Shown here: positions 1 to 64,000 of the stretch, piece after piece
How the letters are laid out: every line of letters begins with the position of its first letter
Position numbering within the stretch: the first letter of the stretch is position 1
Source of the DNA: Nitrospirota bacterium
GTDB lineage: Bacteria > Nitrospirota > Thermodesulfovibrionia > Thermodesulfovibrionales > Dissulfurispiraceae
Direction: 5' to 3'
NCBI GenBank assembly: GCA_040758355.1
Contig: JBFLWF010000005.1
Span: forward strand, 1 to 64,000
DNA length: 64,000 bases
The notes under the pieces: model-generated
What the model was told of the DNA's origin: nothing
Database searches by the model: none
What the model saw: only the letters and a program-made list of their open reading frames with translations
Program-made: the position numbers and the translations under genes

Positions 1-248
1 TATTTTTTCCCATACGGTAATCATACGGATTTTCTCGCCCCTTTGAAAGCTCTTTCCCCATTATTTGAAGCCATGTTATACCGCTTCAAGTCCATCGGTT
101 TACCCACTCTCTTCCACGATGAGCCAACATTTTTTTATTATACATTATGCAATCGGATTTTAGTAAAATTGAGTATGAAGAAGGGAGTAGTGGGTTTGTG
201 AGCGCATGGCTGATAGCGGTTATATATAATAAGATAAACATTAAATAA

Positions 249-384
249 AAAGAGGCAGGACACAGCATTTCCGCTTCATTCTCGAATGGCATCCAGCCAT
301 TCTCCGAAGCAAAGGCAGCCAGCTTAGCCATCCTTGGCACGCTTGGGCTGCCCAAGTCGCTCCAATACAATGTCCTGCCTCTTT
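249..384 (-). repeat. 136-bp element bounded by 14-bp terminal inverted repeats, with internal hairpins carrying GGA loops on the minus strand (MITE or structured RNA)
   Basis: AAAGAGGCAGGACA (249-262) / TGTCCTGCCTCTTT (371-384); inner stems at 284-302, 327-338 and 342-356. Confidence 0.7.
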
Positions 385-399
385 AAAAGGGGTGAAATT

Positions 400-1518
400 A
401 TGTCAAAGGTATATTTTGCATCGGCAAGGGTTAAAAAATGGAAATATGACGAAAGCATGCCCGGAAAACTGGACAGGCTGTTAAAAGAGATGGTGCTTTC
501 AAAATATTTTGAAAAAGGCGAATGGGTGGCTGTAAAGACCCATTTCGGCTCTGATGGTGCACATAGAATCGTAAGACCTGTATTTCTTAGAAAAGTGGTT
601 GATTCATTGAAGACAATAGAGGCAAAGCCCTTTGTTACAGATACGGTAAGAATAAAGGGACTCGACTACCTCGAAGTGGCAAACCAGAACGGCATAAATC
701 ATCTATCTGTCGGAGCACCTGTTGTAATCGCCGACGGTCTTTACGGAAACGACAATCTCATGGTCAAGGCAGGCGATATCCTCGGAGAAATAGCAGTGGC
801 ATCGCTTATATACGATGTCCCTGCAATGGTGGTTTGCTCACATGTAAAGGGGCATATAAATGCAGGATATGCAGGCGCGATAAAAAACATTGCCATGGGC
901 GCAGTAAGCGGAAGCCACAGGCACTGCGGGTGGAAATGCGGCAGGGGTGCAATGCATGCCATTGGAGAAGGCAAATTTATATGGGATGAAGACAAATGCG
1001 CCTTTTGCTATCAGTGCGAGGAAGTATGCCCCCTCGACTGCATAAATTTTAAGGATAATAGATTCGACTATTACGATGAGAGATGCTGGCGGTGCGGCAG
1101 ATGCACGAGGGTATGTCCTGAAGGCGCACTTGTACTGCCAGGAGACGATGAGCTATTCATGAAATCCCTGTCGGAAGCAGCAAAGACGGTTTTAAGTACA
1201 TTTAAACCCAATAAGGTTATTTATATAAACTTCCTCACAGAGATTCAGCCAGAATGCGACTGTATGCCTGCAGCAGAAGTCCCTGTAATTCAGGACATAG
1301 GAATATTGATCTCCGATGACATTGTATCCGTTGAACAGGCATCGATAGATATGCTTCTAAAAGAGAATCCCCTTCCATCCTCTTTAGCCGAAGATGAAAA
1401 AATAAAGGGAGGCGAGGATATACTCTTAAATCTCCATAAAAAACCTTATCTATTGCAAATAGAGGAGGCTGAAAGGCTCGGTCTTGGAAGCAGGCAATAC
1501 GAACTGATAGAACTATAA
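400..1518 (+). CDS. DUF362 family protein with 2x[4Fe-4S] ferredoxin domain
   Basis: VAVKTHFG, SHVKGH..AGAIKN, two CxxCxxCxxxCP motifs, ECDC; start moved to ATG 400 behind an AGGGGTG SD. Confidence 0.85.
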   Translation: MSKVYFASARVKKWKYDESMPGKLDRLLKEMVLSKYFEKGEWVAVKTHFGSDGAHRIVRPVFLRKVVDSLKTIEAKPFVTDTVRIKGLDYLEVANQNGINHLSVGAPVVIADGLYGNDNLMVKAGDILGEIAVASLIYDVPAMVVCSHVKGHINAGYAGAIKNIAMGAVSGSHRHCGWKCGRGAMHAIGEGKFIWDEDKCAFCYQCEEVCPLDCINFKDNRFDYYDERCWRCGRCTRVCPEGALVLPGDDELFMKSLSEAAKTVLSTFKPNKVIYINFLTEIQPECDCMPAAEVPVIQDIGILISDDIVSVEQASIDMLLKENPLPSSLAEDEKIKGGEDILLNLHKKPYLLQIEEAERLGLGSRQYELIEL

Positions 1519-1581
1519 AATAAAAGTGCTGCTGCCCGTGTGAACTGGACAGCAGCTTAGGGGAGGTAACGAGGCGCTTCT
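1518..1581 (-). ncRNA. candidate ~65-nt small RNA
   Basis: Minus-strand TTGACA-17-TAATCT promoter, then ACCTCCCC, a 10-bp stem and a U-rich tail; no ORF. Confidence 0.5.
1519..1556 (-). terminator. intrinsic terminator
   Basis: Minus strand GCTGCTGTCC-9nt-GGGCAGCAGC followed by ACTTTTATTTT. Confidence 0.7.
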
Positions 1582-1587
1582 GATTAT

Positions 1588-1616
1588 AGATTAGCAAACA
1601 TCAGACTGCTTGTCAA
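1588..1616 (-). promoter_or_regulatory. sigma70-type promoter
   Basis: TTGACA (1611-1616), 17-nt spacer, TGc-TAATCT (1588-1593). Confidence 0.6.
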
Positions 1617-1669
1617 GAAGAAATTCTGAAGTTAGTTATTAATTTTAATTTTAGATTGATAACATGTAT

Positions 1670-2830
1670 TTATAATTCAAGAAATGCGCATTTAAGATAT
1701 TCTGTTTCTGGCACGGACAAAAGGATTGGGTGATCGCGGCCCTGAGAACGGTACGCCATGAGACGTGGGTTTCTTCCGGCATCTCTTGCAGAATCCCGCA
1801 GCATATCTAAAAACATGGCCTTTTCGATATGATAAGAGCAGGACGAAGTGGCAAGCATTCCCCCCTTTTTAATAAGCCTCATAGCCATCGCATTTATCTC
1901 CCTGTATCCTTTAAGCGCCTCTTTAACCTTTGCCCGGCTCTTAACAAAGGCAGGAGGGTCAAGTACTATAAAGTCATACAAACTGCCGGATTCCATCTCT
2001 CTTTTCATGAATTTGAAAACATCATCCTTTACAAAATCGCATCTGTCCTCAAGCCTATTCAACTCGAAATTCCTTTTTGCCTTTAACAGGGCAGATTCCG
2101 AGTCGTCCACGCATGTCACAAATGCTCCATTCTTTGCCAATTGAAGTCCCCATGCACCTGAATAACAGAAAAGGTCGAGACCCCTTCCCTCTTTGATATA
2201 ATTGCTTAAAGCTACCCTGTTTTCCCTCTGGTCAAGAAAAAAGCCTGTCTTTTGTCCTGTCATGGGATTTACTTCTATCAGGATTTCACCCTCATTTATT
2301 ATAGGAAGGGAATCGAGAGAGCCTTTTACTGCTTTCTTTTCAAGGGGAAGTCCTTCAAGGATCCTGCTCTGGCTGTCATTCCTCAGCACAATTACCGAGG
2401 GGGATAAGATTTCGTCCAGAACGCTTATAACCATATCCTTCATCATCTCCATACCGAGGGTTGAGAACTGTATCGCAAGACAGTCAGCGTATTTGTCCAC
2501 AATCAGTCCGGGAAGAAAATCGCCCTCGCTGTATATGACCCTGAATGAGTTGCTTTCGGGCAGGAATCTCTTTCTGTAATTAATTGCATTAACTATCCGC
2601 TTGCGGAAAAAGTCATGGTTTATTTTTTCCCTCTCCCTCGTTAAAAGCCTTATGGATATAAGGGAATGGGGGTTTATATAACCGATTCCGATAAATTTAT
2701 TTTTATTATCATAGACCTCGACCAGAGAGCCGGGCTCATAATTTTTTGGGCTTGTCGACAGTTCGTTCGAAAATATCCAGAGGTGGCCTGATAGTATCCT
2801 GCTCGTGCGCCTTAGAATAATCTTTTCCAT
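1670..2830 (-). CDS. rlmI: RlmI/RlmK-family SAM-dependent rRNA methyltransferase with PUA domain
   Basis: GHLWIF N-terminus, SEGDFLPGLIVD, GQKTGFFLDQRENR, LDLFCYSG, VLDPPAF, ETEYLK. Confidence 0.85.
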   Translation of the reverse strand: MEKIILRRTSRILSGHLWIFSNELSTSPKNYEPGSLVEVYDNKNKFIGIGYINPHSLISIRLLTREREKINHDFFRKRIVNAINYRKRFLPESNSFRVIYSEGDFLPGLIVDKYADCLAIQFSTLGMEMMKDMVISVLDEILSPSVIVLRNDSQSRILEGLPLEKKAVKGSLDSLPIINEGEILIEVNPMTGQKTGFFLDQRENRVALSNYIKEGRGLDLFCYSGAWGLQLAKNGAFVTCVDDSESALLKAKRNFELNRLEDRCDFVKDDVFKFMKREMESGSLYDFIVLDPPAFVKSRAKVKEALKGYREINAMAMRLIKKGGMLATSSCSYHIEKAMFLDMLRDSARDAGRNPRLMAYRSQGRDHPILLSVPETEYLKCAFLEL

Positions 2831-2910
2831 TCGTAATTATACCATCATAACATTTTAGTTGCTTATATCACCTGTTTTTTGGTATAAATATAAATACTAA
2901 GGGACAGTTT

Positions 2911-3090
2911 ACCTGCCCTGTTGGTGGTTAGGTGAAAGTGTTGATCCCGCAAATTAGATCTTTTGGGAGCTAATGTTAGGTACACGGTGTGCAGGCCTCC
3001 CCCAAGTGGATGAGAGGAAGCCTAAGTTACCTTCGCGGCACCCACCTGTAGAAGCAGGGATCTAATTTTTCATCTACACGGCAGGGTGGG
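2911..3090 (+). ncRNA. ssrS: 6S RNA
   Basis: ~180 nt closed by CCTGCCCTGT/ACGGCAGGG; 3' CACCCACCTG..AAGCAGG motif; U-tract; typical position upstream of rny-ymdB; promoter TTGCTT-18-TATAAA at 2859-2888. Confidence 0.8.
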
Positions 3091-3097
3091 TTTTTTA

Positions 3098-3165
3098 ATA
3101 GCTCATTGCTGATAGCTCTTAAATCTTATTTTCATGAGATAAGAGCTATGAACTATGGGCTATGC
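3098..3165. repeat. inverted pair of degenerate heptamer arrays
   Basis: ATAGCTC/ATTGCTG/ATAGCTC ... GAGCTAT/GAACTAT/GGGCTAT. Confidence 0.6.
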
Positions 3166-3361
3166 TGATGACGGGATAGTTGCAATTAACTATAAAAATA
3201 AAGGAGTTAGGATTTTGAAAAAGGTTGTTTTAAACGGCTGCAACATATATGGTGTTAAGAAAAATATGCACCGGGCGCATAAAATGTGTGGTCATGTCCT
3301 AATCCTTTTAAAATCATAAAACCTCAATCCCTTTTTTAATTGCCTATCCTATAGTCATCAG
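3165..3361. repeat. long imperfect inverted repeat upstream of rny
   Basis: CTGATGAC/GTCATCAG, GGATAG/CTATCC, GCAATTAA/TTAATTGC and AAAGGAGTTAGGA/TCCTAATCCTTT pairings. Confidence 0.55.
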
Positions 3362-3438
3362 AAAGCTTGAGAAGTCATTAAGTTCTCGCTCGTTTATTGC
3401 TTAATGACCCAAAAACAAAACAAGGAGGGGTATTGCCC

Positions 3439-5004
3439 ATGGACAATAGCTTAATGTTAATCGTGATTGCAGTTGCTGTCGGTGCTGTAACCGGTCTGGT
3501 CCTCTCGCTGATTTATAAAAACACCCTCAAATCCCGGAAAGAGGCATTAGAAAAAGAGCATCAACATCTCCTCGAAGATGCGAAGAGAGAGGCAGAGTCC
3601 ATAAAGAAAGAGGCTGTCATTCACGCCAAGGATCTGACATACCAGGCAAAGGTCGAAGCTGAAAAAGAGATAAGGGAAAGGACAAGAGAGCTGAATCAGC
3701 TCGACAAAAGGCTGAGGCAGAAGGAAGATCAGTTAGAGAAGAGGTTAGACCAGATAGAGAGAAAAGAGCACGAACTGAACAGAAAAGATAGGGATTTACA
3801 TTCGAGGGAACGTTCGCTGTCCGAAAAGGAGAGCCACTACGGGCATCTTATTAAAGAGCAGACCCTCATTCTTGAGCGCATATCTGGTATCAGTGCTGAA
3901 GAAGCAAAACAGGAACTCTTTAAAAGGGTTGAAGAGGATGCAAGATTTGAGGCAGCCAAACTTGCAAAAAAAATAGAGGACGAGGCAAAAGAAAGCGCAG
4001 AGAAAAAGGCAAAGGAGATTATCAGTTTTGCCATCCAGAGATATTCCAGCGATTATGTGGCAGATGCCACTGTATCTGCAGTGAGCCTGCCCGGTGACGA
4101 GATGAAGGGAAGGATTATCGGCAGGGAGGGAAGAAATATCAGGGCGTTTGAGGCAGCCACCGGCGTTGACCTCGTTGTTGATGATACGCCCGAACTGGTG
4201 ACACTGTCAGCCCATGACCCTGTGAGAAGGGAGATAGCAAGGATAGCCCTCGAAAGGCTCGTGGCAGACGGAAGAATACATCCCACGAGGATCGAGGAGG
4301 TCGTAGAGAAGGTCAAAAAAGAGGTGGATACCACTATCAGGGAAGAGGGAGAAAAAGCGGTCTTTGACCTCGGAATCTCCGGCATGCATCCGGAGCTCAT
4401 AAAAACCATGGGCAGATTGAAATACAGGTCATCCTACGGACAGAATGTACTCCAACACTCAAAGGAAGTCGCTTATCTTGCAGGAATGATGGCCGGTGAA
4501 TTGAATGTCGATATAAAGCTGGCAAAGAGGGCAGGATTGCTCCATGATATTGGAAAGGCCGTTGACCACGAAATGGAAGGCTCGCATCAGGAAATCGGTG
4601 CAACCCTCGCAAAAAAATACGGTGAAAACGATTATGTAATAAATGCCATCCTTGCCCATCACGGCGAAATAGATCCTTCATGCGTGGAGTCCGCCCTTGT
4701 TGCAGCAGGAGATGCCCTTTCAGCAGCACGGCCCGGCGTCAGAAGGGAGAGCATAGAGAACTACTTAAAACGCCTCGCAAAGCTCGAAGAGCTGGCAATG
4801 TCATTTAACGGCGTAGATAAGTGCTATGCAATTCAGGCAGGAAGGGAGATAAGGATCATAGTAAAACCCGAGGACGTCAGTGATGAAATGTGCGCCGTAA
4901 TATCAAAGGACCTCGCAAAGAAGATAGAAGCAGAGATGACATATCCAGGGCAGATAAAGGTAGCGGTTATTCGTGAATCAAGGCATGTTGATTATGCGAA
5001 ATAA
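3439..5004 (+). CDS. rny: ribonuclease Y
   Basis: N-terminal TM helix, coiled coil, KH motif [14 protein letters not shown] motif [10 protein letters not shown] 3439 behind GGAGGG. Confidence 0.97.
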
Positions 5005-5005
5005 C

Positions 5006-5075
5006 AAAGTGCGAGTGAGAGTGTAAGTGAAAGTAAAAATTCTTGAAAACTTACACTTGCACTTACACTTACACT
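5006..5075. repeat. inverted pair of hexamer arrays
   Basis: (AGTG-like 6-mer) array followed by (CACTTA/CACTTG) array. Confidence 0.7.
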
Positions 5076-5083
5076 GAATTTCT

Positions 5084-5866
5084 ATGAAAATACTTTTCAT
5101 CGGCGACATAGTCGGCAAGATTGGAAGGCAGGCTATAAAAACCCTCCTGCCCAATCTTGTGGACAGATATAAAATAGACATGGTTATTGCCAATGGCGAG
5201 AATGCAGCAGGCGGCTTTGGAATAACAGAAAAAACTGCAGCAGAGATTTTCGACTTTGGCGTCCATATCATTACAACAGGCAATCATATCTGGGACAAAA
5301 AAGAGGCGGTCCCGTACATAGCAAAGGAAAACAGGATATTAAGGCCCATAAATTATCCGCCTAATACTCCCGGCACTGGAAGCATTATATTTACTTTGCC
5401 GAGCAAAGAAAAGATAGCCGTAATGAACGTGTCGGGAAGGGTTTTTATGAACACCCTCGATTGCCCGTTCAGGACAAGTAAAGACGAAGTAGAAAAACTT
5501 AAAGAGTCCACAAATATAGTAATCATCGACTTCCATGCAGAGGCCACATCAGAGAAGGTAGCCTTCGGTTATTATATGGATGGAGTCGTCAGTGCAGTTA
5601 TCGGAACCCACACCCACGTACAAACTGCGGATGAAAAGATACTGCCGGGCGGTACAGCCTATATAACGGATGTTGGCATGACAGGGCCTCAAACCTCTGT
5701 CATAGGCATAGAGAAGGAGCAGATTGTAGAGAGGTTCCTTTCCCAGATGCCGAGGAAGTATGATGTTGCAGGGGGAAAGGGATTATTATCTGCTGTGGTT
5801 GTGGAAATTGACGGGAAAAGCGGTAAAGCCACGGCAATACAGAGATTGCAATTGACAAATCCGTAG
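5084..5866 (+). CDS. ymdB: YmdB-like metallophosphoesterase (TIGR00282)
   Basis: ILFIGDIVG, NGENAAGG, TTGNH, DFHAEATSEK, GTHTH; follows rny. Confidence 0.93.
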   Translation: MKILFIGDIVGKIGRQAIKTLLPNLVDRYKIDMVIANGENAAGGFGITEKTAAEIFDFGVHIITTGNHIWDKKEAVPYIAKENRILRPINYPPNTPGTGSIIFTLPSKEKIAVMNVSGRVFMNTLDCPFRTSKDEVEKLKESTNIVIIDFHAEATSEKVAFGYYMDGVVSAVIGTHTHVQTADEKILPGGTAYITDVGMTGPQTSVIGIEKEQIVERFLSQMPRKYDVAGGKGLLSAVVVEIDGKSGKATAIQRLQLTNP

Positions 5867-5875
5867 GAGGTAAAA

Positions 5876-6295
5876 ATGCTTAACGCAAAGGTGAAGTGGG
5901 TTGATGGGCTTCAGTTTGTCGGCGAATCAGGAACGCACCATGCAATTGTGATGGATGGCGATATAGAGGTCGGCGGCAAGGATACTGGCATGAGGCCGAT
6001 GGAATTGCTTCTCATAGGACTCGGTGGATGCTCTGGCATGGATGTGGCCTCAATTCTACAGAAAAAGAAACAGCAAATAACAGACATTGATATAAATGTA
6101 AAAGGAGAGAAGGCAGATTCATATCCAAAGAAATTCACAAGTATTGATATAGAATTCATTGTAAGCGGCAAGGATTTGTCCGAAGAGGCCGTAAAAAGGG
6201 CAGTAGAGCTTTCAATGGAGAAGTACTGCTCGGTGAAGGCAACACTTGAAGGTGTGGCGAAAATAAGCTTCAGCTACAGGATCGTCCAGACTTAG
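5876..6295 (+). CDS. OsmC family protein (YhfA-like)
   Basis: PMELLLIGLGGCSGMD and KYCSV motifs. Confidence 0.9.
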   Translation: MLNAKVKWVDGLQFVGESGTHHAIVMDGDIEVGGKDTGMRPMELLLIGLGGCSGMDVASILQKKKQQITDIDINVKGEKADSYPKKFTSIDIEFIVSGKDLSEEAVKRAVELSMEKYCSVKATLEGVAKISFSYRIVQT

Positions 6296-6349
6296 TCTAT
6301 CGTTTCCGTTTAGGCACACTTTTGCCTTTGACAATAGGCATTATAAGTG

Positions 6350-6589
6350 TTATGCGCTCTTTTGATGTTGTGAAGCATACCAATCTATGAGCCGTCTAAT
6401 CATTTTCTGATACGACGTATGCTGTTCTTTAGCCTTTTTCTTGAAGAATTCAATGCTCGATTTATTCAGTGAAATTGTAATCTTGACATTTTCTTCCTTC
6501 AAGGCTAACTCTTCTGGTTTAGGAAGAAAATCCTTAATGATCTTCAATTCGCCCATTGGTTCATCAGTGTATTTTATTTTGGCTTTCAT
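6350..6589 (-). CDS. brnA: BrnA/CopG-family antitoxin
   Basis: DFLPKPEEL...VKITISL...YQKMIRRL ribbon-helix-helix; overlaps 3' end of brnT. Confidence 0.8.
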   Translation of the reverse strand: MKAKIKYTDEPMGELKIIKDFLPKPEELALKEENVKITISLNKSSIEFFKKKAKEQHTSYQKMIRRLIDWYASQHQKSA

Positions 6590-6851
6590 ATACTTTCCTC
6601 CCTTTTCTCCAATATCCCGCACCATAAATGCGGATAACATTACCACTATACGTAAACCTTACGGTCATTATACCGTCACCGACACGGCCAATACAGTAAA
6701 ATCGTTCCTCTTCTGTGCTATGGTTAACATCTTCGACTATTACACGGTTAGGATCAAGAAAAGCATGTTGAGCCAATGAAAAAGAGACATTGTGTTTCTC
6801 CTGGTTTTGCTTATCTTTATCCTCATCCCATTCGAAACGGACTTTCTTCAT
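6564..6851 (-). CDS. brnT: BrnT family toxin
   Basis: FEWDEDK..NQEKHNVSF, EERFYCIG, IRIYGA. Confidence 0.88.
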   Translation of the reverse strand: MKKVRFEWDEDKDKQNQEKHNVSFSLAQHAFLDPNRVIVEDVNHSTEEERFYCIGRVGDGIMTVRFTYSGNVIRIYGAGYWRKGRKVYESQNKIH

Positions 6852-6869
6852 AAACGAACTATACCAGAG

Positions 6870-6890
6870 ATATGGCTAATATAGCAATAT
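6870..6890. promoter_or_regulatory. palindromic operator overlapping the brnT -35 (probable antitoxin site)
   Basis: ATATGGCTA-ATA-TAGCAATAT; minus-strand promoter TTGCTA-18-TATAGT. Confidence 0.5.
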
Positions 6891-7130
6891 TTATGTATGG
6901 GTGTTAATATGGGTAGATTGATTTACGCATAACGAGTCTGTAGAAAAAGTCAGTTTTTAAATTATCCTGTCCTTCATTGAAGTTTTAGTCCTGAATTTCG
7001 AGTTTGCTTTTCCCGAAGACCCCATTGTCTTTTATTTATTCGGGACACATCCCTCATTTCCCCTAATTCCCCCTGGCCGTCTCACAATTTACACTTCCCC
7101 GCAACCGCCCTGCAAAATCTCTATATCCCT

Positions 7131-7486
7131 TTATTGCAGCCCTGCGCTTTCCATATCTTCAAGAACTTTTTGGATTTGCGTCTTCAGGACAGGAATATCT
7201 TTCTTTACCACGAGCCAAACCTTCTTAAACTCGATGCCGAAATAAAAGTGAGCTACTTTATCCCTCATTCCAGCCATTTTCTGCCACGGTATCTGGGATA
7301 TTTACGCCTTATATCATAAGGGACATTTTTCGCGGCTTCTCCGATTATTTCAACGCAGCGAACTACCGCATACGAAGTTTTGTCATCTCTTAGAAATTTT
7401 CTGTAAGACATCCCTTCTATAAATGCCATCGCTTTATTCATATTATCAAGAATGTCTTTAATATACAGCGTGATGTTCCGTGTCAT
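7131..7486 (-). pseudogene. hepT: HepT/DUF86 HEPN ribonuclease toxin, frameshifted
   Basis: N-half ..EIIGEAAK..KYP; C-half IPWQKMAGMRDKVAHFYFGI..LQ* lies in another frame after ~7293. Confidence 0.85.
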
Positions 7487-7779
7487 ACCGGCACTGTTTC
7501 TTTTAGTATTCTCTCTTTCAATTCCGGACGCAGATCTTCTTTCGGAATAAGATCAACCTTCATCTTCAGGATTTTCTTAAGGTAAAGCTCGGCCCCAACA
7601 AGGTCAAGCAAACTTATCTCCTCTCCGAATGAAGCGAGTATGTCTATATCGCTTTTCTTTTTCTGCTCTCCACGGACATAAGAGCCGAAAATGCCGACTT
7701 CTGTAATTTTATATTTATCCCGCAGATCATCCCTGTGGGTATTCAAAATTTTTTTAATTTCATCAAGCGTCTTTTTCAT
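7483..7779 (-). CDS. mntA: MntA-type minimal nucleotidyltransferase antitoxin
   Basis: FGSYVRGEQ..SDIDIL, KVDL motifs; overlaps hepT start. Confidence 0.88.
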   Translation of the reverse strand: MKKTLDEIKKILNTHRDDLRDKYKITEVGIFGSYVRGEQKKKSDIDILASFGEEISLLDLVGAELYLKKILKMKVDLIPKEDLRPELKERILKETVPV

Positions 7780-7966
7780 GGCTCACACTCCGACTTTTCA
7801 AATAGATACAATCATTTTAACATAATCACTTATGTCATCCCGCATATTCATGGTTTTTAAATTAGATCACATGTATGCTTCACTATAGTCTCGCCTTTTT
7901 CCCTTTTCTGCTACACGGGCTGCTCGCTCATAATTTCCTATCGGAGTCTACTGGCTTAGTAATTTT

Positions 7967-9013
7967 TTAAAAGTTATATTTGTAATACGCTGCGCAGCTT
8001 CCCTCTGTGCTCACCATGCATGCGCCGACAGGTTTCTCAGGAGTGCATGCCTTTCCGAAGAGAGGGCATTCAGAAGGTATTTTTATGCCCCGTAAAACTA
8101 AACCGCACTGGCATCCTTTTGGCTCATGCACATCAGGCACATCTATATTGAAAACATACTCTGCATCCCTGTGCCTGTACTTTTCTCTTAATCTCAGTCC
8201 GCTATTCGGCAGCAATCCTATTCCTCTCCAGTAACTATCGCAAGGCTCAAAATATTCATTTATAAAATCCACAGCCCTTTGATTTCCTGTTTCTGTAACA
8301 ACGCTTTTATACTGTATTTCGACTGCCGCCCTTCCCTCTGCAACCTGTTTAAGCAGCATGGCTATGCCTGTGAGAATATCGTCAGCCTTGAATCCTGTTA
8401 TCACGCTGGGCTTTTTATATTTCTCTGCTATAAATTCATACGGATGGATGCCTATTATAGTGCTCACATGTCCCGGCAATATGAAGCCGTCTATATTGAC
8501 CTCATCGGACTGAAGCAATATATCGAGCGCAGGAGGTACGAGCTTGTTTACGGAATAAACATAGAAATTATCTATCTTCTGCCTCTCTGCCTCGAATAGA
8601 GTGCCTGCGACAGACGGGGTTGTGGTCTCAAATCCAGCGGAAAAGAAAACGACCCTTTTATTGCCATTCTCCTTTGCGATATTCAGGCAATCGAGCGGAG
8701 AATAAACTATCCTTATATCAGCGCCTTCTGCCTTTGCCTCGGATAATGATTTTTTCCCGCCCGGGACGCGCATCATGTCTCCGAATGTGCATAGTATCAC
8801 ATTGTCCAATATTGAAAGGGCAATGGCTTTATCAATATCTTTGATTGAAGTCACGCATACAGGACATCCGGGGCCGCTCAATAATCTAAGGCCTTCGGGC
8901 AAAAGGCTTCTTATACCGTGCTTGAATATGGCAACCGTATGCGTCCCGCAAACCTCCATGAGATTTATGGGACGGCCTATTTTATTATAGAAATTTTTAA
9001 TCAGGCCGATCAT
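7967..9013 (-). CDS. hypD: hydrogenase maturation protein HypD
   Basis: MEVCGTHT, GPGCPVC, GFETT, PGHVS, GACMVSTEGSC. Confidence 0.96.
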   Translation of the reverse strand: MIGLIKNFYNKIGRPINLMEVCGTHTVAIFKHGIRSLLPEGLRLLSGPGCPVCVTSIKDIDKAIALSILDNVILCTFGDMMRVPGGKKSLSEAKAEGADIRIVYSPLDCLNIAKENGNKRVVFFSAGFETTTPSVAGTLFEAERQKIDNFYVYSVNKLVPPALDILLQSDEVNIDGFILPGHVSTIIGIHPYEFIAEKYKKPSVITGFKADDILTGIAMLLKQVAEGRAAVEIQYKSVVTETGNQRAVDFINEYFEPCDSYWRGIGLLPNSGLRLREKYRHRDAEYVFNIDVPDVHEPKGCQCGLVLRGIKIPSECPLFGKACTPEKPVGACMVSTEGSCAAYYKYNF

Positions 9014-9112
9014 TATGTAAGTATATCAAAAGTTGTATATTGTGTGTTGACAAATACCTTCATTTAACTAATAATTTGTTTAAATCAGCATATGAAAATA
9101 AGGGAGGAAACA

Positions 9113-10537
9113 ATGGAACTCGGGCCAAAGACAAAAATTCATGACTTGTTAAAAAAATATCCCTTTGTAAAAGACTTCCTTATAGCCTTTAATCCGCAGT
9201 TTAAGGCATTGGACAATCCCTTTATGATGAGGACAATAGGCAGGCTGGCTACACTCAGCAAGGTAGCGATCATTGGAGGGGTTGAAATTCAAAAGCTCAT
9301 TTCAGCAATAGCAGATGAGATAAAAGACAAAACTGGTGAGACCATCGAGATTAGCAGTATACCGCCTGATGAAGAGATCGATGAATACAAAAGGCTCGAA
9401 ATATTAAAGGATATCATAAGGGATCTCCACAAGGGCGTTGATGTGAAGATAGTGAAAAAGAGGTTCCACGAATTGATAAAGGATATAGACCCATCAGAGA
9501 TAGCGAATATGGAGCAGCAGCTCATACAGGAAGGCATGCCAGAGGAAGAGGTAAAAAGATTGTGCGAAGTCCATGTGGAGGTGTTCAAGGAGTCCCTCGA
9601 AAAAAAGGTCATGCCGGGTCTGCCTGCAGGGCATCCTGTGCATACCTACATGCTCGAAAACAGGGCTGCTGAAGATATACTCAATGAAATGAAAAAGATA
9701 GAAGACCCTGTCAAAGAACGTCAAAAATTGCTTTCTCTGCTTGATCGCCTTTCGGAGATAGAGCGACATTATGTAAGGAAGGAAAACCAGCTCTTCCCCG
9801 TGCTTGAGGCAAAAGGCATATCAGGGCCTTCAAAGGTCATGTGGGCGCTCCATGATGATATCCGCATGATGCTAAAAGATGTGAAGGCTAAGACGCAGGA
9901 TTCCGCCATTACTGAAAAGGCTGTAAAGGCCCTTGCTCATATGATAAACGACATGATCTACAAGGAAGAGCATATACTCTTTCCCATGGCCCTCGAGACA
10001 TTGAGCGAAGATGACTGGACAAAGGTGAGGCAGGGAGAGGATGAGATAGGATATGCATGGATAAAACCTGCGGATGAATGGCGTCCTTTGGGGGTGTCTT
10101 TCCAGCAGGCGCTACTGACAGAAAAGGTTGGAAGCTTAAACCTCGATACAGGACAGCTAACTGCCGATCAGGTAAACCTTGTTCTTACCCATCTGCCTCT
10201 TGATATATCGTTTGTCAATGAAAATGACGAGGTTGTTTATTACTCCCAGACTGCAGAGAGGATATTCCCGAGAAGTCCGGGCATAATCGGCAGGAAGGTT
10301 CAGAACTGCCATCCTCCAAAGAGCGTGGATATGGTCGAAAAGATACTTCAGGAATTTAAGTCAGGGAATAAGGATTCTGCCGAGTTCTGGATACAGATGA
10401 AGGGAAGGTTTATCCATATACGATACTTTGCTGCGCGTGACAGAAACGGGAATTATCGGGGCACGCTGGAAGTGAGTCAGGACGTCACAGGAATCAAGCG
10501 GCTCGAAGGAGAAAAACGCCTCCTCGACTGGGATTAA
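9113..10537 (+). CDS. DUF1858/DUF438 hemerythrin-like and PAS domain protein
   Basis: RLCEVH, GHPVH..EN, HYVRKENQLFP, MWALHDDIR, KEEHILFP, C-terminal PAS (NCHPPKS); ATG 9113 behind GGGAGG. Confidence 0.85.
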   Translation: MELGPKTKIHDLLKKYPFVKDFLIAFNPQFKALDNPFMMRTIGRLATLSKVAIIGGVEIQKLISAIADEIKDKTGETIEISSIPPDEEIDEYKRLEILKDIIRDLHKGVDVKIVKKRFHELIKDIDPSEIANMEQQLIQEGMPEEEVKRLCEVHVEVFKESLEKKVMPGLPAGHPVHTYMLENRAAEDILNEMKKIEDPVKERQKLLSLLDRLSEIERHYVRKENQLFPVLEAKGISGPSKVMWALHDDIRMMLKDVKAKTQDSAITEKAVKALAHMINDMIYKEEHILFPMALETLSEDDWTKVRQGEDEIGYAWIKPADEWRPLGVSFQQALLTEKVGSLNLDTGQLTADQVNLVLTHLPLDISFVNENDEVVYYSQTAERIFPRSPGIIGRKVQNCHPPKSVDMVEKILQEFKSGNKDSAEFWIQMKGRFIHIRYFAARDRNGNYRGTLEVSQDVTGIKRLEGEKRLLDWD

Positions 10538-11781
10538 AATACCTTTACAGTAACTTCTTCCCCTGCATCGAGCCCGAGCTTATTTTGTGGAATAACAACA
10601 ATTCCGTCAGCCCTGACAAGGGTGGTTATTAAGCCTGATTTGCCGAGTACAGGGATGGCTGATAATTCTCCGTTTTTCTCTTCGAGATAGACCCTTATGT
10701 GGTCTTCCCTGCCTGCTGCAGAGGCCATATTTTTGGCCATTTTAGCTTTAATGGTTTTAGTAAAGTTTTTTCTTGAATTAAGACCGCCGAGCCTTTCCAT
10801 TACAGGCTTTATGAAGAGGTCAAAACACACAACAGTGGCAGCAGGATGTCCCGGAAGTCCTAAAATGGGCTTATTATTCACAACACCTCCTATCATGGGT
10901 TTTCCGGGCTTTAGAGATACACCATGGAAAAGCACGCCTGAGCCGCCGTATATTTGGGCAATGTCGTCTATAATCTGTGCTGTCATATCTTTTGTGCCGG
11001 CAGAGGTGCCTCCGCTTATCAGAACCATATCGGAATCCTGCAATGCCCCTTCCATTGCATCCTTTATAACATCGTAGTCGTCCTTGAATATTCCTTTTTT
11101 TGCTGGTATGCCGCCGTGTTCGCTTATCAGACCCGACAATGTAAATGAATTGATGTCCCTCACCTGCCCTAATTTCAGGGGACTGCTTGCAGGCACTATC
11201 TCATCCCCTGTGGAGATTATCGATACTATAGGCTTTCTGAAGACATCTATCTCTGTTATGCCAAGGCCTGCAAGTGCTCCTATGTCCTGCGCCCTCAGTC
11301 TATGACCTTTTGTGAGAATTGTTTTACCTTTTTTTATGTCCTCGCCCTTTTGGATCACATTTTCATTTGGCGCAATAGACCTCATAACCTCTATCATGTC
11401 GTCAGAAACCGTCTGGGCATGTTCGAGCATTAAAACCGCATCAGCACCCTCTGGAAGCATCCCGCCTGTTGGTATCTTTGCTGACTCTCCAGTGCCCAAT
11501 TTGAAATCAGGGACAGCTCCCATGAATATTTCGTGTTTGACCGCAATATAAGCAGGCGAGTTTTCCTTTGCGCCGAATGAATCTCTTGAATTCAATGCAT
11601 AGCCGTCAACGGTAGATCGGGAAAAGGCAGGAAGGTCTTCGGAAGAGATAACATCAGAGGCTATGATATGGCCATAGCATTCCTCTATCTTAAGTCTTTC
11701 GATTGATAAGTTACCTTCTGATATGGCAGCTAAAACACGCTCAAGCGCCTCTATGGGTAAGAGATAATTTTTATCGAACAT
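10534..11781 (-). CDS. moeA: molybdopterin molybdotransferase MoeA
   Basis: RSTVDGYA, TGGMLPEGADAV, STGDEI, SGGTS, KPGKP, GLPGHP. Confidence 0.93.
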   Translation of the reverse strand: MFDKNYLLPIEALERVLAAISEGNLSIERLKIEECYGHIIASDVISSEDLPAFSRSTVDGYALNSRDSFGAKENSPAYIAVKHEIFMGAVPDFKLGTGESAKIPTGGMLPEGADAVLMLEHAQTVSDDMIEVMRSIAPNENVIQKGEDIKKGKTILTKGHRLRAQDIGALAGLGITEIDVFRKPIVSIISTGDEIVPASSPLKLGQVRDINSFTLSGLISEHGGIPAKKGIFKDDYDVIKDAMEGALQDSDMVLISGGTSAGTKDMTAQIIDDIAQIYGGSGVLFHGVSLKPGKPMIGGVVNNKPILGLPGHPAATVVCFDLFIKPVMERLGGLNSRKNFTKTIKAKMAKNMASAAGREDHIRVYLEEKNGELSAIPVLGKSGLITTLVRADGIVVIPQNKLGLDAGEEVTVKVF

Positions 11782-11828
11782 GCATTAAGGTTATCAGAAT
11801 CGGAAATCATTTTTCTACATGTTTAAGC

Positions 11829-13748
11829 CTAAACCCTTTTCTTTCCCATTTTTTGCTCATACATGAACGCATCTGCCTTGCCGATGAGATCGTCGAGGGA
11901 ATATGGTTGTGCCGGGTCATAGACCGCTGTACCAACGCTGATTGACAGCTTGTAGCTTCTGTTTGCCTGCTCATTGTGCGATTCAATGTTTTTGCTCAGG
12001 CGCTCCTTGAGGATATTTTCGCTATCCACGGATGCATCGCTCACAAGCACCGCGAACTCATCGCCTCCAAAACGGGCAATAACATCAGAGTCGCGAAACG
12101 TCTCACGTAAAACCTGCGCTGTTTCTTTTATGGCCATGTCTCCCGTATGGTGGCCGAGGTTGTCATTTATCAATTTCAGATCATCCATATCCACAAAAAA
12201 GAACATCATCTCTTTTTTAGTCCTGTCTGCAATCTTGATCTGCTGCTGCGCAAATGTCAAAAATCCACGTCTGTTATATAGGCCCGTCAGTTCATCATTG
12301 AGGGATAAATCCCTGAGTTCCTGTTTCAGTCTATGACTTTCTGTGACATCCCTAAAATACCATATCCTTGCATATGGTATGCCTTCCGGCAAAAGCACAG
12401 GCCCTGTAAATCTATCAAAGATTCTTCCGTCATTCAATAATATCTCATCCTTTGACGTCTCATACGGATTTTCATACAGGTATTCCACTTTTGAAATAAA
12501 CTCCTCGGCGTATTTCAAAAATGGAAGGATATAATCGAGGAGTTTTCTGTCATCAAAGGTCTGTATTAATTCTTCAGGTATTCCCCACATCTCGGCAAAT
12601 CTGGAGTTATAGTTTAATACCTTCCTTTTTTCATCTATTACCAGAATGCCGTCTATGGATGTCTCCTGCTGGGCCTTTAACAGAGAATTGAAGCGTTTAA
12701 GCAGCTCTCCATCGAGCCTGTGTTCCTCTTCCCTGAGCAATACAGTCTCCATCATCTCTTTCATTGAATGGGACAGGTCAGCCAATTCATCCTCATGGCC
12801 CTCACCGACAGAAGCAAGCATTTGCCTTGTAGCAGGAGAAAAGGCATGTTCACGGGCAAATTGGTCAGCAGATGAGTCCAGATGCATAATCCTCTTGACA
12901 GTGTCGGTTATCCACGACCCCAGTGTAATCCATATGAGAATAAGCATAAAGCTCAAGCCGGCAGCTCCAAACAGAACGCTCTCCCATACTGAAAAAGGAG
13001 GAATAATCCGGTGCTGCAGGATAAGAAGGGGCGTCTCCTCATCTGTTTCCTCTGCACGCCTGTCCCATGGCACGACACGCTGCTCATAACGGATACCCTT
13101 GGAAACAAGGGAGCCGCTATAGCCGTGACTCACCCGGTCTTTGCCTATATCGCCAATAGAACTGGCTAACACATTGTTCCCGTAAGTAACAAACAATTCT
13201 GTATGTGGATAGGCCAGATAATAAAGGAGGGCATTATCCAGAGCCTTGAACAAAAACAGATGCCCCATGCCGTCCTTTCCCAGCCATAAAGGCTGGCTGA
13301 ACACACGTTAAACCTTTTCTCCAGTCTTGCTATGAAACCATCGTTTGACCGGGTCAATTACTATTGGAAGATCGTCAGGTACTGCTCCATGCTGGAATTT
13401 TATCCTGCCAGCGGCATCGCCGATGACAAGTGCATCGAACACTTCTTTGGTCTCCCCTGCTGTCAAATAAGCATAAAGGCGGGGCCACCTGTTTTTCTCA
13501 AAGTCCATGAGGCGTAATGCCTCTATGCCCGCTCTGTTGCATACGGCCTCCCTCTCCCATTCCGTATTCAAGGCCTGCAAGCGGTTATTGAAGTGCTGGC
13601 GCGAGTCGTCACCCATGTGAACAGCAAACCGTTCCATGGTAACGAAGTAGAAATATACAATACCAACGAATGTGATAATTAGTGTCACACCCAGAACGTA
13701 TAACAGGCGCAGCGTTGCCTGTCGTCTCAGGGTAATGCGAGCTGCCAT
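11829..13748 (-). pseudogene. membrane sensor PAS-GGDEF diguanylate cyclase split by an in-frame TAA at 13308-13310
   Basis: ORFs 13308-13748 (TM plus periplasmic start) and 11829-13304 (TM, PAS, ARFGGDEF) are in the same frame, reading KV*RVFSQ. Confidence 0.75.
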
Positions 13749-13750
13749 AT

Positions 13751-14782
13751 CTACTCTTTCCTTCCTGCCCAGCGATCCATTACCATCTTTTCAAGAACCA
13801 GAGACATAGCCTTTGGATCAGTGCCTGAGGTCTGATGGAAAAATCGCTCTGTTTCATTCAACTGCTTTGTGGAAAAACGGCCGTCTGGGCTGTAGATACG
13901 GGGATATTTTTTCAATGCGGCAATCAGAAATTTCTTTTCCTCGGTATCGGTAATTTGCAATTTTTCTGCGATCTGTTCAGGTGTATGTGCAGCCACCCAC
14001 CGGAGGGTTCGCTGCAGGATTTTTATCATTATCTCGGCCTTGCGCGGCTCGCTCTGGATAAGGTCGGAACGGGTTGATAGGACTGCATGCAGAAAGCCGC
14101 CGCCGGGGATGGAGCGTGCTGTCTGAGGGTCGCCCAGATTCATCAGGAAAAAGACCTTGCCATCCGATAAAAGACGTGTGGCAAAAGGCTCATCACCCAT
14201 GACGGCATCCACCATGCCGCTTAAAAGCATTGAAGACTGCTCATTCCAGCTCTGTCCTGCCGGGATTATGCGCACCTGCCATGGAGATACGCCAGCAGAT
14301 CTCAAAACAAGTTCCATAAGCTGCTGGGATGTGGTTTTGCTTGTCAGGGAACTCGTATTGACTCCGAGAACGCGTCCCTTGAGGTCAGAGATTCTCTTAA
14401 CCTTCTCTCTGAGATCAGAGCGTACCATGAGCACAAACAGCGGCAAATCGTCCACTGCTGCAAGTGCTACAACATCGCTGCCATTGACTCTCTGCGACAT
14501 AACAGCCGGCAAGCCTACAACAGCAAAATCACTGTTATAAGAAATCAGGTGCTGCAGGGCGACAGCTCCTCCACCAGTATGGCGCAGCACCACCCTTGCC
14601 CCCTCGTCTCGGTCTGCACCGATACGGCTGATAAGATCAATAGGAAGATATGAGAGATTTCTTGGGCCCGGAACGCTCACTGTTATCTTCATTGGCTCTG
14701 CGCTATGACACGGCAAAGACATCACTCCCAGTAGCCATAGGAACATCACGCTAAAAAGGTAAATAATTTTTTTTGTTTGCAT
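13751..14782 (-). CDS. periplasmic substrate-binding protein, NitT/TauT/SsuA-like
   Basis: Signal peptide, GGGAVAL..DFA, DLKGRVLG, VDAVMGDEPF. Confidence 0.75.
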   Translation of the reverse strand: MQTKKIIYLFSVMFLWLLGVMSLPCHSAEPMKITVSVPGPRNLSYLPIDLISRIGADRDEGARVVLRHTGGGAVALQHLISYNSDFAVVGLPAVMSQRVNGSDVVALAAVDDLPLFVLMVRSDLREKVKRISDLKGRVLGVNTSSLTSKTTSQQLMELVLRSAGVSPWQVRIIPAGQSWNEQSSMLLSGMVDAVMGDEPFATRLLSDGKVFFLMNLGDPQTARSIPGGGFLHAVLSTRSDLIQSEPRKAEIMIKILQRTLRWVAAHTPEQIAEKLQITDTEEKKFLIAALKKYPRIYSPDGRFSTKQLNETERFFHQTSGTDPKAMSLVLEKMVMDRWAGRKE

Positions 14783-14799
14783 ACTCTGGCGGGAAAATT

Positions 14800-15483
14800 T
14801 TATAGAGGGCTTTTACTCAAAACAGAGGCGTCCTCGCCGTTCTGCAGCAAATCCAGAATGCCGGCCATGGATTCGTCATGGAGATTACAAATATGTTTTT
14901 TATCGAGTCCCCTTTTCCTCTGCTTATTAAAAACAGAAAGGAATACCATCCCCTTATATATCCTTTTGTTTGTATTAAAAGAGAATATGAACCTGTCGAG
15001 GGAGTTTTCGAGGAACCTGTCATTTCTCCTTTGAACCGCCCTGTTGATAGTCATAGACTCAAGCCAGTATGCCTTGTTTATCAGGCTGTCTGCCTTCATC
15101 TCGATCCATGCATGTCCAACATTCCATTTATCTTCTGTAAGTGCTTCATGGGCGACTGTGTCTGCGGCTAAGTGGCTCAGATAGCCGTATACGAATGCCT
15201 TTTCAGGCCCTTTCTTTGCCTGTTCCATGAGCTTCAGTCCCATATCCCAGCTATGAGAGCTTTTATCGTCAGGGAGATATTTCTTTCCCAGTATCATATC
15301 AGCCATGAGGTTTCCGTAAAGGAAGTCCTGCCTGTATTTCCTTAAGAGGGTCATTATTCCTGCAGGGATAAGCGGTGCATAGGAATATATTTCGCTTCCA
15401 AGATAAATATGGGTCAATGGCCCCCATGCAAAGGAAAATGATGGTACGAGTAAAAATCCAATTAGAAATAATAAGAATATCAT
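14800..15483 (-). CDS. zinc-dependent phospholipase C family protein
   Basis: Signal peptide, then WGPLTH and GYLSHLAAD..H. Confidence 0.75.
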   Translation of the reverse strand: MIFLLFLIGFLLVPSFSFAWGPLTHIYLGSEIYSYAPLIPAGIMTLLRKYRQDFLYGNLMADMILGKKYLPDDKSSHSWDMGLKLMEQAKKGPEKAFVYGYLSHLAADTVAHEALTEDKWNVGHAWIEMKADSLINKAYWLESMTINRAVQRRNDRFLENSLDRFIFSFNTNKRIYKGMVFLSVFNKQRKRGLDKKHICNLHDESMAGILDLLQNGEDASVLSKSPL

Positions 15484-15485
15484 GA

Positions 15486-16952
15486 TTATATCTCCTTCAA
15501 AAAATTAAGCAATAATCTCACACCGATGGCTGTAGCGCCTTTTGGCATATATGGCTTGTCCTTGTCATTCCATGCAGTGCCTGCTATGTCAAGGTGAACC
15601 CACGGCGTATCGCCTGCGAACTCCTTAAGAAAATAACCTGCTGTCACGAGGGAGCCGTTTTTACCCCCGCTATTCTTTATATCAGCCGCATCGCTTTTTA
15701 TATAATCCTTATACTCGTCATAAAGTGGCATCTGCCATACCCTTTCATAGGTATCTTCCGAGGCCCTTTTCAGCTTTTCCATAAGATCATCTCCATTGCC
15801 CATCATTGCCATGGCCTCATTACCGAGGGCAATTGAGCATGCACCTGTTAGCGTGGCTATATCAATCACGGCCTTTGGCTTATAATATTTTATTGCATAT
15901 CCAATGGCATCTGCAAGGGCGAGCCTGCCCTCAGCATCCGTATTTATTATCTCTATTGTCTTTCCTGTTATCGTCTTAACAATATCACCCGGCTTTGATG
16001 CACTGCCTCCCGGGAGATTCTCTGTAGCAGGAAGGATACCTACTATATTTACAGGCAATTCCAGTTCCGAAGCCGCCTTAATTATGGCAAGGACAGAAGC
16101 ACCGCCTGACATGTCGTATTTCATCTTTTCCATTCCTTCGGCAGGCTTCAGGGATATTCCGCCGCTGTCAAAAGTTATGGACTTGCCCACAAGGGCCAAT
16201 GGCCCACCCTTTCCACCTTTATACTCAACTATGATTAATTTCGGAGGTTCAGCAGAGCCTTTAGACACAGAGAGATAAGCACCCATACCCTCTTTTTCTA
16301 TGTCTTTTTTCTCTAATACCTTAACCTTAATCTTCTTGCCCGAAATAGACTTTGCGACATTACTCAAAACAGTAGGGGTCATGTCATTGGACGGTGTATT
16401 TACAAGATCTTTTGCAAAATTCACGGCAGAGACAGATGTCTGAAGCCACTTAAGAGGAATGTCCTTATCCGTGCCGAGAATGGTTGCTGTCTTTATCTCC
16501 TTGCTGTTTTCTGATTTTTTGTATTTTTCGAATTTATAAAGGCTTAAAAGTCCGCCCTCGATAAAATAAAAAACCGGTTTCTGTGGTACCTTAAAATTCT
16601 TCGGCAGGTAGCCGAATATGTTGGTTGATACAGCAATATCCTTAACTCCTATATCCCTGAGAAAGGAAAATGCCCTGCCTCCTGCCTGCCTTATTCTGTC
16701 GGTTGTTATATCGGATTGTTTGCCAAGCCCTATAAGCAAGATTCTATCGGAATTTATATTCCTGACATGAAGCAGGGCAGTCTGATTCTGTTTGCCTGTG
16801 AATTCCTTTGAATTGATTACCCTTCTTATGAAGCCGCCGGTTATGGAATCTATATCTGAATAAATATCTATGGAATTATTCTCGAAGAGGGGAAGGACCA
16901 ATGCATCCGCTTTTATCCCTTCTTCCGGTATGTTTTTAATAAGGATATTCAT
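15486..16952 (-). CDS. pepA: leucyl aminopeptidase (M17)
   Basis: VGKSITFDSGG, MKYDMSG, NTDAEGRL, HLDIAG. Confidence 0.95.
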   Translation of the reverse strand: MNILIKNIPEEGIKADALVLPLFENNSIDIYSDIDSITGGFIRRVINSKEFTGKQNQTALLHVRNINSDRILLIGLGKQSDITTDRIRQAGGRAFSFLRDIGVKDIAVSTNIFGYLPKNFKVPQKPVFYFIEGGLLSLYKFEKYKKSENSKEIKTATILGTDKDIPLKWLQTSVSAVNFAKDLVNTPSNDMTPTVLSNVAKSISGKKIKVKVLEKKDIEKEGMGAYLSVSKGSAEPPKLIIVEYKGGKGGPLALVGKSITFDSGGISLKPAEGMEKMKYDMSGGASVLAIIKAASELELPVNIVGILPATENLPGGSASKPGDIVKTITGKTIEIINTDAEGRLALADAIGYAIKYYKPKAVIDIATLTGACSIALGNEAMAMMGNGDDLMEKLKRASEDTYERVWQMPLYDEYKDYIKSDAADIKNSGGKNGSLVTAGYFLKEFAGDTPWVHLDIAGTAWNDKDKPYMPKGATAIGVRLLLNFLKEI

Positions 16953-17632
16953 TACGACTGGTTCTTATCGGCCTGTGTTATTGTATATTTTGGGGAACGG
17001 TTGTATTTGCTCATTGCCTTATCGATCCCTTCCGTTACAACCGCCGTAACAGCACGGGATGCATATATTATAACATCTTTTATAAGATTTTTCTCAGGTG
17101 GTTTAAAATTCTGAAGGACATACTCTTCAACAGGGACGGTTTTATCACGCCCTATTCCAACCTTAACACGCACAAAATCCTTTGTTCCAAGTTCCTGTAT
17201 TATAGATTCGATTCCCCGATGCCCGCCGGATGAGCCGCCCCGTCTGATCTTTATAGCCCCTGCATCGATATCGAGATCATCATGCACCACTATCAGCCTG
17301 TCCATCAAATTATCTGCAGATATATTGGCCTTTTTTAGTATCTTCTTTACAGCAAGTCCGCTTCTGTTCATAAAAGTAAGGGGCTTTAGAAGGATAACAT
17401 TGACTCCTTCTATAGCCCCTTTGCCGATCATATAGACATCCCTTTCTTCCAAAGGGATATTATATTCTTCCGAAAGCCGGTCTATTACCCTGAAACCTAT
17501 ATTATGGCGGGTTGCAGAGTATTTACTTCCAGGATTGCCTAAACCAGCAATAACCCACACACGCAAAGGGGGGACTTTATGTCCCCCCTTTGAAATTCCC
17601 CCTAAAGTAGCACAAAAATATTTCAGCACCAT
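16952..17632 (-). CDS. pth: peptidyl-tRNA hydrolase (conserved core begins at GTG 17560)
   Basis: GLGNPG, TRHNIGF, KPLTFMNRSG, HDDLD, GGHRG. Confidence 0.95.
   Translation of the reverse strand: MVLKYFCATLGGISKGGHKVPPLRVWVIAGLGNPGSKYSATRHNIGFRVIDRLSEEYNIPLEERDVYMIGKGAIEGVNVILLKPLTFMNRSGLAVKKILKKANISADNLMDRLIVVHDDLDIDAGAIKIRRGGSSGGHRGIESIIQELGTKDFVRVKVGIGRDKTVPVEEYVLQNFKPPEKNLIKDVIIYASRAVTAVVTEGIDKAMSKYNRSPKYTITQADKNQS
17564..17604. repeat. G/C-run palindromic element at the pth 5' end
   Basis: CAAAGGGGGGAC-TTTAT-GTCCCCCCTTTG-AAATTCCCCCT; related copy at 52899. Confidence 0.7.
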
Positions 17633-17640
17633 CTATACTT

Positions 17641-18279
17641 TTATTTTTCTTCTTCCTTCTTACCCTTCTTGATAACTTCGGGCTCTACAGTCTCGGCAGG
17701 AACTGCTGCCGGTGCTGCCACCTCTTCCTTGACCGCTATGACCGTTGCCAGAACCTCATCAGGGTCTGTCAAGACTTTGATGCCCTCTCCTAATTTTAAG
17801 TCGCTGACATGAATAGACTGACCAAGACCCATATTGGTGACATCCACATCAACGTGGCCGGGGATTTTATCAGGCAGACACTCGATCTCTATCTCCCTCA
17901 AGCCATGCTGGAGAATTCCTTTGTCCCTCTTAACACCGATTGCCTCGCCTTTTATAACCACATGCACCATGACCCTTATTGCCTCTGTAGCTGATATTTC
18001 CTGAAAGTCTACATGAAGAAGATTACCCATAACAGGGTCTACCTGGTAGTCCTTGACAATGGCCTGTTTCGTGTCATCTGGGAACTGGAGATTAACGATT
18101 ACCTGCTCTCCTGCCGTCTTGCTGATAAACTGGGAGAGTTCCTTTCCCGAAAGCTGTACTGGCAGAGAGTTTCCCCCTTTATATAGAATGGCAGGGATAA
18201 CGCCACTCCTTCTTAATGACCTTGCTCCGCCTTTGCCTGATTTCTCCCTTTTTTCTACACCGAGCGTTACTCTTTCCAT
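17641..18279 (-). CDS. rplY: 50S ribosomal protein L25/Ctc
   Basis: RSLRRSGVIPAILY, LLHVDF, C-terminal beta domain. Confidence 0.95.
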   Translation of the reverse strand: MERVTLGVEKREKSGKGGARSLRRSGVIPAILYKGGNSLPVQLSGKELSQFISKTAGEQVIVNLQFPDDTKQAIVKDYQVDPVMGNLLHVDFQEISATEAIRVMVHVVIKGEAIGVKRDKGILQHGLREIEIECLPDKIPGHVDVDVTNMGLGQSIHVSDLKLGEGIKVLTDPDEVLATVIAVKEEVAAPAAVPAETVEPEVIKKGKKEEEK

Positions 18280-18291
18280 ATTTCCTCCTTT

Positions 18292-19233
18292 TTATACAAA
18301 TAATGAACTTACTGATGTCTCTTCATGAATCCTTTTTATTGCCTCTGCCAAGAGTGACGATACGCTTAATACCTTTAACTTCTTGCATACGCTGACCTTA
18401 TCATCCAGAGAGATCGTATCGGTTGTTATGACCTCTTCAAGCACTGAATTGTTTATTCTATCGATAGCGGGTCCTGAAAGCACAGCATGGCTGCAAGCTG
18501 CAAATACCCTCTTTGCACCGTTATCCTTGAGCGCCTGTGCTGCCTGTGTTGTCGTTCCTGCAGTATCTATCATGTCATCGAGGATAATGGCATCCTTACC
18601 TTTTACATCACCTATAACATGCATGACCTTTGAGACATTGGCAGCCTCACGCCTTTTATCGACAATGGCCAATGAGGCATCCAGCCTCTTTGCAAAGGCG
18701 CGTGCCCTTTCAACACCGCCTGCATCTGGCGAGACTATAACGAGGTTTTCGAACCTGCATTTCTTTATATAATCCAGCAAAACAGGGGCAGCATACAGGT
18801 GATCGACAGGGATATTGAAAAAGCCCTGTATCTGTGCTGCGTGGAGGTCTATAGTGAGTATCCTGTTTGTTCCTGCTGCTGTGAGCAGGTCGGCCACAAG
18901 CTTTGAGGATATGGGGACACGGGGCTGCACTTTCCTGTCCTGCCGTGCATAACCGTAATATGGTATGACTGCTGCTATTCTCCTCGCTGACGCCCTTTTC
19001 AAAGCATCTATCAAAAGAAGTAGCTCCATTATGTTATGGTTTACAGGAGCACATGTGGGCTGTATTACAAAGACATCATAGCCTCTTACGTTTTCATTGA
19101 TTTGCACCATTATCTCGCCGTCGCTGAATGCGGTCACTGTAGTATCAGTCAAAGGCATGCCGAAATGCTCGCTTACCTTAACAGCAAGTGACCTATTTGC
19201 ATTTCCTGTAATAAGCTTGACTCCGTTAGTCAT
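18292..19233 (-). CDS. prs: ribose-phosphate pyrophosphokinase
   Basis: [37 protein letters not shown]. Confidence 0.97.
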
Positions 19234-19267
19234 TTTTCCTCCACATATACTGTTTCGTGGCTATTTC

Positions 19268-19339
19268 CTGGGGCGCCAGGATTCGAACCTGGGAATGGCA
19301 GATCCAAAATCTGCTGACTTACCGCTTGTCGACGCCCCA
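19268..19339 (-). tRNA. tRNA-Gln(TTG), CCA not encoded
   Basis: TGGGGCGTCGACAAGCGGTAAGTCAGCAGATTTTGGATCTGCCATTCCCAGGTTCGAATCCTGGCGCCCCAG cloverleaf; usual ispE-tRNA-Gln-prs position. Confidence 0.95.
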
Positions 19340-19345
19340 AAAATA

Positions 19346-20272
19346 TTAAATCAATGTTTCTACAACTCTGTTCCAGTGCGATGAAAACTGCCTTGATGCA
19401 CTAACCGCCTTATCCCTGTCCTCGAAAAGACCGAATACAGTCGAGCCGCTGCCGCTCATAATAGCCATGGATGCCCCGGCATTTAGCAATTTTCCCTTCA
19501 AACTGCCGATAACAGGATATTCCTCTATAACAGCATCCTCAAAATCATTATGTACTCCGGCCTTGAGAAAAGAAATATCCCCTGCCTTAAGGGCATTATA
19601 AATTAAATTGATATTATTAATCTTATCCCCTGTTTTTGTCAATTCTGCCTTTGACCCTTGACCCCTGACCCTTGACCCTAATTTTTCGTATGCCCATGCT
19701 GTGGGTATGGATATGGAGGGCTTTATAAGCAGTAATGTATACGATCTATCTATTTTAAGCGGTGTCAGAATCTCTCCCCTTCCTTCAGCAATAGCTATTG
19801 GACTATTATTAGATATATTGGCAGAAATATTGCCAAAAAAAAATGGCACGTCAGACCCGAGCATGCTGCCGATGGTCTTCAATTCATCGATCTTTAGTCC
19901 AAGACCCCAGAGCTTATTTAAGCCTATTAATGTATATGCTGCATCACTGCTCCCCCCGCCGAGGCCCGCACCTGATGGAATCTCCTTTTTCAGGACAATC
20001 TTTGCCCCATTCTTTATTCCGGCATGCGATTGGAGACTTTTGGCAGCCTTATAGACAAGGTTTTGGTGTGGCGGGATATCCATATCAGTAATAAGCTCGA
20101 TGTTATCGGAATGCTCAAAGGTCAGGGTATCATAAAGCCCGATGCAGTGCATCAATGAAAGGATATTATGATAACCATCATCCCTTTTATTCAGTACATA
20201 AAGGGACCAGTTTATCTTGGCAGGAGCCTTTAAAACAAGTGACGAGTGACGAGTGACGAGTGACGAGTTCAC
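19346..20272 (-). CDS. ispE: 4-diphosphocytidyl-2-C-methyl-D-erythritol kinase
   Basis: APAKIN, KEIPSGAGLGGGSSDAA, GSDVPFF, MSGSGSTVF. Confidence 0.95.
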   Translation of the reverse strand: MNSSLVTRHSSLVLKAPAKINWSLYVLNKRDDGYHNILSLMHCIGLYDTLTFEHSDNIELITDMDIPPHQNLVYKAAKSLQSHAGIKNGAKIVLKKEIPSGAGLGGGSSDAAYTLIGLNKLWGLGLKIDELKTIGSMLGSDVPFFFGNISANISNNSPIAIAEGRGEILTPLKIDRSYTLLLIKPSISIPTAWAYEKLGSRVRGQGSKAELTKTGDKINNINLIYNALKAGDISFLKAGVHNDFEDAVIEEYPVIGSLKGKLLNAGASMAIMSGSGSTVFGLFEDRDKAVSASRQFSSHWNRVVETLI

Positions 20273-20277
20273 AACAA

Positions 20278-22008
20278 CTAATTTTGAATTTTAAGTTTTA
20301 ATTTTTGAATCTTTTTCTCGACCCTATCCTTCAGGCCTTCTTCCTTCTCATGGAACTTTAATGCCTCGGTCCATGCATTGACGGCATCTTTATGATTGCC
20401 CATTGCTTCATAGACATCACCGATATGTTCGTGCAAAATAGGGTCGTCCTTTACAAGACCAAGTGCCTTTTTAAGAGTATTTAGCGCTTCTTCCAACTTG
20501 CCAAGCCTGAAGTAAACCCAGCCGAGACTGTCGATTATGTATCCACTGTCGGGTTTTAGCTCCAGTGCTTTTTTTATAAGAGACAATGCCTCTTCAAGAT
20601 TTATTCCCTTGTCAGCATAACTGTATCCGAGGTAGTTAAGGGCATCGGCATGATTGGGATTAAGCTGGATTGTGCGTTTCAGGTGTATCACCATATCATC
20701 GAACTGCCCCATTTTCTCATATACGACCGCCGTGCTGAAATGCAATTCATCACTGCCGCTAAAGCGTTTCAGCCCTTCCTGTAATACAGCCTCTGCCTTT
20801 GCATACTCTTTAGTCTGAATATATGCGTTGCCGAGATACGCATAGATCTCCGGCTTTTCCTTCTCAAAACTCAATATCTCCTCGTACACCTTAATGGCAT
20901 CCGCATAACGGTTCTGCCGTGAATAAATAAGGGCAAGGTTTAAAAATGCATTTATATTCTTGGGGTCTGACGATATTATCTTCTTCATCTCTTCTATAGC
21001 TTCATCGTATCTCTTCAATTCCGCAAGCACAATGGACAGATAGTACCGTGACGCAATATCGTCAGGCCGTGCCTCAAGCACTATCCTGAATTCGGAAATG
21101 GCCTTATCATACTGCCTCTCCTGAAGATAAAGAAGACCGAGCCTCTGGTGGATGTCTATATTCCTTGGCGCTTCCTTTAAAATCCCTTCGAGCTCTTTGA
21201 TAGCCTTTTCAAAGGACTTCTCTGTAAGGTACAGTTGTGCAAGTCTTTCCCTTGCAAAGAGGTTATGGGGATTAATACTCAAGACCTTTTTATAATAATC
21301 CTCCGCGGCCTTTAAATCGCCCTTTATCTCTCTGACAAGACCGAGATTCAAGTATGCAGCATCGAAGGAGGGATTGATCTCTATAATTCTCTTAAAACGT
21401 TCTTCTGCCTTATCGTAATCCTTCTTTTCCATATTAATGGAGCCCATGTAATACATGGCCATGATATTTTCCGGGTCTCTTTTCAAAAGGGTCTCAAAGG
21501 TGTCTATCGCCTTCTGAAACTCTCCCTTTGTAGCATAAAGGACTCCTAAAAAGAGGGGGGCATCATTCTTCTCCGGAGCCATTTTAAGGATATTTTCGTA
21601 TACCCTTATGGCATCGTCAACCCTCCTCTGTGAGTTATAGAGTTCACCGAGAAGTAAAAGGGCAGGCACATGATCAGGATGTTTAGCAGCAACTTCTTCC
21701 AGTCTTGTCAGGGCTTCCTGTATCCTTCCAAGTTTCACGAGCATATAGCTGATCTGGGTTTTCAGATGTGCAGATGCGGGATCGAAGCTCAGGGCATTTG
21801 AATAGTGTTTCAGTGCATCTTCCCATTTTCCGCTTATTTCTGCCTCATATCCCAGCAAATACTCAAAATAAGCCCTTTCAGAATGTAAAACTGATTCATT
21901 TTCTGCCTGAGACGATGCAATATCTATCTGTTTATTACGGCTTTGGGAGAATGCCGAACAGGAAGCAGTGAAAGTAAATATGCATACTATAATAATAAGT
22001 ATTCTCAT
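20278..22008 (-). CDS. multi-TPR exported protein/lipoprotein
   Basis: Signal peptide with TASC, many TPRs, ALNYLGYS..DSLGWVYF; typical ispE neighbour. Confidence 0.88.
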   Translation of the reverse strand: MRILIIIVCIFTFTASCSAFSQSRNKQIDIASSQAENESVLHSERAYFEYLLGYEAEISGKWEDALKHYSNALSFDPASAHLKTQISYMLVKLGRIQEALTRLEEVAAKHPDHVPALLLLGELYNSQRRVDDAIRVYENILKMAPEKNDAPLFLGVLYATKGEFQKAIDTFETLLKRDPENIMAMYYMGSINMEKKDYDKAEERFKRIIEINPSFDAAYLNLGLVREIKGDLKAAEDYYKKVLSINPHNLFARERLAQLYLTEKSFEKAIKELEGILKEAPRNIDIHQRLGLLYLQERQYDKAISEFRIVLEARPDDIASRYYLSIVLAELKRYDEAIEEMKKIISSDPKNINAFLNLALIYSRQNRYADAIKVYEEILSFEKEKPEIYAYLGNAYIQTKEYAKAEAVLQEGLKRFSGSDELHFSTAVVYEKMGQFDDMVIHLKRTIQLNPNHADALNYLGYSYADKGINLEEALSLIKKALELKPDSGYIIDSLGWVYFRLGKLEEALNTLKKALGLVKDDPILHEHIGDVYEAMGNHKDAVNAWTEALKFHEKEEGLKDRVEKKIQKLKLKIQN

Positions 22009-22073
22009 TTGGTGTGTTAATTATGGCATAAAGGACTTATAAATATAAAGCCAACAAATGGGGTGATATTGAT

Positions 22074-22116
22074 AAAAAATTGGAGTAACAGGGTTGCTTT
22101 ACACCCCATTACTCCA
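22074..22116 (-). terminator. probable terminator downstream of the small peptide ORF
   Basis: Minus strand TGGAGTAATGGGG..CCCTGTTACTCCA followed by ATTTTTT. Confidence 0.55.
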
Positions 22117-22143
22117 CCACTCCATTACTCCATTGTTTTTTCT

Positions 22144-22206
22144 TTAGCAGGAACCTTTGCACTTGCAGGTGGTTGACCCTTTCTTGGATACCTTCCTTAT
22201 AACCAT
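22144..22206 (-). CDS. 20-aa Cys-rich peptide MVIRKVSKKGSTTCKCKGSC, candidate radical SAM-modified RiPP precursor
   Basis: Read by hand: GGGAGGT SD 7 nt before ATG 22206, TAA at 22144-22146; 52 nt downstream of the radical SAM/SPASM gene on the same strand. Confidence 0.75.
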   Translation of the reverse strand: MVIRKVSKKGSTTCKCKGSC

Positions 22207-22258
22207 ATCACACACCTCCCTTTCTTAGGGATTAATCATGGCTTCATGCCCTGATATT

Positions 22259-23398
22259 TTATGTTTTCATTATATCATACCCATGGCATTTGTAAAGGTC
22301 TTTTTTTCTGCTGTCTTCGGCGCGAAATCTGCACCCACCCCTGCACTCATCAATGAACCTGCATGATATATCAGAACATTCCAGTTCATCTAATTTTACG
22401 GGCATTATCCTTTGCCATGACTTTCTCAGCCCTTCACTGATATTGCCAACAGGCGTGTGAGAATAAAAGGCGCATTTGCATATGTTCCCATCGGCAAGCG
22501 CTGACATGAGATGCAGGCCGCATGCAAAGCCTTCTCCTCCGCCGTGAAGTCCTCCACCAAAGCCATAATTCAGATATCTTCCAGCTATTTCCGGTGGAAC
22601 CTGAAAAATATGGTTTTCCTTTAAATTGCCAGAAACACACGGCACATCCACTGTCCAGTCCTTGATACCGATTTTTCTAAATATATCATCCATCTCATCG
22701 AATTCATCGATATTCCTGCCATGAACCATTGTAGCTATCGAGACAATAATCCCTGCATCAATTGCTTCGTGAATCTTCTTCATTACTATTTTATATGTGC
22801 CTTTTCCCCTTATTGCCTCATGCCCGCGTTCCATGCCATCAACGCTGAACTGTATTTCATCCGCATTAAGTCCCTTTAAAACTTTTTCATTTAACAAAAG
22901 GCCGTTTGTGAAAAGTATCTTCCTGAAATTATATTCGGGCAATAACAGATTTATTTCATTAAATCGGCTGTGCATCAAAGGCTCCCCTCCTGTTATCAAA
23001 AGGCGCAGTCCCTGCATTTCTTCGAACTCATCAAGAACAATCTTTATTTTATCAGGGGAAATTTCATTATTCTTGGGCTTTCCTATATAACAATGCCCGC
23101 ATTTAAGATTGCACTTATCAGTAATCTGGAGTTCGAGATACCTTAAAGAGGGTGTTGGAGACTTAGTTATTATTGGTCTTTTTACATTAACAGCTTTTTC
23201 GGTCAATATTCCTTCTGATAGGCAAAAATCTATGAATTCTTTATCAGCATATTCAGCTTCAGCGCCTTCGGAAGTACTTTTTTTCAAAAACTCAAAGGCA
23301 TCGTCGTCCAGCTCATAGAGTTCGTCTCCCTTTATATCATAAACCGATGGAGTCTCAAGCCATTTCAGGACAAACCCGTCTGAAAGATAATATCTCAT
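22259..23398 (-). CDS. radical SAM/SPASM enzyme with probable N-terminal PqqD/RRE-like domain
   Basis: CNLKCGHC, ITGGEPL, C-terminal C..DGNICKC..C..C..CRGGCR..C; ~70-aa N-terminal extension (VYDIKGDELYELDDDAFEFLKK..FIDFCLSEGIL). Confidence 0.88.
   Translation of the reverse strand: MRYYLSDGFVLKWLETPSVYDIKGDELYELDDDAFEFLKKSTSEGAEAEYADKEFIDFCLSEGILTEKAVNVKRPIITKSPTPSLRYLELQITDKCNLKCGHCYIGKPKNNEISPDKIKIVLDEFEEMQGLRLLITGGEPLMHSRFNEINLLLPEYNFRKILFTNGLLLNEKVLKGLNADEIQFSVDGMERGHEAIRGKGTYKIVMKKIHEAIDAGIIVSIATMVHGRNIDEFDEMDDIFRKIGIKDWTVDVPCVSGNLKENHIFQVPPEIAGRYLNYGFGGGLHGGGEGFACGLHLMSALADGNICKCAFYSHTPVGNISEGLRKSWQRIMPVKLDELECSDISCRFIDECRGGCRFRAEDSRKKDLYKCHGYDIMKT
22269..22296 (-). promoter_or_regulatory. 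internal sigma70-type promoter for the peptide ORF
   Basis: TTTACA (22291-22296), 16-nt spacer, TGa-TATAAT (22269-22274), inside the radical SAM 3' end. Confidence 0.5.
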
Positions 23399-23461
23399 GG
23401 TTTATTTTAAAAAATTAACAGGCATATTGTCTCCATGTTTGCCAATCTGATAAACTTTTCC

Positions 23462-24937
23462 ATGCTTGATTCTTTAGAAAAAAAAGTTTACCAGCTCATC
23501 ATCATCAGACTTGATGGGGATAACATTCAATCGAAAGACTATCAAAATAAAATATTTAATCTTGTTGAAAAAGGCATTGGCGGCTTTATAATCTTCGGCG
23601 GAGAAATTGACGAGATAAAAAGCTTTATCGGTAAAATCCAATCCATTGCAGAAATACCGCTTTTTATAGCATCCGACATTGAGCGCGGAGTCGGACAGCA
23701 GATAAAAGGCGCAACCAATTTCCCATGCCAGATGGCAGTGGCAGCAGCTATAGATAAAGACAGGCCTGAAGACATATTGCTCCTCAACATAATAATACAG
23801 GCCGTAACAGATGAGGCAACAGATATCGGGATAAACATGCCTTTGATCCCGGTAATGGATGTAAATCAAAATCCAGACAATCCCATAATATGCACAAGGG
23901 CTTTTTCTGACAATCCCAAAACAGTGGCGTGGTTCGGCTCGCACTACATAAAATTCCTCGAAGACTCAGGCTTAATAAGCTGCGCCAAGCACTTTCCGGG
24001 TCATGGAGATACTGCTGTAGATTCTCATATCTCACTTCCTGTCATTAATAAATCCAAAGATGATCTAATGAAAACAGACCTCGTGCCTTTCATTAAATCC
24101 ATCAAAGCAGGCGCTGGCAGCATCATGATCGGACATCTTAAAATCCCTGCATTGGATTCAAAGCCCGCAAGCCTGTCCAAAAAAATAATCACAGATTTAT
24201 TAAAAGAAGAATTGGGCTTTAACGGCCTTGTAATCACGGATGCCTTGAATATGAGCGCCCTCAAAGACTTCGGCAATGTCCCTGTTGAATGCATAAAGGC
24301 AGGCGTTGATATACTGCTTCATCCTGTGAACGCTGATATAACAGTTAAGGAATTATTATCAGCCATTGAGTCCAGAGAGATTAACGAAGGTCAGATTGAC
24401 AGCGCATTAAAGCGCATAATCAGAGCAAAGGAGAGGTTTAGCAAAATCAAAAAGCCCGATGTAAATTACAAAGCCCATGCATTCATCTCAGAACAGATCT
24501 CCGATATGTCTATAACTCTTGTAAAAAGCAGCCCCGGCATATTGCCTATTTCAAAGGATAAGGATGCGAATATTGTATTTGCAGGCGACGATGATATTTA
24601 TAAATCATCTATACTAAAAAATCATTTCAACTCAGAATTCCAAACTCTGAACTCTGAAATGCTAATCATCGCTATATTCACAGGTGTTGCAGCATGGAAG
24701 GGAAGCTCGGGGATAAGCGATAAAGAAAAACAAAGGCTCACAGAGCTTATCAAGCAGGCAAAAAGCTCAATAGTCATCTCATTCGGCAGCCCTTATGTTT
24801 TAAGGTACTTCAACGAGGCCGACGTGCTCATCGCAGCTTATGAGCCTTCAGAGCAGGCGCAAATGGCTGTGATGAAATGCCTGAAGGGAGAAATAGAATT
24901 CAGCGGAAAACTGCCGGTAACAAGGGATAACATTTGA
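23462..24937 (+). CDS. nagZ: beta-N-acetylglucosaminidase, GH3
   Basis: SDIERGVG, KHFPGHGDTAVDSH, ITDALNM; start 23462 or 23435. Confidence 0.9.
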   Translation: MLDSLEKKVYQLIIIRLDGDNIQSKDYQNKIFNLVEKGIGGFIIFGGEIDEIKSFIGKIQSIAEIPLFIASDIERGVGQQIKGATNFPCQMAVAAAIDKDRPEDILLLNIIIQAVTDEATDIGINMPLIPVMDVNQNPDNPIICTRAFSDNPKTVAWFGSHYIKFLEDSGLISCAKHFPGHGDTAVDSHISLPVINKSKDDLMKTDLVPFIKSIKAGAGSIMIGHLKIPALDSKPASLSKKIITDLLKEELGFNGLVITDALNMSALKDFGNVPVECIKAGVDILLHPVNADITVKELLSAIESREINEGQIDSALKRIIRAKERFSKIKKPDVNYKAHAFISEQISDMSITLVKSSPGILPISKDKDANIVFAGDDDIYKSSILKNHFNSEFQTLNSEMLIIAIFTGVAAWKGSSGISDKEKQRLTELIKQAKSSIVISFGSPYVLRYFNEADVLIAAYEPSEQAQMAVMKCLKGEIEFSGKLPVTRDNI

Positions 24938-26157
24938 GCAAATTAACCCCTTACCTACAGGTATTCACCAGCAGGCGGATTGCGGCAGTTACGCTTCTCG
25001 GATTCGCTTCCGGCCTGCCATTGGCGCTCACAAGCGGCACTCTACAGGCATGGATGGCTGTTGACGGAGTGGATATAAGGACCATCGGCATCTTTGCCCT
25101 TGTCGGACTTCCTTATACCGTGAAATTCCTCTGGTCTCCGATGATGGATAGGTTTGTCCCGCCGCTTTTAGGAAGGCGCAGGGGATGGATGATCATTACA
25201 CAGATTGCATTAATATTGGGCATAGCTGCAATGGCCTTTAATTCACCAAAACAAGCCCCTTTGCTCATAGCTGCGTTTGCATTGACAGTAGCCTTCTCCT
25301 CAGCATCTCAGGATATTGTTATCGATGCATACCGCACCGATGTATTGAGAGAAAAGGAGCGAGGTGCAGGCGCCGCAGTCTTCGTCATGGGCTACCGCAT
25401 TGCAATGCTCGTATCCGGCGCGCTGGCTCTTATACTCTCCGATAATATCGGCTGGCATAATACCTATCTGCTCATGGCCGGGTTAATGGCAGTCGGCGTA
25501 ATATCGGCATTTCTTGGCCCTGAGCCCGAAGAGAAAATCATCCCTCCCAAAAGTCTTCAGGAAGCGATTTGGGGGCCATTGAAGGACTATTTTTCGAGAC
25601 GCTCCGCTGTCATGCTGCTGCTTCTAATCATCCTATACAAGCTCGGAGACGCATATGCCGGTTCATTAACCACAGCGTTCCTCATAAAAGGAGTGGGCTT
25701 TACACCCACAGATGTTGGCACTATCAATAAAGGACTCGGCCTCGTATCGCTCATTGTGGGAGCAATGTTCGGAGGAGCACTAATGGCAAGGCTCGGCCTT
25801 TTCAAGTCATTGTTATTTTTCGGGGCGTTGCAGGCAGTATCTAATCTCTCATTCATGGTTCTGGCATGGATTGGAAAAAGCTACGGGATGCTGATTTTTG
25901 CAGTGGCCTTCGAAAATCTTAGCGGAGGCATGGGCACATCAGCCTTTGTAGCACTGCTTATGAGTATGTGCAATCAAAGATACAGCGCAACCCAATACGC
26001 ACTTCTGTCTTCCCTCGCTGCCCTCGGAAGGATCTTCATCGCCCCGACATCTGGATTCATCGTTTCCGCTATCGGCTGGCCAGCCTTCTTTTTTATAACC
26101 ACACTTGCAGCATTGCCAGGATTGGGGCTATTGTGGTGGATGAGGCAAGAAATATAA
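24934..26157 (+). CDS. ampG: muropeptide MFS permease
   Basis: LGFASGLP, KFLWSP.MD, GRRRGW, SASQDIVIDAYR, SATQYALLSS. Confidence 0.93.
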   Translation: MSKLTPYLQVFTSRRIAAVTLLGFASGLPLALTSGTLQAWMAVDGVDIRTIGIFALVGLPYTVKFLWSPMMDRFVPPLLGRRRGWMIITQIALILGIAAMAFNSPKQAPLLIAAFALTVAFSSASQDIVIDAYRTDVLREKERGAGAAVFVMGYRIAMLVSGALALILSDNIGWHNTYLLMAGLMAVGVISAFLGPEPEEKIIPPKSLQEAIWGPLKDYFSRRSAVMLLLLIILYKLGDAYAGSLTTAFLIKGVGFTPTDVGTINKGLGLVSLIVGAMFGGALMARLGLFKSLLFFGALQAVSNLSFMVLAWIGKSYGMLIFAVAFENLSGGMGTSAFVALLMSMCNQRYSATQYALLSSLAALGRIFIAPTSGFIVSAIGWPAFFFITTLAALPGLGLLWWMRQEI

Positions 26158-26161
26158 TCCA

Positions 26162-26878
26162 TTACTTTGGCCTCAATATAACAATTCCGGGCTTATTGGC
26201 AATATAATCTCTAAAATCCTCGTCAACTACTTTTCTCTGAACAGACGAGGCATGACGCAAATAGAATCCCTCGCTATCCTTGATAATAATCCCGACATGC
26301 GAGACATCAAGCCCATGAGCATCCGAATATATTCCTGCATAATCCCCTGTCCTCAATTTGTTCATAGTTGAATCATCAATAGCTACTGAAGGTATGTATT
26401 TAACAACACGCTCTTTGAGATCAATGCCATTTAAAAAATAGGTCCCGTCTTCTTTTGCATTAATCATCTTTTCAACTTTTATTGCATTTTTGCTGCCTAT
26501 TTCCTCTGTAACATCCTCGACAAACTCTGAATTTGATTCCACCCAATCCGTAAAAAAGTGATTCCTATTTTCGAATGCAATCTTTCCTGATTTATACCTT
26601 ACCCTTCTCAAATTCTCCCTAAATTCAGAAAAAGAACTCGACAGCCTCATTGCCTCTATGTAATCTATGAAAGTAAAGCAGTCAACCGCCGAGAGGTTTA
26701 TGACAAAGACCTCAGGCGTTTTAATGTCTCCTATCAAGGTTTTTTCCTGATACGGCAGGCCGAGGAATTTCTCTGAAAGAAAGGCTATCCTCTCTCCTGC
26801 GCCCTGAATTTCTGCGGCTTCGCGCAAAATAGTGCTCAGCCTTTCCTCTGTCCATCTGCCGAAAATGACGGATTCCAT
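26162..26878 (-). CDS. DUF1460 N-acetylmuramoyl-L-alanine amidase-like protein (NlpC/P60 fold)
   Basis: FLGLPY, VDCFTFID, RNHFFTDW, LDVSHVG, RHASS. Confidence 0.8.
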   Translation of the reverse strand: MESVIFGRWTEERLSTILREAAEIQGAGERIAFLSEKFLGLPYQEKTLIGDIKTPEVFVINLSAVDCFTFIDYIEAMRLSSSFSEFRENLRRVRYKSGKIAFENRNHFFTDWVESNSEFVEDVTEEIGSKNAIKVEKMINAKEDGTYFLNGIDLKERVVKYIPSVAIDDSTMNKLRTGDYAGIYSDAHGLDVSHVGIIIKDSEGFYLRHASSVQRKVVDEDFRDYIANKPGIVILRPK

Positions 26879-26990
26879 AAATGCTATAATATCAGAAAGT
26901 AATTAGGCAAAACAGGCACAGTTTCAAAGCCCCCTCTCTTTTCACCCATGCCTGCTTTGCTTCTGTTTAAGGTTGGTTATGAGTACGATT

Positions 26991-27869
26991 ATGAGAAAAG
27001 TCATAGACATCCATACCCATGGCATAGGCGGATATGATACGAGGACAACAGTTGAAGAACATATCCTCCGAATGGCTGAAATACAGGGCTCTCAAGGAGT
27101 TTCCGAAGTCATTCCTACTATATATCCTGCCACTATAAAGGTGATGCGAGAAAATATCATGATGGTCAAAAAGGCAATGGAACTTCAGAAGACAGAGGAC
27201 AGAAGCCAGAAAACAGAAGCAAAAATTATTGGCGTACATCTCGAAGGGCCTTTTCTGAATCCCTCAAAGTGTGGTGCTTTGAATGCAATAACGTTTATTG
27301 AGCCGTCAGAAGATAATTTTAAAGAACTCGTTGAAGGCTTTGAAGATATAATAAAAATCATTACTACTGCACCTGAGATTAACGGCTCAATAAAATTAAT
27401 AAAAAAAATAACTGACATGGGCATAATTGCGAGTATGGGGCACTCAGATGCTACTTATGCCGAGGCAGAGGCTGGTTTTCATGCAGGTGCAGGGGGCATT
27501 ACACATATATTCAATGCAATGAGAGGATTTCATCATAGAGAACCGGGAATTGCAGGCTTTGGGCTTTTAAATCAGGACATTTATATCGAGGTTATTGCAG
27601 ACCCTTATCATTTACACCCCAAAACGCTTGAACTGATATTTAAGACAAAAAATCATGACAGGATTATTATTGTCTCCGATTCTGTAAAAGAGGCAACGCC
27701 ATTCACAAAAAGTCAGGGTGTTACCGATGCTCACGGCAAGCTCTTAGGAGGCTGCATGACAATCGCAGAATCATCAAAAAGGCTTATTGAAATTGGATTT
27801 GATGAAAATATTATAATGAAGTGTATAACAGAAAATCCTGAAAAATATCTAAAGCATGAAAACAATTAA
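26991..27869 (+). CDS. nagA: N-acetylglucosamine-6-phosphate deacetylase (short form)
   Basis: IDIHTHG, GVHLEGPF, TAPE, GHSDA, THIFNAM. Confidence 0.88.
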   Translation: MRKVIDIHTHGIGGYDTRTTVEEHILRMAEIQGSQGVSEVIPTIYPATIKVMRENIMMVKKAMELQKTEDRSQKTEAKIIGVHLEGPFLNPSKCGALNAITFIEPSEDNFKELVEGFEDIIKIITTAPEINGSIKLIKKITDMGIIASMGHSDATYAEAEAGFHAGAGGITHIFNAMRGFHHREPGIAGFGLLNQDIYIEVIADPYHLHPKTLELIFKTKNHDRIIIVSDSVKEATPFTKSQGVTDAHGKLLGGCMTIAESSKRLIEIGFDENIIMKCITENPEKYLKHENN

Positions 27870-29322
27870 ATCAATACTCCAATACTCCATTACTTCAATA
27901 TTCTTACTCCTTACTGTTTTCGGCTGCGCCATTAATCCGGTCACCGGCCAAAGGGAACTGATATTCGTATCCGAGAGTCAGGAAGTGGAGATGGGCAAAG
28001 AGCTTTACCCCAATGCCCTGTGGGGCGACCTCGGAGGTGGCGGAGAGTATAAAGACGAAAAACTCAAGGCTTATCTCAAAGACATTGTTATCAGGATTCA
28101 CAGCGTTTCTCATAGGCCAAACCTTCCTGTTCAGTTCGCAATTCAGAACAGCTCTGTTCCCAATGCATGGGCGATCCCCGGCTATGTAGTAATGACAAGG
28201 GGACTGCTTGCAGCACTCGATAGCGAGGCTGAATTTACATTTATCATGGGACATGAGATGGGGCATGTATCCGCAAGGCATTCTGCAAAACAGATAACCC
28301 GCGGAATGCTGCAACAAATCGGTCTTGGTGCAGCAGGTATTGCCCTCAGTGGAAAGGAATATTCAGACATTGCATTAAGACTGGGGTCTGTAGGAAGCAG
28401 CCTTTTATTGCTGAAATACAGCAGGGACGACGAACTGGAAGCTGACAGACTGGGCATTCTATATACGGCAAAACTCGGTTACAATCCAGAAAATGCTGTA
28501 AGCGCTCACAAGAATTTGGAGAAGATATCGCAGGAATACATGAAATCACTGGGCAAAGACGCCGAGGAGAGGGGATTCTTTGAAGACCTGTTATCCACGC
28601 ATCCGCGAACATCGGTGAGGATCGAAGAAATTCAGCATATGATAAATGAGATGCAGCCATTCGCAGTTACAGGTGACGGGGCCAGTAAGGAAAAATTCCG
28701 GACAGCAGTTTCAGAATTAAAAAATACGAATAAAATCTATCTTGAATATTACGACAGGGCGGTCAGGGCATTTGGAAAAAATAATATTGATGAGGCTGAT
28801 TATCTCGCATCAAAGGCAATAAAGGAAAATCCGAATCAGCCTTCATTTCACGCACTAAAAGGCTTTATAAGGCTAAAGAGAAAGGATTACATCGATGCAG
28901 AAAAATATTTCAATGCTACACTAAATCTCGATAAGGATTACGAACCTGCATTAAGGGGCATGGGCATGATTAGATATTTTAAAGGTGAATATTCAGACAG
29001 TGCAGGCTATCTAAAGAGAAGCATCTCTCTCTTTCCTCAGGACATACCTGCGCATTATTTCCTTGGGATGAGTTATTACAAAATGAGGATGTATAAAACA
29101 GCCATACCGCATCTTAACTTGTTTGCCGAAGTGCAGCCAAGGCATCCGGAAATTCATGGTATATTGGGCATATGCTACGAAAATATAAATGACCTTTATT
29201 CGGCCTACGATGAATATGTCAAGCAGTTAAAGGTCAATCCGACCAATGAGATGGGCAGACATGCTGCATCGAGGATTGGCATACTGAGGCTTATTCTTGA
29301 GGGATCGAGGATAAGGCGGTAG
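27856..29322 (+). CDS. M48 zinc metalloprotease lipoprotein with TPRs (BepA-like)
   Basis: Lipobox VFGC, PNAWAIPG, HEMGH, YSRDDELEAD, STHP. Confidence 0.87.
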   Translation: MKTIKSILQYSITSIFLLLTVFGCAINPVTGQRELIFVSESQEVEMGKELYPNALWGDLGGGGEYKDEKLKAYLKDIVIRIHSVSHRPNLPVQFAIQNSSVPNAWAIPGYVVMTRGLLAALDSEAEFTFIMGHEMGHVSARHSAKQITRGMLQQIGLGAAGIALSGKEYSDIALRLGSVGSSLLLLKYSRDDELEADRLGILYTAKLGYNPENAVSAHKNLEKISQEYMKSLGKDAEERGFFEDLLSTHPRTSVRIEEIQHMINEMQPFAVTGDGASKEKFRTAVSELKNTNKIYLEYYDRAVRAFGKNNIDEADYLASKAIKENPNQPSFHALKGFIRLKRKDYIDAEKYFNATLNLDKDYEPALRGMGMIRYFKGEYSDSAGYLKRSISLFPQDIPAHYFLGMSYYKMRMYKTAIPHLNLFAEVQPRHPEIHGILGICYENINDLYSAYDEYVKQLKVNPTNEMGRHAASRIGILRLILEGSRIRR

Positions 29323-29323
29323 A

Positions 29324-31186
29324 CTAAAGTCTGTCGATAAGCTCGTGCAGCACCGGATATTCCTGCTTTAAAACACTTATGTCTTCCTTCAATAGTCTTA
29401 AGCCTTCAGGAATATGCTTTAAGAAATATTTCTTGCCCTTTACCATAGAAAGAAAACCGTATGCGCCAAGAGCCTGCATATGCCTCTGAATGCGGCATAG
29501 AGGAAGTGACTCAAGAAAATCATTTTCATTGAGTTTGTTTTTCATTTGTTCAAGATAATGCTCAAGCAGTCTTTCACGCATGCCTTCGGCGAGCCTGAAA
29601 TAAGGGTCCCAGAGCATTGATGCAATATCATATGCCGGAGGCCCTATCCTCGCTCCCTGATAATCTATCAGTCTTGGAATGCCTTTTGTAATCATAATAT
29701 TCTGCGACTGGAAGTCGCGGTGGATTACTGTCTTCTGATAAGAATCCGCCTTTTGCGCCAATTTGTGGAATTCTTCATTTAATGCGGATATATTTTCAAT
29801 ATCCACCCTTTTCAACTGTTTCACGAACCTCTCAATAAAATAATCGGTCTCCCATCTGAAATGCTCATAATCAAAGACTCTTTCCTGAAGTAACGGGCAT
29901 TCCGAAATATTTTGAAAGACGCCTGTATGAATCGATACTGCAATATCCATGACCTTTTTGTACATATCTTCTATCTGCTCAGGTTCGCGCGAATATTTAA
30001 GCCAGCTATAAAGCGACAAATCACCGAAGTCTTTAAATAAAGCAGTCATTTCTTCAAAATTGACATCAAGCAATTCAGGGACAGGGATTTTATGCTTTCC
30101 GAAAAATTTTGTGTACTCTATATGCCGATGAAAATCAGGGTCTTCTTTTTTGTATTTCACAAACACAGCAGTCGAATTATCATTCTTCATTCTGTAATAC
30201 TTTCTGTCAGAGCCTCCTGTGCCGATAAGAATTAATCCATTATCTCCGGAAGTGCCGAGCATCTCTGTCTCGTCGAGATTGATCTCAAAATCAGGCCCGA
30301 TTATACAGTTTTCGTATTTTTTTTCTTCAGGCTGGCTGCCCTCAAGCACGATGCAGTTTCTGAAAGAAGATGCATCATCAATAATGCAGCCTTTCTCTAT
30401 AGCGACATAGCCGTCAATTTCGATATCCGGGCAACATCCCATCAATGGATGAATGTATATTGTTTCGCCGTCAGCCCTTAATACATCAATTATTGCAGAG
30501 GCATATGCCTGTGGTGTTCCTATATCATTCCAGTAGCATCCGGTAAAATCGAGTGCCTTTACCTTATGTCCTACCTTTGCTGCCGCAAGCCATGCAACTG
30601 TGGCATGTGAAACTCCTTTGGGCAGAAACTTCAGAATCTCCGGAGAGTAGACCGCAATTCCTGTATATGCGGCTTTTCTACCTGAAGTTTCAGGATTTGG
30701 CATTGAAGTGCCAGGATTCTCGACATCCACGACATATCCCCTTTCATCCAGAACAACATTGTTGTATCTTGGATAATTATGCGTTGCGAGTGTCGCAATA
30801 TTGCCCTCTGAAAGATGTGTTTCTATCAGAAGCAAAAAATCGATGTCAGAGACAATGTCGGAATTGTGCGCAAGGAAGTGTCCTCCTGCAAGAAAGCCTT
30901 CTGCATTCTTCAATGCCCCGCCTGTGCCGAGGATCGGGTCTTCATAAAACAATTCAATGCGCTCTGAGAACGCAGAGTTTCTGGCCCAATCTCTTAACAT
31001 ATCGGCCTTATAATGAAGATTTATGCCTATTCTGCCGGTGGATATCAGAGAGAATTTTTCAATGATGCCCTCTATTAATGGCTTCCCGAGAATCGGAAGC
31101 AAGGGTTTCGGGATGTGATTGGTAATAGGCCTAAGCCTTTCGCCGAGACCAGCGGCAAGAATAAAGGCATTAAGCTTTTTAGTCAT
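29324..31186 (-). CDS. MurU-like nucleotidyltransferase fused to AmgK-like phosphotransferase
   Basis: ILAAGLGERLRPIT..PKPL and WNDIGT; C-half GGSDRKYYR, IHRDFQSQN, LIDYQGA, QRHMQALG. Confidence 0.82.
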   Translation of the reverse strand: MTKKLNAFILAAGLGERLRPITNHIPKPLLPILGKPLIEGIIEKFSLISTGRIGINLHYKADMLRDWARNSAFSERIELFYEDPILGTGGALKNAEGFLAGGHFLAHNSDIVSDIDFLLLIETHLSEGNIATLATHNYPRYNNVVLDERGYVVDVENPGTSMPNPETSGRKAAYTGIAVYSPEILKFLPKGVSHATVAWLAAAKVGHKVKALDFTGCYWNDIGTPQAYASAIIDVLRADGETIYIHPLMGCCPDIEIDGYVAIEKGCIIDDASSFRNCIVLEGSQPEEKKYENCIIGPDFEINLDETEMLGTSGDNGLILIGTGGSDRKYYRMKNDNSTAVFVKYKKEDPDFHRHIEYTKFFGKHKIPVPELLDVNFEEMTALFKDFGDLSLYSWLKYSREPEQIEDMYKKVMDIAVSIHTGVFQNISECPLLQERVFDYEHFRWETDYFIERFVKQLKRVDIENISALNEEFHKLAQKADSYQKTVIHRDFQSQNIMITKGIPRLIDYQGARIGPPAYDIASMLWDPYFRLAEGMRERLLEHYLEQMKNKLNENDFLESLPLCRIQRHMQALGAYGFLSMVKGKKYFLKHIPEGLRLLKEDISVLKQEYPVLHELIDRL

Positions 31187-32360
31187 AAAGCAGATAGGAC
31201 TTCCTTTTATTTTTTGCAAATAAATAGCACTCCTCGCTCCACCACTTCTCCATCCTATCGAGAGCTACACCGTTTTCTATATCATTCCTGAGCCTGTCGC
31301 TCCCTGCGAGTATGTCTATCGGCATCTTTATTGTCTCATACTCATAAGGAGGTTTCTTCCATTGGAATTCACTCGGATAAAGGTCATGCACAGCCTTGAT
31401 TATCGCCACGCCGGTTTTGAAAGGTTTGAACTTCTCCCTGTTTGTTACATGTATCTGTGCGCCTCCGCATAGTTTGCCCGCATGTTTTTGGAATGTGGGC
31501 TGAAAATACACGGGTCTGAAAATTACTCCCGATAGTTTAAATTCATTCAGCCGCTTAACAAGCTTATCTGGTTCTATAAACGGAGCACCAAAAATCTCAA
31601 ACGGCCTTGTAGTTCCCCTCCCCTCGCTAAGCATGGTTCCTTCAAGAAGGCACATGCCGGGATACACAACGGCAGTGTCTAATATCGGCATATTTGGAGA
31701 CGGTAGAACCCAAGGAAGTTCGGTATCATCAAACCACATCTTGCGCTTCCATCCATTCATAGAAATAATATGCAAATCTAAAGATGGATAAAGTTCATTT
31801 CTCAAATAATTGCCTATCTCGCCAATGGTCATGCCGTGTCTGACAGGAAGTGGCCTTTGCCCCACAAATGATGCATAATTCACATCAAGCACAGGGCCTT
31901 CGGTAATATGCCCTCCAATCGGGTTCGGCCTGTCAAGGATAACAACCGACTTATTATTCTCAAGACACGCCTGCATACAAAGCTCCATTGTCCATATAAA
32001 TGTGTAGTAGCGGGAGCCCACATCCTGCATGTCTATTGCCATAATATCGATATCCTTCAGCATTTCAGGTTCAGGTTTTCTTGCATGTCCATAAAGGCTG
32101 TAAACAGGAAGGCCTGTTTTTTTATCTGTAAAACCCTCCCATTCAATCATGTTGTCCTGGGTTTCTCCCCTGATTCCGTGCTGGGGGCCGAAGAATGCAT
32201 TTAATTGAAACTTCTTCGATTTCAATGCAAAGTCTGCTGCATGCTCAAGTTTTTTATTAACAGAAGCAGGATGCACCACAAGCCCCACCCTTGCGCCTTT
32301 CAATTGCTTCGGCCAATGTTTCTCAAGTTTGTCCAATCCAGTTAATATCGATTTAGCCAT
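31179..32360 (-). CDS. namZ: exo-beta-N-acetylmuramidase NamZ (DUF1343)
   Basis: FGPQHG, VYSLYG, DMQDVGSRYYT, LDRPNPIG, RHGMTIGE, SEGRGTTRPFE. Confidence 0.9.
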   Translation of the reverse strand: MAKSILTGLDKLEKHWPKQLKGARVGLVVHPASVNKKLEHAADFALKSKKFQLNAFFGPQHGIRGETQDNMIEWEGFTDKKTGLPVYSLYGHARKPEPEMLKDIDIMAIDMQDVGSRYYTFIWTMELCMQACLENNKSVVILDRPNPIGGHITEGPVLDVNYASFVGQRPLPVRHGMTIGEIGNYLRNELYPSLDLHIISMNGWKRKMWFDDTELPWVLPSPNMPILDTAVVYPGMCLLEGTMLSEGRGTTRPFEIFGAPFIEPDKLVKRLNEFKLSGVIFRPVYFQPTFQKHAGKLCGGAQIHVTNREKFKPFKTGVAIIKAVHDLYPSEFQWKKPPYEYETIKMPIDILAGSDRLRNDIENGVALDRMEKWWSEECYLFAKNKRKSYLLYD

Positions 32361-32396
32361 GACAATATAGTAACATTTCTGCTAAAATTTTCTGCC

Positions 32397-33299
32397 ATGT
32401 TACTGCAGCAGTTGATAAACGGTCTGACACTGGGCGGGGTTTATGCCATTATAGCCATCGGCTATACGATGGTCTATGGAATACTCGAACTCATAAACTT
32501 TGCCCACGGCGAGATTTATATGCTCGGCGCTTACCTCGCAATCATATTCTTGGGTCTTTTTACCGCAATGGGATTAACAGCAACAAGCCTTCCCCTCGCA
32601 CTTATTTTAACCGCCATACTGACAATAATCTTCTGCTCTGCTTACGGCTTTACAATGGAAAAGGTTGCATATAAGCCATTGAGAAATGCGCCAAGGCTCA
32701 GCCCTTTGATAAGCGCAATAGGGGTATCCATCTTCCTTCAAAACTATGTCATGCTCACACAGGGAGCGACGGACAAGGTCTTTCCTCAGCGATTCGGAGA
32801 AGCAGGCTTTCAGTTTATGAATGTCAATGTGACTTATCTTCAGGCAATGATAATATTAGTCTCAGGGTTGTTAATGTTTTTCCTTCATCTATTCATTCAC
32901 AAGACACGAATGGGCAAGGCAATGAGGGCAACTGCGCAGGACAAGACAATGGCAGCCCTTGTGGGAATAAATGTGGACAGCATCATATCCGTTACATTCA
33001 TCATCGGCGCCGGTCTTGCAGCAGTGGCAGGCATTATGGTCGCTTCATACTACGGCCTTGTAAATTATTTCATCGGATATATCGCAGGGATTAAGGCCTT
33101 TACAGCAGCAGTCCTCGGAGGAATCGGGAATATTCCCGGTGCAATGTTAGGAGGCATAATCCTCGGCCTCGTGGAAAGCACCGGTGCAGCATACATATCC
33201 AGCGAATACAAGGATGCATATGCATTCATCATACTTATCGTCATTTTGCTCATAAAGCCATCAGGAATACTCGGAAAAACCACAGAGGAAAAGGTATGA
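32397..33299 (+). CDS. livH: branched-chain amino acid ABC permease
   Basis: GYTMVYGILELINFAHG, GKAMRA, KAFTAAVLGG. Confidence 0.93.
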   Translation: MLLQQLINGLTLGGVYAIIAIGYTMVYGILELINFAHGEIYMLGAYLAIIFLGLFTAMGLTATSLPLALILTAILTIIFCSAYGFTMEKVAYKPLRNAPRLSPLISAIGVSIFLQNYVMLTQGATDKVFPQRFGEAGFQFMNVNVTYLQAMIILVSGLLMFFLHLFIHKTRMGKAMRATAQDKTMAALVGINVDSIISVTFIIGAGLAAVAGIMVASYYGLVNYFIGYIAGIKAFTAAVLGGIGNIPGAMLGGIILGLVESTGAAYISSEYKDAYAFIILIVILLIKPSGILGKTTEEKV

Positions 33300-34393
33300 A
33301 ACCGATTCTCATTGCCCTGCTGGCAGCCTTGTTATTCCTTCCATTCAAAGGCCTGAATGCAGCGGGCATAATGTTTATAGGTGTTCTCGCCTTGTTGTCT
33401 GCTGTCTCTCTTTTAAAAAAAACAAAAGTTATCGATGCAATAAAAGCCATTCGCATTCCTGAAATTGGAAGGTTTAGGACATTTTTCATCCCTGTCTTGC
33501 TGATTTCGTCTCTCGTCTTTCCTTTCATATTAAAGGATTATTATATCGATGTTCTAATAATGTCAGGGATATACATCCTTCTTGCCCTTGGCTTAAATAT
33601 CATCGTTGGTTTCACAGGGCTTCTTAATTTAGGCTTTGCTGCCTTTTATGCCATAGGCGCTTACACATATGCTATTCTCAATACAAAGATAGGTCTCAGT
33701 TTCTGGGCATCGCTGCCCATTTCTGCATCCCTTGCTGCGCTTGCAGGGCTGTTGCTTGCAATACCTGCCCTGAGGCTCAGAGGCGACTATTTAGCAATAG
33801 TAACTCTGGGATTCGGTGAAATAGTCCGCCTTGTCCTGAACAACTGGGACAGCCTTACAAACGGCCCAAACGGCATAACAGGAATATCCCGTCCTTTGCT
33901 CATGGGATTTTCTCTTGCACAACTCGAATATTACTACTATCTCATATTTGTCATTGTAATTTTCGCTGTAGTGGTGATCAAAAGAGTTGAATCATCGAGG
34001 ATCGGCAGGGCATGGATAGCAATAAAGGAGAACGAAATCGCTGCATCTTCGATGGGAATAAACACAACGAAATATAAACTATACGCCTTTACCTTTGGAA
34101 CATTCTGGGCAGGAATAGCAGGAATATTATTTTCTGCAAAGATGCAGTTCGTCTCGCCCGAAAGCTTTACCTTTATGGAATCTATTTTAATCCTGAGCAT
34201 GATTATACTTGGAGGGATAGGAAATACATATGGTGCGATTATTGGTGCATTTATTCTTGTTATCCTGCCTGAAGTGTTGAGAGAAGTCCAGTTATACAGA
34301 ATGCTCATTCTTGGAATCGGCCTTGTCCTTCTCATGATATTCAGGCCACAGGGAATCTTAGGGGGAGTAAAGGGTGTACATTTTAGAAGTTAG
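33296..34393 (+). CDS. livM: branched-chain amino acid ABC permease
   Basis: GLNIIVG, LRLRGDYLAIVTLGFGEI. Confidence 0.93.
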   Translation: MKPILIALLAALLFLPFKGLNAAGIMFIGVLALLSAVSLLKKTKVIDAIKAIRIPEIGRFRTFFIPVLLISSLVFPFILKDYYIDVLIMSGIYILLALGLNIIVGFTGLLNLGFAAFYAIGAYTYAILNTKIGLSFWASLPISASLAALAGLLLAIPALRLRGDYLAIVTLGFGEIVRLVLNNWDSLTNGPNGITGISRPLLMGFSLAQLEYYYYLIFVIVIFAVVVIKRVESSRIGRAWIAIKENEIAASSMGINTTKYKLYAFTFGTFWAGIAGILFSAKMQFVSPESFTFMESILILSMIILGGIGNTYGAIIGAFILVILPEVLREVQLYRMLILGIGLVLLMIFRPQGILGGVKGVHFRS

Positions 34394-35138
34394 GGAATTA
34401 ACCAAGCACTTCGGCGGAATAAGGGCAGTTGAGGATGCGAGTTTTAAGGTAAAGGGAGGAGACATAGTCAGCATCATAGGCCCCAATGGCGCAGGAAAGA
34501 CCACCCTTTTCAACTGTCTTACCGGAATAACAAAGCCTACAAAAGGACACATATATTTTATGGACAATGAAATCTCAAAGCTCCCTGCCCATAAAGTCTC
34601 AGAGATCGGCATTTCACGGACATTCCAGAATATAAGGTTGTTTTCAGAAATGACCGTAATGGAGAATGTTATGGTCTCTCAGCATGCCAGAACGAAATAC
34701 GGCTTTTTGAGCGCAGTATTGCAGGGAACCAATTTCAGGAAAAAAGAGCAGATAATAAGGGAAAAGGCATTTGAATATTTAGAGCTTGTCGGGCTTGAAA
34801 ATTATGTAGATAATATGGCAAGTAATCTCCCCTACGGAAGCCAGAGAAGGCTTGAGATCGCAAGGGCTTTGGCAACCGAGGCAAAGATAATTCTTCTGGA
34901 TGAACCCACGGCCGGCATGAACCCAATGGAGACCTCGGAAGTTATGTCATTAATAAAAAAGATTCAGGAACTTGGAAAGACCATAATCCTCATAGAACAT
35001 GATATGCGGCTCGTGATGGGCATATCCGACTGGGTGATTGTGTTAGACCACGGGGTCAAGATTGCAGAAGGACTGCCAGAAAATGTAAAAAACGACCCGC
35101 TGGTAATAGAGGCGTATCTCGGAAGGGAGGTACATTAA
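34374..35138 (+). CDS. livG: branched-chain amino acid ABC ATPase
   Basis: GPNGAGKTT, RTFQN, LPYG.QRRLEIARA, LLDEP. Confidence 0.93.
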   Translation: MYILEVRELTKHFGGIRAVEDASFKVKGGDIVSIIGPNGAGKTTLFNCLTGITKPTKGHIYFMDNEISKLPAHKVSEIGISRTFQNIRLFSEMTVMENVMVSQHARTKYGFLSAVLQGTNFRKKEQIIREKAFEYLELVGLENYVDNMASNLPYGSQRRLEIARALATEAKIILLDEPTAGMNPMETSEVMSLIKKIQELGKTIILIEHDMRLVMGISDWVIVLDHGVKIAEGLPENVKNDPLVIEAYLGREVH

Positions 35139-35225
35139 GTGATTTTATATGTCAGGCACTGCTCAAAGACTCCCTCTTTTCGCAGCACCTGACATATATA
35201 TTTAGATTAAAATTGCACAATTTAG
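35131..35225. mobile_element. internally deleted copy of nested-IR MITE
   Basis: TATATGTCAGGCACTGCTCAAAGACT...CCTGACATATA inside outer TACATTAAGTGATT/AATTGCACAATTTAG. Confidence 0.65.
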
Positions 35226-35234
35226 GTTAAGATT

Positions 35235-35948
35235 ATGCTTAAGCTTGAATCCATACATACATCATACGGTCATATAAAGGCATTAAAAGGTATAGACATT
35301 GAGGTTAATAAAGGCGAAATTGTCTGCCTTATAGGCAGCAATGGCGCTGGAAAAACGACTACTCTTTTGACAATCTCAGGTATTTTAAGACCTGTCTCCG
35401 GAGATATAATCTTTGAAGGAGAATCTTTAAAAAATGAATCTCCTCACAATATTGTAAATAAAGGCATCTGCCATATTCCTGAAGGAAGGAGAATATTTCC
35501 AAGGCTTACAGTGCTGGAAAACCTTGAAATGGGGGCGTATTCTGTAAATTTCAAATATCAAATTTCAAATTTCAAAAATAACATTGAAAAGGTCTTCAGC
35601 CTATTCCCTGTCCTTAAAGAAAGGACAAAACAACCTGGAGGGACGCTGAGCGGCGGAGAACAGCAGATGTTAGCCATCGGAAGGGCTTTGATGGCAAATC
35701 CAAAACTCCTTCTCCTCGATGAGCCATCCCTCGGCCTTGCACCCATAATGGTGAGCAAGATATTCAGGACCATTAAAGAGATAAATGAAGAAGGGGTTAC
35801 GATCCTTATAGTCGAACAGAATGCAAAGGCAGCGCTGAGGCTCTCACACAGGGGCTATGTCCTCGAAAACGGCACGATAAAACTACAGGGAAGCGGAGAA
35901 GACCTCTTGCACAACGAGGATGTGAAAAAGGCTTATCTGGGGGAATAG
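35235..35948 (+). CDS. livF: branched-chain amino acid ABC ATPase
   Basis: GSNGAGKTT, PEGRRIF, LSGGEQQM, LLDEPSLGL. Confidence 0.94.
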   Translation: MLKLESIHTSYGHIKALKGIDIEVNKGEIVCLIGSNGAGKTTTLLTISGILRPVSGDIIFEGESLKNESPHNIVNKGICHIPEGRRIFPRLTVLENLEMGAYSVNFKYQISNFKNNIEKVFSLFPVLKERTKQPGGTLSGGEQQMLAIGRALMANPKLLLLDEPSLGLAPIMVSKIFRTIKEINEEGVTILIVEQNAKAALRLSHRGYVLENGTIKLQGSGEDLLHNEDVKKAYLGE

Positions 35949-35953
35949 TTTTT

Positions 35954-37915
35954 TCATCCCTCATACACCACTTTCCCCATATCCCTTATATCATATCCTC
36001 CAAGGGATTCGACTGTTTGTCTGAATTCTTCATTATTTCTGATTATTTCGAGGATGATTTGTACCATCTCTGTATCCATAAATTCATGAGGCATGGCTAA
36101 ATCATAGCGCTCATTGGCAACCGGAATGAAGTCGAGGCCGAGGGCATTTGCAGAGGAATAGACGGCAAGGCCGGTGTCTGCAAGGCCTGTGAGCACTGCT
36201 GATGCAACGGCCATGTGTGTATATTCCTCCCTGTCGTACCCCTTCACCATGTATGGATTAATTCCGAGTTCTTTTAAATGTTTGTCCAGCAAAAGCCTTG
36301 TGCCCGAACCTCCCTGCCTGTTAATGAAAATAACATCATTCCTTATGAGGTCTTCAAAACCTTTGATATTCTTTGGATTGCCTTTTTTTACCAAAAGCCC
36401 CTGCCGGCGATAGACGAGATTCACGAGTACAATTTTTTTATCTGACAGCAATCTTTTTATGAACGGTATATTATATTCACCCGACTGTTCATCCAGAAGA
36501 TGCGTTCCTGCAAAATGCGCCTCCCCTCTCTTTAATGCCATAAGGCCGCCCATTGAACCTACGTGGGCAGACGATAGAGAAAATTCCGGATAGTTTTTCT
36601 TTATAGTATTTGCAAGGATGTCGAGTGTATTATCATGGCTGCCTATGCATACTATAGTATTTTTAATTTCGTTTTTCTTTCTTATGAGTTCAACATCAAC
36701 CTCCGTCCCTGCACTTAAAGCCTCTGTGTGTGCAGGAATCCTTACAATGCCGTCTGCCCTTACAAGTGACATAAGCAGTCCTGCGCCTCTGCCAACAGGT
36801 GTTGCAATGTACTTGTCATTAACGACACCGACCTTTACCCTTATGAATTCATCAATACCCATTGGTGATGCAATCTGCCTTGAGACCGTTGCTTTTATCT
36901 TTTCGTTCTCTTCTGCTGTTATACCAAGAAATCTTGCAATAACAGGCTTCACGAACAGTTGAAACGTCAAATACGCAGAGACAGGATAGCCTGGAATTCC
37001 GAATACAGGCTTATTGTTCACAAAGCCTGCAATCAAAGGCTTGCCCGGCTTAATGGAGACTCCATTTACAATCGCCTCGCCAAGCTCTTCTATTGCAGTT
37101 AATGTATAATCCTCGGAGCCCCTTCCTGAGCCTGCATTTATGAGGACTATATCGGATATCTTTGATGCCTCAACTATTGCGTTTTTAATTTCCTGCAAAT
37201 CGTCTTTGACTATTGAAAATCTAATGACCTCGGCACCAAGTTCCACAGCAAGTCCTGAAAGCACTGCAGAGTTATATTCAACTATTTCAGGAGGCTGGGG
37301 CAGCCTGTCCTTCACTGTCTCAGGCTCTATAATCTCTGTGCCTGTGGGAATTATCGCAACCTTCGGTTTCTTCCGTACAGATACTCCTGTGTGGCCGCTT
37401 GCAAGCATGGCTCCAATATCTATGGGTCTTATTCTGTGATTCTCAGGGATGATCAACTCTGTTGCAACAATATCTTCTCCGATTGTTCTCACATGCTGAT
37501 AAGGGGTGGCAGGCTGATAAATCTCAATATATTCTTCCTCTTGACCCTTGACCCCTGACCCTTGACCCGTAATGATATTCACATCCTCGATCATAATAAC
37601 CGCATTAAAGCCCTCCGGCATTGGGTCTCCAGTATCGACATACACGGCTTCGTATCCGATTTTGAGCATGCATGGAGACGTCTCGGATGCCGTGAACGTA
37701 TCGGTGAACCTCACTGCATAACCGTCCATTGCAGCGGAATGATAGAAAGGCGATGAGTACCGTGCAAATACAGGCTCTGCGGTTATCCGGTCAAGGGAGT
37801 CGGTAATATTTATGACTTCAGAAGAAAGGCGATTAAGCCCCATTGCATCGAGGTGTTTAAATAAAATCGAAATTGCTTCTTCAAGGGAAAGGCTGTCAAG
37901 GAATACCTGTTTCAT
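35954..37915 (-). CDS. MoeA fused to a C-terminal periplasmic-binding (PBP) domain
   Basis: AAMDGYA, PTGTEI, KPGKP, GIPGYP, then IGSHD, VGSMGGL, INRQGGSGTR; start MKQVF at 37915. Confidence 0.9.
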   Translation of the reverse strand: MKQVFLDSLSLEEAISILFKHLDAMGLNRLSSEVINITDSLDRITAEPVFARYSSPFYHSAAMDGYAVRFTDTFTASETSPCMLKIGYEAVYVDTGDPMPEGFNAVIMIEDVNIITGQGSGVKGQEEEYIEIYQPATPYQHVRTIGEDIVATELIIPENHRIRPIDIGAMLASGHTGVSVRKKPKVAIIPTGTEIIEPETVKDRLPQPPEIVEYNSAVLSGLAVELGAEVIRFSIVKDDLQEIKNAIVEASKISDIVLINAGSGRGSEDYTLTAIEELGEAIVNGVSIKPGKPLIAGFVNNKPVFGIPGYPVSAYLTFQLFVKPVIARFLGITAEENEKIKATVSRQIASPMGIDEFIRVKVGVVNDKYIATPVGRGAGLLMSLVRADGIVRIPAHTEALSAGTEVDVELIRKKNEIKNTIVCIGSHDNTLDILANTIKKNYPEFSLSSAHVGSMGGLMALKRGEAHFAGTHLLDEQSGEYNIPFIKRLLSDKKIVLVNLVYRRQGLLVKKGNPKNIKGFEDLIRNDVIFINRQGGSGTRLLLDKHLKELGINPYMVKGYDREEYTHMAVASAVLTGLADTGLAVYSSANALGLDFIPVANERYDLAMPHEFMDTEMVQIILEIIRNNEEFRQTVESLGGYDIRDMGKVVYEG

Positions 37916-37994
37916 AACTTTATGATATGCAAATCTTCTTAAGTATTCAATATCTTTTTGGGGAATAGCAGCCAAAAATTAAGACATGATCTGT

Positions 37995-38375
37995 CTATTT
38001 CGCGGATGCTTCTTTATTTGGAAAGTCGATTACTTTTGTTTCATCCTTCTGAATAATGGAACGTCCCTCAAATATGCCGCCCTCTGCAACAGACAATGTG
38101 CTTGTATGAATATCCCCCAGCAGCTTGCCCGTGTGTTTGATCTCCACAAGCTCATCTGCATTGACATTGCCCTCCACGCTGCCGCCGATTACCACGCATC
38201 GTGCCTTTATATCGCCTGTGACGGATGCGTCATCACCGAGGATAACCGAATCTGCAATAATGTTTCCTGTTAACTTTCCGTCAATCCTTAAAGTTCCATT
38301 GGCGGTTATATCGCCTTTGAATTCTGAATCAGGACCGATTAATGCCTCAAGTTTATTGTTTTTCTTTAGAAACAT
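37995..38375 (-). CDS. bactofilin (polymer-forming cytoskeletal protein)
   Basis: LIG..SEFKGDI...LRIDG..GNI beta-helix repeats, GGIFEG. Confidence 0.9.
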   Translation of the reverse strand: MFLKKNNKLEALIGPDSEFKGDITANGTLRIDGKLTGNIIADSVILGDDASVTGDIKARCVVIGGSVEGNVNADELVEIKHTGKLLGDIHTSTLSVAEGGIFEGRSIIQKDETKVIDFPNKEASAK

Positions 38376-39222
38376 TTTTTGCCTCCTTGATGAATGCCAT
38401 AGGGTTTACGGCCTTGCCGTTATGCCATACCTCATAGTGCAGATGAGGCCCTGTAGTATTTCCTGTAGAGCCAACATTAGCTATGATATCTCCCCTCTTT
38501 ACCTTCTGCCCCACCCTGACAACAATCGAACTGTTGTGGGCATAAAACGTGGAATATCCGAATCCATGCTCTACAACTACGAGATTTCCGTTCCCCGCGC
38601 TCCATCCCGAGAAGCTTACAATCCCGTCTGCAGTTGCCTTCACAGGTGTGCCTGTGCCTGCAGAAATATCAAGCCCTGAATGGAACTCCTGTCCTCCGTA
38701 CCTTGGATTCTCCCTGTTGCCGAATTCCGATGTTATCCTTCCCATAATAGGCCAGCCCTTTGGGGTCGAAATGTATATGTCTTTTTGGTTTTTCAAAAAA
38801 TCCTGAATCTCGGCAACTCTCTCAACGGTATTCTTTATCTGGTCTTTCAATAGATCCATGTCCAGCGAGCCGGCATCATGTATATTGACTTTGGAATTGA
38901 CATTCTCGAGTATCTTGTCCTTGCTCTTAAAGGATAAAAGCCTTTTAAACTCCGACTCTGCCTTTTCCAGCAGGGATATGGTTGTTTTAAGCTCCACAAA
39001 CTGGCCCATGTAAAAATTCAATTTGCTTTTCATATTGTAGTATTCGATGGTGTCTATGGCAACCGAGACGACGTATATAGAGCCGACCAGCCATAATATC
39101 ACGGATGACACAACGCCGATGGATGGGAGTTTTATATTGATTGTCCGCTTGCTGTCATGGGGTATGAGCATTATAGTGACGGGGGTGAAAAGTTTTCTAA
39201 AAAATCTTCTTAGTTTATACAT
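38353..39222 (-). CDS. membrane-anchored M23 peptidase
   Basis: TM helix, coiled coil, HSGLD, YAH, HLHYEV. Confidence 0.9.
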   Translation of the reverse strand: MYKLRRFFRKLFTPVTIMLIPHDSKRTINIKLPSIGVVSSVILWLVGSIYVVSVAIDTIEYYNMKSKLNFYMGQFVELKTTISLLEKAESEFKRLLSFKSKDKILENVNSKVNIHDAGSLDMDLLKDQIKNTVERVAEIQDFLKNQKDIYISTPKGWPIMGRITSEFGNRENPRYGGQEFHSGLDISAGTGTPVKATADGIVSFSGWSAGNGNLVVVEHGFGYSTFYAHNSSIVVRVGQKVKRGDIIANVGSTGNTTGPHLHYEVWHNGKAVNPMAFIKEAKNVSKEKQ

Positions 39223-40246
39223 AGCGTATCTTTTCTCCTCCTTTTTCGATAAATCCAATATGGTAAGCATCAAACCCATATTGTTTTAAAACGGAGATCG
39301 AGAGGTCGGAATTTTCTTTAGGTAGTACTATAACATATCCGATGCCCAGATTAAAGGTTTTTTTCATATCCTCATCAGGGACATTACCAAGTCTTTTGAT
39401 AATATTAAATATAGGCAGCATTGGCCATGAGTTTTCTTTTATTACCGATGTCAGTCCATCTCCGATTATTCTCGGCACATTGCCCACAATGCCGCCGCCT
39501 GTTATATGAGCCATTCCATGAACATCCATCTTATCTTTCAATGCATCGAATGCCTTTACATATATCTTCGTGGGCTTAAGAAGTTCTTCTCCGATTGTAG
39601 TACCAAGCTCGGGTATGTGTGTATCAATATCGAATTTAGCTGCATCGAAAAATACCTTCCTTGCAAGGGAATAGCCATTGCTGTGCAGGCCGCTGGATGC
39701 TATTCCTATTATGACATCTCCCTCTTTTATCTTTGAGCCGTCAATGATTTTATCTCTATCCACAACACCAACTGCAAAGCCTGCAAGGTCATATTCGTCT
39801 TCCCCATAAAATCCTGGCATCTCTGCCGTCTCTCCACCAATCAATGCGCATCCCGATTCTTTGCAACCTTCTGCAATTCCTTTTACAACATCCTTTGCCT
39901 TTTCTGATTTGAGTTTTCCTGTTGCAAAGTAATCGAGGAAAAATAAAGGCTCTGCACCGAGGGTGAGAATGTCATTTACGCACATTGCCACAAGGTCAAT
40001 GCCAACGGTGTCGTGCTTGTCCATCATGAATGCAATCTTTAATTTTGTCCCTACGCCGTCGGTTCCGCTCACAAGCACCGGCTCTTTATACTTTTTAATA
40101 TCCAGTTTGAACAATGCGCCAAAAGAGCCTATTTCGGTCATAACCTCTGGTCTGAATGTCTTTTTCACCAGAGGCGAGATGAGGCTAACAAACCTGTCGC
40201 CTTCGTCTATATCAACGCCGGCCTTTTTATACGTTAACTCTTCCAT
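39215..40246 (-). CDS. purM: phosphoribosylformylglycinamidine cyclo-ligase
   Basis: YKKAGVD, TDGVGTK, GGETAEMP, SSGLHSNGYSL, HITGGG. Confidence 0.97.
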   Translation of the reverse strand: MEELTYKKAGVDIDEGDRFVSLISPLVKKTFRPEVMTEIGSFGALFKLDIKKYKEPVLVSGTDGVGTKLKIAFMMDKHDTVGIDLVAMCVNDILTLGAEPLFFLDYFATGKLKSEKAKDVVKGIAEGCKESGCALIGGETAEMPGFYGEDEYDLAGFAVGVVDRDKIIDGSKIKEGDVIIGIASSGLHSNGYSLARKVFFDAAKFDIDTHIPELGTTIGEELLKPTKIYVKAFDALKDKMDVHGMAHITGGGIVGNVPRIIGDGLTSVIKENSWPMLPIFNIIKRLGNVPDEDMKKTFNLGIGYVIVLPKENSDLSISVLKQYGFDAYHIGFIEKGGEKIRYV

Positions 40247-40253
40247 ATCACCT

Positions 40254-41102
40254 CTAAACAATCTTCATGCTTATATCCACAGCCCTTGCAGAGTGCGTCA
40301 ATGCGCCGATTGATATTATATCAACTCCTGTCTCTGCAATGCTCCTGATATTTTCGAGATTCACATTTCCCGATGCCTCAAGCAAAATTCTATAACTTCG
40401 AATTTCGAATTTCGAATCTCGAATTTTAACAGCCTTTGTCATATCAGGTATAGACATATTATCGAGCATAATGACATCAGCCCCTGCATCCAATGCCTCT
40501 TTTAATTCATCAAGGCTTTTTACTTCGATCTCAATTTTTAAGAGATGGTGTCCCTTCTTTGCAAGCACAACAGCCTTTTTTACACCACCCGCTATCTTTA
40601 TATGATTGTCCTTGATCAAAATCCCATCATAAAGCCCGAATCTGTGATTAGCCCCTCCGCCGATTTTTACACCATATTTTTCCATAATACGCATTCCTGG
40701 TATGGTCTTTCTGGTATCGGCAATTTTCACTGATAATCCCTCGACCTTTTTCACAAACTGATTTGTCATCGTAGCAATTCCAGATATGCGCTGAAGGATG
40801 TTCAATGAAATCCTTTCTCCTGCAAGAAGGCTTCTTGCATTTCCAGAAATCCCTGCTATTATATCACCCTTTTTGACACTGGAGCCTTCATCGAAAAATA
40901 CATTTATTACAACATCAGTGTCTATCGCATTAAATACTTCCTTTACAAAAGGCATCCCTGCAAGGATAAAATCTTCTTTTGCAATAATATTCGCTTTGGC
41001 TTTTTTACCCTTGGGAACAATCAAAAGGGATGTTATATCGCCATGACCGATATCTTCGAGTATCGCAAGGCGTATCGTTTCTTTTAGGAGTTCAATAGTC
41101 AT
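40254..41102 (-). CDS. nadC: nicotinate-nucleotide pyrophosphorylase
   Basis: EDIGHGDITS, DTRKT.PG, IKDNH, IMLDN, EASG. Confidence 0.96.
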   Translation of the reverse strand: MTIELLKETIRLAILEDIGHGDITSLLIVPKGKKAKANIIAKEDFILAGMPFVKEVFNAIDTDVVINVFFDEGSSVKKGDIIAGISGNARSLLAGERISLNILQRISGIATMTNQFVKKVEGLSVKIADTRKTIPGMRIMEKYGVKIGGGANHRFGLYDGILIKDNHIKIAGGVKKAVVLAKKGHHLLKIEIEVKSLDELKEALDAGADVIMLDNMSIPDMTKAVKIRDSKFEIRSYRILLEASGNVNLENIRSIAETGVDIISIGALTHSARAVDISMKIV

Positions 41103-41581
41103 CTTTTCTTAAAAATTGAAAACAATCCGAATATCCCTCCTGCAACAGCGCCTATTGCAAGTGCAGAACGCCAGTCGAGAAGCGTGGTTACATTGCCGCT
41201 TATGTTTTTACCTATCATGAGGATCGAAGTGCTGTTGTTGGAATTTATCTCCCTCGCAGCAATAACACCGGCAGCGCTCTTATTTACAACTGCCTCTTCT
41301 GCAGAAACTGCAACAGGCGCAAAGGAGAAATTAAGATTTGTGGTATTCCCTGCTGTCAGTACCCCTATGCTCTGGTTTAAAGAGAGGTTTGCGCCGCGCA
41401 TCAACACGGACGCTCCCTGCGTGACCTCAACCCGCTCGCCGTCAATGCTCAATGCACCGACCTGCTGCAGCTCGATATGACCTCCTTCTACTGATCTGAT
41501 AGTGCTCTGCCTGATATTCATAAATTCTGCTTCGACCATACCAAGGTTTTTATTCTCCATCTCTATGATCTCTTTCTCCAT
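41099..41581 (-). CDS. hypothetical protein with ~15-aa periodic repeats and a C-terminal TM anchor
   Basis: Co-directional between valS and nadC, stop overlaps the nadC start; hydrophobic C-terminus ending KKR. Confidence 0.75.
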   Translation of the reverse strand: MEKEIIEMENKNLGMVEAEFMNIRQSTIRSVEGGHIELQQVGALSIDGERVEVTQGASVLMRGANLSLNQSIGVLTAGNTTNLNFSFAPVAVSAEEAVVNKSAAGVIAAREINSNNSTSILMIGKNISGNVTTLLDWRSALAIGAVAGGIFGLFSIFKKR

Positions 41582-41597
41582 GGTTCCACCCCCTATT

Positions 41598-44411
41598 TTA
41601 TTGTTCTATTGTTTTGAGTAGTTTTATGTTATCCTCTATTTTTGCCTTTTTATGTGTAAGGTCTTCAAACTTCGCCCTCTCCTTTTCCACAACAGCCTGT
41701 GGAGCATTTTTCACAAAATCTTCATTGGCAAGCTTTTTGGTGAGGGTTGCCATTGCATCGTCTATCTTTGACTTCTCCTTCCGAAGCCTTTCTATCTCTG
41801 CCTTTACATCTATTAGCCCTTCTATTGGAATGTAGATTTCCATCCTATCCTTCACAGATACAGCAGAGCCCTTTACCCTCGTAATATCAGGTCCGATGCT
41901 TATCTCTTTACACCGCGTTAATTTCATTATGGAGGCGAGATTGTTTTTAAGAATATCCTCAACCTCTTTTGATGCTGTCTTTATATCTGCCCTGATTTCG
42001 AGCGAGGGAGCTATATTCAATTCACCTCTCACACTCCTTATGCCTGTGACTGCGTTTATCACATAGTTCATCTTTTCTTCTGCATCAGGGTATCCGGGAA
42101 GTTCTTCAGGATAAGGTGATACCATAATGCTCTGATGGCGTTCAAACACTGTATTCCACAATTCCTCGGTAACATACGGCATAAATGGATGAAGCAACTG
42201 AATGGTCTTCTCAAGAACAAAGAATAAACAGTTTATAACCATTGCCTTCTCTTCGCTGCCTCCCTGATAAAGGACAGGTTTTGTAAACTCGATGTACCAG
42301 TCGCAGAATTCATGCCAGACAAACTGGTATATGCTGTTAGCTGCATCATTGAATCTGTAGTTCTCAAGATTTCTATTCACATCTTCTGCTGTAAATGCCA
42401 GCCTGCTCAGAATCCATCTTTCGGGCAAAGTTAACGGCTGACTGCTGACTGCTGACTGCTGGTAGCCCTGAGATACTATGAATTTCGCTGCATTCCATAG
42501 TTTATTTATGAAGTATCTGTATCCCTCGACACGATCTTCAGAAAATCTCACGTCCCTTCCCTGTGCAGCAAATGCAGCGAGAGTGAATCTGAATGCGTCA
42601 GCACCATATTTATCTATCATCACGAGAGGATCTATCACATTGCCTTTTGACTTGGACATCTTCTGTCCCTTTGAATCGCGTACAAGGGCATGGATATAAA
42701 CATCCTTGAACGGCACGTTATTCATAGATTTAAGCCCCATCATAATCATGCGTGCAACCCAGAAGAAAAGAATGTCAAAGCCTGTGACAAGGACACTGGT
42801 GGGATAAAACATCTTTAAGTCTTCTGTTTCCTCAGGCCATCCTAATGTCGAGAAAGGCCATAGTGCCGATGAAAACCATGTGTCAAGGACATCAGGGTCA
42901 CGGATTATGTTTCTGCTGCCGCATTCAGGGCACTCCTTTAAATCATCCTTCCGGCAGATTGATTTAACGCTCTTTGATATTCTTATGATCTTCGAATTTT
43001 CGATTATGTCGTCGTGGCTCATTCCTGACCGTCTTAGCTCTGAATATATACCGCCTGTGATCTTTCTTCCGTCTTTGAGCATGGCAGGTTCAAAAAATAT
43101 GTGCTCTATCATCTCTCCCTGAGGCGGCATTCCATTCTCTCCTTTACAATCAGGGCAATACCAGACAGGTATCTGGTGGCCCCACCATATCTGACGGGAT
43201 ATGCACCAGTCCTTTATGTCCCTCATCCATGCAAAATAGTTGTTTTCCCACTGCTCTGGAACAAGCCTTATACTTTTTCCCTCAACTGCCTTTACCGCTT
43301 CTGCAGCAAGGGATTCTATCTTCACATACCACTGAATCGTAAGGATAGGCTCTATTATGGTCTTGCATCTGTAACAATGTCCAACAGAGTGGCGATGCTT
43401 TTTGTCGCCTTCGAGCAGGTCGAGTTCCTGTAAATCTTCTATGACCTTTTTCCTGCAGGCATATCTGTCAAGGCCGCTGTATCGCTCTCCTGCATCTGCT
43501 GACATGCGGCCGTCTTCTGCAATAACGCTTATAGACTTAAGATTATGGCGCTTACCAATTGCTTCATCATTGAAATCATGTGCAGGCGTTACTTTCACTG
43601 CTCCAGTTCCAAAGGCAGGGTCGACTGCCGGATCCGCAATTACGGGTATTTTTCTGCCAGTCAGTGGCAGGTCAAGACTTTTACCGATAAGGTCTTTATA
43701 TCTCTCATCTTCAGGATGCACTGCAACTCCTGTATCGCCAAGCATTGTCTCAGGCCTTGTGGTTGAAACCGTGATATACCCATCCCCCTCTGTAAGCGGA
43801 TATTTTATGTCATACAGTTTGCCGTCAATCTCTTCATACTCCACTTCAAGGTCAGAAAGTGCAGTATGGCACCTCGGGCACCAGTTGATTAAGCGATTAT
43901 CCCTATATACGAGCCCTTCTTCAAATAGCCTTACAAAGACCTCCCTGACAGCCCTCGATAATCCTTCGTCTAAGGTAAATCTCTCCCTCGACCAGTCGCA
44001 AGACGCACCAAGCTTTTTAAGCTGATGGATTATTCTTCCGCCGTATTCTGCCTTCCACTTCCAGACCCTCTCGATAAATGCATCCCTTCCCAGCTTATGC
44101 CTGTCGACTCCTTCCTTGGAGATTTCTCTCTCTACAACATTCTGGGTCGCAATCCCGGCATGGTCTGTCCCGGGAAGCCACAATACTTTAAAACCCAACA
44201 TCCTTTTCCATCGTGTGAGGATATCCTGAATCGTGGCATTAAGGGCATGACCCATATGCAGGGATCCCGTAACATTAGGCGGCGGTATGACTATGCAGAA
44301 AGGCGATTTGGCAGCATCAGGATCAGGCCTGAAATATCCCTTTTCTTCCCAAAAAACATACCATCTGTCTTCTATGTCTTCCGGACTGTAAGTTTTCTTT
44401 AATTCGATCAT
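41598..44411 (-). CDS. valS: valine--tRNA ligase
   Basis: PPNVTGSLHMGH, WCISRQ, DVLDTWFSS, KMSKS, C-terminal coiled coil. Confidence 0.98.
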   Translation of the reverse strand: MIELKKTYSPEDIEDRWYVFWEEKGYFRPDPDAAKSPFCIVIPPPNVTGSLHMGHALNATIQDILTRWKRMLGFKVLWLPGTDHAGIATQNVVEREISKEGVDRHKLGRDAFIERVWKWKAEYGGRIIHQLKKLGASCDWSRERFTLDEGLSRAVREVFVRLFEEGLVYRDNRLINWCPRCHTALSDLEVEYEEIDGKLYDIKYPLTEGDGYITVSTTRPETMLGDTGVAVHPEDERYKDLIGKSLDLPLTGRKIPVIADPAVDPAFGTGAVKVTPAHDFNDEAIGKRHNLKSISVIAEDGRMSADAGERYSGLDRYACRKKVIEDLQELDLLEGDKKHRHSVGHCYRCKTIIEPILTIQWYVKIESLAAEAVKAVEGKSIRLVPEQWENNYFAWMRDIKDWCISRQIWWGHQIPVWYCPDCKGENGMPPQGEMIEHIFFEPAMLKDGRKITGGIYSELRRSGMSHDDIIENSKIIRISKSVKSICRKDDLKECPECGSRNIIRDPDVLDTWFSSALWPFSTLGWPEETEDLKMFYPTSVLVTGFDILFFWVARMIMMGLKSMNNVPFKDVYIHALVRDSKGQKMSKSKGNVIDPLVMIDKYGADAFRFTLAAFAAQGRDVRFSEDRVEGYRYFINKLWNAAKFIVSQGYQQSAVSSQPLTLPERWILSRLAFTAEDVNRNLENYRFNDAANSIYQFVWHEFCDWYIEFTKPVLYQGGSEEKAMVINCLFFVLEKTIQLLHPFMPYVTEELWNTVFERHQSIMVSPYPEELPGYPDAEEKMNYVINAVTGIRSVRGELNIAPSLEIRADIKTASKEVEDILKNNLASIMKLTRCKEISIGPDITRVKGSAVSVKDRMEIYIPIEGLIDVKAEIERLRKEKSKIDDAMATLTKKLANEDFVKNAPQAVVEKERAKFEDLTHKKAKIEDNIKLLKTIEQ

Positions 44412-44413
44412 AA

Positions 44414-44628
44414 TTAAATTAAACGATTTTAATTTCAGCGATATATGTCAGACGCGGATCAAAGACTTTAAACTCCGCACTTGTAAAGACATTTACTTTG
44501 CATCCGTCATCTACTACATTGGATACTTGTTGGGTGATGCAATTATAATCCTTTGTTATACACATGAAATACGACTTTTTAAAAGGCTTTGAGCCGTGCC
44601 TGACATATAGCAGAATCGCTCAGCTTAG
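44414..44628. mobile_element. MITE-like element, copy 1
   Basis: Inner IR TATATGTCAG..CTGACATATA (44442-44609); aligns end to end with 52253-52421. Confidence 0.75.
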
Positions 44629-45606
44629 CTCTGAAGTAATTTTTTCTATCTCTTTCTTTATCAATGTTTCGGCAACTTCAGGTACGATCCTTTTAATCGC
44701 AGCCTCGATCTCGCCCCTCATGGATCCCATCAAGTCCTTCATCAACTCCCTTGTTACATTCTCAATAATATCCGGCGCTATTGATGATACTGCCTGTTCA
44801 ACCGAATCCTTTATTGCTGAAGATATCTGGGGTAATACATCGCTAACTATGACGCCTGAAATTTTTTCTTCAACGATTCCCTGCGGTATTTCTGAAACCT
44901 GTTCAATTACGGGTGCTGCCAACGGCTCTTTAAGTTCTTCGGTAGCAGGGATTTCTTCTTCTTTCATTGTCTCGGCCATAGCTTCGGCCATGGCTCCGGA
45001 TAGCTCAGCCTCAAAACCCTTTGCCTCATATTCCTCTTCTGCCATCACCTGTTCCTCTGCCTTTTCCTCAGCTACAGGGATCTCTTCATCCCACCTCGGC
45101 TCCTGAACTGCCAATTTAGATAATTCAACCGATTCGGCCATAGCTCCGGATAATCCAACAGAGACTTCAGGAGTACCGGCCTCAGACAGCAATTCCTCCT
45201 CCTGAATTTCTTCGGCCTCAGCCTGTTTTGCAGGCTCAAAACTCTTGAGCAAAGCCTTTACCTTGCTGATCAATTCCTGAGATTCAAAAGGCTTGATGAT
45301 AAAGTCATCCGCATAAACTGATTTCGCGTACTCTTCGTCAAATGGTTCGAATGCGCCTGCAAGAAGGATTACGGGGATCATGGCAGTGGCCATGTCATTC
45401 TTTATCTTTTCGCAGAGTTGATAGCCGTTTAATTTTGGCATCTCGATATCCGCAAGAATAATATCGGGTTTGAATGAGTCCAATGCCTGAAGGGCCTGCT
45501 CTCCGTCATTAAAGGTCCTTATCTCAAAATCTTCGGGAGCAAGGACAAGCTCGACCACCTTCTGGATAGTAAGGCTGTCATCCGCTAACAGCAGTTTATA
45601 AGGCAT
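44620..45606 (-). CDS. response regulator: receiver domain, acidic linker, helical C-terminus
   Basis: LLADDS, ILADIEMPKLNG, IIKPF. Confidence 0.85.
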   Translation of the reverse strand: MPYKLLLADDSLTIQKVVELVLAPEDFEIRTFNDGEQALQALDSFKPDIILADIEMPKLNGYQLCEKIKNDMATAMIPVILLAGAFEPFDEEYAKSVYADDFIIKPFESQELISKVKALLKSFEPAKQAEAEEIQEEELLSEAGTPEVSVGLSGAMAESVELSKLAVQEPRWDEEIPVAEEKAEEQVMAEEEYEAKGFEAELSGAMAEAMAETMKEEEIPATEELKEPLAAPVIEQVSEIPQGIVEEKISGVIVSDVLPQISSAIKDSVEQAVSSIAPDIIENVTRELMKDLMGSMRGEIEAAIKRIVPEVAETLIKKEIEKITSELS

Positions 45607-45659
45607 AATCCCCCTTTGTCGTACAGGTTATAAACTCTATAATGCTATGACGCTGTTTG

Positions 45660-46031
45660 TCAAGACTTTTTCTTGCTTCTGTAGTCCTCTATTGCCTTCC
45701 TTAATGCATCGGCACCGAGATTGGAGCAGTGCATCTTCTGGGGTGGAAGCCCGCCCAGTTCCTGAGCAACCGCCTCTTTGGATATGCTTAATGCCTCATC
45801 AAGGGTTTTGCCCTTGACCATTTCTGTAATCATGCTGCTCACAGCAATGGCAGCCCCGCATCCAAATGTCCTGAACTTCGCATCAACAATCACATCATTT
45901 TCAATTTTTATAAACAACTGCATAGCATCGCCGCATGTGGGATTGCCCTCCATGCCTACGCCATCCGCATCAGGGATCTCACCCACATTCCTCGGGTTCA
46001 TGAAATGATCCATTACTTTTTGAGAATACAT
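45660..46031 (-). CDS. iscU: Fe-S scaffold IscU/NifU-N
   Basis: DHFMNPRNVG, NPTCGD, FGCGAAIA, KMHCS. Confidence 0.93.
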   Translation of the reverse strand: MYSQKVMDHFMNPRNVGEIPDADGVGMEGNPTCGDAMQLFIKIENDVIVDAKFRTFGCGAAIAVSSMITEMVKGKTLDEALSISKEAVAQELGGLPPQKMHCSNLGADALRKAIEDYRSKKKS

Positions 46032-46043
46032 ATTAAACCTCCT

Positions 46044-47252
46044 TTATCCTGTGTAACATTTTTCCCCTTCACCTGATTCGCCCCACCCTTTTGCAAACGG
46101 AGACATTTCTCTCAATCTATTAATAATCTGTGGAAACTCGTTGATGAAATAATCCACATCTTCATCCGTATTGCCCGTACCGAGACTGAATACAATAGAT
46201 CCCTGTGCAAGGGCTGATGAAATTCCAAGAGACAATAATACCGGTGAAGACTTAAGTGCCTTTGAAGAGCAGGCAGAGCCGCTTGCTGCGTATATGCCTT
46301 TCATTGAGAGCATTAACAGCATCGCCTCTCCTTCGATGAATTCAACCACAAAGCTCGCATGATGCGGCAATCTTTTATTAAGGTTATTGGCAGGATGCCC
46401 TGTAAGGTACACATTCGGTATTTTAAGCGCACTTTCTATTATTCTATCACGGAGCCTTTTACAGTGCTCCATTCTCTTGCCCATCTCATTCTTTGCAAGC
46501 TCTGCAGCCCTGCCCATGCCGACTATGGCAGGGACATTCTCTGTGCCTGCCCTCCTGCCGCCTTCCTGAATGCCTCCGTAAATAAGGGGGACTATCCTTA
46601 ATCCCTCCCTTACATACAAAGCGCCTGCTCCTTTGGGCCCATAGAACTGATGCGCTGCCATGCTCAAAAGGTCAACACCAAGCTCCTTCACATCAACAGG
46701 GATGTTTCCTGTTGTCGCCACGGCATCCGTGTGGAGTATTATATTCCTTTCCTTTGCTATTGCTGCTATCTCTTTTATTGGCTCTATAGAGCCGATCTCG
46801 CTGCTTGCATGTGCTACCGAAATAAGTATAGTTTCCTTTGTAATTGAGTCTTTAACAACATCTGGATCGACAAGCCCGTGCTTGTCAACAGGAAGGTATG
46901 TGACTGCAAAGCCGCTCTTTTCGAGGAAGCGCGCTGAATTGAGAATGGAATGGTGTTCCACTTTCGATACAATCACGTGCTTGCCCTGATTCTGTTTTGC
47001 AATGGCTATTCCCCTGAGGGCAAAATTATTTGCCTCTGCACCGTTTGCAGTGAAAACTATGGTTGACGGCTTTGCGTTTATCAGGGAGGCGACAGATGTG
47101 CGTGCATTTTCTATTGCATCCCGTGCATTCATGCCGAGGTCATATACGCTCAAAGGGTTTCCGAACTCTTCCTTAAAATAAGGCATCATTGCGTCCAGAA
47201 CATCCGGATGCAACGGGTTTGTTGCAACATGGTCAAAATAACACTTCCTCAT
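46044..47252 (-). CDS. iscS: cysteine desulfurase IscS/NifS
   Basis: FGNP.S, EHHS, HTDAV, RAGTEN, SSGSACSS; SMAAHQFYGPKG has Q where the PLP lysine is expected. Confidence 0.85.
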   Translation of the reverse strand: MRKCYFDHVATNPLHPDVLDAMMPYFKEEFGNPLSVYDLGMNARDAIENARTSVASLINAKPSTIVFTANGAEANNFALRGIAIAKQNQGKHVIVSKVEHHSILNSARFLEKSGFAVTYLPVDKHGLVDPDVVKDSITKETILISVAHASSEIGSIEPIKEIAAIAKERNIILHTDAVATTGNIPVDVKELGVDLLSMAAHQFYGPKGAGALYVREGLRIVPLIYGGIQEGGRRAGTENVPAIVGMGRAAELAKNEMGKRMEHCKRLRDRIIESALKIPNVYLTGHPANNLNKRLPHHASFVVEFIEGEAMLLMLSMKGIYAASGSACSSKALKSSPVLLSLGISSALAQGSIVFSLGTGNTDEDVDYFINEFPQIINRLREMSPFAKGWGESGEGEKCYTG

Positions 47253-47533
47253 ATCGTCTCCTTTTTAGCTATTAGCTGATAGCTGTCAGCTTTTTTCCTC
47301 ACATAAAACTTGTAATAGTCCTCATCCTCATCCATTCCTATGAACTCGTTCCCTGTCTTTTCGCACCATTGCGGTATATCTTCGAGTGCGCCGTCATAAT
47401 CTGTAAGTATTTCAAGCACCTGTCCCATTTCAAGCCCCTTTATCATCTCGTCGAGCTTAAGAAGATGCATGGGGCACATCATATACACAATGTCTGCTGT
47501 TATATCCGCCTTTATATCATGAACAAACTTCAT
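47249..47533 (-). CDS. tusA: TusA/SirA-family sulfurtransferase
   Basis: MMCPMH, EILTD, DIPQWC. Confidence 0.8.
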   Translation of the reverse strand: MKFVHDIKADITADIVYMMCPMHLLKLDEMIKGLEMGQVLEILTDYDGALEDIPQWCEKTGNEFIGMDEDEDYYKFYVRKKADSYQLIAKKETI

Positions 47534-47549
47534 AACAAGTACCGGAGTG

Positions 47550-48050
47550 TCACAGTTTCAATAGCGTCATAGCCTTTGGCTCTTTGATGCTTTTAGATTT
47601 TGACTTTGTTACTCTGACACTTTGACTTTTTGACACTTTTAAAAAGTCTCCCGTTATTAAATTCCTAAGGGTTATTGTTCTCAGGAATGCCTCAACCTGC
47701 TCTCCCAATGCCTTCCACAACAAATGCGTGACACAACTGTCAACCCTTACACATCCCTCTTCGGGATCAAGACACGATGTTAAAGCAACAGGCCCCTCCA
47801 GTTCGTTTAAAATAGAGGCTATGCTTATATTTTCAGGGCTCTTGTTCAATATATAACCGCCTCCCGGGCCTTTTATGCTTCTTATGAGGCCGGCCTTCCT
47901 GAGTTTATTGAGTATCTGTTCGAGATAGGCAACAGAGACATCCTGCCTTTCGGAAATCTCCTTGATCGTTACAGGAGTTTCAGGATAACCCCTCGCTATC
48001 TCATACATGGCCCTGACGCCATACTGTCCCTTTGTCGATAATCTCAGCAT
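47550..48050 (-). CDS. iscR: Rrf2 family regulator, IscR-like
   Basis: LSTKGQYG, YLEQIL, GPGGGY, three Cys; heads the isc operon. Confidence 0.85.
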   Translation of the reverse strand: MLRLSTKGQYGVRAMYEIARGYPETPVTIKEISERQDVSVAYLEQILNKLRKAGLIRSIKGPGGGYILNKSPENISIASILNELEGPVALTSCLDPEEGCVRVDSCVTHLLWKALGEQVEAFLRTITLRNLITGDFLKVSKSQSVRVTKSKSKSIKEPKAMTLLKL

Positions 48051-48056
48051 GATACT

Positions 48057-48089
48057 ATGCTATAATACCCTACCATTTTTGTCAAGTAT
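48057..48089 (-). promoter_or_regulatory. IscR type-1-like box overlapping a sigma70 promoter
   Basis: ATACTTGACAAAAATGGTAGGGTAT (48065-48089) matches ATASYYGACTRWWWYAGTCRRSTAT at 22/25; TTGACA-17-TAGCAT. Confidence 0.7.
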
Positions 48090-48153
48090 TTTTATGAAAT
48101 AAATTGATAAGCAGAATTGGCTTGAGCGAATTGATATTTTTTGGTAACGGTTC

Positions 48154-48777
48154 CTACTTCGCCTTTTCCTCAAACAGCTCTTCTTCCTGTTTGTTCTTCA
48201 TCCTCTTGACGAGTTCTTCGTAGGAATCGGTGCGGATAATCTTATTGAATTGTGTCCTGTAGTTGTTTACCAGACTTACGCCCTCTATTACCACATCATA
48301 CACTTCCCACTTGCCGTCCTTCTTGAGAAGCCTGTATTCTATGGGAATCTCAACATTCCTCTTCGTGACTATCTTGGTATCAACCTCTGCATATTCACCA
48401 TTTATCTTTTCGTTTAAATACAGGATTTTCTCATCTGTATAGCTCTCGATCTTTTTGATATACGACCTTTCAAGAAGGTCTGTGTATAGCGGCACAAATT
48501 CTTTTTTTTCCTCCGGCGTCCTTTTTTTCCAGTGAAGGGCAAGAGACCTCTTTGCCATCTCCTCAAAATCGAACCTCTCGGAAATCGTCCTGCGTATTAC
48601 CGTCCTGCGTTCCTTGGTCTTCTCGGGCCTTTTAAGCTCCTTATTCCTTAATATGTCGAGCACCTTATCAACCGTCTGTCTGACCTGCTGTGTAGGGGTG
48701 TCGGCATATGCATATGAGATGTCTGATATAAAAGTGAAAATAAAAAGCAGTGCAAAAAATAATTTGAAGATCATCAT
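48154..48777 (-). CDS. mlaC: phospholipid-binding protein MlaC/Ttg2D
   Basis: FDFEEMAKRSL, WEVYDVVIEGVSLVNNYRTQF. Confidence 0.9.
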   Translation of the reverse strand: MMIFKLFFALLFIFTFISDISYAYADTPTQQVRQTVDKVLDILRNKELKRPEKTKERRTVIRRTISERFDFEEMAKRSLALHWKKRTPEEKKEFVPLYTDLLERSYIKKIESYTDEKILYLNEKINGEYAEVDTKIVTKRNVEIPIEYRLLKKDGKWEVYDVVIEGVSLVNNYRTQFNKIIRTDSYEELVKRMKNKQEEELFEEKAK

Positions 48778-48791
48778 AAAAATAGAACCTC

Positions 48792-50147
48792 CTATTTTAT
48801 CTCCTGAATATCCATTCCTGTTGCGTATAAAAGGTTCGCAAATGACATCCTGTGATTATATATGGAACGGAGATTATTTGCCTTCATCTGTGCATAAGCC
48901 ATTGCAGCATCTGCCACTTCCTTTGCATCGCCTATTCCCATATCGAAGTTTGCCACTGCCGCGACAAGCCACTTCCTCGCATTTTTATATGCCTTCTCTG
49001 TCTCCACAATGTTCTTCTTTGCCTCTTCCATATCGAGATACGCCTTTCTCACCTGAAAAGGTATGGCCTCGTCGGCAAACTTCTTCTTCTCTATCAATTT
49101 ATGATATTCAGCCCGGGCTTCTTTCACCCTTCCCTCTGTTATTCCAAAATCTATAGACCATTTAAGCCCCATGAACGCAGCACCGTAGGAATGGTTGAAA
49201 TTATCATAAATATATGGGTTGTCCACTTTATCCCTGTTTGTTGCACCTGCTATGGATGCCTTTAAACCCACAAACAAATGAGGATAGTAATTGCTCTTCT
49301 CTACACCGACAAGGGCATTTCTTGCGTTCAGTCCCTCTTTAAGCTGGATAAATTCAGGCCTTAACTCCACGGCATTTTTTAAATAATTATTCAGCTCTTC
49401 CGGAATTCTTATTTCGGGTGTCAGGGACAGCTCGGCAGTATCAAAATCAGTTCCCCTCGGAAGCCCAATGCTGGTAACGATGGCATCCTTTGCGAGTGTG
49501 ATTCCCTTTTCTGCCTCGTTCAGATTCTTATCCACCTCTCCTAAGAACGCCCTGAGTTTAAATAAGTTGACCTCATCTGCCCATGGAGAGCCTATCTCGA
49601 TCTGCTTTTCTGCCTTTTTTATGGATTCGACAAGCTCGTCCTTGACCTCCAGGACAAGGTTTCTCATGTCCTTTGCAAGGAGGAGGCTGTAATACAATTC
49701 CTTAGTCCTTAAAACGATATCCGATGTTTTCTTGTCCACGCCTGCCTTTGCCACTTTCATGCCGCTCGAGGCAGCCTCTCTATAACTGCTTATCTTGCCG
49801 AACGTATATACAGGCTGGATTAATGTCGCATCAGCACTGCCGAATATTCCATTAATCGTTGTTGCCACTGATGTATTAATTGAAGGGCTTATATATTCCC
49901 TTTTTGCTTCTGGAGAAGGTCCTGTTATTGCAAGCACCTCGATCTGAGGATAGACTGCCGAATCCGCCTGTAGCTTTTTCGATTTATATGCCTCCTCGTC
50001 ATAGCGCGATTCGCCTATCTCCGGGCTGACCTCAACAGCCTTCTTTATGCATTGATCGAGATTCAAGACAATCTTTCGATTGGTATCTTGCCCATAGGCT
50101 GGTGGTAAAATCAATAAGCAGAAAGCAATCGCCACCCATTTCACCAT
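48792..50147 (-). CDS. TolC-family outer membrane protein
   Basis: Signal peptide, QPVYTFGK, RPE, two-repeat helical architecture, LLYATG C-terminus. Confidence 0.82.
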   Translation of the reverse strand: MVKWVAIAFCLLILPPAYGQDTNRKIVLNLDQCIKKAVEVSPEIGESRYDEEAYKSKKLQADSAVYPQIEVLAITGPSPEAKREYISPSINTSVATTINGIFGSADATLIQPVYTFGKISSYREAASSGMKVAKAGVDKKTSDIVLRTKELYYSLLLAKDMRNLVLEVKDELVESIKKAEKQIEIGSPWADEVNLFKLRAFLGEVDKNLNEAEKGITLAKDAIVTSIGLPRGTDFDTAELSLTPEIRIPEELNNYLKNAVELRPEFIQLKEGLNARNALVGVEKSNYYPHLFVGLKASIAGATNRDKVDNPYIYDNFNHSYGAAFMGLKWSIDFGITEGRVKEARAEYHKLIEKKKFADEAIPFQVRKAYLDMEEAKKNIVETEKAYKNARKWLVAAVANFDMGIGDAKEVADAAMAYAQMKANNLRSIYNHRMSFANLLYATGMDIQEIK

Positions 50148-50156
50148 GTTGCCCTC

Positions 50157-50597
50157 CTAAACTTCTCCAAATACGTACTTGGAAATCAACTCTTCGAGGT
50201 CCACTGCAGACTCGGTTTCCCTGATTTTTCCACCATCCGGAATAATCTTCTCAGAGCCTCCGGGTGCTATCTGGACATACTTCTCGCCTATAAGCCCCTT
50301 TGTCTTTATGGACGCTATGGCATCCTCCTGAATCTTTACATCCCTATAAATTGTGAGCTCAACCAATGCCTGATAATCATTAAGCCTTATGCTCTTTACC
50401 TTTCCAACCTCTACTCCTGCTATTTCAACGATAGAGCCCGATTTGATCCCGCCTGCCTTTTCAAACTCGGCATACACAGTATATCCCTTTCCGCCTATGA
50501 CCTCAAGCTTTCCCAACTTTATGGATATGTATCCGAGGGCAAGAATGCCTATCAGTACAAAAAAGCCTACAGCCAGTTCAAGGTCAAACTTCTTCAT
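50157..50597 (-). CDS. mlaD: MCE-domain protein MlaD
   Basis: N-terminal TM, AGVEVGKV, TKGLIGEKYV. Confidence 0.93.
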   Translation of the reverse strand: MKKFDLELAVGFFVLIGILALGYISIKLGKLEVIGGKGYTVYAEFEKAGGIKSGSIVEIAGVEVGKVKSIRLNDYQALVELTIYRDVKIQEDAIASIKTKGLIGEKYVQIAPGGSEKIIPDGGKIRETESAVDLEELISKYVFGEV

Positions 50598-50611
50598 TAC
50601 TATATACTCCT

Positions 50612-51355
50612 TTAAGGTTTAAACGATGGGACTTCCATACCAATTATAAACTGTCTCACTATTGGATTTAAAGAGTTTTTAATCTCATCTGGCGTCCCCA
50701 CCTCTACTATTACTCCATTATGAAGCATTGCGACCCTGTCGGCAACATCAAATATTTCAGGAATATCATGGCTTATTATCACGCCTGTAAAGCCGTATTT
50801 TTTATGGGTATCCATTATAAGTCTGTGGATGGAGTTCAGAATAATGGGATCAAGGCCTGTAGTCGGCTCATCAAAGAATACGATCTTCGGTTCCGTTATC
50901 AAGGCGCGGGCAAGTGCTACCCTCTTTCTCATGCCGCCGCTTATTTCCGCGGGATATTTTTTCTCCATACCCCAGAGCCCTACATCCTCAAGTGCCTGCA
51001 TTACCCTGTCATGGATCTCCTTTTTGCTCACCTTTGTTTTTTCCCTCAGTGGAAATGCTACATTTTCATAGACAGTTAGAGAGTCGAATAGTGCACCTCC
51101 CTGGAAGACCACGCCAAGCTTTTCTCTTATACTGTCCAGTTCCCTTCCGCCAAGCTTCGTGATATCAATGCCATCAACGAGCACGCTTCCTTTATCTGGT
51201 TTAAGAAGGCCGATAAGGTGCTTTAAAAACACGCTCTTGCCTCCTCCGCTCTTCCCTATGATGGCCATTAATTCTTTATCAAAAATAGTAAGATTTACAC
51301 CATCCAAAACCCTCTGGCTATCGAAGGATTTCTCAAGGTCTATAACTTCTATCAT
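50612..51355 (-). CDS. mlaF: ABC ATPase MlaF
   Basis: GKSGGGKS, FQGGALFDS, ISGGMRKRV, DEPTTGLDP. Confidence 0.9.
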   Translation of the reverse strand: MIEVIDLEKSFDSQRVLDGVNLTIFDKELMAIIGKSGGGKSVFLKHLIGLLKPDKGSVLVDGIDITKLGGRELDSIREKLGVVFQGGALFDSLTVYENVAFPLREKTKVSKKEIHDRVMQALEDVGLWGMEKKYPAEISGGMRKRVALARALITEPKIVFFDEPTTGLDPIILNSIHRLIMDTHKKYGFTGVIISHDIPEIFDVADRVAMLHNGVIVEVGTPDEIKNSLNPIVRQFIIGMEVPSFKP

Positions 51356-51364
51356 CTGTTCTCC

Positions 51365-51450
51365 AAGTAATTAAGTCATTAAGTTATTAAGTTATTGATA
51401 ACCAAGAAATCGACAATCCAATTACTCATTTACCCATTTACTTAATAACT
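51365..51450. repeat. inverted pair of octamer arrays
   Basis: (AAGTNATT)x4 followed by degenerate complementary TTACTCAT/TTACTTAA units. Confidence 0.6.
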
Positions 51451-52220
51451 TACAACAATACCGAGCCTAAGAAGTAATCCCATATAAGAATTAATACAGA
51501 AGACATGACAACCGCCTCTGTGGTTGCTTTGCTGACGCCTTCTGCTCCGTACCCCGTATAAAAACCTTTATAGCAGCATACCCATGAGACAATAACTCCA
51601 AAACTGATGGACTTGTATATTCCCTGCCTTATATCTTCCATATCGACAAAAACCTCCATCTGGGAGAAATAAGTCCCCTCGCTCATTCCTAAAAGTTTTA
51701 CTGCAACGGCATAACCACCGTATATGCCGATTACATCGAAAATAGCTGCAAGCAAGGGGAAAACCATTATTGCAGCAACCATATTTGGAACGATCAGATA
51801 CCTCATTGGATTCAGAGCCATTGCAGTAAGAGCATCGATCTGCTCGCTGATCCTCATTATGCCAATCTCGGCAGTAAGAGCAGAGCCTGCCCTTCCTGTG
51901 ACCATAAGGGCAGAAAGCACGGGACCGAGCTCCCTTATAAGACTTAAGGCTATGGCAGGACCTAATAATGCCTCGGAGCCGAATTTTCTTAAGGTATAAA
52001 ATAACTGAAGGGCAAGTACCATGCCTGTGAATGAGCCTGTAAGAAGGATTATCGCCATGGACTTGTTTCCGAAAAACCTAATCTGCTTCAGAAGCAAGCC
52101 AAACTTAAAGGGAGGAACAAAAATAAAATAAAAGGCATTTACCATGAATGTGGACATATGTCCCATTCTCCTGATGACAGAGAGTGCCCATGAGCCCAAT
52201 ATCCTTAATAATTTTTCCAT
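51450..52220 (-). CDS. mlaE: ABC permease MlaE
   Basis: FTGMVLALQ, IRELGPV, GRAGSA.TAEIG.MR.SEQIDA. Confidence 0.93.
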   Translation of the reverse strand: MEKLLRILGSWALSVIRRMGHMSTFMVNAFYFIFVPPFKFGLLLKQIRFFGNKSMAIILLTGSFTGMVLALQLFYTLRKFGSEALLGPAIALSLIRELGPVLSALMVTGRAGSALTAEIGIMRISEQIDALTAMALNPMRYLIVPNMVAAIMVFPLLAAIFDVIGIYGGYAVAVKLLGMSEGTYFSQMEVFVDMEDIRQGIYKSISFGVIVSWVCCYKGFYTGYGAEGVSKATTEAVVMSSVLILIWDYFLGSVLL

Positions 52221-52232
52221 ATAAAAGCTTTA

Positions 52233-52440
52233 TCTAAATTCTAATTTAGAAAATATATGTCAGGTACGGCGAAAAGACTTTAAACTCCGCACTTGTATTA
52301 ACATCTCTCCTGTATCCGTAATCTACAACATTGAATACTTGTTGGATAATGCAATTATAATCTTTTATAATACACTTGAACTAACACTTTTTAAAGTCTT
52401 CGAGCCGTGCCTGACATATATAATAACCGCTCAATTTAGC
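52233..52440. mobile_element. MITE-like element, copy 2
   Basis: Inner IR ATATATGTCAGG..CCTGACATATAT (52253-52421); right outer AACCGCTCAATTTAG. Confidence 0.75.
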
Positions 52441-52474
52441 CTTTAATAATAAAAAATGCCTGTAGTGTTGTCAA

Positions 52475-53347
52475 TTAATTTTGCTTTAAAACCGTTACTT
52501 TTTCGCCTTTGTTGATATCAAAGAGCCTTGAAGCGCTATCCATATTAACAAAGAACTCTAAATGGCCGGAACTATTGATGAGGCAGTAAAGGCTGTTGTC
52601 AGACGCCTGAGAGTAGTTTTTTACAGTCCGGACAATTTTACCTTTTATTTCCACCGAAAATTTTTCGCCCAATCCCTGCAAATCGCTTTTTCTGATATTG
52701 GTAATTACATTCCCAAATGTGTCTACATAAATAATTTCCCCAGAAATCTTATCCCCTTCAACCTTCGGCAACGGAACTTCAAACCTCTTAAAGTCGTCAA
52801 TTGTGCATCCGAATGCTTCTAATGCAATCCCCTTCGATAGCCATGCAGCAACAGGGGCAAATACATCCCTCCCCTGAAAAGTCGGACTGTCTATAGCCCA
52901 CAAGGGGGACATTGTCCCCCTTGTGAAAACCCCCTTTAAAGCATGGTTCCCAAAAAATCTCCAGATTTTTTGCGGTGTTGCCTCTGTTATTTGAATAACC
53001 TTTAATTTTTCTGAAAAAGACATTACATAAGAGAAAATCCCGTTATCAGGACCTACGAAATAGTAACCGTCTGCCTCAATGATGATAGGCCTTCTTTCAG
53101 AGCCGACCCCAGGGTCAACGACTGCAATATGAATGGTTTCTGACGGAAAATATTTATAACTGGAGCCAATGATGAATGCACATTCTTCTATCTTATGCGG
53201 CTCTATTCCGTGGGTTATATCAACAAGAGTTACAGAGGGGTTTATGGATAAGATAACCCCCTTCATCTCGCCGACAAAAGGGTCTTTGTATCCGAAGTCT
53301 GTAGTTAGGGTAATTATTTTATGCCTTAAGGCTTCCGATGATCTCAT
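52475..53347 (-). CDS. SAM hydrolase / SAM-dependent halogenase family (DUF62)
   Basis: [37 protein letters not shown]. Confidence 0.9.
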
Positions 53348-54260
53348 TTATATCAGACAGCCCTTCCTCTATCAGAAACTTTTCAAGCCCTTCTATTATT
53401 TCGATAGTCGCAGTTGGATTTATGAAATTTGCAGTACCGACAGCAACAGCCCTTGCACCTGCTATCAAAAATTCGAGGGCATCATTGGCAGCCATTATCC
53501 CTCCCATGCCTATAATGGGTATCTTTACTGCCTTATACACCTCCCATACCATCCTCACTGCTATTGGCCTTACAGCAGGACCTGAAAGCCCGCCTGTGTT
53601 ATTTGCAAGCACCGGCCTCCGTTTTTTCACATCCACGACCATACCGGTTATGGTATTTATCAGAGATATCGCATCAGCGCCTGCGTTTTCCGCTACTTTT
53701 GCCGTAAGACCGATGTCCGTAACATTGGGTGAAAGCTTGACTATCAGGGGAAGATCGGTCGTTTTCCTCACAGCAGTTACAACATGCTCCATTGTTTTAG
53801 GATCTGTTCCGAAGACTATCCATCCTGCCTGTTTATTCGGGCATGATATATTCATCTCAAGGGCATGAACACCCTCTGCATTGCTCAGCACCTCTGCTGC
53901 ATGAATGTATTCATCTATGCTGTCTCCAAAGAAATTTGCAATGACAGGGGTATTGAATTGCCTTAAAAAGGGGAGTTTATCTTTTATAAACGCCTTAACA
54001 CCTATATTTTGAAGTCCAATGGCATTGAGCATTCCTGCAGGTGTTTCCACAATTCTCGGCGTTGGATTGCCTTGCCTCGGTGTGATGGAAAGTCCTTTAA
54101 CAACAATCGCTCCGAGCCTATTCAAATCAAGAAACTCTGAATATTCCTCTCCATATCCGAATGTGCCTGATGCGGTCATCACAGGATTCTTAAGCTTTAA
54201 TCCCGCGATATCTACCGATAAGTTCGGAGTTCTGAGTTCGGAGTTTGGAGTTATTCCCAT
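53319..54260 (-). CDS. pyrD: dihydroorotate dehydrogenase B, catalytic subunit
   Basis: ASGTFG, NAIGLQN, NISCPN, VKLSPN, GGLSG. Confidence 0.96.
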
Positions 54261-55018
54261 ATAATATCCTTTATGTCAAATACAGGTCCTTCTTTGCAAA
54301 CCCTTTTATTGCCTGAAACAGTTTTGATAACACAGCCAAGGCATGCACCTACACCGCATGCCATGTGTTCTTCCAAGGAAACATAACACTTTATATCTTT
54401 GCCTGCAACAACTTTAGAGAGTTCTCTCAACATCGGTGTTGGGCCGCAAGCGTAAAGAGGTAATGGGTAATGGGTAATGGGTAATGAGTTAAAAAACTTC
54501 ATTAAAGAATCTGTTATTAATCCCTTTTCCCCTTCAGAGCCGTCATCTGTAGTTATAAATGATTCTTTTGATAGGGCCTTTGCTTCATTTAGCATTACCA
54601 GTTCTTCCTTGTTCCTCGCACCATAGAAAAGATGGGCCTTGTTTTTAAATCTCGCCAGAAGATGCAATAATGAGGCAATCCCGATGCCGCCTGCAAGGGC
54701 AATGAAATCGCCATGGGGTTCTGGATAACTGTTTCCAAGTGGACCGATTGCATTAATAATATCTCCGCTTTTAAGGTGCGAAAGCGATAGTGTCCCTTTG
54801 CCCCTTATCCTGTAAAGAAAGCTCAGCGAATTATCTTCATGTCTGAAAATACTAAAGGGCCGTTTTAAAAGCGGGTCGTAGGTATCGCCAGCCTGAAGCA
54901 TATAGAATTGGCCCGGTTGAGGAATGTCTATGTCCGATAATGGACTGAGATTTAATAACCTGAAGTGTTTGTTTAAAGAGATGTTATCGACTGTCTTTGC
55001 TTTGAAGTATTTAGACAA
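54251..55018 (-). CDS. pyrK: dihydroorotate dehydrogenase electron transfer subunit
   Basis: [34 protein letters not shown]. Confidence 0.94.
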
Positions 55019-55484
55019 AGTTAATCTCTGTGATCTCGTATTCTATAGTCCTTGCAGGCGCCTTTACTACTGCGACATCGCCCACCTCTTTTCCAATCAG
55101 TGCCCTTCCTACAGGTGAGCTTATGGAGATCTTTCCGCTTTTTACATTAGCCTCGTCAGGACCTACAAGGGTGAATTCATACTCTGTATCAGCCTCTATA
55201 TCAACAACCTTTACCTTTGCACCAAATGCAATCTTTGACTGGTTTATCCTGGCCGGGTCTATGACATCAGCCATTGCCAGTTTTGCCTGAAGTTCCTGAA
55301 TACGCCCTTCTATAAAAGACTGCCGCTCCTTTGCAGCATGGTATTCCGCATTTTCTGACAGATCGCCATGCGCTCTCGCCTCGGCTATGTCCTGTATGTT
55401 CTTGGGTCTTTCTACCTTTATAAGTCTATCAAGCTCGTCCTTGAGCTTCTGATAGCCTTCGGGTGTCATTGGGACACGATTCAT
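55011..55484 (-). CDS. greA: transcription elongation factor GreA
   Basis: GDLSENAEY, SPVGRALIG. Confidence 0.96.
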   Translation of the reverse strand: MNRVPMTPEGYQKLKDELDRLIKVERPKNIQDIAEARAHGDLSENAEYHAAKERQSFIEGRIQELQAKLAMADVIDPARINQSKIAFGAKVKVVDIEADTEYEFTLVGPDEANVKSGKISISSPVGRALIGKEVGDVAVVKAPARTIEYEITEINFV

Positions 55485-55608
55485 TATAGTTACATCCTCC
55501 GCAAACCGTTTAAACTTTCAAACTATTTAAGATTAAGAATAACACTTTCACATCGATTTTTTCAAAACCATAATCCGTAGTCAAGGGAAGCAGGCACGGG
55601 GATTGAAA

Positions 55609-56043
55609 TTACGTCTTTTGTGTCTCTTTTGACAGAGAAGGCACCGGAACCCTGAAGGAATAACGCTCGTCTTCGAGGATTATCTGTGTTGCCTTTAGTT
55701 TGGATATGTTAACAATTATAGGGGCCTTTAAATTTGCATTCAGCCTGTTATCAGCAACATTGAGAATTACAAGGACAATGGTCTCTGCTACATCCGTGAT
55801 CTCAAGGAATTGTTCAACATCGTCCTCTATAGTAAGAGAGTAGTCAGGGAAAAGGCCAAAGGGCTCGGTAACTATAAATGCAATATCGGGATCATCCACT
55901 GCGTGAAGCCACTTTATAGGGTCTTTATAGTCCAGAAGTATGTACCTTTTCAGATTGGTAAATCCAGGGATTCCCAATGGGAAATTAATAATCTTGGCAT
56001 CTTCTATTTCTATTTCCCCGAATCTTGTCGTATTTATTTTCAT
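55609..56043 (-). CDS. fliW: flagellar assembly factor FliW
   Basis: TTRFG, FPLGIPGF, ANLKAPII; adjacent to csrA. Confidence 0.93.
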   Translation of the reverse strand: MKINTTRFGEIEIEDAKIINFPLGIPGFTNLKRYILLDYKDPIKWLHAVDDPDIAFIVTEPFGLFPDYSLTIEDDVEQFLEITDVAETIVLVILNVADNRLNANLKAPIIVNISKLKATQIILEDERYSFRVPVPSLSKETQKT

Positions 56044-56061
56044 CTTCACCCCGGACAATTG

Positions 56062-56289
56062 TTAAGTATTTTTTATTTCAAGAAAATCCTTAAGTTTATC
56101 CATATCCAATTTTGCCGATTCCACATTCAACTGCTTCAATTTTTCGTAAAGTTCTTCTCTGTAGATGGGAAGCTCGCGGGGCGCTTCGATTCCAAGTTTT
56201 ACAAAGCCATTACCGATCTCGACAATTTTAATTTTTATATTGTCTCCGATGTTTATTGTCTGATTGGCTTTTCGTGTTAGAACAAGCAT
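56062..56289 (-). CDS. csrA: carbon storage regulator CsrA
   Basis: MLVLTRK, VKLGIEAP, IYREE, plus C-terminal extension typical of FliW-paired CsrA. Confidence 0.96.
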   Translation of the reverse strand: MLVLTRKANQTINIGDNIKIKIVEIGNGFVKLGIEAPRELPIYREELYEKLKQLNVESAKLDMDKLKDFLEIKNT

Positions 56290-56308
56290 TTTATCCTTAT
56301 GTTCCGGC

Positions 56309-58069
56309 TCATTTTAAGAAGTCAAAGAGACTTGTTCTTAAGAAGTCTGATGAAGCTACACGCAGGCTCTCCAATGCAGCCTGACTTTGTACCAGTTCAG
56401 ATGTCAGTTTTGGAATATCGGCATCCTGATCATTGGATATGTATGTACTTAAATCATATTCCCTGTTATCCTGGAATCTCCCTTCTGCATCGAGTTTATT
56501 CAATCTGGCTCCCACCTCTGCCTGCTGCTGATAAACTTTTTCTGCCACCTTGCCGACATAATCAATTGCCTTCTGTATTCTTCCCGTATCGTTCATTTCG
56601 AGGGAGACTTTTAAGAAGTGCAGTGCCCTCAATATATTGTTCTCGTTGAGATAGTTGTTATTAAAACTGTAATAGTTGGGATTGTTGGTTCTGTCGGTAA
56701 TGTAGTTATAATTCGCAATACCGTCTGCGTCGAGTTTCATATTTGACTTAACCGTGTCGTCCTGATAGTCCGGGTCAAACGAGAATCTGTTAAGGCCAGC
56801 CCCCGCACCGTCACTTACGGCCTGGGATGCAACAATTTTAACCTCTCCGGATTGTCCGACCGGATTCGAAGCAATAACGAGCCTGTAATCGTTGGTTGCA
56901 AACTTTATAATATTCGCCTTTACACTTGCATTCGCCTTATTTATAGTATCGCGGACCTGATTTAAAGTTGCACCTGCGGCTAAATTAACATCCCCTACAC
57001 TGCTGTCGCTGGTAATGCCTGTACCTATTGTCTTGTCCGTAGAATTGAATCCGAGAATTTGTTCTATCGTATTATTCGCATGACCAAATTCTATGGTCGT
57101 TGCTCCTGCCGAGGTAATGTTAAATTTCCTTGTATCGGTATCGTAGGTTGCCTTTATCAATGTCCCTCCACCGAGGGCAGAAAGGGCTGTCGCAAACTCG
57201 CTGCCGGTATAAATATTATTGGCAATTGCGTAGTCATTACCGTCAATTCTGATCGTGTTATTCGAGGCATTTATGAGAAATCCTCCAGCAGATGCTGTGG
57301 CATCGTTCTCCCCTACCGTTATAGTCAGGAAACCCCCATTAGTTGTACCTGAATTGGCAACAGTAGGATTGGCCTCGCCACCTCCGTCTCTCATATGTAT
57401 TGCAGATAACGGATCTGCATCCGGAGGGGTCTCCGGCTCTCCGGTAAGGGGGTCATTTGTTGAGTCAAAATTGTAGTTATATGACGGTAAAACAGCGTTT
57501 TGAGGATCGGTTGAATTTACCCGCTTGAAACTGAATAATTCGCTTGCCGGGATGTTTAACCCGATCTCTATGGTCTGGCTTATATTTATCTCGAAGATAT
57601 TGGTATCGGCAACAAACTCACCTGTGTTGACATCGACAGGTGCAATATTTGATTTAAAGCCCGAGAATATATATCTATCGCCGACTTTCGTATTTGCGAT
57701 GCCAACGGCGCTTTCAAACAGAACGCCCACTTCCCGTGCAATCATGAGTCTCGAATTTGGGTCAGTGGTACCTGTTGCTCCGCTCAGTGAAAGTTCCTTT
57801 GCCCTTATTAAGATATCATTTAACCCTGAGAAGGACGAATCTGCAGCCTCAAGAGAGCCTTTAGCTGAATCTATTGCCCTTTTGTACTCACCGATTGCCG
57901 ATATATGCGTTGTGTAACCGATAATCCTCGACATTGCCGTAGGATCATCGGAAGGACGATTAATCTTTTTCCCTGTTGCGATCTGTTCGCTGGCCTTGAA
58001 TATAGATTCCATGTTCCTCTGCATATCGGAAAGAAACCTGTCATAGAACATCTTTGTAGTAATCCTCAT
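56309..58069 (-). CDS. flgL: flagellar hook-associated protein 3
   Basis: TGKKINRPSDDP, YIFSG, VGAR, SLFDFLK. Confidence 0.92.
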   Translation of the reverse strand: MRITTKMFYDRFLSDMQRNMESIFKASEQIATGKKINRPSDDPTAMSRIIGYTTHISAIGEYKRAIDSAKGSLEAADSSFSGLNDILIRAKELSLSGATGTTDPNSRLMIAREVGVLFESAVGIANTKVGDRYIFSGFKSNIAPVDVNTGEFVADTNIFEINISQTIEIGLNIPASELFSFKRVNSTDPQNAVLPSYNYNFDSTNDPLTGEPETPPDADPLSAIHMRDGGGEANPTVANSGTTNGGFLTITVGENDATASAGGFLINASNNTIRIDGNDYAIANNIYTGSEFATALSALGGGTLIKATYDTDTRKFNITSAGATTIEFGHANNTIEQILGFNSTDKTIGTGITSDSSVGDVNLAAGATLNQVRDTINKANASVKANIIKFATNDYRLVIASNPVGQSGEVKIVASQAVSDGAGAGLNRFSFDPDYQDDTVKSNMKLDADGIANYNYITDRTNNPNYYSFNNNYLNENNILRALHFLKVSLEMNDTGRIQKAIDYVGKVAEKVYQQQAEVGARLNKLDAEGRFQDNREYDLSTYISNDQDADIPKLTSELVQSQAALESLRVASSDFLRTSLFDFLK

Positions 58070-58076
58070 AATTTTC

Positions 58077-58157
58077 AAGTAGTTAAGTATTTAAGTAGTT
58101 AAGTATTTAAGGGAAAGAATTTCTAACCCCTTAACTACTTAACACCTTGACTACTTG
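58077..58157. repeat. inverted pair of octamer arrays
   Basis: (AAGTAGTT/AAGTATTT)x4 ... TTAACTAC/TTAACACC/TTGACTAC. Confidence 0.7.
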
Positions 58158-58163
58158 TTACCA

Positions 58164-61004
58164 TCACCTCCCTGCCATATTTATAAGTGCCTCCAGAAGC
58201 TCATCCGCAACGCTTATCATCTTTGCAGCAGCCTCAAAGGACTTTTGATATTTGATGAGGTTAGCAGCCTCTTCATCCAGATTGACTCCCGATGCCTCCT
58301 GCCTTTTCCTCTCCAGTTCTTCAACCATGGTGTTGTGGAATTTCTGGCTTATCTTTGCCGAGCTCGCTTCTACGCTGACATCGGTGACTATCGAACGGTA
58401 GTAATCGCTGGGCGTACTGCCTTTAATAAATCCGCTCAATGAAAGGGAAGCAATTAGTTTTGCATTACTATTGTCGCCGGGTAAAAATGGATACACTTCA
58501 AAATCGCTGGAATCGGTTCCTCCGCCGGATGTAATAATGGAATTAGAGATGAATCCAAAAACGGTTTCCGATGTAGTTGTTGTATGCGCCCAGTCCAAAA
58601 CGATACTATTCGGGTTTCCGCCGTTATTGGTGATAGTATATGCTTTGGTATTGAAATTGTACGTAACAGTATATGCATATGAAGTACTTGCATCAGCACT
58701 TTCCATGGCACTTTTCAATGCAAGCGCAAGCTCGTTCCTTGTATAGGTCCCCTTAGGGAGGGTAACAGTTATATACGAAGTACCTCCGTCTTCACTGAAC
58801 CTGATTGTATTATTTGAGCTGTCTATGACAATCGAGCCGCCTTTGATTTCATTTGTGCCTTCAGCATAACCTCCAACCGGGATAGTGGAATCGGAGTTAG
58901 GTGTAAACCCGAAAAGATCCTCAGCCGTTGTCGAGAGATTTGTCCAGTTTACAATGATCTGATTGGGATTGGGATTCGTACCGTTATTAAGAATCTTATA
59001 CTTGTTGGTTGCGGCATCAAACGCGACGGTATAGTTATAATTTGTGGCTCCGTCAGCCCTTTCAAGTGCCTGCTTAAGTACTTCCGCAAGCCTTACCCTT
59101 GTGTATATCCCTGCGGGTATAGTGGCGGTTACATACGTTGCTCCATTGTCTTCGCTGAACCTGATTGTATTATTTGAGCTGTTAACCTGAATATAGCCGG
59201 CCCCTACCTGAAAATCGCTGGAGTCAGAAGCAGCAGGGGCAATGGAAGAGTTCGCTGCAAAGGCAAATACATCCTCTGCTGTGGTATTCTGATGCGTCCA
59301 GTCAAAGATAATCGTCTGTGGATTCGGTGCACCAGCACCATCTATCTGATTGGTAATTATAAACCTTCTGTTAGTACTGTCATAAGCAACTGTATAATCA
59401 AAACCGCCTCCTGCAGCCTCCATTTGTGTTTCTAATTCTGCTGCAAGGGCGCTCCATGTGTATGTACCCGCTGTAAGGGTTATATTTGTATAGCCTCCTC
59501 CATTGTCTTCGCTAAACCTGATTGTATTGTTGGAGCTGTCTATAACTATGGTATTGAGATATGTCGGTGCTATATCGCCTGCCGCTGCAGCTACCTTATT
59601 GGGGTCTGAAATCGCTACACCCATATTCATAGCAGCATTGGAATAGGGGCGTATAGTGAATGTTTCAAAGGTCGGAGAAGTGGCTAACAAATTAGCCTGG
59701 GTACCGTCTATCTTGACATCGATACCGTAGAACTTAAGAGTCCTTGTGTTTGCAACAGTGGTATCGATATTAATCTTAGCGGTATTAACAGTTGTCCATG
59801 TCTTCCCATCTGTGGACTCCTGAATACGCCAGTAGATATCCACTCCACCGGCTTCTTCCTTTATATATTCATCCTTTTCCGATTGAGACAGCGCATTCCA
59901 CGTGGTCTCGTTTATATAATCTATTTTATACTGCTTTTCAAAATCCACCATATGAAGATTCGATATGGTCACATTGGCATCTGTAACAGACCCGCCGGAT
60001 GTGCTCGAATCCTTTGTCGTAAAAGGCGAGCTTATATTACTGAAGAAATAATTTCCTGTAGAGTTATCGAGCCCGTAGCCGCTCCTGTGGTATTCATTCA
60101 TTGTTAAAGTAAGGTCAAGGGCAAAGGCATTCAGCCTGTTCATAATGGAAGGGGTGTCGGTCTCCCTTAAATCAATATTCGCCTTTAACTCGCCGCTTGT
60201 TATATCATTGGTGATCTCCTTTGTTTCGCCGGGCAGAGTTATATAAAAATGCATGTTGTTTTCTGTATCGGTGGAAACGCTCATATTATAGGTCTCTCCC
60301 CCATCGATAAGGGGTGCCCCGCCTATGAGTATGGAATATCTGCCCACGTTATCCTCAAAGGTGCTGACCTTAACTATTTCATTCAGTCTCTCGATAAGAT
60401 AATCCCTCTGGTCTTTTAGATCCAATGCACCGGGGGATGTAGATATCTTTTCATTCAGATCCGCAATCTTTGCTGCAATGCTGTTTACCTCTGCCACGAG
60501 GCTCTGGCTGCTCTTGTATAACTCCGTACGTTCATCATCCAGTGACGAATACGCCCTGCTTATACGTGAGGTGAGATATTCGGCCTTTTTAATTAACAGC
60601 GTTCTCTGTGCATACCCTTCTGGATTCTGCGATACCTCCTGCCATGCATTGAAGAAATCCGTAATTGCAGGACTTATCCCTGTGTCTGATGCTTCATTAA
60701 AGACATTCTCTATTTTTACGATGCCCTTCTCATAGGCATCCCAGTATGAAAAACTCGATTTTTCCGTCCTTACCTGGAGACTGGCAAAGGTATCATACAT
60801 CCTCTTTATCTCTGTAATCCTGACTCCTCTGCCTGTCATGCCGACAGAGGTTATTGTTCCTGTAGGTATGTTTTCTAAGATAACATCCTGTCTCGTATAA
60901 CCCGGTGTTGAGGCATTGGCAACATTATGTGCCGTGGTATCGAGCGCCCTTCTTGTCGTCAGCAAGGCGGTTTTGCCGATGTCAAACAGGCCGAGTACAG
61001 ACAT
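58164..61004 (-). CDS. flgK: flagellar hook-associated protein 1, extended
   Basis: HNVANASTPGYTRQ, GDNSNA, SGVNLDEEAANLIKYQ. Confidence 0.93.
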   Translation of the reverse strand: MSVLGLFDIGKTALLTTRRALDTTAHNVANASTPGYTRQDVILENIPTGTITSVGMTGRGVRITEIKRMYDTFASLQVRTEKSSFSYWDAYEKGIVKIENVFNEASDTGISPAITDFFNAWQEVSQNPEGYAQRTLLIKKAEYLTSRISRAYSSLDDERTELYKSSQSLVAEVNSIAAKIADLNEKISTSPGALDLKDQRDYLIERLNEIVKVSTFEDNVGRYSILIGGAPLIDGGETYNMSVSTDTENNMHFYITLPGETKEITNDITSGELKANIDLRETDTPSIMNRLNAFALDLTLTMNEYHRSGYGLDNSTGNYFFSNISSPFTTKDSSTSGGSVTDANVTISNLHMVDFEKQYKIDYINETTWNALSQSEKDEYIKEEAGGVDIYWRIQESTDGKTWTTVNTAKINIDTTVANTRTLKFYGIDVKIDGTQANLLATSPTFETFTIRPYSNAAMNMGVAISDPNKVAAAAGDIAPTYLNTIVIDSSNNTIRFSEDNGGGYTNITLTAGTYTWSALAAELETQMEAAGGGFDYTVAYDSTNRRFIITNQIDGAGAPNPQTIIFDWTHQNTTAEDVFAFAANSSIAPAASDSSDFQVGAGYIQVNSSNNTIRFSEDNGATYVTATIPAGIYTRVRLAEVLKQALERADGATNYNYTVAFDAATNKYKILNNGTNPNPNQIIVNWTNLSTTAEDLFGFTPNSDSTIPVGGYAEGTNEIKGGSIVIDSSNNTIRFSEDGGTSYITVTLPKGTYTRNELALALKSAMESADASTSYAYTVTYNFNTKAYTITNNGGNPNSIVLDWAHTTTTSETVFGFISNSIITSGGGTDSSDFEVYPFLPGDNSNAKLIASLSLSGFIKGSTPSDYYRSIVTDVSVEASSAKISQKFHNTMVEELERKRQEASGVNLDEEAANLIKYQKSFEAAAKMISVADELLEALINMAGR

Positions 61005-61442
61005 TTATGCCTCCACCGATATCTTCCGGCGTGCGCTTACATCAAAGTTATTCAAAAAATTGTATGAGGTCTTTATATAATAAAGGGACTTCTCAATCAA
61101 TATGCTGTTAAATCTGTTAAGCTCTGATATGCTGTGGATTATGGATGTAAACTTGGAGGCTATGCTTGTCAATCTCTCCCTGTAACTGCTTTCTGCCATC
61201 CCGGCAACCTCGGATATGGTCTTGTTCTTAAAACCGAGGTTATCCAGTATCTTTTCACGGGTCTCGTCGCATACCCTTATCTGGGTTGTTATAGCCTCTT
61301 TGTCGCCCAGTAACAGCTCGAGTGCCCTTGGGTCAAGGCTCGCTATAACGTCTTTCTCTTTTTGCAAAAGCTCAACCAGTTGTGTACAGAGGGAAAGCTC
61401 CTTCTCCAGCACATCAATTAAATCCTCATACAAGTGAGTCAA
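61005..61442 (-). CDS. flgN: flagellar chaperone FlgN
   Basis: Helical protein between flgM and flgK; ELNRFNSILI. Confidence 0.8.
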   Translation of the reverse strand: MTHLYEDLIDVLEKELSLCTQLVELLQKEKDVIASLDPRALELLLGDKEAITTQIRVCDETREKILDNLGFKNKTISEVAGMAESSYRERLTSIASKFTSIIHSISELNRFNSILIEKSLYYIKTSYNFLNNFDVSARRKISVEA

Positions 61443-61719
61443 TGATAGCCTCCTTCAAAAGTTTGCCTGCTACCGCCTCGCCTTTGACATCGTAGGTTCC
61501 GGCATTGATAGCGTTTTTAATTTCCTCCACACGGTCTGCCCGTATCTCGGGGAGTTTACTGACCTCCACCTGGAGCCTGCCAATCTCTTTGGCCTTTTCC
61601 GAGACCGTTACCTGATCCTTGGATAAAACCTCCTCGGATCTTTCCCCTCCTTTTTCCTTAGGCCTGTCGGGCTTCTGTAAATTAGGCCCAACGACTTCTA
61701 ACTTATCCGTTATTCTCAT
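61426..61719 (-). CDS. flgM: anti-sigma28 factor FlgM
   Basis: DQVTVS, RADRVEEIKNAINAGTY. Confidence 0.9.
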   Translation of the reverse strand: MRITDKLEVVGPNLQKPDRPKEKGGERSEEVLSKDQVTVSEKAKEIGRLQVEVSKLPEIRADRVEEIKNAINAGTYDVKGEAVAGKLLKEAIIDSLV

Positions 61720-61780
61720 CTTCTTATCCTCCTTCTTTTGTTTTTATAGGTCTTATAAGTCTTATAAGACCTATATCTAT

Positions 61781-61807
61781 ATATCGGAGGATTTAACCAA
61801 AAATTAA
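61781..61807 (-). promoter_or_regulatory. sigma28-like promoter of flgM
   Basis: TTAA-N15-TCCGATAT against consensus TAAA-N15-GCCGATAA. Confidence 0.55.
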
Positions 61808-62496
61808 CCAATCATGCCCGTTGGATCTACCGGTACCCCTTCTTTCCTTACCTCAAAGTGCAGATGGGGACCTGTGGACCTCCCGGATGAGCCTGACAGT
61901 GCTAAAACTCTATTTTTATCAACAACATCTCCGGTCTTTACGAGATTTAAAGAATTATGGGCATAAAGGCTGGTCAGTCCGTTCTCATGCTCTATAATCA
62001 CGCAATTGCCGTATCCGGATGAAAAACCGCTGAAAACAACCCTACCAGGTGCCGCGGATGGCACGGGGGTACCCTCTGGCATGGCAATATCTATTCCGCT
62101 GTGATGCCTCAGCCTTCCATCAATGGGGTCATGCCTCAAACCGTATCTTGAAGTCACTTTGCCCACCGCAGGAAGTTTCAGCTTTCCGTCAAATGGTAAC
62201 GTGTTTTGGGGTAACGGGTTTTGGGATTTTGTATCCTGAATGCCTGCTGATGGGGTTCTTAAAAAGAAATCACCAACGCCTATGCCCCTTTCGGTAATGG
62301 ACTTGGCAATCTCTGATGTTATATAAGGCATATAGGTCGAAACAGTCCTGTCTTTGCCAAAGGATGTCTGCTCCATCATTATCCTTAAAAACTCGTTCAA
62401 AAAAACGGTTTCTATCTGCTTTGCCATGACCTTTGGGTCTGATGAGTCCTTGATTTGGAACTCAGGATTTGGAGTTATGCCTGCTACTGTCTTCAC
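61804..62496 (-). CDS. FlgJ-like rod-binding domain fused to an M23 peptidase
   Basis: AKQIETVFLNEFLRIM..GIG N-terminus; HSGID, YAH, HLHFE; sits in the flgJ position after flgI. Confidence 0.75.
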   Translation of the reverse strand: MKTVAGITPNPEFQIKDSSDPKVMAKQIETVFLNEFLRIMMEQTSFGKDRTVSTYMPYITSEIAKSITERGIGVGDFFLRTPSAGIQDTKSQNPLPQNTLPFDGKLKLPAVGKVTSRYGLRHDPIDGRLRHHSGIDIAMPEGTPVPSAAPGRVVFSGFSSGYGNCVIIEHENGLTSLYAHNSLNLVKTGDVVDKNRVLALSGSSGRSTGPHLHFEVRKEGVPVDPTGMIG

Positions 62497-63626
62497 ATTA
62501 TCACCAGTTCTGCCTTAAGACTTCCAGATGTCTTTATTGCTTGCAAAATTGCTACCAGATCCTTTGGCGTTACACCCAGCACGTTGAGCGCCTTGACAAG
62601 TTCGCCAATTGTTGTTCCCTTCACCTCTACCAGCGGCGCCTTTTTCTCTTCTGCCTTCATTTCTACCTTTGGAACAACTACTGTTTCTGCTGTTTTAGGC
62701 GCAAAGGGAGGTGGTTGAACTACTTCATATTCAACCTTAATCTCTATGGTTAATCCTCCGTGGGCAAGGGCAATGGGACTGATGGTTACATTGTCGCCTA
62801 TGACAATTGTGCCTGTCCTTTCATTGATAACAACCCTCGCAGGCACATCCACATCAACATTTATGAGTTCTATTTTTGACATCAAATCCACTACCCTGTT
62901 CGCATAGGCATCGGGTACCTTTATGGAGATGACAGAAGGACCCTCGGCCTTGGCAAAGACCCCTCCAAGACCCATATTTATCCTATCCGCAGTCTTTTTG
63001 GCAGTTGTGATATCCGGAACGGTCAATAAGAGATCAAGCCTGTTTTTGTCGTTTAATTGCACCGGCACCTCTTTCTCCACAATTGCGCCATTCGGAACCG
63101 AACCTGTATTAGGATGGTTCTTAATCGCCTGCGCACCTGCCCCCCCAGCCAGAAATCCGCCGATAGATACAGGGCCCTGTGCAACTGCATAGACATTTCC
63201 ATCAGGACCCTTCAAAGGCGCCATTAAAAGAGTTCCTCCCTGAAGACTCTTTGCATCTCCGATGGACGATACATGCACATCCACCTTTGATCCCGGCTTT
63301 ACCATTGTGGGCAGTTTTGCAGTAACTATTACTGCTGCTATATTCTTTGTCTTTCCCTTTATATCAGCAGCATTGACACTGATCCCCATTCTGGTGAGCA
63401 TGTTGGCAAAAGGCTGGAATATGTATGTTCCGTCCTTATCGCCTGTCCCGTTGAGTCCGACAACAAGACCGTATCCTATAAGCTCATTTTCCCTTATGCC
63501 GGAAAATGCGGCGATGTCCTTTATACGCTCAGCAAATGCCGTAATGCGTAATGCGTGAAGCGTTAAGAGTAAAAATACAATAAATACAAAATTAACGATT
63601 CTCTTTCCTTTCACTATTTCCTCCAA
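62493..63626 (-). CDS. flgI: flagellar P-ring protein (start possibly GTG 63614)
   Basis: RIKDI, GYGLVVGLNGTGD, SLQGGTLL, NERTGT. Confidence 0.96.
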   Translation of the reverse strand: MEEIVKGKRIVNFVFIVFLLLTLHALRITAFAERIKDIAAFSGIRENELIGYGLVVGLNGTGDKDGTYIFQPFANMLTRMGISVNAADIKGKTKNIAAVIVTAKLPTMVKPGSKVDVHVSSIGDAKSLQGGTLLMAPLKGPDGNVYAVAQGPVSIGGFLAGGAGAQAIKNHPNTGSVPNGAIVEKEVPVQLNDKNRLDLLLTVPDITTAKKTADRINMGLGGVFAKAEGPSVISIKVPDAYANRVVDLMSKIELINVDVDVPARVVINERTGTIVIGDNVTISPIALAHGGLTIEIKVEYEVVQPPPFAPKTAETVVVPKVEMKAEEKKAPLVEVKGTTIGELVKALNVLGVTPKDLVAILQAIKTSGSLKAELVIM

Positions 63627-63670
63627 TCAACATATTCTTATTACTCATTACGCATCACCCATTACGATTT

Positions 63671-64000
63671 TTAAAACGGCCACACCTTATCCAAAAACCT
63701 CACCAGCCAGCCCTGCGATTGCTTGTCGTCCAGAACGCCGTCGCCCACAAGGTATATCTGGGCATCAGCCACATACTGCGATGAAATCGTATTGTTCGGG
63801 GCTATGTCATCGGGTCTGACGATACCCCTCAATACCAGTATCTCCTTTTCATTGTTCACTACGACCTCTTTCCTCGATTCAAGCACCAAATTTGAATTAG
63901 GCAAAACCTCCACAACTTTTGCCGTTACAGTTCCCGCAAGCTTGCCTTCCCTTGTTGTATCGCCTTTTCCTTTGAAGTCGGATTCAGCATTTCCTTTAGC
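63671..64000 (-). CDS. flgH: flagellar L-ring protein, 5' end outside the window
   Basis: VVEVLPN, GIVRPDDI, VADAQI, GWL..WPF. Confidence 0.93.
   Translation of the reverse strand, partial: AKGNAESDFKGKGDTTREGKLAGTVTAKVVEVLPNSNLVLESRKEVVVNNEKEILVLRGIVRPDDIAPNNTISSQYVADAQIYLVGDGVLDDKQSQGWLVRFLDKVWPF

Follow-up and report, generated by a model that had tools for sequence, protein, structure and literature searches.

Analysis of a 64,000-nucleotide stretch of a Nitrospirota genome (assembly GCA_040758355.1, contig JBFLWF010000005.1, positions 1 to 64,000; hereafter the window) revealed that a 20-codon open reading frame next to a radical SAM enzyme gene is a real, conserved and unannotated gene, and that the enzyme, the peptide and a third, cysteine-containing protein are common to anaerobic bacteria and archaea, a hairpin RNA leader likewise recurring in the bacteria. 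Judging from the sequences, the peptide is very probably the substrate of the enzyme. The explanation that we propose, and to which we give an even chance, is an undescribed RiPP of anaerobes, composed of three proteins and an RNA element, in which Cys-to-alpha-carbon thioethers would be installed in the core of a peptide that stays inside the cell. The features concerned are the following:

22259..23398, minus strand: radical SAM enzyme of 379 residues, RRE-like at about residues 1–75, with CxxxCxxC at residues 96–103 and SPASM cysteines C293, C309, C341, C346, C352, C356 and C371
22269..22296, minus strand: sigma70-type promoter, TTTACA-16-TATAAT with extended -10 (TG), within the last codons of the enzyme gene
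22235..22255, minus strand: distal leader hairpin with an AUGAA loop, weak here (three pairs, a mismatch, four pairs), with covariation over 35 homologues
22217..22231, minus strand: proximal leader hairpin with an AAGAA loop, its 3′ arm being the first four bases of the ribosome-binding site
22214..22220, minus strand: Shine-Dalgarno sequence GGGAGGT, 7 nt before the ATG
22144..22206, minus strand: 20-residue precursor ORF, with a basic leader (residues 1–13) and the core C14-K-C16-x-x-x-C20
22081..22116, minus strand: intrinsic terminator-like hairpin of 14 pairs and a T tract

The original prediction, made from the DNA letters of the window, described a short cysteine-rich precursor beside a radical SAM/SPASM enzyme, and its description of the gene holds in every detail. 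The 20 codons run from 22206 to 22144 with the proposed sequence, 52 nt from the enzyme stop codon at 22259, and the GGGAGGT element lies at 22220–22214 with a 7-nt gap to the ATG. The promoter motif (22296–22269) scores 11 of 12, tied for the highest value among 18 promoter-like sites between 21000 and 24500, and the hairpin followed by a U-tract (22116–22081) has a z-score of -4.0, none of 200 shuffles being equally stable. Two 15-nt direct repeats are found at 22102–22132, one of which is an arm of this terminator. The predicted lack of a precursor family is borne out, the peptide reaching no family in either NCBIfam or Pfam. A likeness to ribosomal protein bL36 was rejected as Pfam gave no match, and scanning this genome revealed no second member of the peptide family. 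Of 15 full-length homologue loci, whose titles read Thermodesulfovibrionales, Nitrospirota or uncultured bacterium, 13 have the conserved short ORF expected beside homologous enzymes, placed 3′ of the enzyme.

Across 401 genomes of the window's phylum the enzyme is present in 162, with one match apiece. A degenerate 26-nt pattern of the peptide 3′ end (the strict pattern) matched 139 genomes, always once, while the reversed control pattern matched none; 137 genomes contained both genes, 2 only the peptide and 237 neither. Among the 25 enzyme-only genomes, a search for adjacent variants in the 18 with coordinates recovered a peptide in 6, and a relaxed pattern did so in 12 of the 19 others, bringing the peptide, variants included, to 155 of the 162 enzyme genomes. 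Strict and variant patterns gave no peptide in the remaining 7, four of which are at least 98% complete, and no small ORF with a ribosome site was seen at seven other inspected relaxed-pattern matches or at locus L155. Coordinates were available for 132 genomes, of which 109 have the two genes side by side and 23 keep both but unlinked (a few of these maybe due to contig breaks). In the family to which the window belongs, enzyme, peptide and third protein are missing together from the same 3 of 34 genomes, kin not being independent observations. Two peptide copies occur in one locus (L277:848 and L277:1014) and in one genome (G020, at L154 and L166); the gene is otherwise single-copy.

A profile search placed the enzyme in a distinct family that includes a protein named Methanosarcinales archaeon. 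It was found in 8 of 221 genomes of the phylum that contains a Methanotrichaceae archaeon (G401; L025), in 30 of 251 of the phylum of Pelotalea (G402; L048) and in 14 of 151 of the phylum of a Promethearchaeota archaeon (G404; L020). The peptide lies within 1.5 kb of the enzyme in all 8 archaeal loci of the first phylum and in 27 of the 30 loci of the second, which is bacterial, and the gene order in both is mostly peptide, third protein, enzyme. In the phylum containing Promethearchaeota the examined flanks showed a peptide at 6 of 14 loci, several of the other 8 ending at contig edges. At three archaeal loci (L297–L299) two half-length copies of the third protein are placed directly 3′ of the enzyme, and in L297 and L299 the peptide is divergent upstream.

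The enzyme matches Pfam family PF04055 (E 5.6e-22) and no other in Pfam. The CxxxCxxC motif and the cysteine-rich SPASM-type C-terminus that had been proposed are both there, as C96, C100 and C103, invariant in sets of 38 and of 43 sequences, and as seven C-terminal cysteines. These seven are kept in 42–43 of 43 diverse members and are spaced C293-X10-G304-X4-C309...C341-X4-C346-X5-C352-X3-C356-X14-C371, with no conserved eighth (C254 in 19 of 43). This arrangement agrees with the seven-cysteine SPASM motif CX9-15GX4C...CX2CX5CX3C...C (PMC6231123, of which excerpts were available), the X2 spacer being X4 here and X1–X4 in the family. The SPASM family PF13186 gave no match to the enzyme at E up to 1; the alignments of the structure model with SuiB, CteB and anSME nonetheless extend over their SPASM domains. 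None of the best 25 of 70 curated families reaches its cut-off (the best, 82 bits against 650). The nearest paralogue in this genome, an AhbD-like heme synthase on contig C55 (L307:2811-3941; 454 bits against a cut-off of 500), is outside this system. Since there are seven SPASM cysteines and no eighth, auxiliary cluster I should have three Cys ligands as in CteB (scheme in the excerpts of PMC6231123), and the sequence would fit a cluster with an open iron site, as described for that enzyme; His296, present in 40 of 43 members, could be a fourth ligand.

The predicted structure (pLDDT 83) has its best matches in SkfB, SuiB and CteB. Its N-terminus forms four strands followed by helices (residues 1–62, pLDDT 81–94). 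SuiB is the best fold match (Z 25.6–25.9, rmsd 3.8, 359 of 379 residues aligned) and SkfB follows closely (Z 25.1). The alignment with SuiB starts at residue 2, so the N-terminal domain overlays the SuiB RRE. Residues 1–80 are nearest to PqqD-bearing clusters (feature score 0.90, with 25% of the members PqqD; TM 0.64 to a PqqD chaperone cluster), a score at the level of a lead, and Pfam PqqD has no sequence match in the N-terminus. The RRE-like extension, for which a PqqD-like fold had been the test, is thus supported by the predicted structure, the SuiB alignment and the nearest clusters. The six positions defined by catalytic proximity (PMC10288494, excerpts), mapped by hand with the mapping checked on CteB, read Y-T-F-S-A-F in this enzyme, Y-T-F-S-Q-L in SkfB, F-F-T-S-H-Q in CteB and Y-S-L-S-G-F in the wider enzyme family. 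By this manual mapping four of six residues are identical to SkfB, three to StsB, one to CteB and one to PqqE, the Y, S/T and S being common in SPASM enzymes; the profile is no more than suggestive of a position nearer the sactisynthases SkfB and StsB than CteB or PqqE.

The 110 distinct peptides collected from bacteria and archaea begin with M-x-I-[KR]-K-[VI], continue with variable residues and end in a core at positions 14–20; they have 19–20 residues and three cysteines. The search pattern pre-set the leader spacing and the cysteine positions and left residue 15 free. In the 116 cores counted, to which three archaeal core types (L255/L256, L297 and L299) do not belong and from which the pattern can miss variants, Lys15 is found in 115; position 19 is Ser in 105, Gly in 5, Thr in 3 and Asp in 3, and positions 17–19 are variable and may all be Gly. 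No side-chain acceptor other than Lys15 is fixed in the core, which is nearly invariant inside large clades and single-copy. The 13-residue leader is free of cysteine and constant in length across the 110 peptides, a spacing set beforehand by the pattern. Three archaeal precursors (L253, L301 and L303) carry one leader followed by three tandem C-K-C-x-x-x-C cores; a single residue separates the third core from the preceding one in L301 and L303. On the evidence of these precursors, the seven-residue C-K-C-x-x-x-C is most likely what is modified as a unit; the residues ahead of it would be dispensable as acceptors, and a free C-terminus is probably unnecessary. The original prediction had Cys14, Cys16 and Cys20 crosslinked to residues in GSTTCKCKGSC; acceptors among the Gly-Ser-Thr-Thr residues ahead of the core are not supported, given that positions 10–13 vary freely in the 110 peptides and that cores stand one residue apart in two archaeal precursors.

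The third protein (about 105 residues, with seven invariant cysteines) is present in 156 of the 401 genomes, 150 of them among the 162 with the enzyme. It is fused to the N-terminus of the enzyme in 5 representatives and 4 loci and lies directly upstream of it in many other loci, and some lineages have it at half length; here the gene is unlinked, on contig C1 of this genome (L252:2246-2557). No Pfam or NCBIfam family was found among 19 members and Foldseek returned no match to its fold (best VIA hit at Z 3.0), which does not prove a new fold; its Atlas neighbours are clusters without names. A predicted complex of the enzyme and the third protein scored 0.00 against a mark of 0.32, a result that counts neither for nor against a partnership.

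The extended -10 box upstream of the peptide is encoded by the conserved Y-[GD]-I-[IM] at the C-terminus of the enzyme homologues, and occurs in 33 of the 39 distinct loci where a peptide is adjacent versus none of the 13 where it is not. A promoter inside the end of the enzyme gene that tracks the adjacent peptide suggests that the peptide gene is probably transcribed separately, as a short mRNA of its own. Metatranscriptome contigs from four runs, compared with a stand-alone peptide locus (L143), cover the gene in X2, X3 and X4 and not in X8; strand, level and ends are not readable from contigs, which may also derive from DNA.

Hairpins lie between promoter and start codon in the peptide mRNA leader, one to three in number; their loops read A-[UAC]-G-A-A, in some cases AGAA, and the last hairpin usually pairs with the ribosome site. 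At least one such hairpin was seen in 45 of the 90 distinct loci that were scanned (shuffles: mean 3.0, maximum 7), a set that stands apart from the loci of the wider-phylum searches. For covariation, 36 loci were chosen by loop sequence and position alone and 35 retained, L002 being identical here to L001. In this set 93.4% of the cells are paired and 77 double-sided changes occur versus 26 in shuffles (0 of 500 reaching this number), with double-sided changes in five of the six pairs of the distal stem, and the structure exceeds all slid controls in pairing and covariation score; kin are not independent, so these shuffle counts are not probabilities. Stems that vary around a fixed loop point to an RNA element and not a DNA operator. 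In genus g21 the unlinked peptide genes each retain a -10 box, and three hairpins are seen in most of them. In Rfam the leader had no match at gathering score (the best of four matches, all far below, at 18 bits). No other such tandem pair of hairpins was found in this genome, and a hairpin regulon within it was rejected for this reason. CsrA-type sites have an ANGGA loop and ANTAR-type sites a hexaloop with A1 and G4; both were rejected because neither fits ANGAA pentaloops.

In the mechanism that we propose for the undescribed RiPP, the alternating hydrophobic and basic N-terminus of the leader (M-x-I-x-K-V) would add a strand to the RRE of the enzyme, a core cysteine would coordinate auxiliary cluster I at its open iron, and hydrogen abstraction by the deoxyadenosyl radical from a backbone alpha carbon inside the seven-residue core would lead to sulfur-to-alpha-carbon thioethers, between one and three in number, each with a change of -2 Da. 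The third protein may be a metal- or Fe-S-binding partner of the enzyme. A protein with affinity for the tandem A-N-G-A-A hairpins would set the translation of the precursor, and the product, instead of being an antibiotic, would remain intracellular with a housekeeping role in metal binding or signalling. Direct contact between substrate and cluster is described for thioether maturases (PMC10177961, excerpts). The bond formed is somewhat favoured to be a thioether, for which an alpha carbon of the core is the likeliest partner. Against the alpha-carbon reading, the core leaves no room for the nested hairpin that known sactipeptides have, and the near-invariant Lys15 is left unexplained.

The system works like CteA–CteB or SkfA–SkfB yet belongs to neither family. 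With the SCIFF or thermocellin pairs of Clostridia (CteA–CteB, Tte1186a–Tte1186) it shares an RRE-radical SAM-SPASM enzyme with seven SPASM cysteines, a small cysteine-rich precursor and a wide clade-level spread that speaks against an antibiotic role (PMC8326336, excerpts). However, the SCIFF precursor has about 45 residues and 6 cysteines versus 20 and 3 here, there is no fixed Asp, Glu, Thr or Asn acceptor at a set spacing from the cysteines as in SCIFFs and other ranthipeptides, and the system differs from CteB in its proximity residues (a single match of six), its additional Cys protein, its RNA leader and its archaeal members. The earlier SCIFF/ranthipeptide label consequently fails on size, number of cysteines and acceptor residue. 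SkfB is the top PDB sequence match to the enzyme (E 1.3e-29) and its top Foldseek match, but has a twitch domain and acts with a 55-mer precursor (PMC6231123, excerpts); the StsB model scores the enzyme 56 against a cut-off of 625. StsA uses Gly alpha carbons (PMC10288494, excerpts), and the core here can have Gly at 17–19. Taken as a whole, the original interpretation stands for the conserved precursor-like ORF, the RRE-like N-terminus and the SPASM maturase and is not supported for the Gly-Ser-Thr-Thr crosslinks and the SCIFF label. Not part of it were the third Cys protein, the RNA leader with its hairpins, the embedding of the promoter in the enzyme gene and the archaeal range.

It is possible, although we doubt it, that the same substrate undergoes another chemistry, either an SbtM-like oxidation of cysteine to thiooxazole or a link between a cysteine and the Lys15 side chain, and gives a copper- or metal-binding peptide. 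The only fixed residues in the 116 cores are the three cysteines and Lys15, so the reacting atoms may be theirs. SuiB, the closest fold, abstracts from Lys. SuiB/StrB, which forms the Lys-Trp crosslink of streptide, resembles this enzyme in fold, the position of the RRE included, and its substrate has a conserved core Lys; it differs in that its auxiliary cluster I is fully ligated by a linker Cys (PMC6231123, excerpts), whereas no eighth Cys is conserved here, in its 16% identity and in the aromatic residue that the present core does not have. SbtM, also a SPASM enzyme of anaerobes acting on peptide cysteines, makes thiooxazole (PMC9204691, excerpts), and thiooxazole peptides give copper protection (PMC11626156, excerpts); but SbtM needs a Gly-Cys/Sec motif that is unconserved in the 116 cores, its GGUG/selenocysteine motif is absent, and its model scores the enzyme 50 against a cut-off of 350.

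It seems unlikely that the peptide is an unmodified mini-metallothionein, or a carrier of metal or sulfur for the enzyme or the third protein, and that the true substrate is the third protein or a small molecule. The tandem Gly-rich repeats of L253, L301 and L303 presumably resemble metallothioneins, and Pfam returned no metallothionein or other match for the window peptide. CKCxxxC and CxCxxxC occur in metallothionein papers (in the excerpts retrieved), which is a likeness of motif only. SPASM enzymes can crosslink Cys-rich proteins, as CrpC does with CrpA (PMC13692751, excerpts), and the third protein has its seven invariant cysteines. CrpC/CrpA (TIGR04463, methanogens) likewise combines an archaeal SPASM enzyme and an RRE with a leader and repeated Cys motifs, according to those excerpts; CrpA differs in its length of at least 100 residues and its CxxQ/D motifs, and no CKCK or CKCG string was found in three of its supplements. 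Against the carrier stand the Cys-free leader of fixed length (subject to the pre-set spacing of the pattern) and the RRE of the enzyme, the architecture of one leader with repeated cores, which is that of RiPPs, and the fusions of the third protein to the enzyme in several lineages, which fit a partner better than a substrate.

Quite unlikely, too, is an exported signal or bacteriocin processed by an unlinked protease and transporter, as in the quorum-sensing proposal for SCIFFs, which a review lists as quorum-sensing molecules (PMC8326336, excerpts). A separate promoter and a regulated leader would suit a signal, but the near-invariant, single-copy core is unlike diversifying signals and toxins, the downstream gene differs between loci (judged from ORF starts, with BLAST for the TPR and enzyme genes only), and the neighbours are peptidoglycan-recycling and housekeeping genes. 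As the original prediction had noted, no protease or exporter is co-transcribed at the locus. Upstream, a GH3/NagZ-like gene (23435–24937) on the plus strand is divergent from the enzyme and opens a peptidoglycan-recycling block on the opposite strand (23435–32360) with GH3 NagZ-like, AmpG, NagA-like, M48/TPR peptidase and MurU-like/AmgK-like fusion (29324–31219) genes, in which 26162–26878 and 31179–32360 had no NCBIfam match; its M48 peptidase and AmpG transporter were rejected as protease and exporter of the system because they belong to this other-strand block. The enzyme and GH3 genes stand head to head with 36 nt between their starts (23398–23435), so that their promoters must overlap each other's coding regions. 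Elsewhere in this genome, contig C33 carries the mercury-methylation genes hgcA and hgcB (L306:4756-5975, minus strand), both above NCBIfam cut-offs, followed by an ArsR-type regulator and an unannotated 38-residue ORF (L306:2889-3005) that has four alternating Cys-Gly and is preceded by a strong ribosome site. A repeated element in at least 14 places of this genome, often at contig ends, contains the same 12-codon Cys-rich reading and is probably the end of an insertion sequence.

Downstream of the peptide are TPR, ispE and tRNA-Gln, beyond which we take three genes, from their sequences, to be prs, rplY and pth. That the peptide is a regulatory leader (attenuator) of this TPR-ispE-tRNA-prs-rplY-pth block, unrelated to the enzyme, is very improbable: a terminator does follow its stop codon, and genus g21 retains the peptide in front of the TPR gene with the enzyme elsewhere, yet the peptide is followed by the TPR gene in no more than 31 of 90 loci, which largely excludes the idea, while the enzyme precedes in 64 of 90, other phyla place the peptide upstream of the third protein and the enzyme, peptide presence tracks the enzyme across genomes, and a promoter-like site at 22049–22020 belongs to the TPR gene itself.

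No description of the system was found in the literature searched, chiefly open-access text, with most subscription papers and bioRxiv supplements outside the search. In that text no paper contained CKCKGSC or CKCKSSC (matches to TCKCK were irrelevant) and none combined radical SAM, SPASM, Nitrospir and precursor peptide. The Precord 2023 spreadsheet (3,421 precursors) held no matching peptide; its enzyme sheet consists of UniProt ids only, among which these enzymes may be.

In a broader version of the proposed reading, which we regard as rather unlikely, strict anaerobes ranging from Thermodesulfovibrionia to Promethearchaeota-related archaea would share an ancient housekeeping pathway, whose SPASM enzyme and Cys protein would convert C-K-C-x-x-x-C, by way of its fixed Lys, into a new intracellular metal-binding or cofactor-like molecule, a protein of its own controlling translation through the hairpin RNA. 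As it stands, the system represents a RiPP family that is not yet curated and whose precursor is among the shortest. Most genomes of a large anaerobic clade have it in single copy, and its archaeal members are of note since few RiPPs have been described in archaea. The natural tandem-core precursors define the minimal substrate, so that the chemistry is open to a direct test with one enzyme and a 20-mer, and an RNA motif controlling a RiPP precursor at its ribosome site would be unusual.
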